This document shows, one piece after another, positions 1 to 64,000 of a stretch of 64,000 nt of DNA. Below the pieces are notes generated by a model. It searched no databases. It was given only the letters and a program-made list of their open reading frames with translations, and was not told the DNA's origin. A program made the position numbers and the translations under genes. Within the stretch, counting starts at the first letter, position 1. Every line of letters begins with the position of its first letter. The DNA is taken from IMG/VR virus record IMGVR_UViG_3300025101_000019, positions 64,001-128,000 of that record, one strand, 5' to 3'. This DNA comes from a virus.

Positions 1-173
1 ATAACATTATCTTGAGTGTCTATTCCATAATCAAAATGTCTGAAGTGTTTTCTGTCAGGGTCTTTATCTGGTGCTGATGCTTGTTTTCTTTCAGCCTCAC
101 TTAACTCTTTATCATATCTAACTTCAAGTTCGTCTTGACTTGTAGTTGTCTCATTTCCGTATAATTCGTCCAT
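1..173 (-). CDS. partial CDS running off the window edge; possibly ClpP-like protease N-terminus
   Basis: Hand-translated open frame MDELYGNETTTSQDELEVRYDK...HFRHFDYGIDTQDNV directly downstream of the promoter at 194-225. ClpP resemblance is weak. Confidence 0.45.
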   Translation of the reverse strand, partial: MDELYGNETTTSQDELEVRYDKELSEAERKQASAPDKDPDRKHFRHFDYGIDTQDNV

Positions 174-193
174 AGGTTTAATTATAATTTATA

Positions 194-225
194 CTAATAT
201 ACAACATTTATTTGTAATTACCAAA
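194..225 (-). promoter_or_regulatory. Bacteroidota-type housekeeping-sigma promoter
   Basis: Minus strand TTTGG-N19-TATATTAG. Confidence 0.75.
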
Positions 226-240
226 TCTTATTGATGTTAT

Positions 241-1368
241 TTAAAGATTTCTCCATGCAGCGGTCTTCGAAGTACCCTTAGTTATATTTTCAGAAGGTAC
301 TTTTTTAATTACAGGTGGTTCATTCTCACCATATAGTTCTTTTGCATCTTCGTTTGGTACAAATCTAACTTGTTCATTATCATCAAAAGTTCTTACTTGA
401 TTTTCTGGTTGACTTTCTTCCAAAACTTCTTGTACTTCTTCTTGTTGAGGTTCTGATGGTTCTTCCTCATCTTCTTCATCTTCTTCAACAATGGGTTCGT
501 GAGAATCACTATCAGGGGGAGTCCCACCATTCCCATCATGTATAATATTGCCTGTGCCGTTGTCATCTTTTCTTCCTAATAATTTATTTAATGCAATTAC
601 CATAGCGATTGCTAATGGGTCAAAAACAAATACTATTAATAATGTAAACCAATTAACAATTACATTCATTGGCTTCTCAGTTAACTCTGCCATATATCTA
701 AGTGGACCTATCTCAGCTGCCACTTCGTTATTTGATTCAATATCTAATACTTGTAATTCAAGTTTTGTAATTGAGTCAGTTAATTGTTCAAGTTTCACAT
801 TTATACCTGCCCTTGTTTCTACTGCGGTATTTAATTCTTTCGTTAACAACTTTCGAGTTGAGGAAGATTGTGTTGTAATAATTCTACCCAATGTATCTGT
901 ATATTGTATTTTGTTATTAGAGATACCATTCCTCAAGTCAAGGATAGATTTTGTTAAATTACTTTTTTCTATATTGTAATAATCAAGTTGTTCTTGGAAT
1001 CGGTCTTTCTTTAACTCAATTACTTTAACTTGTTTTTCTACAATTCCCAATTGGTCTGCGGTTGTTTGATATGCTGATGTTAAGAATCCGTAGATACCTA
1101 ATGATGTAATCACCATCAGTATACCAACTGCAAGAGTTAGATACCATTTCATCCACCCTGCTTTACTCCAATTATTATGTAGGTATGATGCGGTAACAAG
1201 TTTTGCTACTTCTAATGCACCTGCCATAACGATAACTTCAAACTTAGCCCCTGCGAACAAAGAACTCAATCCAAATACTGAATAATAAGCTGCAGAACCT
1301 GCTACTGAGAAGGTACTGATAATCATTAATAGGATGAACCCATTTGACCTGTTGAAAAGTTTTTTCAT
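241..1368 (-). CDS. membrane protein with coiled-coil and acidic C-terminal tail
   Basis: Three N-terminal TM segments, long heptad region, a further TM, E/D-rich tail. Confidence 0.7.
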   Translation of the reverse strand: MKKLFNRSNGFILLMIISTFSVAGSAAYYSVFGLSSLFAGAKFEVIVMAGALEVAKLVTASYLHNNWSKAGWMKWYLTLAVGILMVITSLGIYGFLTSAYQTTADQLGIVEKQVKVIELKKDRFQEQLDYYNIEKSNLTKSILDLRNGISNNKIQYTDTLGRIITTQSSSTRKLLTKELNTAVETRAGINVKLEQLTDSITKLELQVLDIESNNEVAAEIGPLRYMAELTEKPMNVIVNWFTLLIVFVFDPLAIAMVIALNKLLGRKDDNGTGNIIHDGNGGTPPDSDSHEPIVEEDEEDEEEPSEPQQEEVQEVLEESQPENQVRTFDDNEQVRFVPNEDAKELYGENEPPVIKKVPSENITKGTSKTAAWRNL

Positions 1369-1528
1369 TTTTTTTCCTAAAAATTGGTTTTACTAACTTT
1401 TAAAATTGTACTTATATAAGACAAAGTCGCTAAGTCGCTAAGCTTCACCCGTACTTAAGTACTCTATAAATATCAAAAGTAAAAATAATAAAACAAATAA
1501 AAACAAGCTTTCCCCATAGTTGTGCCCT

Positions 1529-2431
1529 TTAGTGTCTACTAAAATTGGAAAGATAATTTAGAACTGTCAGTTCTTTTGCCTTAGCTTCAACCACAATATC
1601 AAGGTCATGACCATAAGTTTTGATTTCAGAGTACAAATAATCTGAATGTGCCTGTGCTCGTGCAGTCTCATCCTCAAGTGTTTTTGACTCAGAGTAATGA
1701 ACAACTGGTTTGATATCACCCCAAGTGGACATCGCCAACTCCAATGCCTCTTGTTCTGATAACCCACCTGTATTGAATGTATGGTGGTGATAATCAAAGA
1801 CAATTGGAATACCAATCCTTTCGTGTATATACATTAAGTCCTTGACAGAATACATACTTGCCTTGTCATCATTCTCAACAGTAAGTCGTGTCTGAACAGA
1901 TTCAGGCAACTTCTCAAAGTTTTTACAGAACCTATCCATAGCGGACATCTTATCACCATACACACCATTACAATGAATATTGATTTTGTTGTAAGGAGTA
2001 CGAGACAATCCCATCAAGTCAAATATCTCACCATGAATGGTTAAGTCTCTAAGAGTATTGTTTACTACTCGTTCATTTGGTGATACAAGAACATTGAATG
2101 GGCCAGGATGAGATGTGATTCGTTGACCATACTTTTCTGCCAGATTACCTGCTCCCTTGAGGAGTGTAGATATCTTACGATAATCAGGCATATCTGATAA
2201 CTTGAACTCACTAGCCCAAGGAACTAAATCAGAGGTCATACGGAACAGATTGAATCCGTTCTGATGATTCCACTTGATAATCTCAATAAGGTCTCTTGTG
2301 TTTTGTAATGCGAGGTCTGATGACCTTGTGATTCCTTCCTTAAGGAATGTTCGTTTAATCATACTACGATTTGTAGTAATCTTGTTTTTGCGTAGTGTCA
2401 TATTGATACACGCGTAACCTAAGTTTGTCAT
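1529..2431 (-). CDS. uvsE: UV DNA damage endonuclease (UVDE/UvsE)
   Basis: LGYACIN, HPGPF, ENDDK, FDYHHH, HYSES, AHSD, EAKAKE motifs. Confidence 0.95.
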   Translation of the reverse strand: MTNLGYACINMTLRKNKITTNRSMIKRTFLKEGITRSSDLALQNTRDLIEIIKWNHQNGFNLFRMTSDLVPWASEFKLSDMPDYRKISTLLKGAGNLAEKYGQRITSHPGPFNVLVSPNERVVNNTLRDLTIHGEIFDLMGLSRTPYNKINIHCNGVYGDKMSAMDRFCKNFEKLPESVQTRLTVENDDKASMYSVKDLMYIHERIGIPIVFDYHHHTFNTGGLSEQEALELAMSTWGDIKPVVHYSESKTLEDETARAQAHSDYLYSEIKTYGHDLDIVVEAKAKELTVLNYLSNFSRH

Positions 2432-2452
2432 TTTTTATTATTTAATTATTAT

Positions 2453-2484
2453 ACAATATACGAAAATTATTTTACAATTCCAAA
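2453..2484 (-). promoter_or_regulatory. Bacteroidota-type promoter for uvsE
   Basis: TTTGG-N19-TATATTGT. Confidence 0.75.
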
Positions 2485-2485
2485 T

Positions 2486-2932
2486 TTAAAAGTTACCATC
2501 TGCAACTTGAAAACAAGTAATACCATTTGCTCTCCACATATCGACAACTTTGTTTCTATCATCGAATGTACAGAGAACATTGTCTTTACCAATATCGTTT
2601 AACCAATCTTGTTTTAAGATATCATCGGGAGTAAAATCCTTCAAAGGTCTCATAAACAATCTGCTCCAAGGAACTTTGTGTTTGTTTAACCACGACTTGG
2701 TAGTGTGAATAGTACCTTTACTTCTACCACTAAAGATAATAATCTTGTGGTCAGTAGACGCCAACATCTGTGCCATCTTTATAACAGGTATATTAGGTTT
2801 ATCTAAATTTATATTTTTTGGGTCAAAGAATTTATCCCAATCCATTTTCCCATTTGGTTTAGTAGATATCTTTCTTCTATCATCGATAAGAGCGAGAGTA
2901 CCATCTAAATCAAAAATTACTATGTTCTTCAT
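2486..2932 (-). CDS. HAD phosphatase, polynucleotide kinase 3'-phosphatase (PseT C-terminal)-like
   Basis: DLDGT, SGR, K and DDR motifs. Confidence 0.85.
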   Translation of the reverse strand: MKNIVIFDLDGTLALIDDRRKISTKPNGKMDWDKFFDPKNINLDKPNIPVIKMAQMLASTDHKIIIFSGRSKGTIHTTKSWLNKHKVPWSRLFMRPLKDFTPDDILKQDWLNDIGKDNVLCTFDDRNKVVDMWRANGITCFQVADGNF

Positions 2933-2951
2933 ACTATTAAACTTTACATAG

Positions 2952-3007
2952 TAAAGATAATAAAAAAAGGGGACTCTGGCAAGCCCCCTATGTTAAGAAA
3001 TTGTTAA
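2952..3007 (-). promoter_or_regulatory. promoter with upstream TTAACA-N5-TTAACA repeat
   Basis: Repeat 2991-3007, then CTTGC-N19-TATCTTTA. Confidence 0.65.
2962..2989 (-). terminator. intrinsic terminator overlapping the promoter spacer
   Basis: AGGGG...CCCC stem followed by T7 on the minus strand, downstream of the hsp20 unit. Confidence 0.6.
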
Positions 3008-3207
3008 ATCTCATCGTACTCTACATCTGTAACTTCTTGGAGAAAATAGAAGTAACCATCACTTCCTTTGAGTACCATATCGCAGTTTAGATATTCTTTC
3101 CATGTTTCCACAATCGGTCTTCTTTCTTCATGGATTTTTCGAATGATTAAATATAGCGTATCATTATGTTGTAACTTCTTATATCTAAACCACGAATATG
3201 CTGACAT
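3004..3207 (-). CDS. hypothetical protein
   Basis: ORF in co-directional gene string. Confidence 0.6.
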   Translation of the reverse strand: MSAYSWFRYKKLQHNDTLYLIIRKIHEERRPIVETWKEYLNCDMVLKGSDGYFYFLQEVTDVEYDEI

Positions 3208-3212
3208 CTAAA

Positions 3213-3563
3213 CTACTTAACTTTTACTGTAATATTCTTTGCTTTCCTATCTTCATACTTTGGAATCTCAATATTAAGAAGACCATCCTTACAAACGGCT
3301 GATGTAGAACCTAAGTCGAAAGACTCGTGAATCTTATACTTTCTTTCAAGTTTACGATTATCCTTTTCAGCTTTGATTAAAAGATATCGGTCTTCAGTTT
3401 TCACATCAACATCTTTGTTTGATAGTCCAGGAACTTCCAACTCAATTTTCAAAACATCATCCTTAACCCAAGATGTTGGTGTTGAAATACTTTTTGCATC
3501 GGTGTCCCAATTTAACATTGAATCCATAACAGTATCAAAATTGCTATAAAATAAATTTGTCAT
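3213..3563 (-). CDS. small heat shock protein Hsp20
   Basis: Alpha-crystallin pattern ELEVPG...DGLLNIEIPK...ITV. Confidence 0.85.
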   Translation of the reverse strand: MTNLFYSNFDTVMDSMLNWDTDAKSISTPTSWVKDDVLKIELEVPGLSNKDVDVKTEDRYLLIKAEKDNRKLERKYKIHESFDLGSTSAVCKDGLLNIEIPKYEDRKAKNITVKVK

Positions 3564-3609
3564 AATAACCTTTTTTTAATTAAACATTAATTTCTTTGAT
3601 TATTATAGT

Positions 3610-3671
3610 ACCAATTGTGTACCAATCAACTATTTAGGAAATTTTGTCAGTTATAGTATGACAAAGTGTCA
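3610..3671 (-). promoter_or_regulatory. TGACA-N3-TGTCA palindrome(s) plus sigma54-like element upstream of hsp20
   Basis: Perfect palindrome 3659-3671, half site 3637-3649, TGGTACACAATTGGT at 3610-3624. Confidence 0.45.
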
Positions 3672-4070
3672 GTTTAAGGATATAGCTGGCCCTTGTTTTA
3701 TGACACGATACTTTCTTGTGTCCTCGAAACTCTCTTCAAGTTCTAACATTAAACCATCCATTTGAAACATTCGGATAGTATCATTCATCATCTTTTCGTT
3801 ATCACAAGTTATCCAAAGAGAATCGAAATCAAGTATAACACTAACCTTTGTAGTTTTAGGTTTGTCTTCGGGCTCTGGAATGAATTCGAACATAGGTTCA
3901 TCGAAATCCTCATCTTCGAAATCATCGTCCTCAAGTTCACCATAAAGGTAGTCATGCATATAATAGACTTTCGTCATATCATCTAAACTCATGAAGTAAT
4001 TAAATTCTGGCTCGTCCCATTCCATGATACTCCTTTTATTATAAGTATGACTCATGGCTTGTCTTTCCAC
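3669..4070 (-). CDS. acidic hypothetical protein (start may be 4026)
   Basis: ORF, D/E-rich. Confidence 0.6.
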   Translation of the reverse strand: MERQAMSHTYNKRSIMEWDEPEFNYFMSLDDMTKVYYMHDYLYGELEDDDFEDEDFDEPMFEFIPEPEDKPKTTKVSVILDFDSLWITCDNEKMMNDTIRMFQMDGLMLELEESFEDTRKYRVIKQGPAISLN

Positions 4071-4474
4071 AATTTATTTAGATATTCTAAACCTTCTTTA
4101 TTGATAATCGTATTATCTGCTTTTATAAAATCAATGTAGATATCAATTATGGTTTGTACAAACTCGCTGGTAAACCTATCCTTCATCTGGTTAAGTTTTG
4201 CCCCCATATTAACAACATAGTTAGTATCAGGCGCCTGCTCTGAGTCTATAAGAGAATGAATCTTGTTCTTAGCGATTGTGTAGTAGGGTTCTTTCTTAGC
4301 GACAACAACATCCCTAACTGATGCGACATAGGTTTCAAGGTCAGACTTCTCACCAAGCGTATCATCTGCCAACATATCAAATATGTCGGATGACGCGAAG
4401 TTCAAGTAATACTTGTCGTGCCTACGAGACTCCATTATCGAGTCTAAACAGAAAGGTAAATTTTTATCATTCAC
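4052..4474 (-). CDS. hypothetical protein
   Basis: ORF in gene string. Confidence 0.6.
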   Translation of the reverse strand: MNDKNLPFCLDSIMESRRHDKYYLNFASSDIFDMLADDTLGEKSDLETYVASVRDVVVAKKEPYYTIAKNKIHSLIDSEQAPDTNYVVNMGAKLNQMKDRFTSEFVQTIIDIYIDFIKADNTIINKEGLEYLNKLWKDKP

Positions 4475-4486
4475 TAATAAAAGATT

Positions 4487-4783
4487 TTATAATCCTAATC
4501 TATATTTTTTCTTAGACAACTCAACTGCCTCAAAACAAGTCATGGCTAATTTATTTAACTCGGCCATTGTTACTTCAAATTCCTTATTGTCTATTTGAAT
4601 GTAACCTACCTTAGTAGCTCCATGTGGGTGGTTTGAGAAATCAAATTGTTCGTGTACACGAAAATCTAAAGTGTTGTAGATATTTCCGTACTTCTTTTCG
4701 TTTCGTTCCTGTCTTTCTTGAGGAACTCCAAATGAGTGGTTTACATTACCATGCCTCACTTTGGTTTTATTATACTTTTTCAT
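4487..4783 (-). CDS. hypothetical protein
   Basis: ORF in gene string. Confidence 0.6.
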   Translation of the reverse strand: MKKYNKTKVRHGNVNHSFGVPQERQERNEKKYGNIYNTLDFRVHEQFDFSNHPHGATKVGYIQIDNKEFEVTMAELNKLAMTCFEAVELSKKKYRLGL

Positions 4784-4838
4784 AAGTAACTAATTGTTGG
4801 TTATATACCAATAAATAGTTTTCTCAATACTAATAAAG

Positions 4839-5141
4839 TTAATTTTTCTTACGATTTCTTCGAGAAATTCTATCAAACTTTTTTTCATCGAATTTCATGT
4901 CTTGTTTAAGTGGGTGTGTTCTGTTAAAATGTTGCTCTATCTGACAAGACCTACTTGCCCAATACCATGCATCATACACCTTCGATTGTGGTGGGATAAA
5001 TAACTCTTCACCCACCACAGTACCAATACCACTCGATATGTAAAACATACCACTTGAATTCATTTGAACCTTTGCGTTAGGATACTTCTTCCTAACCTTT
5101 CTTTGGAATGACTTAAACTTCCTCGTCTGAACTTTGTCCAT
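4839..5141 (-). CDS. basic hypothetical protein
   Basis: ORF in gene string. Confidence 0.6.
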   Translation of the reverse strand: MDKVQTRKFKSFQRKVRKKYPNAKVQMNSSGMFYISSGIGTVVGEELFIPPQSKVYDAWYWASRSCQIEQHFNRTHPLKQDMKFDEKKFDRISRRNRKKN

Positions 5142-5352
5142 TTACTTTGTTTTTTAAATTCTTAGTAAGACCTTTATGAATATGGCAGGTTGACAACTCC
5201 TTATTTACAGAGCATCTGTCAACCTTCTTACCATTTTCAAGGAGTACTTCATATACCAAACCTCGTTTTAGTTTAGTTCGTTTCGTCACCATTCCAACTC
5301 TAAAGTGGCCGTTTACTTTTAATATAACACTATCTCCTTTTTCGAATACCAT
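5113..5352 (-). CDS. hypothetical protein
   Basis: ORF with coupled start/stop. Confidence 0.6.
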   Translation of the reverse strand: MVFEKGDSVILKVNGHFRVGMVTKRTKLKRGLVYEVLLENGKKVDRCSVNKELSTCHIHKGLTKNLKNKVNGQSSDEEV

Positions 5353-5552
5353 TACTTTATAACCTTAATTATTTTTGTCTCAATTACAGAACCAACTTCG
5401 AACTCAATTCCTGAACCTTCGAAATCCTTTGTAACTTTCACCTCTGCGTCTGTAACAGACACTGCGTTAACAACATATTGTTCAGTTAACTTTTTTACTT
5501 TACCTTTGTCATCTGTGTGATGTACTTTTACTTTTGCGATGTAATACTTCAT
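5352..5552 (-). CDS. DUF4494-like protein (Bacteroidota family)
   Basis: YIAKVK...GKVKKLTEQYVVNAVSVTDAE...ETKIIKV pattern. Confidence 0.65.
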   Translation of the reverse strand: MKYYIAKVKVHHTDDKGKVKKLTEQYVVNAVSVTDAEVKVTKDFEGSGIEFEVGSVIETKIIKVIK

Positions 5553-5561
5553 AATTTAATT

Positions 5562-5780
5562 TTAATTGTTTAACATATTATCTAATTCTTGTTCATCAAC
5601 AAGTTTATATTCCCCATTTGGATTTTCCGAATGAGCGTCTTCATATATAGTGTGGTAGAAACTCACGAAGTGTCCTTCACCGATATCTACCTTTCCTGCA
5701 GGTATCACTACATACCCATAGTTCCCACCTTGGTCTTGCCAATACTTAGCATCCCTTGGGAATTCATTTAATTTTGCCAT
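5562..5780 (-). CDS. hypothetical protein
   Basis: ORF in gene string. Confidence 0.55.
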   Translation of the reverse strand: MAKLNEFPRDAKYWQDQGGNYGYVVIPAGKVDIGEGHFVSFYHTIYEDAHSENPNGEYKLVDEQELDNMLNN

Positions 5781-6111
5781 CTTTCATTTTTTTAATTAAT
5801 GTTCCTAAATCTCTACCTTTGTCGGTAGTCTTGTATGCTAACTTGCCATCTTCATTGACTACCATACTAACCAATCCTTTGTCTACTAAATTAGACAACG
5901 CCATATCAGTTTCGTATCTTTGATATGATTGGTACGCGTCCACAATAACTTCAGAAAGAAAGTCTTGTGATTGTGATGTTTTTAAACCTTGTTTGATATA
6001 GTCTGCGAACACATCCCAATCGTTTATATCAAAGTTACCTTCCATAAGTTCTGAGACTATTGTTGAGGTAAACTCTCTAAGTTCTGATTCACTCCACCTC
6101 ATCATGTTCAT
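5764..6111 (-). CDS. hypothetical protein, possible winged-helix
   Basis: C-terminal LSNLVDKGLV...YKTTDKGR resembles a wHTH wing. Confidence 0.5.
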   Translation of the reverse strand: MNMMRWSESELREFTSTIVSELMEGNFDINDWDVFADYIKQGLKTSQSQDFLSEVIVDAYQSYQRYETDMALSNLVDKGLVSMVVNEDGKLAYKTTDKGRDLGTLIKKMKDGKIK

Positions 6112-6382
6112 CTTTAAATTCTACTAAACTATCTAAATATTCCATTGAGTCAGAACTGCCTATTAGACAATCCACCTTCGGTCCGTTGTATCTATTCAAC
6201 ACCGACTCGGCGCCCCAATCTTCAACCATCTTTTTAAGTTCTTCTATGGTTGGTAAATGTACTTTATTAAATCCCATCTTTATTTTTTTTATCCCAAAAA
6301 TGTTTCTCGTTTTCTTTTCCCATCTTCTTGATTGAATCCCATTTCTTTTTATCAATAGTATCACCTCTAAGTGATGCGTCAA
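6089..6382 (-). CDS. hypothetical protein (start probably MGFNKVH near 6277)
   Basis: ORF; N-terminal part overlaps the neighbouring gene. Confidence 0.5.
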   Translation of the reverse strand: MTHHLEVILLIKRNGIQSRRWEKKTRNIFGIKKIKMGFNKVHLPTIEELKKMVEDWGAESVLNRYNGPKVDCLIGSSDSMEYLDSLVEFKDEHDEVE

Positions 6383-6548
6383 GGAAACTTATCTTTTTTA
6401 ATTCGTGTGAATTTAAAGGTCGACTCTTTGTTTTTAGATATGCTGATTTTGAATCGAGATATTCTAAGAACCAATCAAAATTATGTTGAGCCATCTCGTC
6501 AAGTTCTTTATCCGTAAGTGGATTTTCAGGGTCGTACTTTGTAGTCAT
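6267..6548 (-). CDS. hypothetical protein
   Basis: ORF directly downstream of promoter 6554-6585. Confidence 0.6.
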   Translation of the reverse strand: MTTKYDPENPLTDKELDEMAQHNFDWFLEYLDSKSAYLKTKSRPLNSHELKKISFLDASLRGDTIDKKKWDSIKKMGKENEKHFWDKKNKDGI

Positions 6549-6553
6549 AACTT

Positions 6554-6585
6554 TAAATATACAAAAATTTTACTTATTTACCAAA
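6554..6585 (-). promoter_or_regulatory. Bacteroidota-type promoter
   Basis: TTTGG-N19-TATATTTA. Confidence 0.7.
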
Positions 6586-7016
6586 CTTTGTCTCTTCAAT
6601 TTTTCAACGAGATAAAACTCATAGACTTGTTCTGCGTCCATTAGTCTACTCTTCATAACCTTATCCCAAAGACAAAATCCAAATTCTTTTTCTAATTCTT
6701 TTTTGAGAAGGTCTAATGTTTTTATTTCGTCACGATGACCTTCCTCATCTAATTTATTTGCTCGGACATTTTTCATATAAGACTTTTGTCTAGCCTCATT
6801 CACATATCCCCAATAGTCATTTGAATTTGGATTCTTATAGTAACCTTCCATCACCTCATCGTAAATGGCAGAGGCCAGCTGTCTTGCTGCCTCTGCCTCT
6901 GAGTAATAATGAGAGTAATCGAAATCACCATTGTTAATTCTTTCTATCAAGGATTTTTTTACTGATAGTTTTTTCTTCCTACCATTTGTCCACCATCTAA
7001 ATTTGTTATATCCCAT
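6570..7016 (-). CDS. hypothetical protein
   Basis: ORF in gene string. Confidence 0.6.
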   Translation of the reverse strand: MGYNKFRWWTNGRKKKLSVKKSLIERINNGDFDYSHYYSEAEAARQLASAIYDEVMEGYYKNPNSNDYWGYVNEARQKSYMKNVRANKLDEEGHRDEIKTLDLLKKELEKEFGFCLWDKVMKSRLMDAEQVYEFYLVEKLKRQSLVNK

Positions 7017-7019
7017 ATC

Positions 7020-8279
7020 TTAGTAAGGAGCTTCTACTTCATCAGTATTAAACAAATCTTCATTCTCTGGAACCTCACCCAAAAACTTTTGGATGAATTG
7101 TTTCATATAAACTCTTTCAGACTGAGCCCCACCACTTTGGTCAAACATTGGGTAGATAGTAATCTCAGCGGCTTCACCTAATTCGAAACCATCGTAGAGT
7201 AGAGAACCAATCTCAACTGCCGTTCTCGTAGACAATGCGTTACTAAGTTTTGGATTTTCAGACATCAAGTCACTTCTTGTCATTGAAGTAATCTCAGCAA
7301 CATTAGACAAAATGTTTTCATCAACCGAAGGATACATCATTTGAAGAAGTTGAGTTTCCTCTTCGTGAGTTAGAGTGTCCATTTCGATAACAGTAAATCT
7401 GTCTAACATCGCTCTGTCAAGAGCTCTTGTAGCGGTGTACTCATTACCGATGTTAGCCGATGCGATGAACGAAACACCATCAGCGACCTTGACAACAGGA
7501 GCGTCAGCCGCCTCATCTAATCTCAAGTATCTTTGACCTTGGTCAAGAACCGTCATCAGAATGTTGTGAGCCTCAGGGTGAGCTCTCGTCAACTCATCAA
7601 GAATGATAACAGTATTTGGTGTTTGAATTGCCTTAACAAAAGGTGAAGTGTTGAACACCGTACCTTGTTTGGAATCGAACTGAGTGTTACCAATCAGAGT
7701 TGTTCTTGGGTCTTGAGTAGAACCAAGGTTGATGATGAAGGTGTTATAACCTTCGAGTGAATTAGCCGCTGCTTTAGCCGCCATAGTTTTACCACAACCG
7801 GCAGGGCCAGTCATCATAATGTTTTTACCTCTAAGAATGTTTCTTACTAAGTACTTCCACTTTAGGGACTGCATGAATAACATCTTAGGTTTTAGACCTT
7901 CTGACTTTTCGTGAATGAAACTAAGAACATCAGAAGTCATCGCTTCAGTAGCGACAGAAACAGGTTCAGGTTTAGAATACTCAAGAGCGACAAGACCACC
8001 ATTAGGAGCGGTGAAGTTACCAACTGGCTCAAGGTTTTCTTCTACCTTAGATGCCGGAACTCTTGTGAAGTCAATCTTACCATCACTTAGTCTACCACTA
8101 ACTCTAACTTTGAACCCATACTTGTCGGGTCTTTTGAAGGATTGTCTTACCCTTTTGTAAAGGTTAGTACCTTCTTCATTGAACTCAGGAATCAAGAACT
8201 GCTTTCCTGCCGAATCTTCAAATAGAAACTTTCCATCTACTTGAACAATCTTTCCGAATACTGATTTTTGTGCTTTCAT
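7020..8279 (-). CDS. MoxR/CbbQ/CobS-like AAA+ ATPase
   Basis: Walker A GPAGCGKT, Walker B ILDE, sensor ASAN, LDRAMLDRF, STR. Confidence 0.9.
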   Translation of the reverse strand: MKAQKSVFGKIVQVDGKFLFEDSAGKQFLIPEFNEEGTNLYKRVRQSFKRPDKYGFKVRVSGRLSDGKIDFTRVPASKVEENLEPVGNFTAPNGGLVALEYSKPEPVSVATEAMTSDVLSFIHEKSEGLKPKMLFMQSLKWKYLVRNILRGKNIMMTGPAGCGKTMAAKAAANSLEGYNTFIINLGSTQDPRTTLIGNTQFDSKQGTVFNTSPFVKAIQTPNTVIILDELTRAHPEAHNILMTVLDQGQRYLRLDEAADAPVVKVADGVSFIASANIGNEYTATRALDRAMLDRFTVIEMDTLTHEEETQLLQMMYPSVDENILSNVAEITSMTRSDLMSENPKLSNALSTRTAVEIGSLLYDGFELGEAAEITIYPMFDQSGGAQSERVYMKQFIQKFLGEVPENEDLFNTDEVEAPY

Positions 8280-8326
8280 TATTTTTACTTTTTAATTATT
8301 AATTACTCTTATTACTTATTACTCTA

Positions 8327-8382
8327 CTAAAGTACGACATTAATTTGACAATTCCAAATTTCTAATGTTAAGAAATTGTTAA
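8327..8382 (-). promoter_or_regulatory. promoter with TTAACA-N5-TTAACA repeat
   Basis: Repeat 8366-8382, 7 nt gap, TTTGG-N19-TACTTTAG. Confidence 0.8.
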
Positions 8383-10526
8383 ATTTTCACCTCGAACTTT
8401 TTATTTAATGTTTTGGCTAACTGAGTCATATTATCAACAGAGATGAACTCTGAATCCTTACCATACATTTCCTCAAACTGAGTCTTACTACTTCCATAGT
8501 ATCCATCAGAGATAAAGTAAGATAGGACACCGACACCTGCGTTTCTAACTTTCTTAACTTGGTCAGCCGTATGTTTTACTGCGTAGTCACCACCATAACT
8601 AATTTCTTTGTTGTCAAAGCCAGGCCATCCATCTGAGAAATTGATTAGGTAACTTTCTACACCATTTTTTGTATTGGTCAACTCTTTTAGAATCGCTTCA
8701 AAACACAACCCTTCAGGAGTAGTTCCACTTGGTGAAATATATTTAAACAAGTTTACAATTTTAGAAAACTTATCTTTTCTTGAATCATATGCAATCATCA
8801 TTAGAGGTTGACATCCACTTCCACTATTGTAGTAGATACCTCTATAAGAAATCACTACATTCATATTGTCGGTCATCGATGCCGCCTTTGCAATCGCTAC
8901 GGCTGCCGTTTGAGTGTTGTACCATTTGTCACCACCCATAGAAGAACTTGCGTCAATCGAGATGTGTACTAAACAAGGAGTCGCCGTATTGATATTGATT
9001 TGGTCAAAGATTTGAAAGTTACCGAAACCAATCTCGTGTAACATTCTACCATTTAACTTACCACTCTTCATTCTTGGAGTGTTGTCGATTCTCTCTTCGT
9101 TTCTTGTCTTAAGTTTCTTACCTAAGATAGTTCCAAGTGTAATACCTTTTCTAACTGCCTTATCGTTTGAATCAACTCTCCAACTTCCTAAGTGACCAAT
9201 CATGCCTGAGTCAATCAATGATTGATTTACATTTCTGATTACATAAGTCTGAACACCTTGAGATTGATTTCTCCAATAACCTTGGTCAAGTCCTTTGCCT
9301 GTAACCTCAGTTTCGATATCAGCTTTATCAAGAACATCGATTTTCTTTTTGTCAGCCTTAGTGATTGTAGTTTTTTTGATATCACCATCTAAGAACTTCT
9401 TTTGTTTCTTGATAGCGTTATCTAACATTTTCTTTTGTTTATCATTCAAAGGTTGGTAGTCACCGCCAGCACCATTCTTGTTACCGAGGCCAGTTGGTTG
9501 AGGACTACCTTCTTCGGTAGAAGCATCATCCTTACCATCATCACCCTTAGAGTCTTTACCTTTACCACTTCCGTTACCTTCCATTGGTGAACCATCAGAA
9601 GTTGGTTTGTCATCAGAAGACATCTCAGACTTACCATTAGTATCATTGTCATCACCACCCATTTCTTTTTCAGATGACTTAGACTCATACTCAGCGTCTT
9701 GTACATTTTCGTGGATAATCATATAAATCTGACCTGCCACTTCGAGTGCGTCATTTGATGTTCTTAGTCTTGAAATATTTTTAAGGTCAAGAAGATTCCA
9801 AATCTGTTTCAATCCTTTAAGAGCTTTGAGGTCTCTGTTAGAGTTAGTGATGTTAATCAATCTAAACATATAAGAATCCCAAGTCTCGTCTCTATGTTCT
9901 GAAGACTTAAGACCTTTGTCCACTACATTAGAGTGGAAGTACTTGTTATACATTGACTCATAGTACCCTCTATAACCAGGCGCTGATTTGTAAATGTAAT
10001 TGTCAATTCGTCTGTCCTCAACATAGTTAAGTAAATCTTTTAACTTACTTACAATGTCTCTTCTTTTTGACCACCATGCGGTAGAATACTCATCACCATC
10101 TTCAACCATTTGAATATATGATGATAAAGTTTTTACCCAAGGTAACATAGATTTTGGAAACCCTTGAAGACCATTGTTGTCCATCAGAGTTTTTAACATT
10201 TCGAAGTCAGTAAGTTTGATGTGAGAACCTTCGTGAAGTGCTAACCCAACCACAGGGTCGAATTCTTTGTCATTCATTTTAGCTGATATAACAACCTCTT
10301 TACCATCGGTGTAACTATCATCACCCCTACCATTAAAGGTAACGGGAATAGGTTGGCCTGTAACGATACTAACGAAGTTACTGATTGACTTTTTGTATGC
10401 CATCAACTTCATTAAGTCATTAGACTTCTTCTCAATTTTGTTAGGTTCATTATCCGTATCCCATATTGACTTGTCAAGCCAGAAGGAAGAATAATTCATG
10501 TGGTTTGTATTTCGCATAATTCTCAT
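8379..10526 (-). CDS. vWA-domain protein with N-terminal HExxH region (CobT-like MoxR partner)
   Basis: HEGSH and VED motifs, low-complexity G/D/S linker, MIDAS DASSS...T...SDG. Confidence 0.85.
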   Translation of the reverse strand: MRIMRNTNHMNYSSFWLDKSIWDTDNEPNKIEKKSNDLMKLMAYKKSISNFVSIVTGQPIPVTFNGRGDDSYTDGKEVVISAKMNDKEFDPVVGLALHEGSHIKLTDFEMLKTLMDNNGLQGFPKSMLPWVKTLSSYIQMVEDGDEYSTAWWSKRRDIVSKLKDLLNYVEDRRIDNYIYKSAPGYRGYYESMYNKYFHSNVVDKGLKSSEHRDETWDSYMFRLINITNSNRDLKALKGLKQIWNLLDLKNISRLRTSNDALEVAGQIYMIIHENVQDAEYESKSSEKEMGGDDNDTNGKSEMSSDDKPTSDGSPMEGNGSGKGKDSKGDDGKDDASTEEGSPQPTGLGNKNGAGGDYQPLNDKQKKMLDNAIKKQKKFLDGDIKKTTITKADKKKIDVLDKADIETEVTGKGLDQGYWRNQSQGVQTYVIRNVNQSLIDSGMIGHLGSWRVDSNDKAVRKGITLGTILGKKLKTRNEERIDNTPRMKSGKLNGRMLHEIGFGNFQIFDQININTATPCLVHISIDASSSMGGDKWYNTQTAAVAIAKAASMTDNMNVVISYRGIYYNSGSGCQPLMMIAYDSRKDKFSKIVNLFKYISPSGTTPEGLCFEAILKELTNTKNGVESYLINFSDGWPGFDNKEISYGGDYAVKHTADQVKKVRNAGVGVLSYFISDGYYGSSKTQFEEMYGKDSEFISVDNMTQLAKTLNKKFEVKI

Positions 10527-10543
10527 TTTTTAATCTTACAATA

Positions 10544-10599
10544 TAAAGATAAGACATTTTTGTCTAATTGCCAAATTTCTAATGTTAAGAAATTGTTAA
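10544..10599 (-). promoter_or_regulatory. promoter with TTAACA-N5-TTAACA repeat
   Basis: Repeat 10583-10599, 7 nt gap, TTTGG-N19-TATCTTTA. Confidence 0.8.
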
Positions 10600-10736
10600 A
10601 TTTTGCCTTTATGTTTTTCTTTACGAGTATAGTGTTTTTTGCTTTTATGTGGCATTGGGACTCGGAGTGAATCTTTCCACTCTTGAAAAGTAAGCGTTAC
10701 TTGCTTTAATTTAATATCTTTCTTTTCTTTACCCAT
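10596..10736 (-). CDS. 46-aa basic protein with ArfA-like KxKKxYxRKxKH tail
   Basis: Hand-translated MGKEKKDIKLKQVTLTFQEWKDSLRVPMPHKSKKHYTRKEKHKGKI; below ORF-track cutoff; has its own promoter. Confidence 0.6.
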   Translation of the reverse strand: MGKEKKDIKLKQVTLTFQEWKDSLRVPMPHKSKKHYTRKEKHKGKI

Positions 10737-10762
10737 ACTGCCGTATCTCTTTCTTTACTATG

Positions 10763-10818
10763 TAAAGATAGTGAATTATATCGGTATTGCCAAACTTTAA
10801 ATGTTAAAATTTTGTTAA
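10763..10818 (-). promoter_or_regulatory. promoter with TTAACA-N5-TTAACA repeat
   Basis: Repeat 10802-10818, 7 nt gap, TTTGG-N19-TATCTTTA. Confidence 0.8.
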
Positions 10819-10846
10819 AGTTTTCAACACTATATGTTAATAACTA

Positions 10847-11197
10847 TTATAGTTTACCCGCGTCTCGTAGTTTTTTACGGATTTTGGTGGCGGATATATC
10901 GTGAATATCGCCTGGTGGAATGTGTTCTATTATATCGTAACCAACACCACGACCATAGTTTACAGATTCAATATCAGGTATTATTATTATTCTAACTCTA
11001 CCATCATGTATAAGGTCTTGAAGTTCTATATGTAGATTGTCGTATACTTCTTGTGGTGTATATGGTTGGTTCTCATTTGGTTCAACATCACGAATGGCAA
11101 TACATACATTCTTGCCTTCGTTTAATCTTTGGTCAATCAACCAACGATGACCATCATGCCAAGGTTGCCATCTACCTATGAATAGTGAGTACTTCAT
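10847..11197 (-). CDS. HxGH nucleotidyltransferase (cytidyltransferase-like) adjacent to APS kinase
   Basis: GRWQPWHDGH and ISATKIR motifs. Confidence 0.8.
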   Translation of the reverse strand: MKYSLFIGRWQPWHDGHRWLIDQRLNEGKNVCIAIRDVEPNENQPYTPQEVYDNLHIELQDLIHDGRVRIIIIPDIESVNYGRGVGYDIIEHIPPGDIHDISATKIRKKLRDAGKL

Positions 11198-11621
11198 TTA
11201 ATGTTTGTATTGGTAGTTTATCATCGGTACATAACCATATATCGTCTGTACCTATTTCCATTGCGTCTGTATGGTAGTGTTCTCGTCCTCTAACTTCTTG
11301 TGTAAATAAGTAAAACATTTTAGGGTTTAAATCTAATAGTTCATCTCGTACATCTTTGTATGGGCCAACAACTGATATGACTACATGAAAGTTTTTATGG
11401 TGAAGGAATCTGGCAATAGTAGTAACCTTTCTCATATTGTTCTTACGACCCTCTTCACTATAATCAGTATTACTAAATACCTCTCTCATAAAATCACCAT
11501 CGATATGTATTACGGGATTACCAATTGTCTTATACTCGAAGTGTTCTTTTAAAAGTTTTGCTATTGTTGTCTTACCTGCGCCGGGTTGACCATAGAACCA
11601 ATATATCATTCGTACAACCAA
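11172..11621 (-). CDS. cysC: adenylylsulfate kinase-like protein
   Basis: GQPGAGKTT, IDGD, YSEEGRKNN motifs. Confidence 0.75.
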   Translation of the reverse strand: MVVRMIYWFYGQPGAGKTTIAKLLKEHFEYKTIGNPVIHIDGDFMREVFSNTDYSEEGRKNNMRKVTTIARFLHHKNFHVVISVVGPYKDVRDELLDLNPKMFYLFTQEVRGREHYHTDAMEIGTDDIWLCTDDKLPIQTLNEVLTIHR

Positions 11622-12241
11622 TTGTCAAGTTCTTCGACTTGAATTAAACCTAAGTCTTCTTCTCGATTTGCATCCATGATATTAAACTCATAAAATGGAT
11701 TGTGTCTTTGTACGAGTGGTGTATCCATAAAGAAATTATTTTGAACAATACCAATACCCCAATCAGTATCTACTACACAAACTTTTAAATCTCTTCTACT
11801 TGTTCTTAACTCGTATATTGCTTTCCATACCGTACCATTCCATGGTTGATACTCACCATCTACCATATAGTTTTCTCTTGCCATATGAGCTGATGGTGGA
11901 TTACAATCGTGTAAAAGAATATAACCATTTGGATTTAGATATCTAAGAGAGTTGTGAATGTCTTGTTTTACTTGATACGATTTGTGTAACCCATCTATAA
12001 AGATAATATCAAATTTATCGTTAGGTCTTCTATCATCCATAAATCTAAAAAACTCATCAGAGGTCATTTGATGGTCAACGGGATTCTCTTCAAACTCAAC
12101 GCCAGGGTCAACACCTTCTTTGTGTTCACATTGTACTTGGTCAAAACAATGAACAGGATTACATACACCAATTTCAAGATAACTTTTGAAGTCGTTCTCT
12201 TTTATTAGTTTGTTTATAATATCAAATCTATAAGTATACAT
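11606..12241 (-). CDS. class I SAM-dependent methyltransferase (Methyltransf_24-like)
   Basis: YLEIGV, DIIFIDGLH, GYILLHD. Start reset to MYTYRF because the longer ORF runs through tRNA genes. Confidence 0.8.
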   Translation of the reverse strand: MYTYRFDIINKLIKENDFKSYLEIGVCNPVHCFDQVQCEHKEGVDPGVEFEENPVDHQMTSDEFFRFMDDRRPNDKFDIIFIDGLHKSYQVKQDIHNSLRYLNPNGYILLHDCNPPSAHMARENYMVDGEYQPWNGTVWKAIYELRTSRRDLKVCVVDTDWGIGIVQNNFFMDTPLVQRHNPFYEFNIMDANREEDLGLIQVEELDNWLYE

Positions 12242-12255
12242 ACTAAATTTTATTG

Positions 12256-12327
12256 TAGCCCCTAGGAGAATCGAACTCCTCTTTCCAGGATGAAAACCTG
12301 GCGTCCTAACCGATAGACGAAGGGGCC
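12256..12327 (-). tRNA. tRNA-Glu(TTC)
   Basis: Cloverleaf GGCCCCT...CCAGG TT TTC AT CCTGG...GTTCGATTC; CCA not encoded. Confidence 0.93.
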
Positions 12328-12337
12328 AGTATATTAG

Positions 12338-12409
12338 AGCGGAAAGGTGGAACTGCCCCACCATCTCCACATTGGTAATGTGGCGAGTTTCTTTTAACTC
12401 TTTTCCCGC
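12338..12409 (-). tRNA. non-canonical tRNA-Gly-like RNA, anticodon ACC
   Basis: GCGGGAA/TTTCCGC acceptor, U73, GAGT/ACTC D stem, CCACA-TTACCAA-TGTGG, GGTGG-GGCAGTT-CCACC. Confidence 0.75.
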
Positions 12410-12413
12410 TTAG

Positions 12414-12485
12414 AGCGGAAGGTTGGAACTGCCCCAACTCCTTTGTACTGGATGTACAACGACTTTCTTTTAAGTCTTCTCCCGC
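12414..12485 (-). tRNA. non-canonical tRNA-Gly-like RNA, anticodon TCC
   Basis: GCGGGAG/CTTCCGC acceptor, U73, GACT/AGTC D stem, TTGTA-CATCCAG-TACAA, GTTGG-GGCAGTT-CCAAC. Confidence 0.75.
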
Positions 12486-12495
12486 GATTGTTTAC

Positions 12496-12527
12496 ACAAT
12501 ATACAAAATAAAATTGACATGGCCAAA
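12496..12527 (-). promoter_or_regulatory. Bacteroidota-type promoter driving the tRNA-Gly-like pair
   Basis: TTTGG-N19-TATATTGT ending 10 nt before the first G of the RNA. Confidence 0.75.
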
Positions 12528-12534
12528 TTTTTAG

Positions 12535-12608
12535 TGGAGAATATCGGAGTCGAACCGATGACCTCTTCGGTGCAAGCGAAGCGCTCTAGCCATCTGAGCT
12601 AATTCCCC
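12535..12608 (-). tRNA. tRNA-Ala(TGC)
   Basis: GGGGAATTAGCTCAGATGG...CT TGC AC...GTTCGACTC; G3-U70 pair. Confidence 0.95.
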
Positions 12609-12617
12609 AATAAAGAT

Positions 12618-12887
12618 TTATCCTTTTAACAATTCCTTTTCATCCGATTCGGATACAGGAATGTCGTGACCATATTCTTTACCAAAGTTTTTAGTAAGTA
12701 CCGACAACTTGCCAGTTGCGGATTCTAACTTACCTAATAACTTATCGATTTCTTCTGTGTGTTGTGGATGTTCACCTATCGCAACAGGTGATTCAAAGTA
12801 GATTGATAATGTCGCCCTTGCGTCCATTATTTCTGCAGTATACTTTGCCTCTAAGGCTTGGTATAATCTTCTTGATAATTTACTCAT
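12618..12887 (-). CDS. hypothetical phage protein
   Basis: PVAIGEHP motif recalled from small phage proteins. Confidence 0.6.
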   Translation of the reverse strand: MSKLSRRLYQALEAKYTAEIMDARATLSIYFESPVAIGEHPQHTEEIDKLLGKLESATGKLSVLTKNFGKEYGHDIPVSESDEKELLKG

Positions 12888-12935
12888 AACAAATTTGTTT
12901 TTAATAGTTAACTTTATATAAATATAATTTTATTT

Positions 12936-13235
12936 TTAATCAACGCTATATAGATTATATTTTAGCGTTATCTCTTCATCACTTGGGATTGGTCTAAGTG
13001 TAAACAACATTAGATTCCCATCGATATCTTGTCTTACTTCACAATTGGGAGTATCACTATGATTTATGAATCCACCCAATGGTGTTCTGATATATCCGTT
13101 TTCAAACTTATCGTTAGGTATATGAGTGACTCCTATGAATCTTGCGTGTGGTAACGACTCAGTTGAATACAATCCTAACCCTTCAATTTCAGATTGTTTA
13201 ATTGTAACTTCTTTTGGTAGTGGTCTATATGTCAT
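12936..13235 (-). CDS. SET-domain methyltransferase
   Basis: SEIEGLGLY, FINHSDTPNC, EEITLKY. Confidence 0.85.
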   Translation of the reverse strand: MTYRPLPKEVTIKQSEIEGLGLYSTESLPHARFIGVTHIPNDKFENGYIRTPLGGFINHSDTPNCEVRQDIDGNLMLFTLRPIPSDEEITLKYNLYSVD

Positions 13236-13983
13236 GTGGTTGGGTTAATGAGTTATTATACATCTCTGTTCTGTATTGTACACCGACACATTCATTCAAT
13301 GCGAATGTAATCAAGTCTTTTTCAAAGATATAGTTGAGGTCTGTTCGTGGTGTTTCACAATATAATGCAGGTAGGAATTCGTCAATAACAAATATCATTT
13401 TTTTATACTTATCTAAATGATTCTCTACTAACTTTTTAATTCCGTTCTTACTTAACAACAATGCGTGAGTTTGATATGAGTAGCCAGGTTTACATATCAT
13501 ATCATCTATTGGAGTATCTTGAACACCTTGAAATCCTGTTTGAAGTAATCTACCTAAATAAAATAAATCATAGTTCATAGATTTTACTTTATCAAGTTGT
13601 GACCAATCCATAGGTTTTTCAAATACAAAGTCATCTTCATATACAAGTATATTATCATATCCATTCTTGTATGCATCTTCCCATACAGCGATATGAGATA
13701 GTGTACATCCAATCTCACCCAATGTGACATCTCTTTGCCAGTAACGATTAGCATTATCTTTTACATGGACATCACTTGTATTTAAGTTCCAATCTTTATA
13801 TGCTTCAATCCCCATCAATTGCATATGATGAGTTGTCAACTTCCTACCATCAATACCAAGTACTTCAAATGGAACTTCGTGTGGTAGTCCAACCTTGTCT
13901 ATCTCTTTTAGAATAGATGCGATGTGTTCATCACTCCAATCTAAACTAATAATGTATATCTTATCTATCGCCTTTTCGGTCAT
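13225..13983 (-). CDS. glycosyltransferase family 25 (COLGALT/Lex2-like)
   Basis: GEIGCTLSH, VYEDD, DLFYLGR, YSYQT, DEFLP. Confidence 0.85.
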   Translation of the reverse strand: MTEKAIDKIYIISLDWSDEHIASILKEIDKVGLPHEVPFEVLGIDGRKLTTHHMQLMGIEAYKDWNLNTSDVHVKDNANRYWQRDVTLGEIGCTLSHIAVWEDAYKNGYDNILVYEDDFVFEKPMDWSQLDKVKSMNYDLFYLGRLLQTGFQGVQDTPIDDMICKPGYSYQTHALLLSKNGIKKLVENHLDKYKKMIFVIDEFLPALYCETPRTDLNYIFEKDLITFALNECVGVQYRTEMYNNSLTQPHDI

Positions 13984-14086
13984 GTAACTCCTGTTGTAGT
14001 TTCTGAATTTGTAGTTTGTCCTTTTGAGTTTGAGGTTTTTTCATTTTCAACTCAAGAATCTTCGCAATGATTTCTTTGTCACTCAT

Positions 14087-14437
14087 TTAGTTTTTCTTTT
14101 TTAATTGTGTTATTATATCAGTTACAAACTCACCTGCGTAAACCTTAGAACCAACACTCCACTTAGTGTTAAATGTTTCAGCGACAGTCAACGCATCCCC
14201 ACTTCTATATTGTTTGTCGGTTTTAAAATCATAGATGGTAAAACATGCGCCGTCCATTTCTCTTTTAAAGACCCATTGTTTTTGAACCTTACCATCAGCA
14301 CTTGGTTCATTGAATGTCGGTTCACCGAATGCTTGAATTAATTGTTTATAAGACCATCCAATAAGATAATCCTTTTTACTCGTCCCATCACATAAGGTGG
14401 ACGCTAGTTGTTTGTCTCGAATTAAATTGTATTTCAT
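14087..14437 (-). CDS. hypothetical phage protein
   Basis: LIQAFGEPT...DGKV..W...TIYDFK pattern. Confidence 0.6.
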   Translation of the reverse strand: MKYNLIRDKQLASTLCDGTSKKDYLIGWSYKQLIQAFGEPTFNEPSADGKVQKQWVFKREMDGACFTIYDFKTDKQYRSGDALTVAETFNTKWSVGSKVYAGEFVTDIITQLKKKN

Positions 14438-14514
14438 AGTGTGTTTTTTTTAAATTTTTCGTGTGAAAAGGAAACTTCGTTTCCACCTTGCACCTTTGCA
14501 CCTTGGCGGCTTAG

Positions 14515-14745
14515 TCACTTTTTCATATTGTCGAACCACGATTTCCAAAAGTTGTACCAAAATATCCATGCCGTTATCGGCCATAGAAGGAACGCCCAAA
14601 CCCTTTGTTCGTTTGAGGGGTTGTAAGGTTGACTCAATGCTCCCTTTCTATCTGCCCAATCCAATATAAGATTTATTATGATTGTACTGATACATCCTAC
14701 TATGATATACATAGATATATAATCAAATGTTGTTAATGTGTTCAT
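14515..14745 (-). CDS. small membrane protein
   Basis: Two hydrophobic segments, LWP motif. Confidence 0.55.
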   Translation of the reverse strand: MNTLTTFDYISMYIIVGCISTIIINLILDWADRKGALSQPYNPSNEQRVWAFLLWPITAWIFWYNFWKSWFDNMKK

Positions 14746-15003
14746 ATTATTAATTTAGTTATCTATAATTATCTGAATCGGATATAGTTGTACATAGGTT
14801 ACTTTGGATTACTCGTAGGTACGATACCTTGTCTATACGCTGGAGTATTAGTATCATATCTTTGAATTCACCAAAATTTATACCATGGTTTAGGCGTCAA
14901 CTCAATCTCATCTATCAACCACTTCAATCTCTCACCTGCCATCATTGAACAATCCGATTCACATAACTCTGCGATTTGTTTCAATTGTTTTACTATCTTA
15001 CTA

Positions 15004-15510
15004 TTATCCATGTGATGATGAGTATGCCGAGTTCGTTGCTTTCTCTAACAACCAACTCGATGATTGAACTTTATCTCCAAGATTCCATACCATATCTACT
15101 CCCATAGAATTACAATAGTCCTCTTCTGGTACATTACCTTGTCCTCTATCACCACCATTTCCAAATGCCATAGGTAGTTTATCACCAATGAATCTATCAT
15201 TAGTTCTATCTTTATATTCTCTACGGAAGGTATTCACCGCAGAATAAATTCCATCACACACCGATTTGTCTGTTGGTGTTCTTGGATTACATATAATAGT
15301 TTTAGTTACTCCCTTTATACGAGACATAATATATTCTCGTTCTTTCTCATCCATAAAAGGTTTCCCTTTCTTTTGAGTTAACCAATGGTCGTTATTTAGA
15401 ATCACCCAAACTTCATCTGCCATCTCATGAGCTCTCTCAATCATTTCGAGATGTCCTTTATGTACGGGGTCAAAACCACCACTAACTAACATTACTTTAA
15501 ACTTCTTCAT
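15004..15510 (-). CDS. cytidylyltransferase-like protein (RfaE/TagD superfamily)
   Basis: SGGFDPVHKGH, KKGKPFM, NGGDR, QSSSW. Confidence 0.85.
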   Translation of the reverse strand: MKKFKVMLVSGGFDPVHKGHLEMIERAHEMADEVWVILNNDHWLTQKKGKPFMDEKEREYIMSRIKGVTKTIICNPRTPTDKSVCDGIYSAVNTFRREYKDRTNDRFIGDKLPMAFGNGGDRGQGNVPEEDYCNSMGVDMVWNLGDKVQSSSWLLEKATNSAYSSSHG

Positions 15511-15679
15511 CTAATGCCTGTTTAATTTGTGTTAATGCTATTTGATATGAGTCAACCTTACCTAAGTCTTTATCTTCTTCTTGTAACTTACTGGCTAACT
15601 GCATTACTTCTAATCGTATACCATATGCGTGTGCTTCGAATAGTATCTCTTCTATATGTTCTTCGTTATTCCAACTCAT
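15497..15679 (-). CDS. hypothetical protein
   Basis: ORF in gene string. Confidence 0.55.
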   Translation of the reverse strand: MSWNNEEHIEEILFEAHAYGIRLEVMQLASKLQEEDKDLGKVDSYQIALTQIKQALDEEV

Positions 15680-15760
15680 AGTGATTCCATGTATTGATGA
15701 ATTAATATTGATATCCCAACAACAATCATTACGATTAAAGAAACCTTAATCCCAAAAAAA

Positions 15761-16009
15761 CTACTTTCGTATTGTTGTCGACTTCTTCCCTGCCTTAGTT
15801 CTATATCTTCTTTTGTCATTTCTTTTTTTTCTTTTATCGTATTCTACAATTTCCTTATCCCAATTGTTATGTCTATTATAATAACCTCTCAACTCAGGGT
15901 CATTTTCCATATCTCTTCTTTGAGAGTTATGTCCCCATCGTATTGCGTATAATAAACCAAACAAGTATAGTGAGAATATTACGAATCCTATTATAAACAT
16001 TCCTACCAT
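15761..16009 (-). CDS. small membrane-anchored protein
   Basis: N-terminal TM, basic tail. Confidence 0.55.
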   Translation of the reverse strand: MVGMFIIGFVIFSLYLFGLLYAIRWGHNSQRRDMENDPELRGYYNRHNNWDKEIVEYDKRKKRNDKRRYRTKAGKKSTTIRK

Positions 16010-16218
16010 TATCTTCTTCGTTTATAGTTATCGTTTCTTCTCTGTCTGATAGCTACTGATGCTGCCAGTATTGATGGTACCCAGATACCAACGAATATCC
16101 CTTCTAACTTCAATCCACTAAACCATAGTGATACTGAATATAAGAATGATATGAATGCTAAAACTATTGGATAGTATACTTCCCAAAAGTCCATAATTAA
16201 TTTTAATTTCTTTTTCAT
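16009..16218 (-). CDS. small membrane protein
   Basis: GIFVGIWVPSIL two-TM pattern. Confidence 0.6.
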   Translation of the reverse strand: MKKKLKLIMDFWEVYYPIVLAFISFLYSVSLWFSGLKLEGIFVGIWVPSILAASVAIRQRRNDNYKRRR

Positions 16219-16223
16219 AATTT

Positions 16224-16700
16224 TTAATTTGAATTTAATGCGTAATCACTTACCTTTCTAAATAGCCATGCTTGACCTGCCCCACCTGCGGAGTCTGGCT
16301 TCATAACTACCATTTGCATTCCCTTTAGAAAGAACATCAATCTATATTCCTCATTTTCTTTTTGGACATATAGATACTCTTCTTCTATTGTGAATCTTCC
16401 TGTTGAGGTTTCTTTACCATCTTCTGTATGTGATACTCTTACAAAAGTGTCAGCCGAATCCCCATAGTTCATATACAGAATACTTGACCCATCCCACGAT
16501 GACCAAGTTCCATAAATGTTTTCATTCGATGATTGGAAACCCATCTTAGGTTTCTCATTCTGTGCGTGTGTATTAAGACAATATGTTAGTGTCAATAATA
16601 CAATCATAAATGTGTAAACTTTTTTCATTACATTAGTGTTTTTACAAAGTGAATCGTCCATGCGATTAATCCATTTAGTTGTAGGGCTACTAAGTTCCAT
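16224..16700 (-). CDS. exported lipocalin-like protein (start likely MKKVYT, 16628)
   Basis: Signal peptide ending THAQ, IYGTW motif. Confidence 0.55.
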   Translation of the reverse strand: MELSSPTTKWINRMDDSLCKNTNVMKKVYTFMIVLLTLTYCLNTHAQNEKPKMGFQSSNENIYGTWSSWDGSSILYMNYGDSADTFVRVSHTEDGKETSTGRFTIEEEYLYVQKENEEYRLMFFLKGMQMVVMKPDSAGGAGQAWLFRKVSDYALNSN

Positions 16701-16918
16701 TGTTTCCTACTGAATACTTGAACTAATACACAAATGAATCCCATGATAAATAATATAGGTTCAACAGTCCATTGACCTGCCATCAAGAATCCTGCTCCCA
16801 TGTATCCAACTCTTGATGACATTCTTTCCGCGGCAGTAAGCTTTCGTTCTTTAACGAGAGTCTCTAAAAACTTTCGCCATGCTTTTGCTCGTAAGGTCTT
16901 TTTCTTTTTAGATTTCAT
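16628..16918 (-). CDS. membrane protein
   Basis: Three short TM segments. Confidence 0.55.
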   Translation of the reverse strand: MKSKKKKTLRAKAWRKFLETLVKERKLTAAERMSSRVGYMGAGFLMAGQWTVEPILFIMGFICVLVQVFSRKQWNLVALQLNGLIAWTIHFVKTLM

Positions 16919-17498
16919 ATCCTAAATCTCTTCTAATATCTTTTTTAACAACTTGTAAATACTTCCATCGTTTCTTATCACTCACAAATGGTACAGACCA
17001 AAATTGTCTTGTCTTACGCCATCTTGAAAGTTTCCATCCGAATACAAATGTAAATACACCTAGCACCAATCTCAACTTGACTGAGTTGAGATATAAGGTT
17101 CTAACAGGTAGAGATGGTGCTCCATGTGTGATGTATGTTCTTACTTTCTTATCCTTAAGGAATGGTTTAGGATATGCATATAGTTTAGTAATGTTAATAA
17201 ACTTGTATGCGAATCCTGGAGTCAATACCTCATCAAAGAATACTTCCATTCGAGGTGTTAGTCTGAACCACCAAACAGGTGATATAAAATAAATTCTATC
17301 AGACCAAGTTACCAAGTCTTGGTAACCTTTCATTAATTCTTTTCTATCTTCCGAGTGGAAAGTATCTCGGTATAGGTCGATTACTTTTAGCTCTTCCTTA
17401 TCCTTATGCTTTCTCAGTTCTCGTTTAAGAGTCTTGAGAATACCATTGTAACAGAATGACTTCTTATCAGGATGTCCTATAACTATTAGATTCTTCAT
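16908..17498 (-). CDS. NAD(P)H-dependent oxidoreductase, flavodoxin-like fold
   Basis: GHPDKKSF, DLY, PVWWF, PGFAY. Confidence 0.85.
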   Translation of the reverse strand: MKNLIVIGHPDKKSFCYNGILKTLKRELRKHKDKEELKVIDLYRDTFHSEDRKELMKGYQDLVTWSDRIYFISPVWWFRLTPRMEVFFDEVLTPGFAYKFINITKLYAYPKPFLKDKKVRTYITHGAPSLPVRTLYLNSVKLRLVLGVFTFVFGWKLSRWRKTRQFWSVPFVSDKKRWKYLQVVKKDIRRDLGYEI

Positions 17499-18382
17499 TA
17501 GTTGTTTAAAGGTGCTTTGATTCTTGGGTGTGACTGATAGTTGATTAATTCATAATCAAACTCCCCATTCATTATATCTACATTAGATACCTTTAGTTGT
17601 GGCAAGTCGTAACCAATTCTTGTTATTTGTTCTTTTGCTTGTTCAATATGATTATTGTATATGTGTACATCACCCAACGAACCAATCAGTTGGCCAGGTT
17701 TGTATCCAGTTTCTTCACATAGTAATAGTAATAGTGTACCATACGATGCTATGTTGAAAGGTAACCCAAGGAAGACATCAACGCTTCGTTGATTCCATTT
17801 AAGTGATAACTTGTTTTCTGAGTCTACATAACATTGGAATCCATAATGACAGGGAGGTAGTTTCATTAAGGAAAGTTCTGAGACATTCCATGCGCTGACA
17901 AGGTGTCGTCTTCCATGTGGGTCTTCTTTCAATGATTTAATTAAGTTCTTAATTTGGTCATGACCATCCCAATCCTTCCATTGTTTACCATAGATAAACC
18001 CAAGGTTACCCCATTGTTTTGAGAAGCCATCATCCTCTAATATTTTTTGTTCGAATTCTTTGACATCATATTCAGGTTCTTCTAAGTCCCAATGATGTAC
18101 TCGTTCATATACTTTGTATGCATCGCCAGTCCAGATGTGACAATTGTTTTGTAACAAGTATCTCAAATCAGTCCTACCTTTTAAGAACCATTTAAGTTCA
18201 GTCATTACAGATTTGACTGCCATCTTCTTGGTAGTTAACAAAGGAAATCCATCACACATACAATGTCTGATTGTGTAATCAAATAAAGATTTAGTTCCGT
18301 AGCCAGTTCTGTCGGGCTTATCGTAACCGATATCTAAAATTTCATCTATTAGGTCTATGTATTGACTATCTATTCTATTCAT
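17498..18382 (-). CDS. thyA: thymidylate synthase
   Basis: DRTG, FPLLTTKK, YGKQW, LPPCH, QRSVDVFLGLPFNIASY, DVHIY. Confidence 0.97.
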   Translation of the reverse strand: MNRIDSQYIDLIDEILDIGYDKPDRTGYGTKSLFDYTIRHCMCDGFPLLTTKKMAVKSVMTELKWFLKGRTDLRYLLQNNCHIWTGDAYKVYERVHHWDLEEPEYDVKEFEQKILEDDGFSKQWGNLGFIYGKQWKDWDGHDQIKNLIKSLKEDPHGRRHLVSAWNVSELSLMKLPPCHYGFQCYVDSENKLSLKWNQRSVDVFLGLPFNIASYGTLLLLLCEETGYKPGQLIGSLGDVHIYNNHIEQAKEQITRIGYDLPQLKVSNVDIMNGEFDYELINYQSHPRIKAPLNN

Positions 18383-18400
18383 GATTCTATATTACATTGT

Positions 18401-18432
18401 GTAATATACAAATTTATTTTGACTTATCCAAA
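18401..18432 (-). promoter_or_regulatory. Bacteroidota-type promoter for thyA
   Basis: TTTGG-N19-TATATTAC. Confidence 0.7.
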
Positions 18433-18433
18433 T

Positions 18434-18712
18434 TTATTTTTGGTTTTTTGATTTGAATCTTTTTGCTTCAGATGTTTTACTATGTTTAGTCTTTCTACCC
18501 TTGACTCTTTTACGCCATCTTTCAAACGAACTCCTCTTCAGATTCTCTCTCATAATCTTACGGACATCATTCTCTTTGATTCCGAACTGATGTTCAATTG
18601 CCTCAAAGGGAGTCCTATCTTCCCATGCCATTTCTATGATTCTATCTATATCTAAAGTGTAACTCATAACCGATGATAGTCCCGAGTAGGAACAATTAAA
18701 TTTTGATTCCAT
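18434..18712 (-). CDS. TIGR03643/DUF2805 family protein
   Basis: IDRIIEMAWEDRTPFEAI...WRKRV.GR.TKH. Confidence 0.85.
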   Translation of the reverse strand: MESKFNCSYSGLSSVMSYTLDIDRIIEMAWEDRTPFEAIEHQFGIKENDVRKIMRENLKRSSFERWRKRVKGRKTKHSKTSEAKRFKSKNQK

Positions 18713-18887
18713 GTTTCTTTTTATATTTTTCTAAGAATGATTCACCAACTCCGACATCTAATATCTTACTACCGATTGGTATCTTTGTACTACGAGGAGC
18801 CAGTAACTTATCGACATGAATGTCGAATGACTCTACTCTAACCTTCCTACCTCGTGGTGGAATGTATGCTACTATTGTTTTATTCAT
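18696..18887 (-). CDS. hypothetical protein
   Basis: ORF in gene string. Confidence 0.55.
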   Translation of the reverse strand: MNKTIVAYIPPRGRKVRVESFDIHVDKLLAPRSTKIPIGSKILDVGVGESFLEKYKKKHGIKI

Positions 18888-19162
18888 AAGTGTTTATTTT
18901 CTAAATGAATTATTTTTCCTAAATGAAGTTCCCACTTGTCTGTAAGTTTTTTATCGATACACTCGACTACCATATGTGTGGGGTTCTTGTGATATGCGTA
19001 CTGAAAGTATATGTACTTGATATGTTTATCTTTCAGCCGTTTAGTCCAATAGGGTGTGTTGTCTCTGTACTCTATTGGTTTAGTCCCATTCATGATTCTT
19101 TCAAATGGGTCTCTCATCAAAACTAAATGTAAAACTTCTTTATCTTTCCAAATCATTTCCAA
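18884..19162 (-). CDS. ASCH-domain protein
   Basis: LHLVL...FERIMNGTKPIEYR..TPYW.KRL. Confidence 0.75.
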   Translation of the reverse strand: MEMIWKDKEVLHLVLMRDPFERIMNGTKPIEYRDNTPYWTKRLKDKHIKYIYFQYAYHKNPTHMVVECIDKKLTDKWELHLGKIIHLENKHL

Positions 19163-19389
19163 GGTAGCATTGTCATGCCGATTTTATTTAGTAAGGTTTC
19201 TAATATACAGAAGAATAACATTCCTACTCCTACTTGCCACATCCACCATTTCCATCCTGTTAGTCCTAATGACCATTTACGAATTGGTGACTTCATCGCC
19301 CATTCATATAGACCAGACCTTTCACCAATCTTGGTTGCCCAATAATTAGGGTCAACTATGTTCTGTATCCGTTCTAATATTTTTTTCAT
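19153..19389 (-). CDS. small Trp-rich membrane protein
   Basis: Hydrophobic C-terminal half. Confidence 0.5.
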   Translation of the reverse strand: MKKILERIQNIVDPNYWATKIGERSGLYEWAMKSPIRKWSLGLTGWKWWMWQVGVGMLFFCILETLLNKIGMTMLPWK

Positions 19390-19508
19390 TTCTTTTTCTT
19401 TTTTGGAATTACATTTCCGTTCTCGTCAACCTCAGGTGCGATTTTCATTTCATAAAAAATCCATAACCAAATAACACCTAATGTTATAAATACTACTTTT
19501 GCCATAAT

Positions 19509-19925
19509 CTAATCTTTGTATCTTTTTTTCTTTGGTTGGAATATAGGTATCGTTACCGACATACTTATTCCACCAAGACCTGTTGCGAATATATCTCTTT
19601 CATCGAAATCACCACCCCTTATATTATCAAGTAATTCTTTTGCAACTCCTGCAGCCAATGATGTACATAAGCCAGTTATCATCGCCCTCTTTTTATCTTG
19701 ATGTTTATTGTAAGACCATGTGTAACCTAATGCTGATGTAACTACCCCTGCACTAAAGTGTAATTGTTTATCATTTTCTTTTAACAATACAAATGGATTG
19801 TATGTTGTTTGACCAAACATTGTGGTCTTAATAAATAATATAAGTGTGATTATGAATAGTGTTCTCAAGATGATTGCCCCTATTTGTTTGAGATTCACCA
19901 TAACTTGTTTATTATATATATTCAC
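19509..19925 (-). CDS. YfiM/DUF2279-like membrane protein
   Basis: DKQLHFSAG...GVAKELLD...FDERDIFAT. Confidence 0.65.
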   Translation of the reverse strand: MNIYNKQVMVNLKQIGAIILRTLFIITLILFIKTTMFGQTTYNPFVLLKENDKQLHFSAGVVTSALGYTWSYNKHQDKKRAMITGLCTSLAAGVAKELLDNIRGGDFDERDIFATGLGGISMSVTIPIFQPKKKRYKD

Positions 19926-19968
19926 TTTTCGTTATTACTATTTGTTAATATAAAATTTTTTATATAAA

Positions 19969-20029
19969 AACTCTACCCCCTGCGCGTAGTATCATTTCAT
20001 CACCTGTGACGACTTACGGGGTTCGAGTT
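19969..20029 (-). ncRNA. candidate small structured RNA or long terminator hairpin
   Basis: Nested AACTC/GAGTT, ACCCC/GGGGT, GTA/TAC and TCGTCA/TGATGA pairings in a GC-rich intergenic island. Confidence 0.4.
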
Positions 20030-20044
20030 AAAGTTTGTTTATTC

Positions 20045-20236
20045 TTATAGTTCGTTTATCTGTCCTTGGCCAGTCCTATCTACCTTGAAACCAATAACAG
20101 GTTTGTATCCAGTCAACTTGTTTTGATGTTGCTGAATCAGTTGTTTAGTTAGTACTAACTTCTCAACATCCTTTTCCGTTTCTATCCAATCCATGAATAG
20201 TTTAGTTAACATATAATTCTTAATTGTTTTAATCAT
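20045..20236 (-). CDS. hypothetical protein
   Basis: ORF in gene string. Confidence 0.55.
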   Translation of the reverse strand: MIKTIKNYMLTKLFMDWIETEKDVEKLVLTKQLIQQHQNKLTGYKPVIGFKVDRTGQGQINEL

Positions 20237-20339
20237 AATTTTTAATTTTTATTTATAGTGTTCGTCTAATAACATCATAGCGACCTCTTCACTAATCATG
20301 TTTTCGTTATATAGTTTCCAAATTAATTTTGTCATAATA

Positions 20340-20738
20340 TTAAATAAATAATTTGTAATCCTTTTCAGCTTTGGTAGCCGCTACCTCATATGGGTGAGAC
20401 ACATAGTCGTGACCCATATTGTAATATCTCTTAAACCAAATTGGTGATTGTAGATAATGTTGGTACTCGTGAATCAGAGTCTCGACTATCATCTTTCTAC
20501 TTTTCATATTAGGATAGTAGATAGTAATCTCATTCATCATTGAACAATACTCAGCGTGACAACCATCCTCATCACCTTGAGCACCTTCTTCACCACTATA
20601 CTTTTCGTATATGTTTTTGTGAAGTTCTACATAAGGAGTACATTCTTGAAACTTGGAAAAGCCATAATGCTTTTCAATCTTAGGATAAATTTCCTCAATT
20701 ATCTGTTTTACTTTTTTTTCTGTCATAGACTTAATCAT
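20340..20738 (-). CDS. HExxH zinc metallopeptidase-like protein
   Basis: TLIHEYQHYLQ...HPYEVAA. Confidence 0.75.
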   Translation of the reverse strand: MIKSMTEKKVKQIIEEIYPKIEKHYGFSKFQECTPYVELHKNIYEKYSGEEGAQGDEDGCHAEYCSMMNEITIYYPNMKSRKMIVETLIHEYQHYLQSPIWFKRYYNMGHDYVSHPYEVAATKAEKDYKLFI

Positions 20739-20748
20739 TATTACAATA

Positions 20749-20804
20749 TAAAAGTACGCAAAACATTTGACTTTTCCAAATTTTCAATGTTAAGAAATTG
20801 TTAA
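20749..20804 (-). promoter_or_regulatory. promoter with TTAACA-N5-TTAACA repeat
   Basis: Repeat 20788-20804, 7 nt gap, TTTGG-N19-TACTTTTA. Confidence 0.8.
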
Positions 20805-22201
20805 ATTTTGCCTACAATCTTTGGACCTGATAGAGGCATCTCTACATAACCAAACTCTGGATACCTAAGTAGGTGTTCCATCTCGTCATAGTAAACCTTG
20901 TCCAAGTGTTGTGGTCTCGTTAACCTCATCCATAACTTAGTCCAGTTCTTCTGATTCTTAATCGTGTTGTGATATACAACTACTTTGATTCGAGTCTGTA
21001 CTGACTTACCACTAGCGATTCTCTGAACTTGTTCATTAATGTACTTGTCCATCCATCTATCAAGAGTCGGTGCACCCGATGCGCCATAGATAACAAACAC
21101 ATCATCGTTAGTTAGTCTTGCAACTTTCTTCAAGACTAAATCCTTGTGAGTGTCTTCGTAATCATAAACCATTTGATTACTATCTTCCAACAACTTCTTG
21201 TCGAGGTTGTCTTGTACTTTGTCAAATACACCATCAACTTGTCCTGATGTTAATCCCATCAACATGAATCGTTGTCTCATACCAATAGTCTTCCACGAGT
21301 GTCCTGCCTTGTGGTGTTCCATACACTCATCAATAGCATCTTGTTTACTGAATGACTTACCTACATTAAAGTCTGCGTTGAGGTTATTACCTAACATCTG
21401 AACTTCAGTCTCTTGCATCAGAGAGTGAATGTCCTCATCAAGTATGAGACACTTTATCATAGTGTTCTCGGTGTGACCGATGTTCTCATCTCTCGTCTTC
21501 CAATATGCAGTCCTTGTGTGATTACCACTAATAAGGATTAACTCATGAAACTGACCATTGATAGTGACATCCTTTAATAATACAGGCATATCGTAGTTAC
21601 CGATTTTGTTTCTTAACCTATCAACAATCTTTGATAGATTGTCGTGGTCTATCTCAAGTTTACGAACTTGCCACTTACCTACATGGTACAAATCCTTGAC
21701 AGACATTTCAACAATGTGTGTCTCGTTAATGTATTCAAGTTCTGAATCTAAGATGAGGTTGGTGTGTTTACGAAAGTCATCGATTTCTACCATCAACCTA
21801 TTTACTAACTTCATGTTCAGTTCCTTCTTACCAGGATGACCATTGTGTTTGTTGTAGTACTTAGGGTTGTTCTTAGCGTCAACCTTTGTCAACAACTCAT
21901 ACTCAACTTGTTTACACTCTTCTACCGAACCCCAATATAGGATATGGTATTCGAATAAACCAACTGCGTCACTTGCGAGAAGTTCTTTGAACACTTTGTT
22001 AGTAGATGATGTACCATAGAGTTTGTTACCTTCTTTGTGGTAACCAATGTAAATCATCTTGTCTTGTGTATTGACTATCATATACACATAAGAGTTACAA
22101 CCATTTTTTGTACGAGGCCCTTCAGGTCGTAAGAAGATTTCGGGCCTTGTGGTATCGTCAAACATTAGTTCGAGATTCCACCCATTAGCTGTTCTAGCCA
22201 T
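20801..22201 (-). CDS. GIY-YIG (Seg-like) nuclease fused to a ParB-like domain
   Basis: YVYMIVN...IYIGYH...E...YYN at the N-terminus; WQVR...PVLL...ISGNHT centrally. Confidence 0.7.
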   Translation of the reverse strand: MARTANGWNLELMFDDTTRPEIFLRPEGPRTKNGCNSYVYMIVNTQDKMIYIGYHKEGNKLYGTSSTNKVFKELLASDAVGLFEYHILYWGSVEECKQVEYELLTKVDAKNNPKYYNKHNGHPGKKELNMKLVNRLMVEIDDFRKHTNLILDSELEYINETHIVEMSVKDLYHVGKWQVRKLEIDHDNLSKIVDRLRNKIGNYDMPVLLKDVTINGQFHELILISGNHTRTAYWKTRDENIGHTENTMIKCLILDEDIHSLMQETEVQMLGNNLNADFNVGKSFSKQDAIDECMEHHKAGHSWKTIGMRQRFMLMGLTSGQVDGVFDKVQDNLDKKLLEDSNQMVYDYEDTHKDLVLKKVARLTNDDVFVIYGASGAPTLDRWMDKYINEQVQRIASGKSVQTRIKVVVYHNTIKNQKNWTKLWMRLTRPQHLDKVYYDEMEHLLRYPEFGYVEMPLSGPKIVGKI

Positions 22202-22255
22202 AATTTAAGTATTAAAATTTATAATTAACCGCCTGCCTTTCTGACAAACTTAGTA

Positions 22256-22287
22256 CTAATATACAACAATAAAATTTAACTGGCAAG
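22256..22287 (-). promoter_or_regulatory. Bacteroidota-type promoter
   Basis: CTTGC-N19-TATATTAG. Confidence 0.65.
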
Positions 22288-22291
22288 CTTT

Positions 22292-22630
22292 TTAGATAAA
22301 ACTTTTAAATAAAGTTGAGGTGTGACCTTCTTCCCATCCTTTATCTTTATAAAACTGATGTGTAGTAGGAAGGCAATATGTAATTACTTTATATCCTTTT
22401 AGATTTTCTTGACACCATTCCCATCTTGCATCCCACAACATTCTGTAAATACCATTACCTCGGTACTTCTCTTCTACATATGCGTTTGCGAACTTGATGG
22501 TATTGTCAGATAAGAATAATAGAGAGTTCCAACCAATAGCTTGATTGTTATATAACGCAATCCATCCACACTCGTCCTTCGGAGTGGGTACAGACTCGGG
22601 CAACTTGTAGGGTACTATCGTTATATTCAT
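22292..22630 (-). CDS. GNAT acetyltransferase
   Basis: YVEEKYRGNGIY...FYKDKGW. Confidence 0.8.
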   Translation of the reverse strand: MNITIVPYKLPESVPTPKDECGWIALYNNQAIGWNSLLFLSDNTIKFANAYVEEKYRGNGIYRMLWDARWEWCQENLKGYKVITYCLPTTHQFYKDKGWEEGHTSTLFKSFI

Positions 22631-22687
22631 TCTCGTTTCTCATAAAGAAATAAATATATGGAAAAGTTATTAACAGGTTATTAACAA

Positions 22688-23557
22688 TTAGTTTCCACCT
22701 CTTTTACTCGAAGATACATTTGAACGCCCACCTGATGACCTTGAACTATTATTTCTTATAACAGGAGTACTCGTGTTTATCCTTGTTGGATTTTGACGAG
22801 GTGTCCAATTGTTGTTATTGTTGTTCGATGGTGGATTAACTCTGATGTTGTTATTAGTATCAGTTGGTTTTATATATCGAGTCCCATCTTGAGGAACTAC
22901 ATAATTGTTTACAGGAATGTTATTGTCCCTGCTCCATCTGATAACATTATTGATTTCTCTATTTGCATTTGAGTTAGGTCTTACTCTGTTAACTCTATTA
23001 GTGTCTTGGATGTTTTGGATTCGAGAACCTCTATATCCATTTACAAATGAATAGTTAGTTGATGCAATCAATGGTTCTGTATAATGAGAGTATCCGTAAT
23101 GATTCCAACTATACCAACCTTGTGGATGTGGATAATACCATTGGTAGTATCGGTGATGTCTAACACGATATGGATGATAGTATCCAAACCAAGGATAGTT
23201 AAACGCCCAATCGTTCCAGTATTGGTGTGAATTAAAATAAAAATCAAAAGATGTTTGAGGATACCATATACCATTATAACGAGGATGTCTATTATACCAA
23301 TACATAGAGTAAGGTTGATTACTCATATACTGAGCAAAGTCCCATCTAAAGTTAAAATCAGTTCTTAGTTTTCTTCTCAGTTGAAATAGATTAGATATAG
23401 TATCTATCTTTGTTGAATCAGGAACTACAATAGTATAATCGTTAGTTCTGTAAATACCATCAATGTTACCAGCGGTGTTAAGAGTACTATATTGAAATTG
23501 TAATCCACAACCACTTAGTAACAAGACGATAAAAATAAGTTGAATAAGCTTTCTCAT
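22688..23557 (-). CDS. lipoprotein with Tyr/Trp-rich core and N/R/S low-complexity tail
   Basis: Lipobox LLSGC, aromatic-rich middle, disordered tail. Confidence 0.65.
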   Translation of the reverse strand: MRKLIQLIFIVLLLSGCGLQFQYSTLNTAGNIDGIYRTNDYTIVVPDSTKIDTISNLFQLRRKLRTDFNFRWDFAQYMSNQPYSMYWYNRHPRYNGIWYPQTSFDFYFNSHQYWNDWAFNYPWFGYYHPYRVRHHRYYQWYYPHPQGWYSWNHYGYSHYTEPLIASTNYSFVNGYRGSRIQNIQDTNRVNRVRPNSNANREINNVIRWSRDNNIPVNNYVVPQDGTRYIKPTDTNNNIRVNPPSNNNNNNWTPRQNPTRINTSTPVIRNNSSRSSGGRSNVSSSKRGGN

Positions 23558-23585
23558 ATAATGATAAATATGAGAATTTTATTAA

Positions 23586-23765
23586 TTACATCTTAAAGGT
23601 AAGAATGTTAGACTTTAAACTATAAGATTTAGCAGGTACACCAAATCGCCAGAAACAATACTTTGTTGCCTCATCCACTTCGGACTTTGTTATGTTACCT
23701 ACCTTCTTATACATTACCACCTTTTTAGACTTCGGCTTCCAAGTTACATTTACACCTTTTAGCAT
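23586..23765 (-). CDS. 59-aa hypothetical protein
   Basis: Hand-translated MLKGVNVTWKPKSKK...NILTFKM fills the gap. Confidence 0.45.
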   Translation of the reverse strand: MLKGVNVTWKPKSKKVVMYKKVGNITKSEVDEATKYCFWRFGVPAKSYSLKSNILTFKM

Positions 23766-23816
23766 ATTATTGATTTATTAATTGACATCTCATTATGGGG
23801 AGATGAATACCCTTAG

Positions 23817-23902
23817 TACCGATGGGCGGATTCGAACCGCCACGAACATTACTGCTCAAAGGATTTTAAGTCCTTCGTGTCTACCAGTTTCACCACATCG
23901 GC
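23817..23902 (-). tRNA. tRNA-Leu(TAA)
   Basis: GCCGATGTGGTGAAACTGGTAGAC...CT TAA AA, long variable arm, GTTCGAATC. Confidence 0.95.
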
Positions 23903-23910
23903 ATCTCGTG

Positions 23911-23984
23911 TGTTCCCAAGAGGACTCGAACCTCTGACCTATCCGTTATGAGCGGAGTGCTCTAACCAACTGAGCTATGAGAAC
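23911..23984 (-). tRNA. tRNA with CAT anticodon (Ile2 or elongator Met)
   Basis: CT CAT AA loop; G1-C72 paired so not an initiator. Confidence 0.9.
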
Positions 23985-23995
23985 GACAACGATAG

Positions 23996-24069
23996 TGAAC
24001 GAGACAGGATTCGAACCTGTGACCGTCTGCTTAGAAGGCAGATGCTCTATCCAACTGAGCTACTCGTCC
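23996..24069 (-). tRNA. tRNA-Arg(TCT)
   Basis: GGACGAGTAGCTCAGTTGGATAGAGC...CT TCT AA...GTTCGAATC. Confidence 0.95.
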
Positions 24070-24176
24070 ATGATTTCAAAGAACAAAAATTGTGTGGACA
24101 TCAAAGATACTAATACTACTACATAGGTATAGACTAATAATAATCCAGCTAACAATTATAAGGTATAGTATATAGA

Positions 24177-24380
24177 CTAATAAAACATTCTATTCCAAGT
24201 TAACCAAGAAGGTTCACTAACCTTAACTCCACCTCTAAGGACAATACATCTGTTACCATCCTTACTCACACTAACCAACTTATTGTCTCCACAATAGTCT
24301 TGACCGATAGCAGCTCTTAACTCTCCTATCTTATCAAACCCATCAATAGGGTCACTTATACTTAAATTTATCATATTCAT
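24177..24380 (-). CDS. hypothetical protein
   Basis: Start reset downstream of promoter 24416-24471. Confidence 0.55.
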   Translation of the reverse strand: MNMINLSISDPIDGFDKIGELRAAIGQDYCGDNKLVSVSKDGNRCIVLRGGVKVSEPSWLTWNRMFY

Positions 24381-24415
24381 TCGTTTAAAGGTTTTACTCT
24401 CACTCATTAACAATA

Positions 24416-24471
24416 CTAAGATACGCAAACAATTCCCAAATTCCAAACTTTTAATGTTAAATAATTGTTAA
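24416..24471 (-). promoter_or_regulatory. promoter with TTAACA-N5-TTAACA repeat
   Basis: Repeat 24455-24471, 7 nt gap, TTTGG-N19-TATCTTAG. Confidence 0.8.
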
Positions 24472-24883
24472 GTTTTCAACAAAGTTATTAACATTATACA
24501 GAATGAGGCAAAAGAAAGGTGGCTAATTCAGTAGAATACTGGCTCAGAGGGGACTTTCCTATGGACTAAAAAACCGACCCCGGTATAAGAACGGCTCACA
24601 GGCGACTGTAACTTGCTGATTACCAGTGGATTACACGAAAATACCCGCCCCCTTCGCTCAGTCACATGCGTTCCTTCGCTCCGTAGGCCTGTGATTTCCC
24701 CCTTGGGTTGTCCTACCTCATCTGGCTCAGAGGCCTGAATAGGGTTAAATAAGGTTAAATTCGGGCTTGGGTGTCTCTCCCTATACCTATGTATCCGTAT
24801 ATACTGGCTTTTTTAGCTACTTTTTTTTTATATCACTTTTGCTTTTAGTGTCACCGCAGGGTTTTTTAAACCAGGCCCCCCCA

Positions 24884-24928
24884 TAAAGATACGAAAAATA
24901 TTTTAAATGGCCAAATAAAAAGTGTTAA
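24884..24928 (-). promoter_or_regulatory. promoter with a single TTAACA half-site, firing into non-coding DNA
   Basis: TTAACA, 7 nt gap, TTTGG-N19-TATCTTTA. Confidence 0.65.
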
Positions 24929-24940
24929 ATCGGCAATAAA

Positions 24941-25019
24941 GTTATCAACATGACACGATGTCAGTTGCGTTGAGGGCAAAGTTATTAACAATTTTATTAA
25001 CAATTTAAAGTTATTAACA
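24941..25019 (+). repeat. cluster of TTAT(T/C)AACA DnaA-box-like nonamers
   Basis: Copies at 24942, 24982, 24994, 25011; related copies at 24473, 24485, 22667, 22678. Confidence 0.55.
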
Positions 25020-25401
25020 ATTAAATGCTAACAGTATGACATAATGTCCGACTTATCAGGCGGTGACATAACCCCTTGAGCGTCAACGCTTTAAGCCCTT
25101 TTACTTAAAGTATCCCTCGAACATGACAATATGACCGAATTTTTATGGCTAAAAAGGGCAAAATACACCCCAAAAATACTTTTTCCTCAGGAAATTTTGG
25201 TTTGCCGCGAGAAACGGACTTGTGCCTGTCTATAATTGTGGTAAATTTAGACCCATAGGGGTTATCTAAGTAGAGTTTAACAGAATTGTGGGAAATCTTA
25301 ATGATTTAGCGCTGAAATCCCTTTACCTCATCTTATCCCTCATCTTCCAATAAAGAAATAGACGCATTAAATAAGGTTAAAATTATTCGGTGTTTACCAT
25401 T

Positions 25402-25440
25402 AAGTGGGAAAAAGTGGTAGAAAAGGGTGGAAAAGTGGGG
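25402..25440 (+). repeat. AAGTGG repeats at about 10-bp period (MraZ-box-like)
   Basis: aagtgggaaa aagtggtaga aaagggtgga aaagtgggg. Confidence 0.55.
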
Positions 25441-25649
25441 GTTACTTATCAAGGTAATGGAAGAATCGGTTCATTATAAACCAAAAGCATAAGAATATAA
25501 GAATTATCTTTATGATTAACATATCTGAAGATAAATAGGGGTTAACGAGCATAAAAAAAGTCCTCGTCTGAGAACTTGTTTCGATGACTTATATAAGTAA
25601 ATATTAGGGGATTTTACCCTTGTTAAACTTTCGTGGGTAATTAAGGACT

Positions 25650-25874
25650 CTACCCTACGATAATTGTCTTACCTTGATTCCAGCTCTCTATATGGTATCT
25701 GAAGTCGTGTAGGTCGAGAAACTCGTGAACTATTCTCCTCATCTCAGGGGAATTACCATGAATGATTTGTGTGTCAAGATAAGGTTTGTCGTACCCTAAA
25801 AGGTTTTGCTCTAAAATTAAACTAGCGTCCTTATGTCTTATACCATGTAAATCTATTATCTTCATAACATTCAC
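25650..25874 (-). CDS. stand-alone Smr-domain protein
   Basis: IDLHG...IIHGN...NQGKT. Confidence 0.75.
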   Translation of the reverse strand: MNVMKIIDLHGIRHKDASLILEQNLLGYDKPYLDTQIIHGNSPEMRRIVHEFLDLHDFRYHIESWNQGKTIIVG

Positions 25875-25883
25875 ACCCTACAA

Positions 25884-26153
25884 TTATTTATTCCATTCAT
25901 CATTGAAATAAGTGTCGTTTGGGCGTTTAACCTCATCTCTATTGTCTATTATATCATCACTAAAAAGGGATTTAGGCGCCTGATAGAATTTATTCTTCTT
26001 ATCGTCAAATTGGTAAGCTTGAAAAGAAATTGTCTCCAATTGGGTACGATACGCTTGATAAAATGGATTGTGATAATGTATCTTCTTTATACCCTTATCC
26101 GTATGTATCGTTATAATACCTTCGTTATCTATTGTGATTGATTTAAGTTCCAT
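25884..26153 (-). CDS. hypothetical protein
   Basis: ORF in gene string. Confidence 0.5.
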   Translation of the reverse strand: MELKSITIDNEGIITIHTDKGIKKIHYHNPFYQAYRTQLETISFQAYQFDDKKNKFYQAPKSLFSDDIIDNRDEVKRPNDTYFNDEWNK

Positions 26154-26323
26154 TGTTTGCTATATTTACTTTATCGTGTTTTGAGTCACCGCAAGGTTGT
26201 CTTGGGTTGGGATATCTCTCAAAGCCAGAAGAGAGAATCGCATATAAGAAACATTTTGGATTCATTCAAAATTTTCTTTCGACACACGATATCGTCCCAT
26301 CTCGGAAGGTCGATGTACCCTTA

Positions 26324-26518
26324 TTAATCTTGGTTAGTTTGTAAGTCTTTATATATATCGTCTTCGGTAATGTCGATTGACATATCGAATCCTATATGGG
26401 GTCTTTGGGCGTTTTGTGCAAACCACATTCCTACATCACATAGAGAATCTACGATTGACCCTGATACTACTTCTTTAACTTCTTTCTTGCTCTTGTTTCC
26501 TACTTGTTTAAATGACAC
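26324..26518 (-). CDS. hypothetical protein
   Basis: ORF in gene string. Confidence 0.45.
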   Translation of the reverse strand: MSFKQVGNKSKKEVKEVVSGSIVDSLCDVGMWFAQNAQRPHIGFDMSIDITEDDIYKDLQTNQD

Positions 26519-26523
26519 TTCTT

Positions 26524-26925
26524 TTACTCCGATTTCTTGTTTAAAAATAATTGATAACTTCCTTTAATAATATATAGTATTTTTTTTGTTATTGGCGTAA
26601 AGTCATAATCACTTATTTCATCTAAAGTAATCCACTTGACTTTTTGGTGTTCATTTAGTCTTGGTTTACCACTCTTGTATTTGATTAAATACGGATATAC
26701 CATTAACCCATGGAGTTCTCTTTCTGGAATGAGATAATATGTTTTTATCTCTATATCCAACTCCTCTTTCCATTCTCTCACGATTGCGTCATCGGGAGAT
26801 TCACCTTCTTCTACTTTTCCACCAGGTAGTTCCCATTTATTGGGAAATTTTGGGTTTGATTCTAATCTCTGACCTATAAGGAATTTATCCTCGTCCAGTA
26901 AAGTCCCACATACTATCTTCATCAT
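26524..26925 (-). CDS. Nudix hydrolase (MutT/NudG-like)
   Basis: Nudix box WELPGGKVEEGESPDDAIVREWKEEL. Confidence 0.9.
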   Translation of the reverse strand: MMKIVCGTLLDEDKFLIGQRLESNPKFPNKWELPGGKVEEGESPDDAIVREWKEELDIEIKTYYLIPERELHGLMVYPYLIKYKSGKPRLNEHQKVKWITLDEISDYDFTPITKKILYIIKGSYQLFLNKKSE

Positions 26926-27082
26926 TGTCCTTACTATCTTCTCGGATTATTCCGAGGTCTTTGTAGTTGAATGGTAGGTCGTATTTCTTACACATGACAA
27001 TCATCACTTCTACTGCCTTTATCATTTTATTTGTGTTTTTATTCCACAAAAATGATTGCATTATATTGTCATCCATAATCAC
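26885..27082 (-). CDS. hypothetical protein
   Basis: ORF in gene string. Confidence 0.45.
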   Translation of the reverse strand: MIMDDNIMQSFLWNKNTNKMIKAVEVMIVMCKKYDLPFNYKDLGIIREDSKDNDEDSMWDFTGRG

Positions 27083-27711
27083 TATCTTCTTATATTAGGT
27101 ATTTGAAAGTCTGACCAATCTCTACCTTTTAGGTTTTTATTATCGAAGTAGAATGTCCACTCGTGTTGTCCTGCCCATATTTGTTTTGTGAATCCACTCG
27201 GTATAAGTGCTCCACCCTCAACATATTCGGGTTCATTATCAAAGTGTATTGTTACATTCACTTTTACTGTTTCAAATACCTTGGATAAGTCTCGTTCAAA
27301 TCTTTCGAGTTCTTTCCATGGTCCTCTGTTTAGTGATTCGTGTTGTAATGCACAATTTAGATAATTAAATGTTTCTCTGAGTGTTTCCCTATCATAACAA
27401 TTGAATGCTGCTGCGGGTGCCATATGACCTTTGTCATATACATTTGCTTTATAGTCATTATTGTCTGAAGTTATATATCCCTTTGGTTTCCAAAAATCCA
27501 TCCCACTTCTACTGATTTCTCCTGTTGGACACATTATCTTATATGTCACTTGAAGTGGTTGTTGATAATCTTCACTATATACAACATCGTAGAGTTCACC
27601 ATCATAATGTTTGATTTGTGCATTTAATGTTGTTGCGAAACCAATAAGAGTGAAATATACCAATGCGAAATACATCAGTACATTTATAGAGTCAAATTTA
27701 TTGTTTTTCAT
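27082..27711 (-). CDS. DNA/RNA non-specific endonuclease (NucA/EndoG family) with signal peptide
   Basis: YDKGHMAPA, N..LQ...LNRG.WKELE, IPSGF.K; hydrophobic N-terminus ending LNAQ. Confidence 0.88.
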   Translation of the reverse strand: MKNNKFDSINVLMYFALVYFTLIGFATTLNAQIKHYDGELYDVVYSEDYQQPLQVTYKIMCPTGEISRSGMDFWKPKGYITSDNNDYKANVYDKGHMAPAAAFNCYDRETLRETFNYLNCALQHESLNRGPWKELERFERDLSKVFETVKVNVTIHFDNEPEYVEGGALIPSGFTKQIWAGQHEWTFYFDNKNLKGRDWSDFQIPNIRR

Positions 27712-27861
27712 TTTCTTGCTAAAACTTTATACTTAAGTGGTGGTCTGTTTCTCTGATATTGATTCATAGTCCACCTAAGTCTATCTGTTTTTACTATGAA
27801 TATATTATCTTCACCCTGTTCTGGGTCAAGGTAGGTTATTTGTACTTTGTATGATATTTTT

Positions 27862-28380
27862 CTAGCCATCGAATTCTAATTTTCGTTCAAAATATTGGGC
27901 AGCGTCCTGTATTTCAGGATTCTGTTTGATTGTCTGCATCGCAATCATATCTTTCATTTTAGTTGTTGACCATCCATGAGCTCTCGTTGTATATACAACT
28001 CTCGGTGGTAGGTCATCACCTGTAAAAGACTTGTTGATATAATCCTCACCTAAGATTCTTACATCGGGTTTAAAGAACTTAATTAAGTCATAAAGTTCTT
28101 CTTCTGTTTGATATACATATACTTCATCGATATATTGTATTGCCATCAATGTTCTATATCTTTCGTATAATGGTATAACTGGTTTGTATTTCGATTTCCT
28201 ATGAAGACTTGGGTCTTTCTGAAGAAATACTATAAAGTGGTCACAATGTCTTTTTGCTTCTTGAAAAGTATAAATATATCCAGGATGTAACAAATCAAAG
28301 TTACCTGCAACACACCCTACTATTTTTCGTTTACCTCTCATAGCCACATCGAATCGTTCTTTTTCTAAATCTCTATCCAT
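27862..28380 (-). CDS. cytidylyltransferase (TagD-like)
   Basis: GNFDLLHPGY, LGEDY, RAHGWSTT. Confidence 0.85.
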   Translation of the reverse strand: MDRDLEKERFDVAMRGKRKIVGCVAGNFDLLHPGYIYTFQEAKRHCDHFIVFLQKDPSLHRKSKYKPVIPLYERYRTLMAIQYIDEVYVYQTEEELYDLIKFFKPDVRILGEDYINKSFTGDDLPPRVVYTTRAHGWSTTKMKDMIAMQTIKQNPEIQDAAQYFERKLEFDG

Positions 28381-28714
28381 AAGTGTTTAATTGAGTATTA
28401 ATTTTATCTACTAACTTTTGATGTTTATTCAATCCATCATCTGTTAGTGTAGTTTTTAATTCTTCTAACAACTCAACAACTCTTCGTTTACCTCTGACTT
28501 TGGCGAATCCTCTGTTTTCTCTTTCTACTTGATATAAGAGAAATGCGATTTCGTCAGTTTGTCTCAACTTAGTTTCGTATTTACTGATTCTTGAGTCTAC
28601 TATCCTATTATCCGTTGAACTCCAATGTGGAACATATCCTTTGTACAACTCGTCTAATCTACCCTTGAGATACTGAATCTCCATCAGTTTGTTTAGTATT
28701 TTTGTTTCCATCAC
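28373..28714 (-). CDS. hypothetical protein
   Basis: ORF in gene string. Confidence 0.55.
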   Translation of the reverse strand: MMETKILNKLMEIQYLKGRLDELYKGYVPHWSSTDNRIVDSRISKYETKLRQTDEIAFLLYQVERENRGFAKVRGKRRVVELLEELKTTLTDDGLNKHQKLVDKINTQLNTYG

Positions 28715-29350
28715 TTAATAGTTTTGCTTCTTCTTTTTGTAAATCCTTTGGTAAATCTTTATTCTTTACCTTTAGTTTAGTTTCTTCTTCTACTCGGTTA
28801 ACACAATATAGTCGTTGTTCTTTATTTCCTTTACCCCACAACCATCCAATAGTCCCTTTGATTTCTTCAATCTCAGTTAAAATCCTATTTGTGTTGTTAT
28901 CGAGTATTTTTTCATCATTTTTATCTAACTTGTAATTCACATCGAATTTACCTGCCAATTCCAACATCGTTGCCAAATCTTGTTTCTCATATGCCTCTTT
29001 TACTGACTGAAAAACCTCATGTCCATCTTTTAATTTATCAGGATGAGTTTTGGCTGCGAGTCTCTTATAGAGATTCTTTACCTTTGTTGGCGCATTCTTG
29101 AGGAGTTGTTTTTGTTCGTCAATTTCTTTTTGTCGTTCCTCTTGCTCTCTCTTTGCGTTTTCAAAGTGGGTTGCTGGATTTTCGAAATTCGTCTGATTAT
29201 TATCATTATTAGTTTTTACTGCTTTATCGTAGTACTTCTTGAAATAAGAATCAAAATCTTCAGTATATTTATCAAAATCTTCCTTGACATCTTCAAGTTC
29301 TAATTTTAAATAATCTAATTTTAATTTTAATATCTTAAGTTTTCGGTTCA

Positions 29351-29351
<1 letters not shown>
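28659..29351 (-). CDS. J-domain (DnaJ-like) co-chaperone
   Basis: VKNLYKRLAAKTHPDK...FQSVKEAYE. Confidence 0.8.
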
Positions 29352-30952
<1,601 letters not shown>

Positions 30953-31561
30953 TTATTTACCTTTTTTTTGTTTTTCTCTTGCTTGTTTGATTTGTTCTGC
31001 TCTCCATTGTGGTTGTTTACCTCTAAGATTACCTCTTAGATTATGAAAACAGTTATAACATAAAAATCTGATATTATCTCTTTTGTGATTTGTCCAATCA
31101 TCGTCCATATGGTCAAGAATCAATGGAATTGTTCCATCTGTAACTCTTTTCTCATTGTAACCACAATTATGACATTCATGCGGAAATTCTAATTCAGGTT
31201 TATGTGAATTATTAATTAGTCTCTTCTTTAGTAAGAAAACAGGATACTTAGGATGTTTACCATCTAATATATCATTCAATGCGTATTTACCTTGAGTTAC
31301 ATTATATGGTTTCTTAACACCCTTACCTCTTTGATTCTTGTGTAAGTCCCAAAGATTTTTACCTGATTCTTCGTCTTTATATAATTTTGAATATTTTTGA
31401 TATGTAGTCAAGGACACATTTAAGAATCTTGCTGCGCCTGAATTTGACTTGGAGTTCTTCATCGCATACCGAATCTGTGCTTCAGTTAGGTTCAAAGGAG
31501 TTCGTCCTTTTCCTAATACATAACCATTTGGCAATTTAGTACCCTTTTTCATATCCTTCAT
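30953..31561 (-). CDS. HNH endonuclease with N-terminal HTH
   Basis: CHNCG...LDHMDDDWTNHKRDNIRFLCYNC. Confidence 0.8.
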   Translation of the reverse strand: MKDMKKGTKLPNGYVLGKGRTPLNLTEAQIRYAMKNSKSNSGAARFLNVSLTTYQKYSKLYKDEESGKNLWDLHKNQRGKGVKKPYNVTQGKYALNDILDGKHPKYPVFLLKKRLINNSHKPELEFPHECHNCGYNEKRVTDGTIPLILDHMDDDWTNHKRDNIRFLCYNCFHNLRGNLRGKQPQWRAEQIKQAREKQKKGK

Positions 31562-31578
31562 TTATATATAAATATGGT

Positions 31579-31803
31579 CTACCCATATTTTTCTACTATA
31601 CTCTCTAAAAATTGGAATTCTCTGAAAGTTAGTGTTTGTTGATTCTTTTGAATCTTTTCTTTTAAATCGTATAATCTTTTCTTGTCTCTATATGCAAATA
31701 ATCCTTTTATATGTTTTGGATTTGAGTAGACTATATCTTCTGCAACCCTAACAAAGTGAAAGTGTCTGTATAATTCTCTTTTAATTATTTTCATTGTTTC
31801 CAA
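31579..31803 (-). CDS. hypothetical protein
   Basis: ORF in gene string. Confidence 0.5.
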   Translation of the reverse strand: METMKIIKRELYRHFHFVRVAEDIVYSNPKHIKGLFAYRDKKRLYDLKEKIQKNQQTLTFREFQFLESIVEKYG

Positions 31804-32138
31804 AATAATTGTACTGCTAATAAAGTAGATGCCAATACCAATGATACTGCCACCTTTGGTGTTATTCCTTGTTTAAAGAAATATGCGACACCGAATGCGT
31901 ATACTACCATTCCGATTGAAAATCCTAAAAACCTTGCTGGCCATAGTTGTCCATCAAATCCCTCTACTGCGTATTTAGTTCCCCATATATACAAAAATGA
32001 TATTGGTATACCACATATTGCCAGTAGAATTGTATTATCTTTGAACCAATCCCATTTGAATTGTCCGTTTAACTGAAAGAACACTGCGATGTGTCCTAAC
32101 AGAAACCAAACTATACCCATCAATACACTCTTATTCAT
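31791..32138 (-). CDS. four-TM membrane protein (DMT/SMR-like)
   Basis: Four hydrophobic helices. Confidence 0.6.
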   Translation of the reverse strand: MNKSVLMGIVWFLLGHIAVFFQLNGQFKWDWFKDNTILLAICGIPISFLYIWGTKYAVEGFDGQLWPARFLGFSIGMVVYAFGVAYFFKQGITPKVAVSLVLASTLLAVQLFWKQ

Positions 32139-32452
32139 TATGCATTGATTTTCATTAAGATTTCTTGCTCTCTATATAGATTTAGCTTTTCACCATCTAA
32201 TTTTAGTTGAACACCTGTATTTGGTACGATAACATTATCACCTACTTGTAGTTTCATAGGTATTTTTGTACCTGTTGTAGTGTGTATACCACTACCAACT
32301 GCGAGTACCTCACCCCTCATTTGTTCTTTATTAGACTCGGGTTTGTACAACCCACCTTTGGTCTTTTCGTCTTCTTTAATAACTTTGACTAATACATAGT
32401 CATTTAATGGTTGGTATGTTTCCCACCATAGTTTTTTTTCTGTTTTTGCCAT
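32138..32452 (-). CDS. groES: co-chaperonin GroES
   Basis: QPLNDYVLV, TKGGLY, GEVLAVGSG, LQVGD. Confidence 0.92.
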   Translation of the reverse strand: MAKTEKKLWWETYQPLNDYVLVKVIKEDEKTKGGLYKPESNKEQMRGEVLAVGSGIHTTTGTKIPMKLQVGDNVIVPNTGVQLKLDGEKLNLYREQEILMKINA

Positions 32453-32472
32453 AACTTCTTTCTAATTTGATT

Positions 32473-32504
32473 ACAATATACAACATTTATTTGATATTGC
32501 AAAA
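32473..32504 (-). promoter_or_regulatory. Bacteroidota-type promoter for the groES unit
   Basis: TTTTG-N19-TATATTGT. Confidence 0.65.
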
Positions 32505-32513
32505 TGTTTTTAA

Positions 32514-32780
32514 TTATTTTTCGTTTCTTCTCAATATTTCCACAAGCAGTCTTAAATCCTCTAAGTCATTAAATACTATTGATGTGTCTACAATCTCTAC
32601 TTCTAATTCGTCTTCCCATTCGTCTTCTCGATTTGATTGGAGTTCAATCTCACCAATCACCAAGGTATAAAAGGTTGGACTTTCTACATTCTGAAATATA
32701 CCTTCTACATTAATATTTTCATGAGAAGGTTCTTCACGCTCAAACCCTAAATCAATTAGGTCTTGCTCTGTCATTGTCAT
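32514..32780 (-). CDS. hypothetical protein
   Basis: MTEQDLIDLGFE start recalled from small phage proteins. Confidence 0.55.
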   Translation of the reverse strand: MTMTEQDLIDLGFEREEPSHENINVEGIFQNVESPTFYTLVIGEIELQSNREDEWEDELEVEIVDTSIVFNDLEDLRLLVEILRRNEK

Positions 32781-32789
32781 ATTTTCCCC

Positions 32790-32990
32790 TTATCTAACTA
32801 TATCAAAAGATACTACGCCATCACAATCCATACAGAACTCTGTGTCTATTCTTCCTCTAACACATGAATCATGCTCCCAAAGATATACTGGATTCTGAGA
32901 ATCACATTCACATTTAGGACCTGTACAACTTAGTTGACTAAATCTTTTGAGTCTTGGATGTTTAATCCATTCGTCTTTTAAATATATCAT
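32790..32990 (-). CDS. small Cys-rich (zinc-ribbon-like) protein
   Basis: CEC and CMDC motifs. Confidence 0.5.
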   Translation of the reverse strand: MIYLKDEWIKHPRLKRFSQLSCTGPKCECDSQNPVYLWEHDSCVRGRIDTEFCMDCDGVVSFDIVR

Positions 32991-32992
32991 AA

Positions 32993-33358
32993 CTATATGT
33001 TTACATCACCAAAACCACCATTTTTATTAACGATGATTCCTTTGGCTCTTACCTCATCAGGATTTTTATCACTACTATTGTTGATTAGAATTCTCTCAGC
33101 TCTACCGATTCCCATAACTAATTGGTGGAATGGTATTCCTAATATATCCATCTCTTGAATAGTGTCGTGTCTTAGTGACTCAGGTCTTGCCGTAGTCAAT
33201 ACAATATGATGACCTTCTTTGAACCACTTTACCATCTTGTCTACCACACCTGGCAGAGCAACAGACTTGAAAGGGTCAAGGTCTTCGAAATTTACTTGAT
33301 GTACTAAAGTCCCATCTATATCACTAAAAATTGTTTTTGTTTTTATCATAGTTTTCAA
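32993..33358 (-). CDS. HAD-superfamily phosphatase
   Basis: DIDGT, LTTAR, LVMG. Confidence 0.8.
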   Translation of the reverse strand: MKTMIKTKTIFSDIDGTLVHQVNFEDLDPFKSVALPGVVDKMVKWFKEGHHIVLTTARPESLRHDTIQEMDILGIPFHQLVMGIGRAERILINNSSDKNPDEVRAKGIIVNKNGGFGDVNI

Positions 33359-33370
33359 ACTTTTACATTA

Positions 33371-33426
33371 TAAATGTACGACAATTTTTGTTAATTGCCA
33401 AACTTTTAATGTTAAATAATTGTTAA
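33371..33426 (-). promoter_or_regulatory. promoter with TTAACA-N5-TTAACA repeat
   Basis: Repeat 33410-33426, 7 nt gap, TTTGG-N19-TACATTTA. Confidence 0.8.
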
Positions 33427-33429
33427 ATT

Positions 33430-34071
33430 TTACCAATTTTCTCTTCTAAAGTGTTCATCATCCCAAGCCCAACTTAATAGTCGAGTCTCTTCGACATCGT
33501 GTAGTACGATGGTTTTATCTGTCATTTTATCATCATAGAAATATTCATAACCAAAACAACCTACATCTGCGTCAATTACTTGTATGATTCTATCTGAAAA
33601 TATTTTACACCCATTTGCCCATTGAATGTCGGAATAAGTAGCTAATAGATTTTTTATCATTCTTGAGTTAGGTGCTGACCCATATACTGCACAATCAAAC
33701 AAAGTATTATTTTGTTGTGTTGGTTTTAGTCCTGTAAAGAATGTTATATTTTCACCAAGTTGATTCATACATAAATCAAAACTTTGAACTGGTTTTGCAT
33801 CTGCATCAACATAAATTCCACCAATTTCATTTAGTAGTAAACATCTAATCCTATCACAAATGAATGCCCATTTATATAACTCTGGTTCTTTTAAGTAGTT
33901 TGTTAGGAATGGGTCATCGCTATATTTTTCAAAAACCTCATTACCCCAAAGTTTACATTCGTAATTTGGATTTACTATTGGCATCGCATCAGTAAACTCT
34001 TTGATATGTTCGGGTATAGGTTTATCACCAACCCATAGTTGGTGTATTATTTTTGGTATTTTTGTATTCAT
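33430..34071 (-). CDS. glycosyltransferase family 32 (OCH1-like)
   Basis: IPKIIHQLW, DRIR, GGIYVDAD. Confidence 0.88.
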   Translation of the reverse strand: MNTKIPKIIHQLWVGDKPIPEHIKEFTDAMPIVNPNYECKLWGNEVFEKYSDDPFLTNYLKEPELYKWAFICDRIRCLLLNEIGGIYVDADAKPVQSFDLCMNQLGENITFFTGLKPTQQNNTLFDCAVYGSAPNSRMIKNLLATYSDIQWANGCKIFSDRIIQVIDADVGCFGYEYFYDDKMTDKTIVLHDVEETRLLSWAWDDEHFRRENW

Positions 34072-34256
34072 ATTTCTAAATGTCCTAATTTTTCGTGTAA
34101 TCTTTTCATATGTTTACAAGGTGAATATGGTCTGAACTCCCTTGCTTTACATTCACAATCTGTTATTCGGTAATCAGTTACAGTTACATTGTAGTAAGAC
34201 AACTTGCCTGTCTTCTTGTTACGACTACCCATTTCTCTATACTGCCATTTCCTCAT
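34068..34256 (-). CDS. SWIM zinc-finger protein
   Basis: CEC...CKH. Confidence 0.75.
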   Translation of the reverse strand: MRKWQYREMGSRNKKTGKLSYYNVTVTDYRITDCECKAREFRPYSPCKHMKRLHEKLGHLEI

Positions 34257-34524
34257 TATCTATTTTTTTCATTAATAAATCATACGACAACTCAGTTGGT
34301 TCTTGAAATAGAACCTCATGGTCACGATACTCAAACTTTTCCAAGTCATTGGATTGTTCCTTAACTATCTCAGTTAATTTACCTTCCAAGTCATCGGTAT
34401 ACATTACAACATCCGTTGCCACTTCCATCGTGAACTGATGTCCACCTTTTGGTTTCCAATGAGTTCGTCCCTCATGGAATCCATAATTTTCATAATACTG
34501 AGTATCAATTACAATCTTTGCCAT
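34237..34524 (-). CDS. hypothetical phage protein
   Basis: TQYYENYG...WKPKGG motif. Confidence 0.6.
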   Translation of the reverse strand: MAKIVIDTQYYENYGFHEGRTHWKPKGGHQFTMEVATDVVMYTDDLEGKLTEIVKEQSNDLEKFEYRDHEVLFQEPTELSYDLLMKKIDNEEMAV

Positions 34525-34526
34525 AT

Positions 34527-34715
34527 CTAATAAACTATAAAATCCGTTAACTCTTCACCGATACCGACTCCGTTTTTAGTTATCTCATAACTTGGGTCCA
34601 TACCTGAACTAATTACTGAATCAACTAATTGTTGAATCGTGTCAAAACTTTTATCATAATAGGAACAATCTAAACTATACATATTTTTTATTTTTAACAT
34701 GGACATACTATCCAT
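34527..34715 (-). CDS. hypothetical protein
   Basis: ORF in gene string. Confidence 0.55.
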   Translation of the reverse strand: MDSMSMLKIKNMYSLDCSYYDKSFDTIQQLVDSVISSGMDPSYEITKNGVGIGEELTDFIVY

Positions 34716-34846
34716 AGTGAAACATATAACAAACCAAATATACCACCCATAAAAAGGACAGATACAATTGCGTCTATTGGATTTTCTTTTATAGCTTCGA
34801 TAGCTTCTTTATTGAATTCGTACCACTCTTTCATATTTCTTATTTT

Positions 34847-35074
34847 TTATGCGAATGAACCGCTATTGATAAACTTACTAACAACTCCATATTCTTGGTG
34901 ACTCAAAGCGTCATACCAATCTGATGCCACCTCATCTTCTACAAGAGATATTGGACAATCAAAGTCTGGCTTGTTGTTAACAAACGCCGGATAAACAATT
35001 CCTGAGTTGGTATCAACCCAACTTCCTACTGATTTTAATTCTACTAAATTCATAATTTTTAATTTATTTTTCAT
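34847..35074 (-). CDS. hypothetical protein
   Basis: First gene after promoter 35102-35157. Confidence 0.55.
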   Translation of the reverse strand: MKNKLKIMNLVELKSVGSWVDTNSGIVYPAFVNNKPDFDCPISLVEDEVASDWYDALSHQEYGVVSKFINSGSFA

Positions 35075-35101
35075 TTATTATTAACTCTTAATCTTACACT
35101 A

Positions 35102-35157
35102 CTAATATACAACATTTATTTGATATCGCCAAACTTTTAATGTTAAGAAATTGTTAA
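35102..35157 (-). promoter_or_regulatory. promoter with TTAACA-N5-TTAACA repeat
   Basis: Repeat 35141-35157, 7 nt gap, TTTGG-N19-TATATTAG. Confidence 0.8.
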
Positions 35158-35733
35158 ATTTTGAAACGCTTTCTCAACCTTAACATACTCTTTATCGGTC
35201 ATGTAAGTCTTATTGTGGGATAAAAATCCTTCGATTGTACTCCAAACTTGATTTACTGCTTGAGATTCTTCGTTCCAAGAGTTTATCCAATATTCAACTG
35301 AACCCCACTTTGGTTTGTTATTACAGAAAACATAAGATGGAAAATACTTCAATTCAGTTCCATTGTCAGTACAAGTATCATAGTCATTGTATTCGTACAT
35401 ATCAATCATACCATTGAAAGAACCACCTTTAAATATCTGAGAGAAGTTCTCTATTTGTTTGTAAATATTTTCATCAACCGATGAACCATCTGCGTTAGAT
35501 ACATTCACATCAACTGACGAACCACCACTATAAGTTTTGGAGTTACTCCACACTTTTATTTCAGGGAAGTTTTTCTTAACATATTGTTTGATAACCGATG
35601 CTGAATTCTTAGCATTCATATAGATGTAATCTTTTTCTTCAGAATACCAGTTGTCTTGATTCTTTTTGATTAATGCTGATTGTGGTAACTCGTAGTTCAC
35701 ACCTTGGATTGTTAATTTGATTTTTTTACTCAT
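35143..35733 (-). CDS. LPD29-like (large polyvalent protein-associated domain) protein
   Basis: IKQYVKKNFP.IKV..NSKTYSGGSSVDV...GGSFNGMIDMYEY. Confidence 0.65.
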   Translation of the reverse strand: MSKKIKLTIQGVNYELPQSALIKKNQDNWYSEEKDYIYMNAKNSASVIKQYVKKNFPEIKVWSNSKTYSGGSSVDVNVSNADGSSVDENIYKQIENFSQIFKGGSFNGMIDMYEYNDYDTCTDNGTELKYFPSYVFCNNKPKWGSVEYWINSWNEESQAVNQVWSTIEGFLSHNKTYMTDKEYVKVEKAFQNLTIS

Positions 35734-35775
35734 TTTTTATTTATTTAATTATTACTCTTATCACTTATTACACTA

Positions 35776-35831
35776 CTAAAGTACGACAATTAAATGAGAA
35801 ATCCAAATTTTTAATGTTAAGAAATTGTTAA
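35776..35831 (-). promoter_or_regulatory. promoter with TTAACA-N5-TTAACA repeat
   Basis: Repeat 35815-35831, 7 nt gap, TTTGG-N19-TACTTTAG. Confidence 0.8.
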
Positions 35832-36461
35832 ATTTTGCTTTATTTTGAATTTTTTTAGTGGTTTTTCCCAAAAATCATAGATTTCATCCTTTTTATACCC
35901 AAATTTGATGTAATCGTTGTTGAATCGTTCCCAACATACTTGCCTTAAATGAGTTTCGTCAAAATCAATGGGTGGATATTCAGTTTTACCAATAAATGGT
36001 ACTTGAAAATCATCTGGCATAAACCACAATTCTTTTAAATCTTCTTTAATATTTTCTGCTCTGATAAGTAAATCTATTTGTTTTGATGTATTATTTACTA
36101 AATCCCATAGATTCCAACCTTGAATCCAATCTTCTGACATAGCTTGTAAACAAAGTATTGGTCCATTTGATGGGTCAATCATTTCGTGTCGTTCACCACC
36201 ATATCCATACTTCCAATAACTTAACCATCTATAATATGGGTGTCTAATACTTGCAATATGAATGTAATCATCACCTGCTTCTTCAGGCCAATTGTTTACA
36301 TGGGTAAAATCGGATGGATGTTCATCGGAAGGCCAATCGGGATTCAAATCACAATATTCTAAGAAAATATCTCGAACAGACCTTGACGCTACCTTAGCGG
36401 GAGCAGTCCATACGAATTTATACTTGTGACTTATGTTTGCACCTCTTTTTTGAAAATCCAT
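35817..36461 (-). CDS. sulfotransferase family 2-like protein
   Basis: 5'PSB-like PAKVASRS, 3'PB-like RHPYYRWLS, IRAEN, D...FGY. Confidence 0.7.
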   Translation of the reverse strand: MDFQKRGANISHKYKFVWTAPAKVASRSVRDIFLEYCDLNPDWPSDEHPSDFTHVNNWPEEAGDDYIHIASIRHPYYRWLSYWKYGYGGERHEMIDPSNGPILCLQAMSEDWIQGWNLWDLVNNTSKQIDLLIRAENIKEDLKELWFMPDDFQVPFIGKTEYPPIDFDETHLRQVCWERFNNDYIKFGYKKDEIYDFWEKPLKKFKIKQNLTIS

Positions 36462-37043
36462 TTACATTTCCGTATTGAAGAAGAAAGTCTGAAATAGTCT
36501 ACCATCGTATATGTCTCTACCAAAGTAGTCTAATGAAGCGTGAAAGTAATCACCTCTATAAATTACCAATCGATTGTATACATTCGCCAATCTATCAGTC
36601 ATTTCCCATTTTGTATAGTCTTGAGAGTCTTTGTATATTTCATCCATCAATTCTTTGTCAGGAGTTCCGTCTGCCTTATATGGATGACTGGTCAACCCAG
36701 TTGCCTTGTGTTTAAATAAACCCGTTCCTGCGCTTAATGGGGCGTTTGGTGTTAAATAACAAACACCTGCCCACCTTGTAGTGTTGTCTGCATGAATCCA
36801 AGTTCTGTCACCTTGTGTTGTATATTGATATGCTCCTGTATATTCGTCTCCCCAATCTGTAACTCTACCCCATTGTGGTGATATAACAGATTCGATAGTA
36901 TCTGTTATTGAGTCATTTAAAAATGGTATTGTTCTTTGACCTGGGTAATTACCTCGTACTCCGAAGTCTTGTGATAATGCGAATTGTCTTACTTCGTCAG
37001 GATTTGAGTAGAAGTTTTCAATAATGAATGCGTTTACTTCCAT
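36462..37043 (-). CDS. DUF6445-like 2OG-Fe(II) oxygenase
   Basis: NFYSNPDEVR, YPGQR, IHAD, YNRLVIY, FH, RLFQTFF. Confidence 0.75.
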   Translation of the reverse strand: MEVNAFIIENFYSNPDEVRQFALSQDFGVRGNYPGQRTIPFLNDSITDTIESVISPQWGRVTDWGDEYTGAYQYTTQGDRTWIHADNTTRWAGVCYLTPNAPLSAGTGLFKHKATGLTSHPYKADGTPDKELMDEIYKDSQDYTKWEMTDRLANVYNRLVIYRGDYFHASLDYFGRDIYDGRLFQTFFFNTEM

Positions 37044-37059
37044 AACTTGTTTATTAAAT

Positions 37060-37968
37060 TTATTTCATGTTTTTAGTTATACTATCGGGAGCGTTCTGAG
37101 CCACCCAATTGAATAACTTTGTTTTCCATACTTTTTCAGGTAATATTCCTTTACCCTCTCTTTTAACTGGCAGAGATAAGAATCCTTTTGCTATTCCTTC
37201 TACATTGTTTCCATCAGCATCTTTGTAAAATACCGTATGTTGTGGATTATTTAATATTACATCAACCCTACCATTTAGTCCATTTGGCATTGCCTTTGTT
37301 ACAAGACCCCAAACAGTATTTGCTGCACCTTCATGAGTTTTTAATAGAATATCCTCAGGCACCATTCGTTCTCTTTTTCTATTGTTATCAAGTGCGGTTA
37401 CATAATTAGTAAGAACCCATGTTAAGTGAATGTTTTTAGAGTTGTATCCAGCTTTTTTTAGTTGAGGAATTATACTTGTAATATCTGTAACATCCTTTGC
37501 CGTAATATCAAACATAATATTAGGAAGTGTTTCAGGATTATCTTTACCTACTAATAGTTTTTCTAATGAACTATCTTTGATACCCGTTGATTTTACTAAC
37601 TGATGTAATGCCCTAACATGGTCTGGTTTCTTTAATTGTAAGTTTCTTAACTGAAATCCTTGTGATTGAATGTTCCTAATGACTTCTATTTCTTTTGCTG
37701 GTATATTTTTACCATACTTGTTCAATACAGAATCAATATCTAATTTACCCATTCTATTTAGAATCTGAAGTTGTTTTTTCATTTTATCAACATCACGAAC
37801 TTTGAATGCGGTATTATCTATAAAATGTGAACCTGAGAATCCTTTACCACTACCTGCACCACCTGCCAAGAATACAACTTGACCATATGGTTTTCTATTA
37901 TTATATACAATTAACTTTTCGTCTAATTGTTCTTCTGTTAGTACCTCTAAAATAAAGTCTTTAATCAT
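37060..37968 (-). CDS. P-loop kinase (zeta-toxin/AAA_33-like)
   Basis: FLAGGAGSGKG, FDIT, NRKRERMVP. Confidence 0.7.
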   Translation of the reverse strand: MIKDFILEVLTEEQLDEKLIVYNNRKPYGQVVFLAGGAGSGKGFSGSHFIDNTAFKVRDVDKMKKQLQILNRMGKLDIDSVLNKYGKNIPAKEIEVIRNIQSQGFQLRNLQLKKPDHVRALHQLVKSTGIKDSSLEKLLVGKDNPETLPNIMFDITAKDVTDITSIIPQLKKAGYNSKNIHLTWVLTNYVTALDNNRKRERMVPEDILLKTHEGAANTVWGLVTKAMPNGLNGRVDVILNNPQHTVFYKDADGNNVEGIAKGFLSLPVKREGKGILPEKVWKTKLFNWVAQNAPDSITKNMK

Positions 37969-38182
37969 TTTTTCCCCTTAATGGAAATCGTTTACTACGA
38001 TTATCGTAATTTTCTTTTTGGTATGGAAACATACGATTCAATCTATCTTGGCGTTTTTTACACCCACAATCTTCTTTACCTGCGACCTCGGCAATCTTTT
38101 CAGCCAACTTGTCTAATTTAGTTGCTGATGTGATTTTCTTGATTGTATCACCGACACCTTTTGACTTTTCATTCCATTTCAT
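37961..38182 (-). CDS. hypothetical phage protein
   Basis: SKGVGDTI...DCGCKKRQDRLN motif. Confidence 0.6.
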   Translation of the reverse strand: MKWNEKSKGVGDTIKKITSATKLDKLAEKIAEVAGKEDCGCKKRQDRLNRMFPYQKENYDNRSKRFPLRGKND

Positions 38183-38405
38183 AAGTTTCGTCTATCTCTA
38201 CGCTGAATCCCTCTTTACGAAACAACTCGTATAAGTCTTCAACCATTATTATGTCCCCAGTATAAATATCACACTTTCCATTATTATGTACAATGTTTGC
38301 AACTGATTGCCCTTGCGTCATTGGAAAGGACAAGTATTTTCTCAAAACACTCACAACTTCGTCAAATGTATGAATGTCATCATCTAACAAATATAATTTA
38401 GCCAT
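38169..38405 (-). CDS. clpS: ClpS-like protease adaptor
   Basis: LLDDDIHTFDEV...VHNNGK. Confidence 0.75.
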   Translation of the reverse strand: MAKLYLLDDDIHTFDEVVSVLRKYLSFPMTQGQSVANIVHNNGKCDIYTGDIIMVEDLYELFRKEGFSVEIDETYEME

Positions 38406-38561
38406 GATTAAAGTTCATATTGAATAACTTGTTTAATATCATACTTTTGTTTAAATTTTTCAACATAAATTGGTACTTCTATTTCTGCTCCAATTGATGC
38501 TTCAACATTTACATCATCTTCAGTTTTTACATAAACTATACACTCTTCCTTAAACAAAGGG

Positions 38562-38774
38562 TCAAGTTTTTTTATTACTATTTTCATTGGGTCTCTCCAA
38601 CATCTCTATAAGGTCTTTAATATGTTGACATTTCATATAGTCCTCTTCGGCAATATAAAACGACATCATCTTTTCTAACAATCGTTTTTTAGTAGATAAA
38701 TCGATAAAAGTAGGGTTGTACAACATAATGTCGTAAACCTCATCCATCGCTTTAACTTCATATTCTTCTGCCAT
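38562..38774 (-). CDS. hypothetical protein with UVR-like C-terminus
   Basis: EEDYMKCQHIKD. Confidence 0.5.
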   Translation of the reverse strand: MAEEYEVKAMDEVYDIMLYNPTFIDLSTKKRLLEKMMSFYIAEEDYMKCQHIKDLIEMLERPNENSNKKT

Positions 38775-38800
38775 AAATATAGTTTGGAAAGTTAATAAAA

Positions 38801-39184
38801 CTAAAATTTGGACATAGCTTCGGAGAAAATCCACCCCAAAACACCAATGAGACCACTAAATAGTACCCAAAGTGCCTTAACTACACCACTTTTCCAATCT
38901 TGAAGTTTAGATAATTCTAACTTTAATTCAAGAAGTTCTTCAGGAGTTGTCTCTGAATCTCGTCTAAATGCCGTATTCTTATTGACTCTGACAATCACAC
39001 CATTCTCAGGATTAAGTAAAGTATACTTAATATCCGAAAAATCTTCTTTTAGTTCGTGTTGAAAGTCTTTCATCTCTTGAAAGTTCTGTTCCATTCTCTT
39101 TAGCTCCCCGTTAGGTAACTTCTTTTTCATAGTACCTAACTCGGATAGAATGTTTTCTAAAATGTCTTTTTGTGTAGATGCCAT
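38801..39184 (-). CDS. coiled-coil protein with C-terminal TM anchor
   Basis: Heptad repeats and a hydrophobic tail. Confidence 0.6.
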   Translation of the reverse strand: MASTQKDILENILSELGTMKKKLPNGELKRMEQNFQEMKDFQHELKEDFSDIKYTLLNPENGVIVRVNKNTAFRRDSETTPEELLELKLELSKLQDWKSGVVKALWVLFSGLIGVLGWIFSEAMSKF

Positions 39185-39205
39185 ATTACAAATCCTAAGT
39201 TTTGA

Positions 39206-39934
39206 TTATAAATATGGAGTCTTGTACCAAATCGCAGACTTACTATTTGATTTTTCGTGTTCAGGTCTATCTTTTGTAAAATAATACAATGCGAATGAGT
39301 ATCTTGATATATCATCTGGACAAACTAATGGAGTTGGGTGTCCATGAATTGAGTCATCTGTTGTGTTAAATATCACTGCTCTATTGAATGTTGGTAGTAC
39401 AGATTTTACTTTAACCAATCCCTCTTTTTCACATAAATCTAAGTGACCATTATAATTCCAATTTGGAGTAAGATATAGTAGTAAGTTAATTCTTCGCCAC
39501 ATATCTTGAGTTGGGTGTTTGTTGTAATCTGAATGTAGTTCTAATCTACCACCATTTTTGATTCTATGAATACCACCACCCTCATAGTCCACATCTGCGA
39601 TTAATCCTTCTATGCCTGTTAACTTCTCTAAGAACATTAAAAATTGTCTTGAGTTAAAGTATTCAAGACACTTCCACACTGCGGGCATATCCGTTTCTAA
39701 TCGATTCTTAGACTCTGTATCATATGGAGTCCAAAACTTACTTACTTGTGAGTTTCTTTCGTCTTCAGGATATCCCATCATATCATCCCACTGCCAATCT
39801 GTATGATTTGACATTTCATTATAACATTGAAGTGCCATATCGGTTGGTAAGAAATCGTCAAATATAATATGTGGAAATGGATTTGCTAATGAATAATTTG
39901 ATTTACATCCATCAGCTAATGATGTGTTTATCAT
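39206..39934 (-). CDS. 2OG-Fe(II) oxygenase (prolyl-hydroxylase-like)
   Basis: PFPH, GGGIH, LHSD, RRINLLLYL, PTFNR, HG, RYS. Confidence 0.85.
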   Translation of the reverse strand: MINTSLADGCKSNYSLANPFPHIIFDDFLPTDMALQCYNEMSNHTDWQWDDMMGYPEDERNSQVSKFWTPYDTESKNRLETDMPAVWKCLEYFNSRQFLMFLEKLTGIEGLIADVDYEGGGIHRIKNGGRLELHSDYNKHPTQDMWRRINLLLYLTPNWNYNGHLDLCEKEGLVKVKSVLPTFNRAVIFNTTDDSIHGHPTPLVCPDDISRYSFALYYFTKDRPEHEKSNSKSAIWYKTPYL

Positions 39935-40500
39935 AACATAGTTTTAAATTGGTCTTCTATATATTCTTCTATGACCTCTTTCTTTTGGTCTGAGGATAGA
40001 TGTTCTACTGCAAGTACTGATTTGATTCTAACATCAGGATACTTTCTTTGAAGTCTTTGTACTGCCTTTACATTCTTAAGTGAGTCATCCATGAATGCGA
40101 TATCAGTATATCCTTTTTCTATGTGTTTTTCAATCCAATCTGCCTTGTCTTTAGGATTATTACTTCCCAATGTTACAGGATACACATTCATTCCATATGT
40201 ATCTTTAAAAAACTTTCTGATTGGGAATCCTAACTTTCTTGCAGTTAATATTGTTACCTTTTTGTTTGGATTCGATAACATTTGTTGTAATAATTTGAAG
40301 TTCTTTCTAATCACTTTAGGATTATTCAACATACTATTGAAATCTTTAAAATCAAATGTATCACCACTTTTTTCGTTATATTTTGCGTATTCGGCAGGAC
40401 TCAATGTAGTTTCTGTACCATCTTTATGTGTAACATAAATGTATGCGGTACTCTTTGCGAGTGTATCGTCAAAGTCAAAAACTCTTAAAATTCTTCCCAT
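39931..40500 (-). CDS. HAD-superfamily hydrolase
   Basis: FDFDDTL, ILTAR, K, FMDDS. Confidence 0.8.
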   Translation of the reverse strand: MGRILRVFDFDDTLAKSTAYIYVTHKDGTETTLSPAEYAKYNEKSGDTFDFKDFNSMLNNPKVIRKNFKLLQQMLSNPNKKVTILTARKLGFPIRKFFKDTYGMNVYPVTLGSNNPKDKADWIEKHIEKGYTDIAFMDDSLKNVKAVQRLQRKYPDVRIKSVLAVEHLSSDQKKEVIEEYIEDQFKTML

Positions 40501-40516
40501 AATTTTACCTTTTACA

Positions 40517-40548
40517 CTAATATACGAAAAATATACGACTTATCCAAG
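40517..40548 (-). promoter_or_regulatory. Bacteroidota-type promoter
   Basis: CTTGG-N19-TATATTAG. Confidence 0.7.
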
Positions 40549-40866
40549 TTTTCTCGCGATAAAATTCATATCCACTTGAATTGCGTATCCAGCACCTTCA
40601 TAATTATCAAATGGTACAAACTTTAAAGGTTTCATTCTTTTCATAGCAAATATTGCCAATTGTTTACAGATATCTCTTTTTGTTGTATCACCGAGTTTAT
40701 CTATTGCGTCTAAGTCCTTAGATGTCTTGGCCATAAAGACGATAGTATTACCACCACTTGTAGGTGTCATTACCTTAAATTCAGGATATTCACTTGGTAA
40801 ATCTGAATTTTTATCAGTAGATGTTAATACTACTTTACCTTCGTCTAATAAATCTTTTAATTTCAT
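40540..40866 (-). CDS. hypothetical protein
   Basis: MKLKDLL.E start recalled from large-phage virion-associated proteins. Confidence 0.55.
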   Translation of the reverse strand: MKLKDLLDEGKVVLTSTDKNSDLPSEYPEFKVMTPTSGGNTIVFMAKTSKDLDAIDKLGDTTKRDICKQLAIFAMKRMKPLKFVPFDNYEGAGYAIQVDMNFIARKLG

Positions 40867-40875
40867 AATTTCCGT

Positions 40876-41064
40876 TTATTTTGTTACAAGTATTTGAATT
40901 GCGTATATAATCAATGCAGATGCCAATAATTTCATTACGGGGTCTTTACTTACAACTTTTTCTACTGCAGTTTCTTGACAACAAGAATCTGATACAGGTT
41001 TTGTACTACCACACCCAACTAATAATATTGAACTTAAAGCTATTGCTAACATCTTCTTTTTCAT
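40876..41064 (-). CDS. small lipoprotein with C-terminal hydrophobic segment
   Basis: Lipobox LVGC, C-terminal TM. Confidence 0.55.
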   Translation of the reverse strand: MKKKMLAIALSSILLVGCGSTKPVSDSCCQETAVEKVVSKDPVMKLLASALIIYAIQILVTK

Positions 41065-41072
41065 TTGTATCC

Positions 41073-41849
41073 CTATTTTATTCTAAATGGTATATCGTGC
41101 TCTTTCCAAAACTTATTAAGTGTAGTTTTTAAATCCTTAACTAACTTCATTGACTTCTTTTTATTCTCAGGTGTATTTGTATCTAATCTTCCTTGTGGAA
41201 TAATTCCGCTGATATAGTTAGTTACAGGAAATACACCTACTTCATTAATTTCAGTTTCTTCTAATGGTCTATCATCAACTTCATCTGCAATACATCTACC
41301 ATCCATTGTTACATTTCCAGAACATGGATTCCCAAGGTTATCATAAAAGATTTCTTGGAGTTTAGTAATTTTATTGGTTTTTTTCCAATTGTCTCTATCA
41401 AAAACTAAATTGTCTTTGACCATCATAACCATTAATGCTCTACCAAACTTCTTAGTATCTGTAATTCGTGTAAACGATGGTGCGTTCTTTTTTGCCCAAT
41501 TGTACCATAATCCTGATAATATCTTGAACATTTTACTTGAATCACCATTTGCTTTTAAAAGTTCTTTTTTGAATAACCCTCGTTTTCTATATGCATACTT
41601 CTTAAAATCCATATAGGTAAACTCATTTGGAGTATCCATAGGGAATGGAACACCTTCTTGTAAATCTACTTGAACCATCTCGTCAACTACCATTCTATAT
41701 TTAAGTAATGGTCTTCCGTTGATAGTGATGTCTCCCTTTTCGTTTTTACCAATAGATTTTACTACGATTCGTTTGTTTTTAAACTTACCGCCTAATACTG
41801 TATCACCTACTTTTATTGGTATTACTATATTTTCAAAAAGTGTGTTCAT
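41073..41849 (-). CDS. hypothetical phage protein
   Basis: IKVGDTVLGGKFKNK...INGR N-terminal module. Confidence 0.6.
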   Translation of the reverse strand: MNTLFENIVIPIKVGDTVLGGKFKNKRIVVKSIGKNEKGDITINGRPLLKYRMVVDEMVQVDLQEGVPFPMDTPNEFTYMDFKKYAYRKRGLFKKELLKANGDSSKMFKILSGLWYNWAKKNAPSFTRITDTKKFGRALMVMMVKDNLVFDRDNWKKTNKITKLQEIFYDNLGNPCSGNVTMDGRCIADEVDDRPLEETEINEVGVFPVTNYISGIIPQGRLDTNTPENKKKSMKLVKDLKTTLNKFWKEHDIPFRIK

Positions 41850-41855
41850 ATTCTT

Positions 41856-42218
41856 TTATTTTTTAGTTGTGTTTTGAAACTTAAACTTCTCACCTGTAAT
41901 AGATAACTTATCTATAACTTCAGTTTGAATGTCTCTCAATAGTTTCTCTAACTTGTCTTTTTCGACAACCATACCAGATACTTTATCTTCTAATGCTTCA
42001 TTCTTCGCTTTTAATGCTTCTACCTCTTCAGGATTCTTACCTATAAAAGTATAGATAACAACTGAAAGTGAACCAACTAACATACCGACAATCACTTTGA
42101 ATATATCGTTATTAGTTTCAGGTATCTCAAAAAATGCTAAAAATAATAGAAGTCCCATAACAAGTAAAAATACTGTTGCTGCTCCTATGTATCCTCTTAG
42201 TTCTTTATCTTTAAACAT
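41856..42218 (-). CDS. two-TM protein with coiled-coil tail
   Basis: Hydrophobicity pattern. Confidence 0.6.
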   Translation of the reverse strand: MFKDKELRGYIGAATVFLLVMGLLLFLAFFEIPETNNDIFKVIVGMLVGSLSVVIYTFIGKNPEEVEALKAKNEALEDKVSGMVVEKDKLEKLLRDIQTEVIDKLSITGEKFKFQNTTKK

Positions 42219-42231
42219 AGCTCCTCTTTTC

Positions 42232-42879
42232 TTAAACTCTTTTCGTTTTCTTTAAATAATTAAACATTTCATAACCCAATTTCATTCCAAACTTCGAATC
42301 ACTTGGATAATGTGCTCTACCAATATTTCTGCTATCAGATATATCTCTACCTAAACTCATCAAATTGTATTGATGTTGAGGGTACATATCTGATAGTAGT
42401 TTCCCTATAAGTATTCCTTGTGTTGAATGCCCACTTGGATACGATGGTGTCTTCATAGAGTCCATCATAGATTCTTTTCCAATATTTACATTTACTAATG
42501 GATGGTCAACTACTTGATATGGTCTTGGTCTATTATAATGATATTTAAGCTTCATAATAATAATAGAACTATCATCTAATAGTTTTTCCACCAAAGCTTC
42601 TGGAAAATCTAATCCTACTGTTTTTAAATACTTTTTAAATACTTTATCCACATCATCCATTTCTTTTACAAATTCAGGATTCTGTGGTAATTTTGCTAAT
42701 TCTTCTAATTCTATTCGAGTGTTTGATGACGCATTACAATGAGGTGGATTTCCCATATAGTTTTTGATTGGAAAATCTTGGAGTAAGGATGGGGTTCTTT
42801 TCATTTTATCCAGATGTTTTGGTTTTATCTCATCTGTATAACCCATTTGTTTTAAACTGAGTATATCTGATAGTTTCAT
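42232..42879 (-). CDS. PAP2-family phosphatase
   Basis: KYHYNRPRP, PSYPSGH, SRNIGRAHYPSD. Confidence 0.88.
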   Translation of the reverse strand: MKLSDILSLKQMGYTDEIKPKHLDKMKRTPSLLQDFPIKNYMGNPPHCNASSNTRIELEELAKLPQNPEFVKEMDDVDKVFKKYLKTVGLDFPEALVEKLLDDSSIIIMKLKYHYNRPRPYQVVDHPLVNVNIGKESMMDSMKTPSYPSGHSTQGILIGKLLSDMYPQHQYNLMSLGRDISDSRNIGRAHYPSDSKFGMKLGYEMFNYLKKTKRV

Positions 42880-43010
42880 TTTCCTTGTCCGCGGTATTTC
42901 TTTTTGTAATGTTTACTCCCCTTACTTCTTGAATGTTTAGTCTTGGAATGTACTCCAGGTCTCTTCTTACGATGACTTGTTATGTGATTTGTAACTAACC
43001 CTCTTGCCAT
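42876..43010 (-). CDS. 44-aa highly basic protein ending KKYRGQGK
   Basis: Hand-translated MARGLVTNHITSHRKKRPGVHSKTKHSRSKGSKHYKKKYRGQGK; ATGA overlap with the next gene. Confidence 0.65.
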   Translation of the reverse strand: MARGLVTNHITSHRKKRPGVHSKTKHSRSKGSKHYKKKYRGQGK

Positions 43011-43022
43011 TTTATAACCCTA

Positions 43023-43430
43023 TTAAAACTGAGATGACTTTTTAAGTTCATCAATAGTTTCTTGTAACTCATCTAAATCAACAGGACATACTAAATCCAA
43101 TCCTGCTTTGAATGTCGATTCTTTTATACCATCTTTAAAAATAAAGATAGTTGGCGCCATTCTCACTCTATAATCTTTTTTTGCGTTTGGTGCTTTTGCA
43201 ATATCAACTCTGTAATAATGAGTGATACCTTTAACTTTATCCCAATCTTGGAATGCGTTTGCTTCGTTAAACTTTGCCCAAAACTCGACAACTATTATTG
43301 AGGTCTCATCATCACCAAATGCTGATTTTTCGTGTATTGCTTCATCGAACTTTGCATCATCTATATAATCTTGACCGAAAACACTACTATAACCTAATAA
43401 TAATATTGTCAAAAACAAATATTTTTTCAT
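43023..43430 (-). CDS. exported thioredoxin-fold protein lacking CxxC
   Basis: Signal peptide, VVEFWAKF, YRVRMAPTIFIFKDG; no active-site cysteines. Confidence 0.7.
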   Translation of the reverse strand: MKKYLFLTILLLGYSSVFGQDYIDDAKFDEAIHEKSAFGDDETSIIVVEFWAKFNEANAFQDWDKVKGITHYYRVDIAKAPNAKKDYRVRMAPTIFIFKDGIKESTFKAGLDLVCPVDLDELQETIDELKKSSQF

Positions 43431-43445
43431 AATTACCTATTTTTA

Positions 43446-44006
43446 TTAATCTATTAAATAGCCATAAGGTGTATCGTCAACATCCAAACCTATTGGAAAG
43501 TTTTCTAACCTCATAGAAACAGTCATATTAGATTGTATGTAAGGGTTGTAAAACTCCCCTTCAGCGGTTAAACATATTAAACCACTATGTTGACCACCTA
43601 ATTGTCCTGCGTCTTGAACTATTACCTCATTCCAAACAACATACTCTTGGTCACCTGGTATTTCAACACCTGCGAATTTATCATCAGGGTTTAACCAAGT
43701 GTAAGTACCAATATCTAATAACTCACCATCATCAATTGCATCTGAATCTAAACAATATAATGCAAAGTGTTGTCTGTCTAATCTAATTTCCCCATCATCT
43801 ACTTGTAGGTAAAGGATAAATATCTTTCTTAATTTACCATCTACCCATTTTGAACCACCATATGATTTTACTTGAGCGTATCTCTCATAAGGGTCAAATG
43901 AATCTCCATTTAAACTAATTTCAAAAACAGGAACTAAAGGTTCAACCTCTTCCTTTTCACATCCTAAAATTAAAAATAAACTTAAAAATAATAATATCTT
44001 TTTCAT
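43446..44006 (-). CDS. lipoprotein
   Basis: MKKILLFLSLFLILGC followed by acidic EKEE. Confidence 0.65.
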   Translation of the reverse strand: MKKILLFLSLFLILGCEKEEVEPLVPVFEISLNGDSFDPYERYAQVKSYGGSKWVDGKLRKIFILYLQVDDGEIRLDRQHFALYCLDSDAIDDGELLDIGTYTWLNPDDKFAGVEIPGDQEYVVWNEVIVQDAGQLGGQHSGLICLTAEGEFYNPYIQSNMTVSMRLENFPIGLDVDDTPYGYLID

Positions 44007-44010
44007 AATC

Positions 44011-44295
44011 TTATCTACCTTTTTGTATCTCGTACAATCTTTCATCAATTTTATCAAGTTGGTCTCTTATCGCATCCACATCATCTTGAGTGTCCATAAT
44101 TGTCTGGCGAATTAATTCGTCCTTTAAATCATACTCAATTCTGTCTATCTCAGGTAAAGGTAATTCCTTTGCTTCCTGAATATCCCCTTGTAGTGTAAAC
44201 CACATACCTACAACAGTTGCAACAAAGAATAAAATAATTCCTATTGTTTTTAAATCAAGTGTGATTTTTGTTTCTTCTGATACCTGCTTTGCCAT
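44011..44295 (-). CDS. single-TM protein with coiled-coil
   Basis: TM at about residues 17-33, helical tail. Confidence 0.6.
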   Translation of the reverse strand: MAKQVSEETKITLDLKTIGIILFFVATVVGMWFTLQGDIQEAKELPLPEIDRIEYDLKDELIRQTIMDTQDDVDAIRDQLDKIDERLYEIQKGR

Positions 44296-44309
44296 GACTC
44301 CCTTTTGTC

Positions 44310-45545
44310 TTATCTAAATGTGTAATTAAATCCGAATGTACTATAAAAGAATTCACTAGCCCACATCTTAGTATATTCACCTTCGACAAATATACCGAAA
44401 CTTTTGCTCAACTTCCAACCAATGCTTCCGCCGAACTGATAGTCATCCCATTGTTCAAATTCAGAATCTTGTCTCAATCCACCTTTACCCCAGTTGTTCC
44501 TGTTACCATAGTTGAAATCACCATCACCCATTACATATGAGTGGTAAGGTAATAACCAATTTGCGTATGCATGAGCCCAAAACTTTGGAGTGTAGTGATA
44601 GAAATCAACTCCAACGATTGGCGATACTAAACCAAATTCTCCGATTTCATCCCATATTTCATTGTTGTAATCGTTAATAAGGTCTCTAAATACACCATCT
44701 CTAAATTCTAAATCCGAATCTGCTACTCTGTTACCATCTGGGTCTAACCAAAAATAATCAAAACTACTTTGGTCATTACCATCTTGGTCTGTCCATGTAG
44801 ATTCATACCATTGGTCTGTATATCCTCTGTCATATCCTAAAGTATACCAATAGTTTGCAATACTACCATCTGGATTAGTTTCATTCACCCAAATTTCAAA
44901 CGGGTTATATCCATATGCTCTCTGATGAGTTCTGAAGATTGCACCTGCTGATAATGAGAATTTCTTACCGATTGGTAATCTTGCTCTTACTTCTGCTGAT
45001 TTGTATTCAAAATCAAATGCACCTTGTTTTCTACTTTCGATTTTTGCTATGTGATATTTACCTGTATGTCTAAGGAAGTATCTACTATTTGTCCATACTT
45101 CACCTCTTTGGCGTTCTTTTTCCCAATGAAATAAGTATTCGAATCCTTTTACTGCCGAAGTTGGTGCGGATAATGCAATTTGTCTTTCTCTATCTGCATT
45201 ACCTGTCCAAAAGTTACCTGGCTTTCTTTCGTAATCAAATCTTGCAAGTTTTCTGATACCTAATCCGATTCTGTAATCAAATGGATTGTACTCAGTAACT
45301 TCTACGATTTGTGGAATATCGAATATGTTTCCACTTTGGTTTGTTCTTACAAAATACTCTCTACGAGATGGTTCGTATGAATTACGAATATCACCTGCTG
45401 CGTAAACAGTACCATATTTTAAGAAATCTTGGTAAAATTCCTTAATAATATTTGTTTTTTTCTTTTCTTTCTTCTCTTCTTGTGCATTTACACTCATTGG
45501 TGCAAACATTAAGAAAATCATGAATAATGATAATAAATTTTTCAT
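44310..45545 (-). CDS. putative outer-membrane beta-barrel protein
   Basis: Signal peptide ending VNAQ, alternating aromatic strands, C-terminal FGFNYTFR beta-signal. Confidence 0.65.
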   Translation of the reverse strand: MKNLLSLFMIFLMFAPMSVNAQEEKKEKKKTNIIKEFYQDFLKYGTVYAAGDIRNSYEPSRREYFVRTNQSGNIFDIPQIVEVTEYNPFDYRIGLGIRKLARFDYERKPGNFWTGNADRERQIALSAPTSAVKGFEYLFHWEKERQRGEVWTNSRYFLRHTGKYHIAKIESRKQGAFDFEYKSAEVRARLPIGKKFSLSAGAIFRTHQRAYGYNPFEIWVNETNPDGSIANYWYTLGYDRGYTDQWYESTWTDQDGNDQSSFDYFWLDPDGNRVADSDLEFRDGVFRDLINDYNNEIWDEIGEFGLVSPIVGVDFYHYTPKFWAHAYANWLLPYHSYVMGDGDFNYGNRNNWGKGGLRQDSEFEQWDDYQFGGSIGWKLSKSFGIFVEGEYTKMWASEFFYSTFGFNYTFR

Positions 45546-45564
45546 TGTGGTATGTTTCCCCTCT

Positions 45565-45813
45565 TTACTTTTTAGCAAATTTTTCTAACCCTGCGATACC
45601 AAAACAACCAAGAGTTATATATACGAATGAGTTGTATATAAATTCATTGATTATTAAATCTTTTCCAAAGTATCCAGTTCCCAAGTCAACGATTGCAAAT
45701 AGTGTCATGACTGCAAAGCTCATAAACCCTATAACATTTTTTTCGTTAATGTCGTTGTTGTCCTTAAATATGTTTTTAAATGCCATCCATTTTCTCCCAA
45801 TATATTTAAACAT
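45565..45813 (-). CDS. holin-like two-TM protein
   Basis: 82 aa, two TMs, basic C-terminus, adjacent to the amidase. Confidence 0.5.
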   Translation of the reverse strand: MFKYIGRKWMAFKNIFKDNNDINEKNVIGFMSFAVMTLFAIVDLGTGYFGKDLIINEFIYNSFVYITLGCFGIAGLEKFAKK

Positions 45814-45863
45814 AACTTCTAATCCTTTTTGTTAACTGATTACTCATATAAATAGTTTCTTTC

Positions 45864-46745
45864 CTACAAATCCACTAACATATCTAACAATTCCGCCTGT
45901 GGGAACATATCAAACTTATCCTTACGAGTGTTTGTATGTGTCCACATACCTTTTACTCGTCCATAATATGCATCTTCATTGAACTCAAATCCGTCAGCAC
46001 CTTTTGCTTTTACCTCTTCTACAAGACCTTTTCTTACATCAATACTATCTCTTTCTGCAATCCACAAAATCCACAATCTTAATGCTTCAATTTGTTTATC
46101 AGAATATCTGTGCCAATGTTTAAATCCTCTGAATGGTTTGTCCAATGTAACGATTTGTGATTCATGTGCAGTTGTTCCTGCATATGTTTTTCCGTCTTTA
46201 AGATATCCAAAGTTATTTACTTCGATACCAACCGAATGTGTATGCATATGTTGTGAACCATTCTTTCCTAAATGCCATCCATAATGACCCTCAGGAAACG
46301 CCTGAACCATTACTCCATCATATGTTTCATCATTACCTTTGATTGATTGACCACCTAATACAAACTCAGTTGCGACTGCTCCTCTACTATCTCTACCCCA
46401 ATGGTCAACAGTTCTGTATGGATTCTGCCATCCTGCGGTGTGATGTAAGAAACAATATTCTTTTTTTGTGATTCCACTTTTGTATTCACCAACTGGAAGA
46501 TAGTGTCTATTGACCACTAATCCGTTTTCTGTTGTGAATGTCTTTTCAGTATCATCAGTAGTAGCAAGACCCATAGTATCCCAAGTGGAAGGACCAACAA
46601 TCCCATCAGCAACCAAACCATTGGCTTTTTGAAATTCTTGAACTGCTTTCTTAGTTCCCTCACCGAATATACCATCCGCTCCTATATTTAAAAATTCTTG
46701 TAAATCTTTTACTTCTTGTCCTCTTGAACCTACTCTAAGTAACAT
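45864..46745 (-). CDS. endolysin: PG-binding domain plus N-acetylmuramoyl-L-alanine amidase
   Basis: DGIFGEGT...FQKANGLVADGIVGP; LHHTAG, WH, SVGIEV, TH...D. Confidence 0.88.
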   Translation of the reverse strand: MLLRVGSRGQEVKDLQEFLNIGADGIFGEGTKKAVQEFQKANGLVADGIVGPSTWDTMGLATTDDTEKTFTTENGLVVNRHYLPVGEYKSGITKKEYCFLHHTAGWQNPYRTVDHWGRDSRGAVATEFVLGGQSIKGNDETYDGVMVQAFPEGHYGWHLGKNGSQHMHTHSVGIEVNNFGYLKDGKTYAGTTAHESQIVTLDKPFRGFKHWHRYSDKQIEALRLWILWIAERDSIDVRKGLVEEVKAKGADGFEFNEDAYYGRVKGMWTHTNTRKDKFDMFPQAELLDMLVDL

Positions 46746-46754
46746 TTTGACCCC

Positions 46755-47069
46755 TTATTTTTTTCTACCAGCACAATGTGCTTTTTGACTAAACCCCTTC
46801 GGATTATTACAGTCAATTGATTTTTTATAGTCGGAAGACCATTTCTCATCAATCTTTTTGATAAGTTCTTCCAATCTCTTCTCTAAAGTTTCTTTTTTAG
46901 AGGGAAGACCTTTATGTTTAGTTGCAGCATACTTTTTAACATCAGACTTCTTCATTTTCTTTGCAACTTTTTGTGCATCTTTAGAAAAATCTGAAGCTTT
47001 TGCATCACCTTTTTGTATTGCTCTAACAATACCCATGAATTTCTGTTGTTGTTTACTTACTGCGGGCAT
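46755..47069 (-). CDS. hypothetical phage protein (DUF3008-like N-terminus)
   Basis: MPAVSKQQQKFMG...HKGLP; CNNPKGFSQKAHC. Confidence 0.6.
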   Translation of the reverse strand: MPAVSKQQQKFMGIVRAIQKGDAKASDFSKDAQKVAKKMKKSDVKKYAATKHKGLPSKKETLEKRLEELIKKIDEKWSSDYKKSIDCNNPKGFSQKAHCAGRKK

Positions 47070-47137
47070 AAAAATCTCCTTACTAATAAGTATGTAAAAA
47101 TTTAAAAGGAATCATCCAATGAATATCAAAAGGGTCA

Positions 47138-47329
47138 CTAACCTCTGCTTCTTCCTTTTGTTCGTTGAGTGATATAAGAGTCACCTTTTCGCCCTCTACC
47201 AGACTTCCCCTGTGATTGCTGAAGGTCTCCCTCATCAATATCTTTTCTCCTATTTTTTCTTGTAATTTTTTCATATGTTTCAAAATATTCATCCTCGAAG
47301 TCTATACTTCGCACATCAATTTTACCCAT
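47138..47329 (-). CDS. hypothetical protein; overlapping ORF 47083-47292 is an alternative
   Basis: Start is coupled to the upstream gene end; two overlapping same-strand frames not resolved. Confidence 0.4.
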   Translation of the reverse strand: MGKIDVRSIDFEDEYFETYEKITRKNRRKDIDEGDLQQSQGKSGRGRKGDSYITQRTKGRSRG

Positions 47330-47567
47330 TTTTAATTATCCTTAAATTTTCTATTTTTTTGAGAAATTGTTCAACTGAATAGTCTTTGTTTTTTTCGTCT
47401 TTGATTTTTACTTCTGTAAGTGTATCAGGGTATTTGTTAACCAGCCTTTCAAGAATTTCGAAACCTTGGTCTGTCCAAAAATTCTTAAAGGATGTTTCAC
47501 CTAAGATGTTTGTAGAATAGTCTACATCATCCTCATTATCCTCTGGTAACAATATGTAGTATATCAT
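47322..47567 (-). CDS. hypothetical protein
   Basis: ORF in gene string. Confidence 0.55.
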   Translation of the reverse strand: MIYYILLPEDNEDDVDYSTNILGETSFKNFWTDQGFEILERLVNKYPDTLTEVKIKDEKNKDYSVEQFLKKIENLRIIKNG

Positions 47568-48748
47568 AGATTTATCAAACTTTTTTCGTAGTATTTTACT
47601 TTATTAACCTTTATATTAAATATGTCCAATTCGAACTCACCGCATTCAATTCCATTAGAATCGAAGATTTCTGACCACTTTTGTATGTAAGAATATGATG
47701 TATTTGATAGTCTATTTGCATCAAAACTTATTTCAATATCAGCTTCTTTTTGTACATTTATTCTTGTAGTTAAATCAAACTTAGTATTTGGTTGTTCCAA
47801 TTTTATATAACTCTCGATGACATCTTCGTCTATATCAATTGTTATTGAATCACACCAAGGTTCTAAAATGTTTAATATTTGAGAATTACCATTTTCTACA
47901 TTAAATTTAATATCATATTTATGTGGAACTTCTGGCATCATCATTGCGTCATGTTTTACAAAATGACCCCATTTTCTAATAAAATTCCTTGTTGACCTCA
48001 TATTTTGTTTCAACCATTCATCTGATTCTTTACCAACTTCAGTTAATGTTGGGTTGAATCTTGAACCTCTACAAGTCATATGATATACACACCCATCCCA
48101 AGTTTGAATCAAATCATATCCATTCAAGAGAAATCTATTGAATATGTCTGAATCTTCTTTGGATTGAGGTGCGTATAATGGGTCATGTCCACCAATTGAG
48201 GTGAAGTCTTCTTTGAATAAAAACCAAGGTGCAAATATACCTTTAGTAGTTTTTCCATGTTTATATCTTTCATCACCTGTATTAAACCATTCTAAGAATC
48301 CATCCTCATCAAAGTCCTCAGGTTCAGTTTTCCAATCCTTGAGTACTTTTTCAGGCCCATCTGGGTGAAGTGGTGGTTCAATTCGTGTCAATGAAACAAC
48401 ACTCAATGGTTTAATGTGTTCTAATACAGATTCTAATGCGCCAGGACAGAGATACATATCTGCGTGGTATATTCCTACAATCGGAGTATCTGCTATCTCT
48501 ACTAACTCATCATATAGGATTGTATGTCCTACTCTTGTTGGTCCTTCGTTTCTAATTGCCTTGAAGTTTGGGTCGTGTACCATCATATCCTCACACCATT
48601 CCCAAGTCCCATCGGAACTGAAATCATCTGCTACACATATTGTTGGTTCAGGACCTGCATTCTTTCTAATTGATTCGTAAGACCACTTGAGATACTTTAA
48701 ATTATCTCTTGATGGTTGAATAAAACTAATATCTTTTTTACTTAACAT
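47564..48748 (-). CDS. glycosyltransferase family 2
   Basis: DDFSSDGT, HADM, IGGHD, EDSD. Confidence 0.88.
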   Translation of the reverse strand: MLSKKDISFIQPSRDNLKYLKWSYESIRKNAGPEPTICVADDFSSDGTWEWCEDMMVHDPNFKAIRNEGPTRVGHTILYDELVEIADTPIVGIYHADMYLCPGALESVLEHIKPLSVVSLTRIEPPLHPDGPEKVLKDWKTEPEDFDEDGFLEWFNTGDERYKHGKTTKGIFAPWFLFKEDFTSIGGHDPLYAPQSKEDSDIFNRFLLNGYDLIQTWDGCVYHMTCRGSRFNPTLTEVGKESDEWLKQNMRSTRNFIRKWGHFVKHDAMMMPEVPHKYDIKFNVENGNSQILNILEPWCDSITIDIDEDVIESYIKLEQPNTKFDLTTRINVQKEADIEISFDANRLSNTSYSYIQKWSEIFDSNGIECGEFELDIFNIKVNKVKYYEKSLINL

Positions 48749-49601
48749 AACTTTTTACCTTTTTAATTAAATCATCGTATGATTCTGTATGATATATTTT
48801 TTGACCTGATAGTTTAGGGAAGAATGTTTCATATGCTTTATGTTTTACTTCATACCCCTTTACTCCATATATAATATTTTCACCACCGAAATATGCAGCC
48901 AATGCTGAATTACCACCTTGTGTTGATATTTGATGTTCGGTTAGACTTAAAACTGCCATCTGTGCTTCATTATATGATAGGTTGTATTCATTTGCGATAT
49001 CTTGTACTGTTTGTATATTATATTTACTTATCAGTTCTTTATCACCAAAATCAAGTGGTGGACTACCATCTTGTGTAATATCATCTACATCAGGTCTGTT
49101 ATAGATTATATGAAACTTATCAGAACATAATTCAAATATTGTTTTTAATGAGTCTAAATTAATATAATTTACAGGGTCAGAGTCCCACTCCGTTTGATAC
49201 TTATTTGATATTACTAATAAAGGTTTATCAAAATTTAATCCCATCCAATTGTAAACTCCCTTGTAGTGACCATTCAAATCAGGCGGTGACCATCTGTCTT
49301 CCCAAACATTACGATTCCCTGCATCTTTTGCATCAGGCCAAAGTTCGTTTATCTTTTTACCAAAAAATCCTGCAACATGATTGTGTTGTCTATAATAGGG
49401 TACATCGTTTATTTTCAGTTGCATATACTGAATTCTATTTGGATAGACTTCTGTCACATCTAAATTTGGATATAAGATATGACCACCCTTTGAAGTTCTT
49501 ACTTTTACATCAACCCCTTGTTCTTTTGCATAATTTATTAAAGGTAGTGCTGCAAATAGTTCGTAACCAAACTCACCATGTATATCAAAGGTTGTTGTCA
49601 T
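48738..49601 (-). CDS. putative glycosyltransferase
   Basis: GEFGYEL start, STQGG; position within the glycan cluster. Confidence 0.5.
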   Translation of the reverse strand: MTTTFDIHGEFGYELFAALPLINYAKEQGVDVKVRTSKGGHILYPNLDVTEVYPNRIQYMQLKINDVPYYRQHNHVAGFFGKKINELWPDAKDAGNRNVWEDRWSPPDLNGHYKGVYNWMGLNFDKPLLVISNKYQTEWDSDPVNYINLDSLKTIFELCSDKFHIIYNRPDVDDITQDGSPPLDFGDKELISKYNIQTVQDIANEYNLSYNEAQMAVLSLTEHQISTQGGNSALAAYFGGENIIYGVKGYEVKHKAYETFFPKLSGQKIYHTESYDDLIKKVKSYVK

Positions 49602-50488
49602 TAAAAATCAAATTTCAATTGTCTACTACTAAACAAAGATTTAATATACTCGTCTAATCTATCTTGAGGTTCCCAGTCAAGAAACTCGATTGCCTCATCT
49701 GATTCTCTTAGAGTTTCTTTGTAATTACCTTGTTGGTTTGGAATGTACTTTCTTTTACACCCACTATATTTTTCGAACATATCTGCCACTTGGTTAATTG
49801 AATAGTTTGTACCTGTTCCAAGTTCCCAAGCATCAAATGTTGGTTTAGTATCATGAGCATTTAACTTTAGTAATGCGTCTACTATATCGTGTACATGGGT
49901 AAAGTCTCTTTTTTGTTCACCATCACCGACAATTGTAATTGGTTGGTTATCTCTGATTTGTCTTCTCCAGATACCAATTACTGCTGCCCAATCACCATCA
50001 ATAACTTCATGTGGTCCATATACATTATAGAACCTACAAATCTCTATACTCATTCCGTAAGTCTTTTTGTATAACTTACATAATTCCTCACCAAGATATT
50101 TACAAGCTGCATATGGTGATTGATATGGGTCGTGGTGTTTAGAAGATGAACCTGCGTAAATAACTTTAATACCTTTTTTTCTTGCAAAGTCTAAAACCCT
50201 CTGAGTTCCTAAAGTATTAACATCAAATGTTTCTGATGGATTTTCAAATGAAGGTTGTATTCTTGACAATCCTGCCAAGTGATATATCAAGTCTATGTCC
50301 TCAGTAAATGAAAACCAACTACTAATCCACTTAACATCATCTTCGTAATATGTTGCACCCTTGACATGATTACTTTTTGTACCTGTTGAGTAATCATCAA
50401 GTACAACTACTTCATGTCCATTTGTAACTAATCTTTTAACTAAATTTGTACCAACAAAACCGGCACCTCCTGTAACTAATATTTTCAT
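49601..50488 (-). CDS. NAD-dependent epimerase/dehydratase
   Basis: TGGAGFVG, YAACK, RFYNVYGP, RDFTHV. Confidence 0.92.
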   Translation of the reverse strand: MKILVTGGAGFVGTNLVKRLVTNGHEVVVLDDYSTGTKSNHVKGATYYEDDVKWISSWFSFTEDIDLIYHLAGLSRIQPSFENPSETFDVNTLGTQRVLDFARKKGIKVIYAGSSSKHHDPYQSPYAACKYLGEELCKLYKKTYGMSIEICRFYNVYGPHEVIDGDWAAVIGIWRRQIRDNQPITIVGDGEQKRDFTHVHDIVDALLKLNAHDTKPTFDAWELGTGTNYSINQVADMFEKYSGCKRKYIPNQQGNYKETLRESDEAIEFLDWEPQDRLDEYIKSLFSSRQLKFDF

Positions 50489-51405
50489 AATAATGGTATT
50501 CTATTTGGATTATCTGTTCCTTTTATTTGTTTTACAAAAGTTTGGTCATCGTGTTCAGGCAATCTACCCCATTTTTTAATAAACTTTTGTGCATTTGTTG
50601 ATTCTGATTCTTGTTGTCTTTTAGATTTAGAATTCAGTTTATCCTTTGCTTCATCTCTGAAATGAGAACCTCTTGCTGAAAAGTGATATACAATTGACTT
50701 GGATGACATAATAAATTTATATCCTTCTAATTGCATTCTAATAAACAAATCCATGTCGTCAAATGAAGCGGGTGCGAATAGTGGGTCGTTACCACCAATC
50801 CAAACATAATCATCTTTTTTACAGAAGAATCCGGCACCACCACCTTTTCTTACACGAGTTTCATCCATTGCGGAAAGTTTTTGAGACCATTCATCAAACC
50901 AATCTTTATCGAAGTTGTGATGGAACTCCCCAAACTCATCAGTTGATACAAATACAGTACCAGGTCGGTAATCAGGGTCATTAGGAAATATTTTAGGTTG
51001 AATTCTAAATGATGAAGCGATTATTCTTTTACCTTGAATAGTCCACTCTGCATTCTCTTCTACGATTTTTTGTAACTCTATATCTTGATTTGGAGCAATC
51101 CACATATCTGAGTGAATTATATTTACATACTCTGTTTGTGCTTTGTCAACACAAAAATCCATACCACCGCCGATTCCTCTTGGTATATCATTATGTTCTA
51201 CAAACCCTTTTAGATTCTTGTCTGCTTGCATTTGATTCATTAACCACTCATCTGTACCATCAGTACAATTCTCTGCGTGAATCACAATCGGTTGGTCTTT
51301 GTAATATGCATTCTTTCTTACAGACTCGTAAGCAAGTTTTACATAGTCAAGATTATTATTTGTTGAAATACAAGTTGTTATTGGACTTTCCATACATCTT
51401 CCCAT
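50485..51405 (-). CDS. glycosyltransferase family 2
   Basis: CTDGT, HSDM, IGGND, DDMD. Confidence 0.85.
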   Translation of the reverse strand: MGRCMESPITTCISTNNNLDYVKLAYESVRKNAYYKDQPIVIHAENCTDGTDEWLMNQMQADKNLKGFVEHNDIPRGIGGGMDFCVDKAQTEYVNIIHSDMWIAPNQDIELQKIVEENAEWTIQGKRIIASSFRIQPKIFPNDPDYRPGTVFVSTDEFGEFHHNFDKDWFDEWSQKLSAMDETRVRKGGGAGFFCKKDDYVWIGGNDPLFAPASFDDMDLFIRMQLEGYKFIMSSKSIVYHFSARGSHFRDEAKDKLNSKSKRQQESESTNAQKFIKKWGRLPEHDDQTFVKQIKGTDNPNRIPLL

Positions 51406-52352
51406 TTATATGTTTTTGTTTGTTTCATAAAGTTGTAAGCATTATATTTAGAATACTCACTTGCTTTAGGATACCAATCATTTGACTTTCTTTGTTCGTT
51501 TATATCTTTACCATCCTCACTAACAACATATTTTCTTTTTCTTGGATGTTCTCTGTTATGTACTAATAAAATATTCTTTACAATATACAAAGGAATTTGG
51601 TTATTTCCAAATATTGTTAACATTTTATTCATAAAAGCAGTATCTTCGTGGGTAAAGAATACTGATTTTGGTATGTTTACTCCACTTTTTATTATCTCCG
51701 ATGACATTACCAACCCACAACCATTAAATTTATAGTTGTATGTAGATTCTATATGTGGTGATTCAACATCTGAGTTTATCTCTTCCATTTTATCATAATC
51801 CATATAACACCTCGTCCCATACCATGCGTGTGGGTCTCTTGGTAAATCGGTTAGTTTTGGGTGTTCTAATGGTTTCCACGAATCATCCCACATTTTACAA
51901 GTTGAAAAGAACCCAACCCACTTTGGTGTTTGTTCTTTAACTGCCTCGTGTAATGATAATATCGTTTCCATCGCTTGTGATGGAACTAACATATCGGATT
52001 CACCCCAAAACAAGATGTCTACAAGTTCACAATACTTTTCGTTAAAATCTCTTCTGTAATCTGCGATTGTATATAAATCATCTCTGACTTCGTATTTGAT
52101 TTGATAACCTTGTAGTTTATATTGATTACAAACTCTAACATACTTTTCCATAATGTATGTTAACATATCAACCTCATCAGAAACTTTTTCTAAGTCTTGA
52201 TTTGTGACTAAACACATATCAATCAAAACTTTTTCTTTTGTTACTATTGATTTAGTTAAGGAATCTAAATACTCCTCAAACATATCAACTTCGTACCATT
52301 GTACTAAACAACCTGCCGCTACCATAATGTATCTCTTGGAATCCCTTCCCAA
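51378..52352 (-). CDS. putative glycosyltransferase (GT-A fold)
   Basis: GESD, HEDT, LVH; cluster context. Confidence 0.55.
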   Translation of the reverse strand: MGRDSKRYIMVAAGCLVQWYEVDMFEEYLDSLTKSIVTKEKVLIDMCLVTNQDLEKVSDEVDMLTYIMEKYVRVCNQYKLQGYQIKYEVRDDLYTIADYRRDFNEKYCELVDILFWGESDMLVPSQAMETILSLHEAVKEQTPKWVGFFSTCKMWDDSWKPLEHPKLTDLPRDPHAWYGTRCYMDYDKMEEINSDVESPHIESTYNYKFNGCGLVMSSEIIKSGVNIPKSVFFTHEDTAFMNKMLTIFGNNQIPLYIVKNILLVHNREHPRKRKYVVSEDGKDINEQRKSNDWYPKASEYSKYNAYNFMKQTKTYKWEDVWKVQ

Positions 52353-53194
52353 CCAGGATTAGTTTCTGAATCGATTACCCACGAAACATTTTGTTTCTGT
52401 AACCATTGGTAGATACCTTTAGTTGCGTTTGCTACTGACTTGATTTCTCTTGGCCCCATTGATGTTTTTGCATAAACAATCTTTTCGTGTTCATTACCAT
52501 AGAAATGTTCTTGGAATACTCGTTGTGTATCGTCTTCTGTTCCATTTTCAAATGATGATAAATCACCAATGTCCCATCCAACTGTAACAATCTTTCTACA
52601 CCCTAAGTACAATGCCAATGGAATTGCCATCTCATACATAATACCAGGCCCCCAAGGTTGTTGAAATCCTATTTCGGGGTGGTCTAACTTCATAGTATCC
52701 CAATCTTCTTTTTCTGATAGAGAATGAATCATTTTGTTAGGACCAACTCCACCACCTGTATTTGGATTGTTTCTAAATATAGGAATGAATAGGTCTGATT
52801 CTAAATTATTATCAAAAATCATTTGAGGATGAAATTGTTCAAATATTGCCCATGTTATGATTGATTTATTATCTGACCAATCGTATGGTGCGAAGTTACA
52901 AAAGTTTAGTAAGTGAAAGTCAGTAACATCTTTTACTAAATTATATGATTGTTTGATTGGCATACATAATTTATCTGCCATAAACTCATTAAGGAATTCT
53001 TTATCATACTTTTTAAGTGAAGGACCACCTGCGATTATATATGCAGTCTCATTTTTGTACTGATTTTTTAATACCTTTAACCTATCTTCAGGTTCTTCTA
53101 ATTTTAGAAGTTCTTCTCGTAACTTACTTGTCTGTAATTTCATCGAATTGTTTAAGTGTTTGTTCCCACGATTCAAACCTAATACCTCTGTCAT
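52319..53194 (-). CDS. Maf/DUF115 (MptE-like) putative ulosonic-acid transferase
   Basis: AYIIAGGPSL and ALYLGCRKIVTVGWD motifs. Confidence 0.7.
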   Translation of the reverse strand: MTEVLGLNRGNKHLNNSMKLQTSKLREELLKLEEPEDRLKVLKNQYKNETAYIIAGGPSLKKYDKEFLNEFMADKLCMPIKQSYNLVKDVTDFHLLNFCNFAPYDWSDNKSIITWAIFEQFHPQMIFDNNLESDLFIPIFRNNPNTGGGVGPNKMIHSLSEKEDWDTMKLDHPEIGFQQPWGPGIMYEMAIPLALYLGCRKIVTVGWDIGDLSSFENGTEDDTQRVFQEHFYGNEHEKIVYAKTSMGPREIKSVANATKGIYQWLQKQNVSWVIDSETNPGWEGIPRDTLW

Positions 53195-53597
53195 CTATGT
53201 AACAGACTGCTCTTGGTTTTTCACAAGTTATTTCTTTTATATAAGTATCAATCTTATATTTGGTTAACCACTCCCATATTAGTTCTTCACCTGTCTTACC
53301 ATTTACAAGTGGTCTATCAGGTTTTACTTTAGCGGTAAATAAAACTATATCATATCCCTTTTCATCGAACCATTTGATTGCGTCTATTGAACCCTCAATC
53401 GGTGGGTCATACACAGTTCCATCATGAAACCCTTTTGAATTACCATGGACAACACCATCAAAGTCTATTGCAACTTGATGATTGTTTTCATGCCATTGTA
53501 GTGCATCGTAGTCTTCTATTTCTTTCTTAAGGGTGTCTTCTGTTTTCATAATTACTGAATACTGGTGTTGATTTATTTCTACTTGAATATGCCCCAT
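53124..53597 (-). CDS. HAD-superfamily phosphatase
   Basis: IDFDGV, FTA, EKP, YIDDR. Confidence 0.8.
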   Translation of the reverse strand: MGHIQVEINQHQYSVIMKTEDTLKKEIEDYDALQWHENNHQVAIDFDGVVHGNSKGFHDGTVYDPPIEGSIDAIKWFDEKGYDIVLFTAKVKPDRPLVNGKTGEELIWEWLTKYKIDTYIKEITCEKPRAVCYIDDRGIRFESWEQTLKQFDEITDK

Positions 53598-54264
53598 AAA
53601 TAAACTTTCTAAACTCCTTAGTCTCGTGTTGTTTACTTACAGAGTGTAATGAGTTTGGTGACGATAAAAAGAATACTGCTCTATTTGCTTTTGCTGGTAC
53701 AACTGAGTGAATAAGTACTTCCTCATCGTTGTATAACTTAGGTGCACCACCCCTTGGTTGTTGATAAGTTTCTACTCCATCGCTTGAATGTATTATAAAG
53801 TCACCACCACTCCAATCCTTATCATTAAAGAATATTAAGAAGTTCAGAAATCTCTTCTGAGAATCTGCGTGTACTTCTCTAACATAACCATCACCTGCCT
53901 CTGACCAATCTATATGAGTAAACATTTTTTGATTTGATAATGACTCATCTGTTAAAGTACATCCCCAATATTCCATAGAAGATTGGAATTTGTCTTTAAA
54001 GTAGTTTAGCATTTCATCTGAATCTATGTAATTGTGAAACTCATTCCATGTTGTTGTAGATTCTAACCACTTCCAAGTATCTGGTTGACTTGCACTATTT
54101 GCGATTTGTCTACGACCACCCATAACAGTATTTGCCTTTTCTTCTATGAGTTTACCTGGCCATTCCTTAACCAAATTATTAAAGATGTCTTGTTCAAAAC
54201 AATCATCAATGACTATATAGTCATATGGATAATTGTATACTCTTGCATTATTAAAGTTAATCAT
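53527..54264 (-). CDS. 2OG-Fe(II) oxygenase
   Basis: VHAD, NRAVFF, SLHSV, R. Confidence 0.75.
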   Translation of the reverse strand: MINFNNARVYNYPYDYIVIDDCFEQDIFNNLVKEWPGKLIEEKANTVMGGRRQIANSASQPDTWKWLESTTTWNEFHNYIDSDEMLNYFKDKFQSSMEYWGCTLTDESLSNQKMFTHIDWSEAGDGYVREVHADSQKRFLNFLIFFNDKDWSGGDFIIHSSDGVETYQQPRGGAPKLYNDEEVLIHSVVPAKANRAVFFLSSPNSLHSVSKQHETKEFRKFIYGAYSSRNKSTPVFSNYENRRHP

Positions 54265-54649
54265 ATTTCTCGTATATTTTCTCTTCGAAAAATTCTGAGT
54301 TTAACAAGTGATTAATTTCTTTCTTTTCTGCTGCCCTTCTATCATTAGTATAATATACTGCTCTTGCCAACTCAATAAACTCTTCATCAAATTTATTGTC
54401 TCGTTCTTTTAGTCTAACTGAGTCTTCGATGACCCACATTTCACCATTAGTTTTTAATAACCTTTGGTAAACTTCTTTAAGTTCATCACCACCTGCTTCC
54501 CAAAATGGTTTCAACTTATCTTGTAAATAATTTAGTTCATTTGTAATATTAGTTTTTTGAACTGAATCATTAACATTTTTTAATTTTATTTCAAGGATTG
54601 ATAACTTATCAAATGCGTCACCAATCGGTGTTTTAATTTCTATTGCCAT
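54257..54649 (-). CDS. DUF6165-like protein
   Basis: GDAFDKLSILEIK...WVIED...FIELARAVY.TND.R. Confidence 0.8.
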   Translation of the reverse strand: MAIEIKTPIGDAFDKLSILEIKLKNVNDSVQKTNITNELNYLQDKLKPFWEAGGDELKEVYQRLLKTNGEMWVIEDSVRLKERDNKFDEEFIELARAVYYTNDRRAAEKKEINHLLNSEFFEEKIYEKYD

Positions 54650-55571
54650 AGTTTTCTAACATTTTTTTAATACCATCTTCTAAATATACAAAATTTTTAT
54701 GAGATACACAACTTTTTAGTTTAGAAAGTGATGGTCGTCTCCATTTAGTATCGTTGCCCCATGCTTCTTTGTATTTCTTTTTATATTTTTTACCCATGAT
54801 TCTATGGATAGTTTTAGCTAAATCTTTGATTCTAACTTCTTCATCAAATCCAATGTTTATGATTTCGTTATCAACTTTTTCAATAATCTGAGATGCCATT
54901 TCTGCGTGGTCTGTTACATAACAAAAAGACCTTGTTTGATTACCATCACCATATAGATAAAACTCTTCGCCTGATTGTACTCTTTCTATAAATTCAGGTA
55001 TTACTTGACCATACCCATTTGTTGCCATTCTCGGGCCGTAAGTATTAAATGGTCTAAGAATCACAAAACTCTTTCTTTTCTCATTTGCCCACAACCTTGT
55101 CAAGAACTCACCCATACCTTTTGAGGATGCGTATGAATCTCTATCTGCCAATGGATGTAGAATCATTGCGTCATCTTCTTTCGTTGGTATCGATGGAGTT
55201 GGTCCATAAATTTCAGATGATGATGCGTATACTACTTTTGTTACTGAAGGTGTACATGCGTTCAATACATTCTGAGTCATTAAGATATTATTGTTACATA
55301 CTTTAAATGGTATATCATAAAAATACCTTGTACCATTTATTGCAGCGTAGTGAACAACTATTTCAAATTGTTGTTCTTCCATAAACTTTTTAATGGGGTC
55401 TTGATAAACCAAATCTAACTCTTTAAATGTAAAGTTTTCATGATTTGGTAAGTTACTCACTTTACCTCTAAAAAAGTTATCTACTCCAACAACCTCGTGA
55501 CCTTTATCTAATAAAGTATCACAAAGATGTGACCCCAAAAATCCTGCTGCACCTGTAACTAATATCTTCAT
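54633..55571 (-). CDS. NAD-dependent epimerase/dehydratase (UDP-glucuronate decarboxylase-like)
   Basis: TGAAGFLG, ASSSEIYG, YASSK, RPFNTYGPRM, QTRSFCYV. Confidence 0.9.
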   Translation of the reverse strand: MKILVTGAAGFLGSHLCDTLLDKGHEVVGVDNFFRGKVSNLPNHENFTFKELDLVYQDPIKKFMEEQQFEIVVHYAAINGTRYFYDIPFKVCNNNILMTQNVLNACTPSVTKVVYASSSEIYGPTPSIPTKEDDAMILHPLADRDSYASSKGMGEFLTRLWANEKRKSFVILRPFNTYGPRMATNGYGQVIPEFIERVQSGEEFYLYGDGNQTRSFCYVTDHAEMASQIIEKVDNEIINIGFDEEVRIKDLAKTIHRIMGKKYKKKYKEAWGNDTKWRRPSLSKLKSCVSHKNFVYLEDGIKKMLENYGNRN

Positions 55572-56392
55572 TATATTTCGTATCTCATTCCTTTAGGAAC
55601 TTTTTTAACAAATTTGTCGTTTTCTTCGTCAATGAATCTGAATATGTCTACATCAATATCGTATTTTTTACATAGAACTTTCATTGCCTTTGTGTCTTTA
55701 GGTAAACACATACCACCATAACCACCAAACTCTTTATTTACATTTAGATAGTGACCTTCACCAACTCCATGGAATAAAAATGCGTCTTTGATTGCATCAT
55801 AGTTTGCACCAAAATGTTGTGCTACTTTATGGAATGAGTTTGCAAATGTGATTCTCATCGCTTTGTAAGTGTTTGAGAAGTACTTCATAAGTTCGGCATC
55901 AATGATTTTGACTTTTACTTTGTGAAATGGTAGTGAACCATGACTCTTTACAATCAAATCATAGTTTTCATCACTATCAGTACCAACAACTAAAATGTTA
56001 TTGTTGTATACAAAGTCTTCGTATGCACATCTTTCTCTTAAGAATTCAGGCACAAAACACATATTAAGATTTGGATATTCTTTTCTTAATCTATTTGTTG
56101 TACCAGGTTCAATTGTACTTTTCAATGCTACAAGACCTTTATACTCCAAGTCATTTAATTGTTTTATTACACTATTAACTGCCGTTAAATCACATTCATC
56201 ATTTGCACCTGTTGGAGTACCAACGGTAATAAAGTTGATTTCTGTATCTAATGTATCTTCTATTGAAGTCTCAGGCATTTTGATATCGTAACCAACCACT
56301 TCGTGTCCGATGTATTCAAATCCTTTTGATATTGCAGAACCTACTGCTCCGATTCCGATTACTCCTAATTTCATTCCCATATGTAATTCCAT
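55571..56392 (-). CDS. UDP-glucose/GDP-mannose dehydrogenase family (lacks C-terminal UDP-binding domain)
   Basis: GIGAVG, VGTP, KST, PEFLRE, GYGGMCLPKD. Confidence 0.88.
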   Translation of the reverse strand: MELHMGMKLGVIGIGAVGSAISKGFEYIGHEVVGYDIKMPETSIEDTLDTEINFITVGTPTGANDECDLTAVNSVIKQLNDLEYKGLVALKSTIEPGTTNRLRKEYPNLNMCFVPEFLRERCAYEDFVYNNNILVVGTDSDENYDLIVKSHGSLPFHKVKVKIIDAELMKYFSNTYKAMRITFANSFHKVAQHFGANYDAIKDAFLFHGVGEGHYLNVNKEFGGYGGMCLPKDTKAMKVLCKKYDIDVDIFRFIDEENDKFVKKVPKGMRYEI

Positions 56393-57033
56393 TTTTGTTT
56401 ATGCCACTTATTTTCTTTAATGTATTTTATAATATCATGGTGTACCATCTTTGTATCAAAATAGTGTGGCTTACAATATAAATGACCAAAGAGTGGAACT
56501 CCACTCGTTACTGAATCTGCCATATTCATAAAACTTCCTTCATAAACATGGATTTCTTTTGCGTTCTGTAATACTTTTCTGTAATCCAATATATGTCCTG
56601 CTCTACCATCAAGGTTTATCACAGGTAAATTTGGATTCATAAAATGTTTTCTGTTAATACCAATCATTGGACGATTCATATTATCAAGTGGTCTTTCATG
56701 TACGATTATGTAATCTTTACCATGCGTTTGAACCAACTCATTATATAATCTATCCTCTTCATTTACATCATAATCCCAAGTTAAATCTCGCCAACTACTA
56801 TGTTCAACACCATCTTGAAATTTTAATCCTATATGTGGTGCGTGATATTCATGAGGACAAGTACCTGTTGATAGGTTTGGTGTCTCATTGTATAGTTTTT
56901 CAAATAACCAATTTAGTCTTGGTACTTGTATGTATACTCTATCGTATTCTTTACAATACTTTTCTTTAATTACTGATGAGAACATTAACCCATCACCAAC
57001 TCCACCTGCGTGTCCTATTGTTATTGCTTCCAT
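56371..57033 (-). CDS. putative glycosyltransferase
   Basis: HAGGVGDGL, NAKEIH..GSF; cluster context. Confidence 0.5.
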   Translation of the reverse strand: MEAITIGHAGGVGDGLMFSSVIKEKYCKEYDRVYIQVPRLNWLFEKLYNETPNLSTGTCPHEYHAPHIGLKFQDGVEHSSWRDLTWDYDVNEEDRLYNELVQTHGKDYIIVHERPLDNMNRPMIGINRKHFMNPNLPVINLDGRAGHILDYRKVLQNAKEIHVYEGSFMNMADSVTSGVPLFGHLYCKPHYFDTKMVHHDIIKYIKENKWHKQKWNYIWE

Positions 57034-58802
57034 TAACTTAACATTTTTTCAACGATTTCGATATCTGATGGATAGTCAACTGCGTGTGATACATTGTCCA
57101 CCATTACCATTTTTACTTTATGTCCCATCTCTATAAATCTATCAATCTCAATGTCTTCTTCAAATTCGAGTGGTGTCTTTTTACCATAATCGGCAAAGTC
57201 TTTTAGATGTTCTCTATTGAATCCGTAGATACAAACTTGTTTCATTGGATTACTGGTCTTACCCTGTTTTGTTCCTGGGAGTGGACTCCTTGAACACCAA
57301 ATTAACTCATCATTTAGATTTGTGATTACTTTTGGTATCTTTGGGTCTTCAATCTTTTCGTGAGGATTCAAATATGCCATACAATTTATAATATGGTCAG
57401 GGTTATCAATCTTAGCTTGAATAACTTTATCAATATCGTTTGCTGATAACATAGGTTCGTCACCTTGGACATTGATGATAAAGTCTGCGTCTATTTCCAT
57501 TGCCGCTTCTGCTACTCTATCTGTACCCGTTGGACATTCGTCTGAAGTTAAGATTACTTTTAAACCATTGTTTTTTGCAACATCAACAATTTCTTCGTTT
57601 TCTGTTGCGATGTAAACATTATCTTTACCCACCATCGAGTTTTGACATAGTTCAGCAACCCAAAGAATCATTTCTTTTCCATTAATCATCGCAAGAGGTT
57701 TTCCAGGGAATCTTGACGATTTGTATCTTGCGGGGATAACTATCGCAACCTTTGGGTCTAAGACCCCATCAAGTTTTTTATTATCAAACGACTTCGATTC
57801 AGGTATGTCAAGTAATACATCTTCTATCCTATTAGGATGTAAGAACGATTGTTGTAAGTTCTGAGGATACAATGGGTGAATGTGTTTCAATCCACTAACC
57901 ATATAGTTGTGTGTAAAGCCCCATTTGTATTTTTCCATCAAAGGATTCATCCAATCAGAAATAACTTTTTGTAAGGGTTTACAATTGTATTGTGTTTTAT
58001 CACCCCAAAGAAATTTTGTTTGGTCTTTTGCGTATTGTAGGTAAGTTACAAGTTGTTCTGTTTTAACATTTCCGACACCTCTACCCATTCCAAGTAAAGT
58101 ACCATCTAACCAAAGTGCCCCTTCGGATTCTGCGGCAAGACAATTGGCGAATGCAAGTCCAAGGTTATCGTGTGTATGAATCCCAATCTTCGAATCACCT
58201 TCGAATAGTTCTACAATCTCTTTTGTTCTATCAGGAGTCAATGCTCCATATGAATCAGCAAAGTATAATGATAGTGGTTTTAATTCACCCATATCATTTA
58301 CGAAAGTATTTATTTCACTATCATCTAATAAAGATATACCCATCAGATTTACTATCAATTCGTAATCCTTTGATTGGATATATTTACCGATTTCGATTGC
58401 GAGGTCTAATTCCGAATACTTTATCGCGAGACGACAAATATCGAATGGTGAATTTTCCCCATCATGGATAACATCATCAATCAATGAGAAATCTACTTCA
58501 TTACCTTTTATGAAATCCTTTGCGTCAATCATAAACGCAAGTTTGAGGTTTACTGGCTTTCTATTGTCCAATACATCCCAAATGAACCTATCGTTACACT
58601 TACGATATTTACCACCCTTAACAGGCGATTTGTAACCCATCTCCATTACTCCCACTCCCGAAAGGTCAAGGGCTTGTACTAAGTCTCTGACCATCTGAGT
58701 GTCAAAGTTCCAATTGGTGTAGTACCCACCATCTCTTAATGTACAATCTAATATCATAGGAAATTTGTTAAAATTTTCTTTCGACACACGAATCGTTCCC
58801 AA
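57033..58802 (-). CDS. fusion: DRE-TIM (HMGL-like) aldolase plus CMP-Kdo synthetase (KdsB-like)
   Basis: LDCTLRDGGY, ADSYG, HTHDNLGLA, GRGVGN; then IPARYKSSRFPGKPL, TGTDR, NVQGDEP, AVD. Confidence 0.88.
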   Translation of the reverse strand: MGTIRVSKENFNKFPMILDCTLRDGGYYTNWNFDTQMVRDLVQALDLSGVGVMEMGYKSPVKGGKYRKCNDRFIWDVLDNRKPVNLKLAFMIDAKDFIKGNEVDFSLIDDVIHDGENSPFDICRLAIKYSELDLAIEIGKYIQSKDYELIVNLMGISLLDDSEINTFVNDMGELKPLSLYFADSYGALTPDRTKEIVELFEGDSKIGIHTHDNLGLAFANCLAAESEGALWLDGTLLGMGRGVGNVKTEQLVTYLQYAKDQTKFLWGDKTQYNCKPLQKVISDWMNPLMEKYKWGFTHNYMVSGLKHIHPLYPQNLQQSFLHPNRIEDVLLDIPESKSFDNKKLDGVLDPKVAIVIPARYKSSRFPGKPLAMINGKEMILWVAELCQNSMVGKDNVYIATENEEIVDVAKNNGLKVILTSDECPTGTDRVAEAAMEIDADFIINVQGDEPMLSANDIDKVIQAKIDNPDHIINCMAYLNPHEKIEDPKIPKVITNLNDELIWCSRSPLPGTKQGKTSNPMKQVCIYGFNREHLKDFADYGKKTPLEFEEDIEIDRFIEMGHKVKMVMVDNVSHAVDYPSDIEIVEKMLS

Positions 58803-58810
58803 AATGTGGG

Positions 58811-59434
58811 TTACACGAGGGTGTCATAATAGTCGTTTTGTTTTACTTGTTTTTCTATATCTTTGTGATGGAACAATGATAGTTCCTCAACCCAAGGTAA
58901 ATTAGAAATCGTGTCATATCCATCGAGTTTCTCGTGTACCTTATTTATCCAACGAATGGAGTCTGATTTTTTATAAACTCTCCATTGTGGGTCTGGCCAA
59001 TTTACTCGACCTTTATCATCAACCTTCCACCCCCACTTCTGAATGTACTCATCGGTTAATCCATCTACCAAATTTACTCTTGGTACAAGAATTACATCAA
59101 CACCATTCATTTCAAGGATTGCTGGAAGGTTTTCAATCAATTCATTATTAGGGATTTCATCTGCGTCAATCTGAAAGATGTAATCACCATTACATAAATC
59201 TGTTAATTTGTTTTTCCAATTTGCGAAGTGTCCATCGAACTCACCACTATGCCATGAGTAAGTTGGATTTACTGATTTTGCTCTTAGAAATTCTTCTACT
59301 TTTGTATCACCATTCTTAGAATCGTATAGAACTACGATTTCATCTTCGTCTCTGATATTGTCTAATAAGTAAGGTATTAGTTTTTGAATTTCTACCAACT
59401 CATTACAAACTGTAATTGCGTAACTTATTTTCAT
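58811..59434 (-). CDS. glycosyltransferase family 2
   Basis: ISYAITVCNE, IDADE, WPD, KVHE. Confidence 0.85.
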   Translation of the reverse strand: MKISYAITVCNELVEIQKLIPYLLDNIRDEDEIVVLYDSKNGDTKVEEFLRAKSVNPTYSWHSGEFDGHFANWKNKLTDLCNGDYIFQIDADEIPNNELIENLPAILEMNGVDVILVPRVNLVDGLTDEYIQKWGWKVDDKGRVNWPDPQWRVYKKSDSIRWINKVHEKLDGYDTISNLPWVEELSLFHHKDIEKQVKQNDYYDTLV

Positions 59435-59443
59435 ACTCTATTT

Positions 59444-59959
59444 TTATAATCCTACGGGTGGAGTATCTTGTGTGGTCTCCAAATCCGTATCGTCCTTTCG
59501 AACTTGTTCTTGTTGTCTTCGTTCTGACCTTGATGCTATTTTATCAAATACACCATAGTCATAGTTATAAACTGTTATCTGTCCTACATTCTTTTCAACC
59601 AAAGTTCTATAACCATTTTGAAGGTCTTTGTTCTTTAGTTTAGAAGTGTAGAATTGTTTAGAGTTAACTTCTACTCTCAATTTACTCAAATCTAACTTTT
59701 TAATTTGAGGAGTAGTACTTGTTACCTCATTCAAATCCTCTGCAAGTTTAGTAAACTTGTCGGGTGCACAATCTTTTAAATCTAAACAATGAAAGTAATT
59801 CTTGAATTTAGGTTGTAAGATAAAGACAAACATATCTCTCTGAGTGTTGTCTCGTTTCTTATACCTAATCTTTGCAACCATACCTCTTTCTAATTTAGTC
59901 TTAGAAACTCTTGTAGGGTCTGTTAATTTACTTCTATGTCTACTTGTAAAATCTGGCAT
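59444..59959 (-). CDS. hypothetical protein
   Basis: ORF in gene string. Confidence 0.6.
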   Translation of the reverse strand: MPDFTSRHRSKLTDPTRVSKTKLERGMVAKIRYKKRDNTQRDMFVFILQPKFKNYFHCLDLKDCAPDKFTKLAEDLNEVTSTTPQIKKLDLSKLRVEVNSKQFYTSKLKNKDLQNGYRTLVEKNVGQITVYNYDYGVFDKIASRSERRQQEQVRKDDTDLETTQDTPPVGL

Positions 59960-61239
59960 TACTTTTTCTTCAATTTAGGTAGTTTCAATCCAACTTGAGT
60001 AGGACCTTCACCAACTTTATATTGTGTTAACAACTCACCTAACTTCTCTGTCATCTTATCTTGAGTAAAGTTAGTTTTTACATAATGTCTGTTTTTACGA
60101 GACATTACCACTGCTTTTTTGTAATTGTTATAAACTGTTTTTAGAACACCACCTGCTTGTTGATGGTCAATCTTGAACCATTTTGCTTGTTCAAGAATCC
60201 ATTTGTTTGCAGCTGATTTATGAACATTCTCTAATTTACCACCTACTAAAAAGTTATATTCTTTATGTAAGAAATCTACATGACCACTCCAAGCTGATGC
60301 TATAATTGGTTTACCACTAACACATGCCTCAAGTAATGGTCTACCGAATCCTTCACCATGAGTAAATGATACATGAGATTTTACTTTTGGATGATTGTAT
60401 ACTGAATTCATTTCTTCATCGGTCAAATCACCATCTAAAATATAAATATTAGGAAAGTTAGTTCCACCGATTCTATTTTTACATCTTTCGATTGTTTTTC
60501 TTAGTCGATGTATATTTGATATTGATGGTTGTCCATTATTAGTTTTTAGAACCAACGCAGGTTTAGTTTTGTTTTTAAAAGATGTTCCCTTAAATGTATT
60601 CAAAAATACTTTTACTAATGAATATATGTTTTTTCTATCTTGACCATCTGCACCTGGCAACCAATGACCCACAAATAAGAAACAAAAGTTTTCTGGTATT
60701 TTGTCAAATACTTTTTTAACAGTATTGTTTATAGGTGCTTTATTGTCAAAAACCTTTGTGTCAAATCCTTCGAATAAAACTTCAACAGGTTTTTCTAATT
60801 TCAACTCACCCATCTTTTGTTTTGTCTGGTCATTGAGTTTATCATAAACTGCCGATAAAGTTCTTGCTGAATGTTCTGACGAAACCATAGTTAAGTCCAT
60901 TCTATTACACCCATCAATAAATTCTGCAGGTGCATCTGATGTTTCGATAACTGCTGATACACCAATATTAAAATGACCTACTGGTTGAAACTCTGATGGA
61001 ATTGTCATTTGAATCCAAATATCTGGCTTCGTTTCCATTTTACGACTGATTCTTGAAGTCAAATCTGAATCATCAGGTGTCAATGCGTTGATAGGAGTTT
61101 GTCCCCATCGTTGAGACAATATTCTAATGTCCCACTCATCACCCTTTAACTGAATTAATGACCTTACGAAATCTCTACTTCTTGCACCATAACCACTTCT
61201 TGTAGCTATTGGACAACTAATTACACATACTTTTTTCAT
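59959..61239 (-). CDS. glycosyltransferase family 4 (GT-B)
   Basis: SGYG, RKN, GEGFGRPLLEA. Confidence 0.88.
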   Translation of the reverse strand: MKKVCVISCPIATRSGYGARSRDFVRSLIQLKGDEWDIRILSQRWGQTPINALTPDDSDLTSRISRKMETKPDIWIQMTIPSEFQPVGHFNIGVSAVIETSDAPAEFIDGCNRMDLTMVSSEHSARTLSAVYDKLNDQTKQKMGELKLEKPVEVLFEGFDTKVFDNKAPINNTVKKVFDKIPENFCFLFVGHWLPGADGQDRKNIYSLVKVFLNTFKGTSFKNKTKPALVLKTNNGQPSISNIHRLRKTIERCKNRIGGTNFPNIYILDGDLTDEEMNSVYNHPKVKSHVSFTHGEGFGRPLLEACVSGKPIIASAWSGHVDFLHKEYNFLVGGKLENVHKSAANKWILEQAKWFKIDHQQAGGVLKTVYNNYKKAVVMSRKNRHYVKTNFTQDKMTEKLGELLTQYKVGEGPTQVGLKLPKLKKK

Positions 61240-62648
61240 ATCTTGTAAATATCAAATCTTTGTCTTGGTTTCCAATTTTCAAAACAACCATCGATTGCTT
61301 CAATAAATTTCTTACCCATTGTTTCGGCTGCCATATCACCTGCACCCATAATAAATTCATGTCCTTTCATACCTGCGGATGTACACTCATCCCTACCCTT
61401 ACTATACCATTTATCTATTGCCGAACCGATGTCTTTATAAGAACATCTATCATCAAATATATAAGGAGTAACGGGTGACCCTTGTAGTGAACGATTAGAA
61501 GGCCAGATTGGTTCAACCCATTCACCCCAAGTCAGTTCGTCTATAATTGGATTATCTTTATCGTGTAAAGAACCAATCTCAACATAATCATCTCCAGTTA
61601 AGAACTCACCATTTCTTTTAAATCCACATTGGTCTTGTAATCCACCTGTAACATTTACAATGATAGGAGTACCTGCTCGTAATGCTTCACAAGAACCCAA
61701 ACCAAACCCTTCGTTTGATGCGACATTCAATACCACATCACACGAGTTATAAAACATATTTAATCCTTCCGTACTTAGTTTTCCATCTGAAAACTTTACA
61801 TCACAATTAGTTACATTCATTTTTACCAATTCAGGAAGGTCTGTACCATTATCATCAATTGGATTTGTGTGCATGAACAATAGTACTTTTTTATTTGGAT
61901 GTTTCTTTGCAAACTCTTCTACTCCTAAAACAACATCACCTGGAACTTTTCTACGAATGTTTCTGTTACACCATCCGAGAATAAAGTCATAATCATTAAT
62001 ACCACATTCTTCTTTGTATGCTATTAAATTAGTATCTGTATCTGATAGTGGTTTGAATAAGTTAGTTACTCCATGTGGAATATACTTGAAAGACCAATCT
62101 TCTCTATCTTCACCATACCAATCCATTACTCTTTTGTTAATACCATATGTTTGTTTGGATATACCTAACAACAAGTCACAACTTGCGTAAAATGGTGCAT
62201 TCCAATGTGGGTCAGGTAATGAGTCCCATATATTGTAATACATGATTGGACAAATCTGTCTAACCTCATTTTCCATATCATACAACCATCCCCAAAATCT
62301 TGGGTCAGTAAAGTGTAGTATTGCGTCTGGTTTTTCTACATTCAATAATTCTCTTAAAACTTCAGGATTACCATAACTTGTATGGGCGTATATCTTTACA
62401 GATGCATCTTCTATGCCTGTAAGTTTTCTAACATCATCATCTAAAATGAATTGTTTACCATGGTCGGGATGTTTTAATGCAGCCCCCAATTGTACCCAAT
62501 CATATTTGTGTACTGTTGATAGTACGATTTCTTTTGATTGTGTTGCAATCCCACTATGTAATCGTAAATCATCGGAAAGTAAAAGTATCTTTGGTTTCTT
62601 AACCTTATTCTTAGATACCTTCTTTAGTTTTGGTAGTTCTATGCTCAT
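61236..62648 (-). CDS. glycosyltransferase family 4 (GT-B)
   Basis: NRNIRRK, NEGFGLGSCEA, TGGLQD. Confidence 0.88.
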   Translation of the reverse strand: MSIELPKLKKVSKNKVKKPKILLLSDDLRLHSGIATQSKEIVLSTVHKYDWVQLGAALKHPDHGKQFILDDDVRKLTGIEDASVKIYAHTSYGNPEVLRELLNVEKPDAILHFTDPRFWGWLYDMENEVRQICPIMYYNIWDSLPDPHWNAPFYASCDLLLGISKQTYGINKRVMDWYGEDREDWSFKYIPHGVTNLFKPLSDTDTNLIAYKEECGINDYDFILGWCNRNIRRKVPGDVVLGVEEFAKKHPNKKVLLFMHTNPIDDNGTDLPELVKMNVTNCDVKFSDGKLSTEGLNMFYNSCDVVLNVASNEGFGLGSCEALRAGTPIIVNVTGGLQDQCGFKRNGEFLTGDDYVEIGSLHDKDNPIIDELTWGEWVEPIWPSNRSLQGSPVTPYIFDDRCSYKDIGSAIDKWYSKGRDECTSAGMKGHEFIMGAGDMAAETMGKKFIEAIDGCFENWKPRQRFDIYKI

Positions 62649-62699
62649 TCTATAACTTCTTCTTAATTTATTTAACTATAAATATACAAAAAATATTTA

Positions 62700-63083
62700 T
62701 TAAATCCTATTATAATCATCATTAATTCTAACGATATCATCTTCACCGAAATAGGTTCCAGTTTGAACCTCTATAAACTCAACGGGTTCATCCGTTTCAT
62801 TCCATGCTCTGTGCTTTGCACCTAATGGTATTCTAATGGTCTCACCATATTTTCTGAATACCTTTTCATCATCCAAAACAATTGTTAACTCACCTTTTAT
62901 AATCGTCCAACATTCTTGTCTTTTGTGGTGATACTGATAAGATAGTTTTTGATTTGGATTTACTGTAATTCTTTTTACTTTTGTTGTAGGGTCATCTAAC
63001 AATACTTCATACTTTCCCCATGGTCGAGTTTCAGTTAAGATTCCCCTAGCAGTTATTGATTGGTTTGATTCTAATTTACTCAT
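62700..63083 (-). CDS. mannose-6-phosphate isomerase type II cupin domain
   Basis: RPWG, LSYQYH..R.E.W, EVQTG.YFGEDDIVR. Confidence 0.9.
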   Translation of the reverse strand: MSKLESNQSITARGILTETRPWGKYEVLLDDPTTKVKRITVNPNQKLSYQYHHKRQECWTIIKGELTIVLDDEKVFRKYGETIRIPLGAKHRAWNETDEPVEFIEVQTGTYFGEDDIVRINDDYNRI

Positions 63084-63475
63084 TGTACAAAACTTGCTTT
63101 TTTACCCCATCTATTTAGTAACCTACTAAAATGATTAAAGTCTTTTCTTGTTATTTCACCAAAGTATATTATTCTATCTGAATTATGTACTATACAATCG
63201 TACTGATGAAGTGGTTGTGTTGGATGATATGGTTTATCATAATAATCATCGTCCATTCCACTATACAAAGTACTTGATGTATGTGCTGCGTTATATTCGA
63301 TATACTTTAGATTCATTTCTAACGCATATTTTCTAACCCACTTCTCTACACCATTCTTTTTACCTCTCGTGATAATTGTTAAATCATCACCAAACTTTTG
63401 TTTGAGTTTAAAGATTGCTTCTTTAAGTTCACCTCTATTCTCGTACTTCTCATCCCCTATCAGAGCTACCTTCAT
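63080..63475 (-). CDS. SLOG/YspA-like protein
   Basis: MKVALIG...IITRG...GVEKWV.KYA; start reset. Confidence 0.55.
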   Translation of the reverse strand: MKVALIGDEKYENRGELKEAIFKLKQKFGDDLTIITRGKKNGVEKWVRKYALEMNLKYIEYNAAHTSSTLYSGMDDDYYDKPYHPTQPLHQYDCIVHNSDRIIYFGEITRKDFNHFSRLLNRWGKKASFVQ

Positions 63476-63962
63476 TTTTATTAAGTGTGTTTCGTACCTT
63501 TTTCCAATACCTTTTAGTTTGTTTCTTTTGTAATCCCTTCGGACCACCATTCCAACACCTTGCGATTTTCTCATATGAACTTTCTTTGTGATAATAATCT
63601 ACAAATACATAAAACATTTCAATAGACTTTTCTCTATTCCATCTGTCATCAAGTGTATAAAATCTATTATCATCATTTTTGTTTAAAATTCGATTTACAT
63701 CATTCACCATTATGGGTCTAATCTGTAATACTCCTGCAGCGTTTTCTCTTTTTGCATATGCAGTTGGGTTACCCTCTGATTCTACCCACACCATTGCCTC
63801 TACCAAATCATCTAAATTTCTTACAATGGGTTTTATTTCATTTTCTACTTTTTCAATTTTAATTTCCTTAATAGGAATCGTGTCAATTTGTTCTATTGGT
63901 TGTTCGTTGTTATTTACCGAAGAACATAGTAATCCGACTAATACTATTGAAAGATTTCTCAT
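63450..63962 (-). CDS. lysozyme-like/lytic transglycosylase with N-terminal signal
   Basis: WVES, GVLQI, DR, ARCWNGGP, YW. Confidence 0.75.
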   Translation of the reverse strand: MRNLSIVLVGLLCSSVNNNEQPIEQIDTIPIKEIKIEKVENEIKPIVRNLDDLVEAMVWVESEGNPTAYAKRENAAGVLQIRPIMVNDVNRILNKNDDNRFYTLDDRWNREKSIEMFYVFVDYYHKESSYEKIARCWNGGPKGLQKKQTKRYWKKVRNTLNKNEGSSDRG

Positions 63963-64000
63963 ACAAATTTTATTCGTTCAACTTTGGGACATAATTCACT

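Follow-up and report, generated by a model that had tools for sequence, protein, structure and literature searches.

What is the role of two tandem phage genes that keep the glycine features of a tRNA and lack many of the nucleotides by which a canonical tRNA is recognized? This question is raised by the window analysed here, i.e., the whole stretch of 64,000 nucleotides that corresponds to positions 64,001 to 128,000 of the viral record IMGVR_UViG_3300025101_000019 (173-kb genome). A preliminary description of the locus proposed three possible roles for the two RNAs (units A and B): donors of glycine for a non-ribosomal transferase, translational tRNAs and decoys. The first of them is favoured by the analysis described below, in the light of the linkage of these RNAs to the mom gene, the presence of three Mom proteins in this genome and the precedent of phage Mu. 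Units A and B are probably dedicated glycyl-carrier RNAs for phage Mom enzymes, kept out of translation.

Two tRNA-Gly-like genes in a tRNA cluster

The features of the cluster are located on the minus strand, where their order, two 72-nt units 4 nt apart between tRNA-Ala and tRNA-Glu, is read directly and agrees with the preliminary description. The upstream neighbour is a canonical tRNA-Ala(UGC) gene (12534..12608; called by ARAGORN, 67.3 bits with Rfam), separated by a 48-nt spacer from unit A (12414..12485). After the 4-nt spacer CUAA (12410..12413) comes unit B (12338..12409) and, 10 nt 3′ of it, a canonical tRNA-Glu(UUC) gene (12255..12327; ARAGORN, 57.3 bits with Rfam). Both units are 72-nt non-canonical tRNA-Gly-like genes, which in whole-record coordinates occupy 76338-76485; U73 of unit A is not followed by an encoded CCA. 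Within the 48-nt spacer a consensus scan located a promoter-like site (12498..12527, minus strand), composed of TTTGGCC, a 17-nt spacer and TATATT with TTTTG before it. The promoter postulated upstream of the units is thus present, although not at the 10-nt distance given for it, since the -10-like TATATT ends 12 nt before G1 of unit A. Across the 173-kb genome the motif TTTGG-N(15-21)-GTATATT was found at 15 sites on the coding strand and at a single site on the opposite one; sites of this same class stand beside the mom genes, and in diverged relatives the motif is retained before the corresponding unit. No terminator-like site was found between unit B and tRNA-Glu on the minus strand, and tRNA-Glu probably shares a transcript with unit B.

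Folded alone, each unit forms a cloverleaf (MFE -25.9 kcal/mol for unit A and -28.9 kcal/mol for unit B; z about -3.9 each). The stem differences between them were confirmed as compensatory: pair 7-66 is G-C in unit A and A-U in unit B, the D stems are GACU/AGUC and GAGU/ACUC, the anticodon stems UUGUA/UACAA and CCACA/UGUGG, and the T stems GUUGG/CCAAC and GGUGG/CCACC, respectively. No difference between the units exists in the D loop (UAAAAGAA) or in the T loop (GGCAGUU). The D arm of both consists of a 5-bp stem and the hexaloop AAAAGA, and the elbow is built of A8 in place of U8, a D loop with A18 G19 only, so that G18G19 is lacking, and a T loop G54G55C56A57G58 that is devoid of U54U55. 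The full set of canonical tRNA nucleotides (U8, G18G19, U54U55C56, U33) is consequently not found in the units. The anticodon loop of unit A, CAUCCAG, has A33 instead of U33 and the anticodon UCC, while that of unit B, UUACCAA, has U33 and the anticodon ACC; positions 32 and 38 form a Watson-Crick pair in both (C32-G38 in unit A, U32-A38 in unit B). The bacterial glycyl-tRNA synthetase (GlyRS) relies on the identity set G1-C72, C2-G71, G3-C70, U73, C35 and C36, and the whole of this set is carried by both units, as it had been claimed. Units A and B appear to derive from tRNA-Gly.

As was expected for tRNA finders, default ARAGORN calls neither unit; with relaxed thresholds first unit B and then both were called tRNA-Gly. 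The Rfam tRNA model (RF00005) gives unit B 23.6 bits, which is under the gathering score of 29, and does not match unit A at E up to 10. Among the other Rfam families no match was obtained to the AT-rich or to the GC-rich form of the RNA. Two other readings of the locus were rejected. On the plus strand a 5-bp/7-nt arm would fall at the D position and a 4-bp/8-nt arm at the T position, in the orientation opposite to the flanking tRNAs. The protein-coding reading goes back to an ORF (11606-12370) that crosses both unit B and tRNA-Glu and is an ORF-caller artefact; in array-type relatives, e.g., L004, an in-frame TAA lies within the unit.

An RNA family and the question of decoding

The units belong to an RNA family with at least 59 distinct sequences, which come from viral contigs and from MAGs of Planctomycetota/Verrucomicrobiota; in a blastn search for both units among cultured phages (50,697 phage records) no match was obtained. 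The family signature, i.e., A8, a 5-bp D stem with the hexaloop AARAGA, a T loop GGCAGNN, C35C36A37 and U73, is displayed by units A and B alike. Both are in the seed of the family model R1, so that their own scores (92.1 bits for unit A, 89.7 bits for unit B) match by construction; independent MAG members reach 87-91 bits, and R1 gives no match, at E up to 10, to the canonical tRNA-Gly(GCC) genes that relatives carry. Homologues with a conserved structure had been set beforehand as a test of the functional reading, and they were found: the 59 distinct homologues align without indels, standard pairs are formed in 98.6% of the pair cells vs 39-50% with the partners slid, and double compensatory changes occur at 14 of the 23 pairs. 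The GlyRS identity elements listed above are unchanged in all 59 sequences, units A and B included. Tandem pairs in relatives often repeat one anticodon (e.g., L051, L023).

It could be argued from the failure or sub-threshold scores of standard tRNA finders that the units are decaying tRNA pseudogenes. Such a view is hardly credible in the face of the 98.6% of paired cells, the 14 covarying pairs and the loops that stay invariant across hosts of 44% to 75% GC content. This family-wide covariation and the invariant loops support the earlier proposal that the units are selected, functional RNAs.

If the RNAs are functional, do they decode glycine codons? Units A and B would then be working translational tRNA-Gly isoacceptors with an unusual body (UCC reading GGA/GGG and ACC reading GGU), possibly shaped for escape from host tRNA-targeting nucleases, and the link to Mom would be coincidental or secondary. 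The units stand within a tRNA cluster, co-oriented with the other genes and probably co-transcribed with tRNA-Glu, and no canonical tRNA-Gly was found in this phage with ARAGORN. The anticodons ACC and UCC fit the dominant glycine codons GGT and GGA (45.8 and 20.3 per 1000 codons, respectively), which had rightly been called common; because GGU and GGA are the main glycine codons of the phage, some role in decoding, alone or additional, could be played by the units. The family has glycine anticodons only (UCC in 35 members, CCC in 15, ACC in 9); this conservation is uninformative, since GlyRS needs C35C36 for charging anyway. The nucleotides that surround the anticodon and shape the elbow point away from the ribosome. 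U33 is present in 20 of the 59 members, i.e., it is lost in two thirds of them, and all four bases occur at this position. The 32-38 position forms a standard pair in 58/59, U8, G18 and U54U55 are all substituted, and the tandem pairs of L051 and L023 hold the same anticodon twice.

The predicted affinity for EF-Tu also argues against the translational role. With the T-stem model of Schrader and Uhlenbeck, which is calibrated on canonical tRNAs, whereas the T loop is altered here, a value of -9.5 kcal/mol was obtained for both units (T-stem pairs G49-C65, U50-A64, U51-A63 in unit A and G49-C65, G50-C64, U51-A63 in unit B). The family mean is -9.56 kcal/mol, with a range from -10.0 to -9.4 kcal/mol. 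In the same model the canonical tRNA-Gly(GCC) of the same phage arrays has -10.1 to -11.0 kcal/mol, and the means of bacterial tRNAGly are -10.8 and -11.0 kcal/mol, so that the units are predicted to bind 1.2-1.5 kcal/mol more weakly than the latter; for the non-proteogenic tRNAGly of Staphylococcus aureus it gives -9.5 kcal/mol. The T stems of both units lack G49-U65 and G51-C63, as is characteristic of the non-proteogenic class of tRNAGly, and three Mom genes in the same genome encode putative Gly-tRNA-consuming transferases, another mark of this class. The staphylococcal analogy drawn in the preliminary description therefore holds on the T-stem/EF-Tu criterion. In relatives one fully canonical tRNA-Gly(GCC) is usually found beside two such units. 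Taken together, a translational role is judged unlikely.

Association with mom genes

A search for a co-occurring transferase gene, which had been recommended, led to the Mom family of GNAT proteins (PF25680). About 35 loci of small phages or prophages have the RNA inside a mom gene or directly against one. In 12/12 MAG loci and in 19/20 viral contigs it lies in frame within the 3′ end of the Mom ORF; these embedded loci come from Planctomycetota/Verrucomicrobiota MAGs and GC-rich viral contigs, with R1 scores of 81-92 bits and PF25680 E-values of 1e-42 to 1e-46. Other arrangements occur as well: in L032 the mom stop codon is within the RNA, in L064 and L024 the RNA is just 5′ of mom, and in L067 the ORF before the unit is a non-Mom ORF without a Pfam match. 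The Mom proteins at RNA-linked loci form at least four clusters below 50% identity, and the Moms of large phages share only 27-30% identity with those of the embedded type. Small phages and prophages without any other tRNA keep this single RNA, within mom, which is not what one would expect of a translational tRNA. Within the mom-embedded subset by itself, double changes occur at 12 pairs and pairing is kept in 95.7% of the cells, and a variant that is 1 nt shorter has the mom reading frame shifted and the RNA fold kept. As covariation of the embedded stems comes with altered encoded residues, and as the 1-nt deletion shifts the frame, it is the RNA that is under selection.

The embedded position bears on two further explanations. 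The element could serve mainly as a signal for processing or regulating the mom transcript, cut by RNase P and RNase Z, with the array copies of large phages being leftovers that have no carrier role. The RNA of the GC-rich clade is within the mom reading frame, so that its excision would cut the mom mRNA, and tight regulation of mom is known in Mu, as stated in the reports PMC3378877 and PMC6483171. In the genome described here and in its relatives the units lie at a distance from mom, behind a conserved promoter of their own, and they retain the invariant loops and the glycine set, features that cutting alone would not need; this makes the signal a very improbable explanation.

A counter-defence function is often considered for the tRNA clusters of phages, and it had been suggested that the units could be decoys; as decoys or regulators, in the form of charged or uncharged mimics, they would sequester GlyRS, anticodon nucleases or other host defences directed at tRNA. 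An arms race at the anticodon loop could account for the variability of position 33. However, this position varies even in embedded copies in which it coincides with the third, synonymous position of a mom codon, and hence the variation looks like relaxed constraint. A decoy would explain neither why the RNA is physically fused with mom in several lineages nor why the GlyRS identity elements and U73 are strictly invariant; no support was obtained for this idea, which is regarded as quite improbable.

The preferred reading, in which the RNAs serve Mom, is further consistent with the gene content of large phages. All 8 large relatives that are at least 70% complete and have the RNA encode 2-3 Mom genes; among near-complete large phage genomes with the RNA, this genome counted, it is 9/9 with 2-3 mom genes, and conversely an R1 match was obtained in 5/5 Mom-bearing records that are at least 90% complete. 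This co-occurrence may be one inherited lineage trait and not a repeated association. Polaribacter phage P12002L, the closest cultured carrier, has a Mom that is 44% identical, and neither the RNA nor any tRNA was found in it. Glycine-type tRNA-like genes with a GGCAGUU T loop exist also in complete phage genomes in which no Mom was detected (L059/G041 and L022/L076); their D arm differs from that of the family, and the ORF upstream of the gene in L059 is not Mom-like.

In the genome under study three PF25680 Mom genes (118-161 bits) are located at 132958-137587 of the record, 56-61 kb from the units, thus neither around nor directly beside them. All three proteins retain, without change, the catalytic residues H58, Y59, R111, S124, D149 and Y159. 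A CCA-adding domain is encoded in this genome. The class II synthetase core PF00587 was searched for in the phage genome and no match was found; a phage-encoded GlyRS was rejected accordingly, and the host GlyRS would have to act. Neighbouring genes in the window encode a Methyltransf_24 protein, an APS-kinase-like P-loop protein, a SET-domain protein and a GT25 glycosyltransferase. They were considered as partners and rejected: no use of aminoacyl-tRNA is known for any of them, and in relatives none of them recurs beside the units.

A proposed glycyl carrier among known systems

How might the units feed the Mom enzymes? From the promoter motif and its conservation it can be proposed that transcription starts upstream of unit A and gives a precursor in which both units are followed by tRNA-Glu. 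The 72-nt bodies would be freed from it by RNase P and by trimming of the 3′ end, and CCA would then be added to them, possibly by the phage's own CCA-adding domain. The host GlyRS would charge them with glycine, as is expected because every bacterial identity element is invariant across the family. The elbow changes (A18 for G18, G54G55 for U54U55, and G58, besides A8), the T stem with its predicted weak affinity for EF-Tu, the 32-38 pair and the free position 33 would bar the charged RNA from EF-Tu and the ribosome, leaving a charged pool outside translation. From this pool the Mom paralogues, judging by their homology and catalytic residues, would move glycine to adenine N6 of the phage DNA, where the glycyl adduct would rearrange to N6-carbamoylmethyl-adenine and block host nucleases, as was shown for Mu Mom. 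The benefit is likely a stoichiometric supply of glycine for tens of thousands of adenines per genome, with translation not drained.

The invariant odd loops may be a recognition handle for Mom. A more far-reaching idea, put forward tentatively as somewhat doubtful, is that the altered elbow (A8, A18-G19, G54G55C56A57G58) serves as a private handle for recognition. The RNA would then be an orthogonal co-substrate that the host GlyRS charges, that EF-Tu and the ribosome turn away and that the Moms prefer. In lineages with the RNA embedded in mom, its excision from the mom mRNA would couple the output of the enzyme and of its co-substrate, and would restrain expression of the toxic enzyme as well. 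If this is true, a tRNA gene and its user enzyme are combined in one overlapping unit.

The use of a charged-tRNA amino acid on DNA by Mom was shown only recently, and published work assumes that host tRNAGly is scavenged; our literature search found no paper joining a phage-encoded or mom-embedded tRNA to the use of Gly-tRNA by Mom. Should the carrier role be true, many phages bring their own Mom co-substrate, and this would be the second natural tRNA that evolved off the ribosome to feed a transferase, after the staphylococcal cell-wall tRNAs, and the first for DNA modification. The family offers a testable handle on tRNA recognition by Mom, a possible start for orthogonal tRNA-enzyme pairs and, as an RNA that standard tRNA finders miss, a marker for predicting momylated phage genomes in metagenomes.

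The units share with canonical tRNA-Gly the 7-bp acceptor stem, the 5-bp anticodon and T stems, the 7-nt anticodon and T loops, the glycine set and the location in a tRNA cluster. They differ from it in the loss of U8, G18 and U54U55, and of U33 in unit A, and they are scored under the Rfam gathering score or stay undetected. The closest enzymatic precedent is phage Mu Mom, which transfers glycine from Gly-tRNAGly to DNA adenine N6 (Silva et al., 2026, PMC13219725; bioRxiv 10.1101/2023.03.24.534169). The Moms of this phage belong to the same family (PF25680), have the catalytic residues conserved and are proposed to perform the same glycyl-transfer chemistry. Mu uses the host tRNAGly and encodes no tRNA, whereas three Mom paralogues and two non-canonical candidate carriers are encoded here. 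Mu Mom uses all three canonical E. coli tRNAGly isoacceptors, and its authors suspect that only the acceptor end is read (PMC13219725), therefore a special tRNA is not required; tRNA-like or phage-encoded tRNA is not mentioned in the main text of that paper.

A tRNA-like gene within a mom homologue was reported for Dehalococcoides islands, with no function given (McMurdie et al., 2011, PMC3146451). Like the mom-embedded family members, this RNA is a tRNA-Gly-like cloverleaf, with the anticodon DCC, in a mom homologue on a mobile element. In the 2011 annotation it falls within the initial 150 bp of the gene, while the units described here are in a tRNA cluster, with their own promoter and far from mom; a strict signature pattern scan of genome contigs gave no Dehalococcoides match. 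The carrier role, if true, would account for this 'pseudo-tRNA' in mom, unexplained since 2011.

The nearest parallel for the RNAs themselves is provided by the S. aureus tRNAGly NP1, NP2 and NP3/NEW, which donate glycine to FmhB/FemA/FemB. In both cases glycine-type tRNAs coexist with a GNAT-fold aminoacyl-tRNA-dependent transferase, and the staphylococcal RNAs also lack G49-U65 and G51-C63 and have the same predicted EF-Tu affinity as the units. The rationale published for them, namely that the Gly-tRNA pool is divided so that translation and a non-ribosomal pathway of high demand each have a share, is the one proposed for the phage. The staphylococcal genes are cellular and serve Fem enzymes that act on a peptidoglycan precursor, whereas units A and B are phage genes proposed to serve Mom on DNA adenine. 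The phage units are also far more remodelled, with A8, a 5-bp D stem and hexaloop, a GGCAG T loop, a Watson-Crick 32-38 pair and a free position 33.

Layout of the tandem units

The IMG/VR phage record comprises 173,350 bp (an estimated ~95% of the genome), of which the window represents bases 64001-128000, and nearly every long ORF of the window is carried by the minus strand. On the same strand tRNA-Ala(UGC) (12608-12534) is the upstream neighbour of unit A (12485-12414), from which it is separated by a 48-nt spacer; then follow a CUAA spacer, unit B (12409-12338), a 10-nt spacer and tRNA-Glu(UUC) (12327-12255). Units A and B, both tRNA-Gly-like genes of 72 nt, each adopt a cloverleaf when folded singly (-25.9 and -28.9 kcal/mol, respectively; z about -3.9). 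The base-level statements made on them in the preliminary description all agreed with the sequence when re-checked, apart from the spacing of the promoter-like site, whose -10-like hexamer ends 12 nt upstream of unit A and not 10 nt. It was also expected there that tRNA finders would miss these genes or call them pseudo: ARAGORN misses both under default settings and calls tRNA-Gly(acc) and tRNA-Gly(tcc) under relaxed ones, while the Rfam tRNA model gave unit B 23.6 bits, below the gathering score of 29, and did not match unit A.

A 254-aa frame at 11606-12370 (minus), which starts at a GTG inside unit B and runs across tRNA-Glu into a Methyltransf_24 gene, was rejected as an artefact; the true start of that gene is most likely the ATG at 12241. 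The neighbours of the tRNA cluster (11172-13983, minus) encode an APS-kinase-like P-loop protein, a class I methyltransferase, a SET-domain protein and a family 25 glycosyltransferase, a set that is unusual for a phage and of which nothing is kept beside the units in relatives.

The CCA end is not encoded by either unit. A CCA-adding domain (PF01743, 112 bits) is located outside the window, at G000:C1:30361-30717 (G000 being the whole record), inside an open frame of ~1215 aa, and fits tRNA genes of this kind; a class II synthetase core was not found in the phage genome.

Sequence and fold of the RNA family

Three pattern scans of IMG/VR gave ~85 loci, from which a regular-expression pass extracted 62 distinct units, 59 of which were aligned with no indels except two single-base exceptions. 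Invariant among these 59 are, at the acceptor end, G1, C2, G3, their partners C70, G71 and C72, and U73; elsewhere A8, G10, D-loop A18 and G19, C35 and C36; and in the T arm G49-C65, G52-C62, G53-C61 and the loop residues G54 G55 C56 A57 G58. Standard pairs occupy 98.6% of 1357 pair cells, vs 39-50% after the partners are shifted by 1-3 columns, and 14 of the 23 pairs have changed on both sides. The alignment also refines the earlier drawing in two places. One is the D stem, which contains a fifth pair, 14-21 (U-A, replaced by C-G in 18 sequences), that closes a hexaloop AARAGA; the other is the anticodon loop, where 58 of 59 sequences have a standard pair between positions 32 and 38 (C-G in 53). 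The anticodons are UCC (35), CCC (15) and ACC (9), and position 33 is occupied by A (31 sequences), U (20), G (4) or C (3). The pattern of A18-G19 with G55-C56 suggests retention of the G19-C56 elbow pair and rewiring of its neighbours. Four sequences alone carry U at the first D-loop position, and the same four alone carry AA at 59-60, which may reflect a single lineage event.

The covariance model built from the family (R1) recovered units A and B in the window (92.1 and 89.7 bits; both are seed members) and matched nothing else there; canonical tRNA-Gly(GCC) genes of relatives were not reported by it at E up to 10. Glycine-type tRNA-like genes with a GGCAGUU T loop, encoded CCA and other D arms were also seen, in L059 (5896-5967, minus), which is a complete 65-kb phage, and in L022, L076, L040, L048, L054 and L071.

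Linkage of the units to mom

Beyond the lineage of this phage, one genome per prokaryote species was scanned with a strict pattern; the 12 matches were all in metagenome-assembled genomes (MAGs) of Planctomycetota and Verrucomicrobiota, scoring 87-91 bits with R1 and having no other tRNA nearby. All 12 units lie in frame within the 3' end of a ~250-290-aa ORF whose sequence is conserved as coding on the 5' flank, and which is Mom, a DNA-modification enzyme (PF25680, E 1e-42 to 1e-46). Among GC-rich viral contigs a Mom gene is present on 19 of 20, and each of these has the unit within the mom ORF at frame offset 0. The arrangement differs in other lineages: the unit of L032 contains the mom stop codon, and in L064 and L024 the unit is directly 5' of mom. 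The Mom proteins adjoining units form at least four clusters with <50% identity between clusters, and share only 27-30% identity with the Mom of this phage that heads alignment A2. The RNA itself is under constraint, because the mom-linked subset alone displays 12 covarying pairs (95.7% of cells paired) while the encoded amino acids change alongside, and because a 71-nt variant on three contigs from different metagenomes (L020:9082-9152, L033:4768-4838, L049:7108-7178), with a 6-nt anticodon loop CCCCAG, keeps the fold although the lost base throws mom out of frame, mom then ending 13 nt beyond the RNA. None of the Moms conserves its tail beyond the conserved PYPK motif, and this variable C-terminal tail merely tolerates the embedded RNA. 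In L067 the ORF that precedes the GC-rich unit (489-560, minus) in the usual frame is not Mom: it encodes 230 aa (552-1244, minus), had no Pfam match and stops at a TAG made by unit bases 7-9. Mom was not found on this 10.9-kb contig.

The linkage extends to large phages, in which the RNA is located in tRNA arrays. Three Mom genes are present in the own genome of units A and B, outside the window and 56-61 kb from the units (G000 132958-133539, 136174-136845 and 136931-137587), and two or three in each of the 8 of 8 RNA-bearing relatives at least 70% complete. RNA-bearing relatives <65% complete are mostly without Mom genes, which is expected, since the units and mom lie so far apart. Conversely, R1 matches were found in 5 of 5 Mom-bearing records at least 90% complete; some of these matches are intermediate, with A8 and the glycine identity set kept and a canonical UUCGA T loop. 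This co-occurrence among large phages may be one inherited trait. Two of the types that combine the GGCAGUU T loop with other D arms (L059, L022/L076) are in phage genomes, complete or nearly so, where Mom was not detected, and no special tRNA is present in a cultured Polaribacter phage whose Mom is 44% identical.

RNA-bearing large genomes typically hold two units each, and relatives usually hold a canonical tRNA-Gly(GCC) too, with one unit often 7 nt upstream of it. A second unit type in relatives, often the one beside canonical tRNA-Gly(GCC), is preceded by ~60 conserved nt (AAAACCG ... TACCGG ... AT) that could represent a further small RNA or serve in processing (L002:10082-10150, L012:13945-14013 and L011:3877-3945, minus; L086:6962-7030, L005:6768-6836 and L065:5580-5648, plus). 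In another phage lineage (L051, L038, L039, L035, L073) an 84-aa ORF of no known family (L051:6704-6958, plus) extends into the leading unit of a tandem pair and stops at a TAA in the D loop of that unit. The gene before this ORF has a PF05118 domain (Asp/Asn beta-hydroxylase-like). Mom was not found on these fragments (13-52% complete).

The site before unit A belongs to a promoter-like class, TTTGG-N(15-21)-GTATATT, usually with (AAA)TTTYG before the hexamer, which has 15 coding-strand copies in the 173-kb genome and a single copy on the opposite strand. Window copies, converted from G000 coordinates, start at 225, 2484, 6585, 12527, 18432, 35133 and 51611 (minus), with further copies before, inside and immediately behind the mom block (G000 137872, 136997, 136106, 132951). 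In diverged relatives the equivalent unit is preceded by a conserved copy of the element, as is the unit of L032 that overlaps mom. The element probably marks one temporal transcript class that includes the replication and mom regions.

Proposed glycyl carriers and translation

The preliminary description favoured functional RNAs, with glycyl donors among the candidate roles; its leading interpretation is supported, and linkage and co-occurrence allow the partner enzyme to be named as Mom. Judged from sequence, the units are likely to serve Mom-type DNA adenine modification as a pool of glycyl-carrier tRNAs that the phage encodes itself, set apart from translation. It is possible that they decode glycine codons, alone or as a shared role, since the phage is without a canonical tRNA-Gly and the two anticodons match its main glycine codons (GGT 45.8 and GGA 20.3 per 1000 codons). 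An additive model of the T stem (Schrader and Uhlenbeck, PMC3239215, Table 2) predicts weak EF-Tu affinity across the family (mean -9.56 kcal/mol, range -10.0 to -9.4, 59 sequences; units A and B -9.5), weaker than for the canonical tRNA-Gly(GCC) of the same phage arrays (-10.1 to -11.0) and the bacterial tRNAGly means (-10.8 and -11.0). The cell-wall tRNAGly of S. aureus is placed at -9.5. The staphylococcal non-proteogenic class is defined by missing G49-U65 and G51-C63, and the entire unit family likewise lacks both; G49-U65 is kept in 7 of 7 canonical array tRNA-Gly genes. U33 is lost in most of the family, positions 32 and 38 are Watson-Crick paired, and U8, G18, U54, U55 and A58 are all replaced; from what is generally established on tRNA function, these features presumably also point to exclusion from translation.

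A carrier pool for Mom would accord with the chemistry of its prototype. Mom of phage Mu is a GNAT-fold enzyme that moves glycine from Gly-tRNAGly to adenine N6 in double-stranded DNA, where the glycyl rearranges to N6-carbamoylmethyl-adenine and restriction is blocked (Silva et al., Nat Commun 2026, PMC13219725; preprint 2023). Its residues H58, Y59, R111, S124, D149 and Y159, reported there as important or essential, are all unchanged when Mu Mom is aligned with the three Mom sequences of this phage. In Dehalococcoides genomic islands a conserved tRNA-Gly-like "pseudo-tRNA" with anticodon DCC, embedded in a mom homologue, was described in 2011 and given no function (PMC3146451). Terms like tRNA-like or phage-encoded tRNA are absent from the main text of PMC13219725, and none of the papers searched was found to join Mom's use of Gly-tRNAGly with the mom-embedded pseudo-tRNA. 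Mu Mom accepts all three E. coli isoacceptors, the host pool being treated as the source (PMC13219725); Mu thus needs no special tRNA, which tempers the carrier reading. The proposed Mom carriers would be akin to the non-proteogenic tRNAs that feed aminoacyl-tRNA-dependent GNAT transferases.
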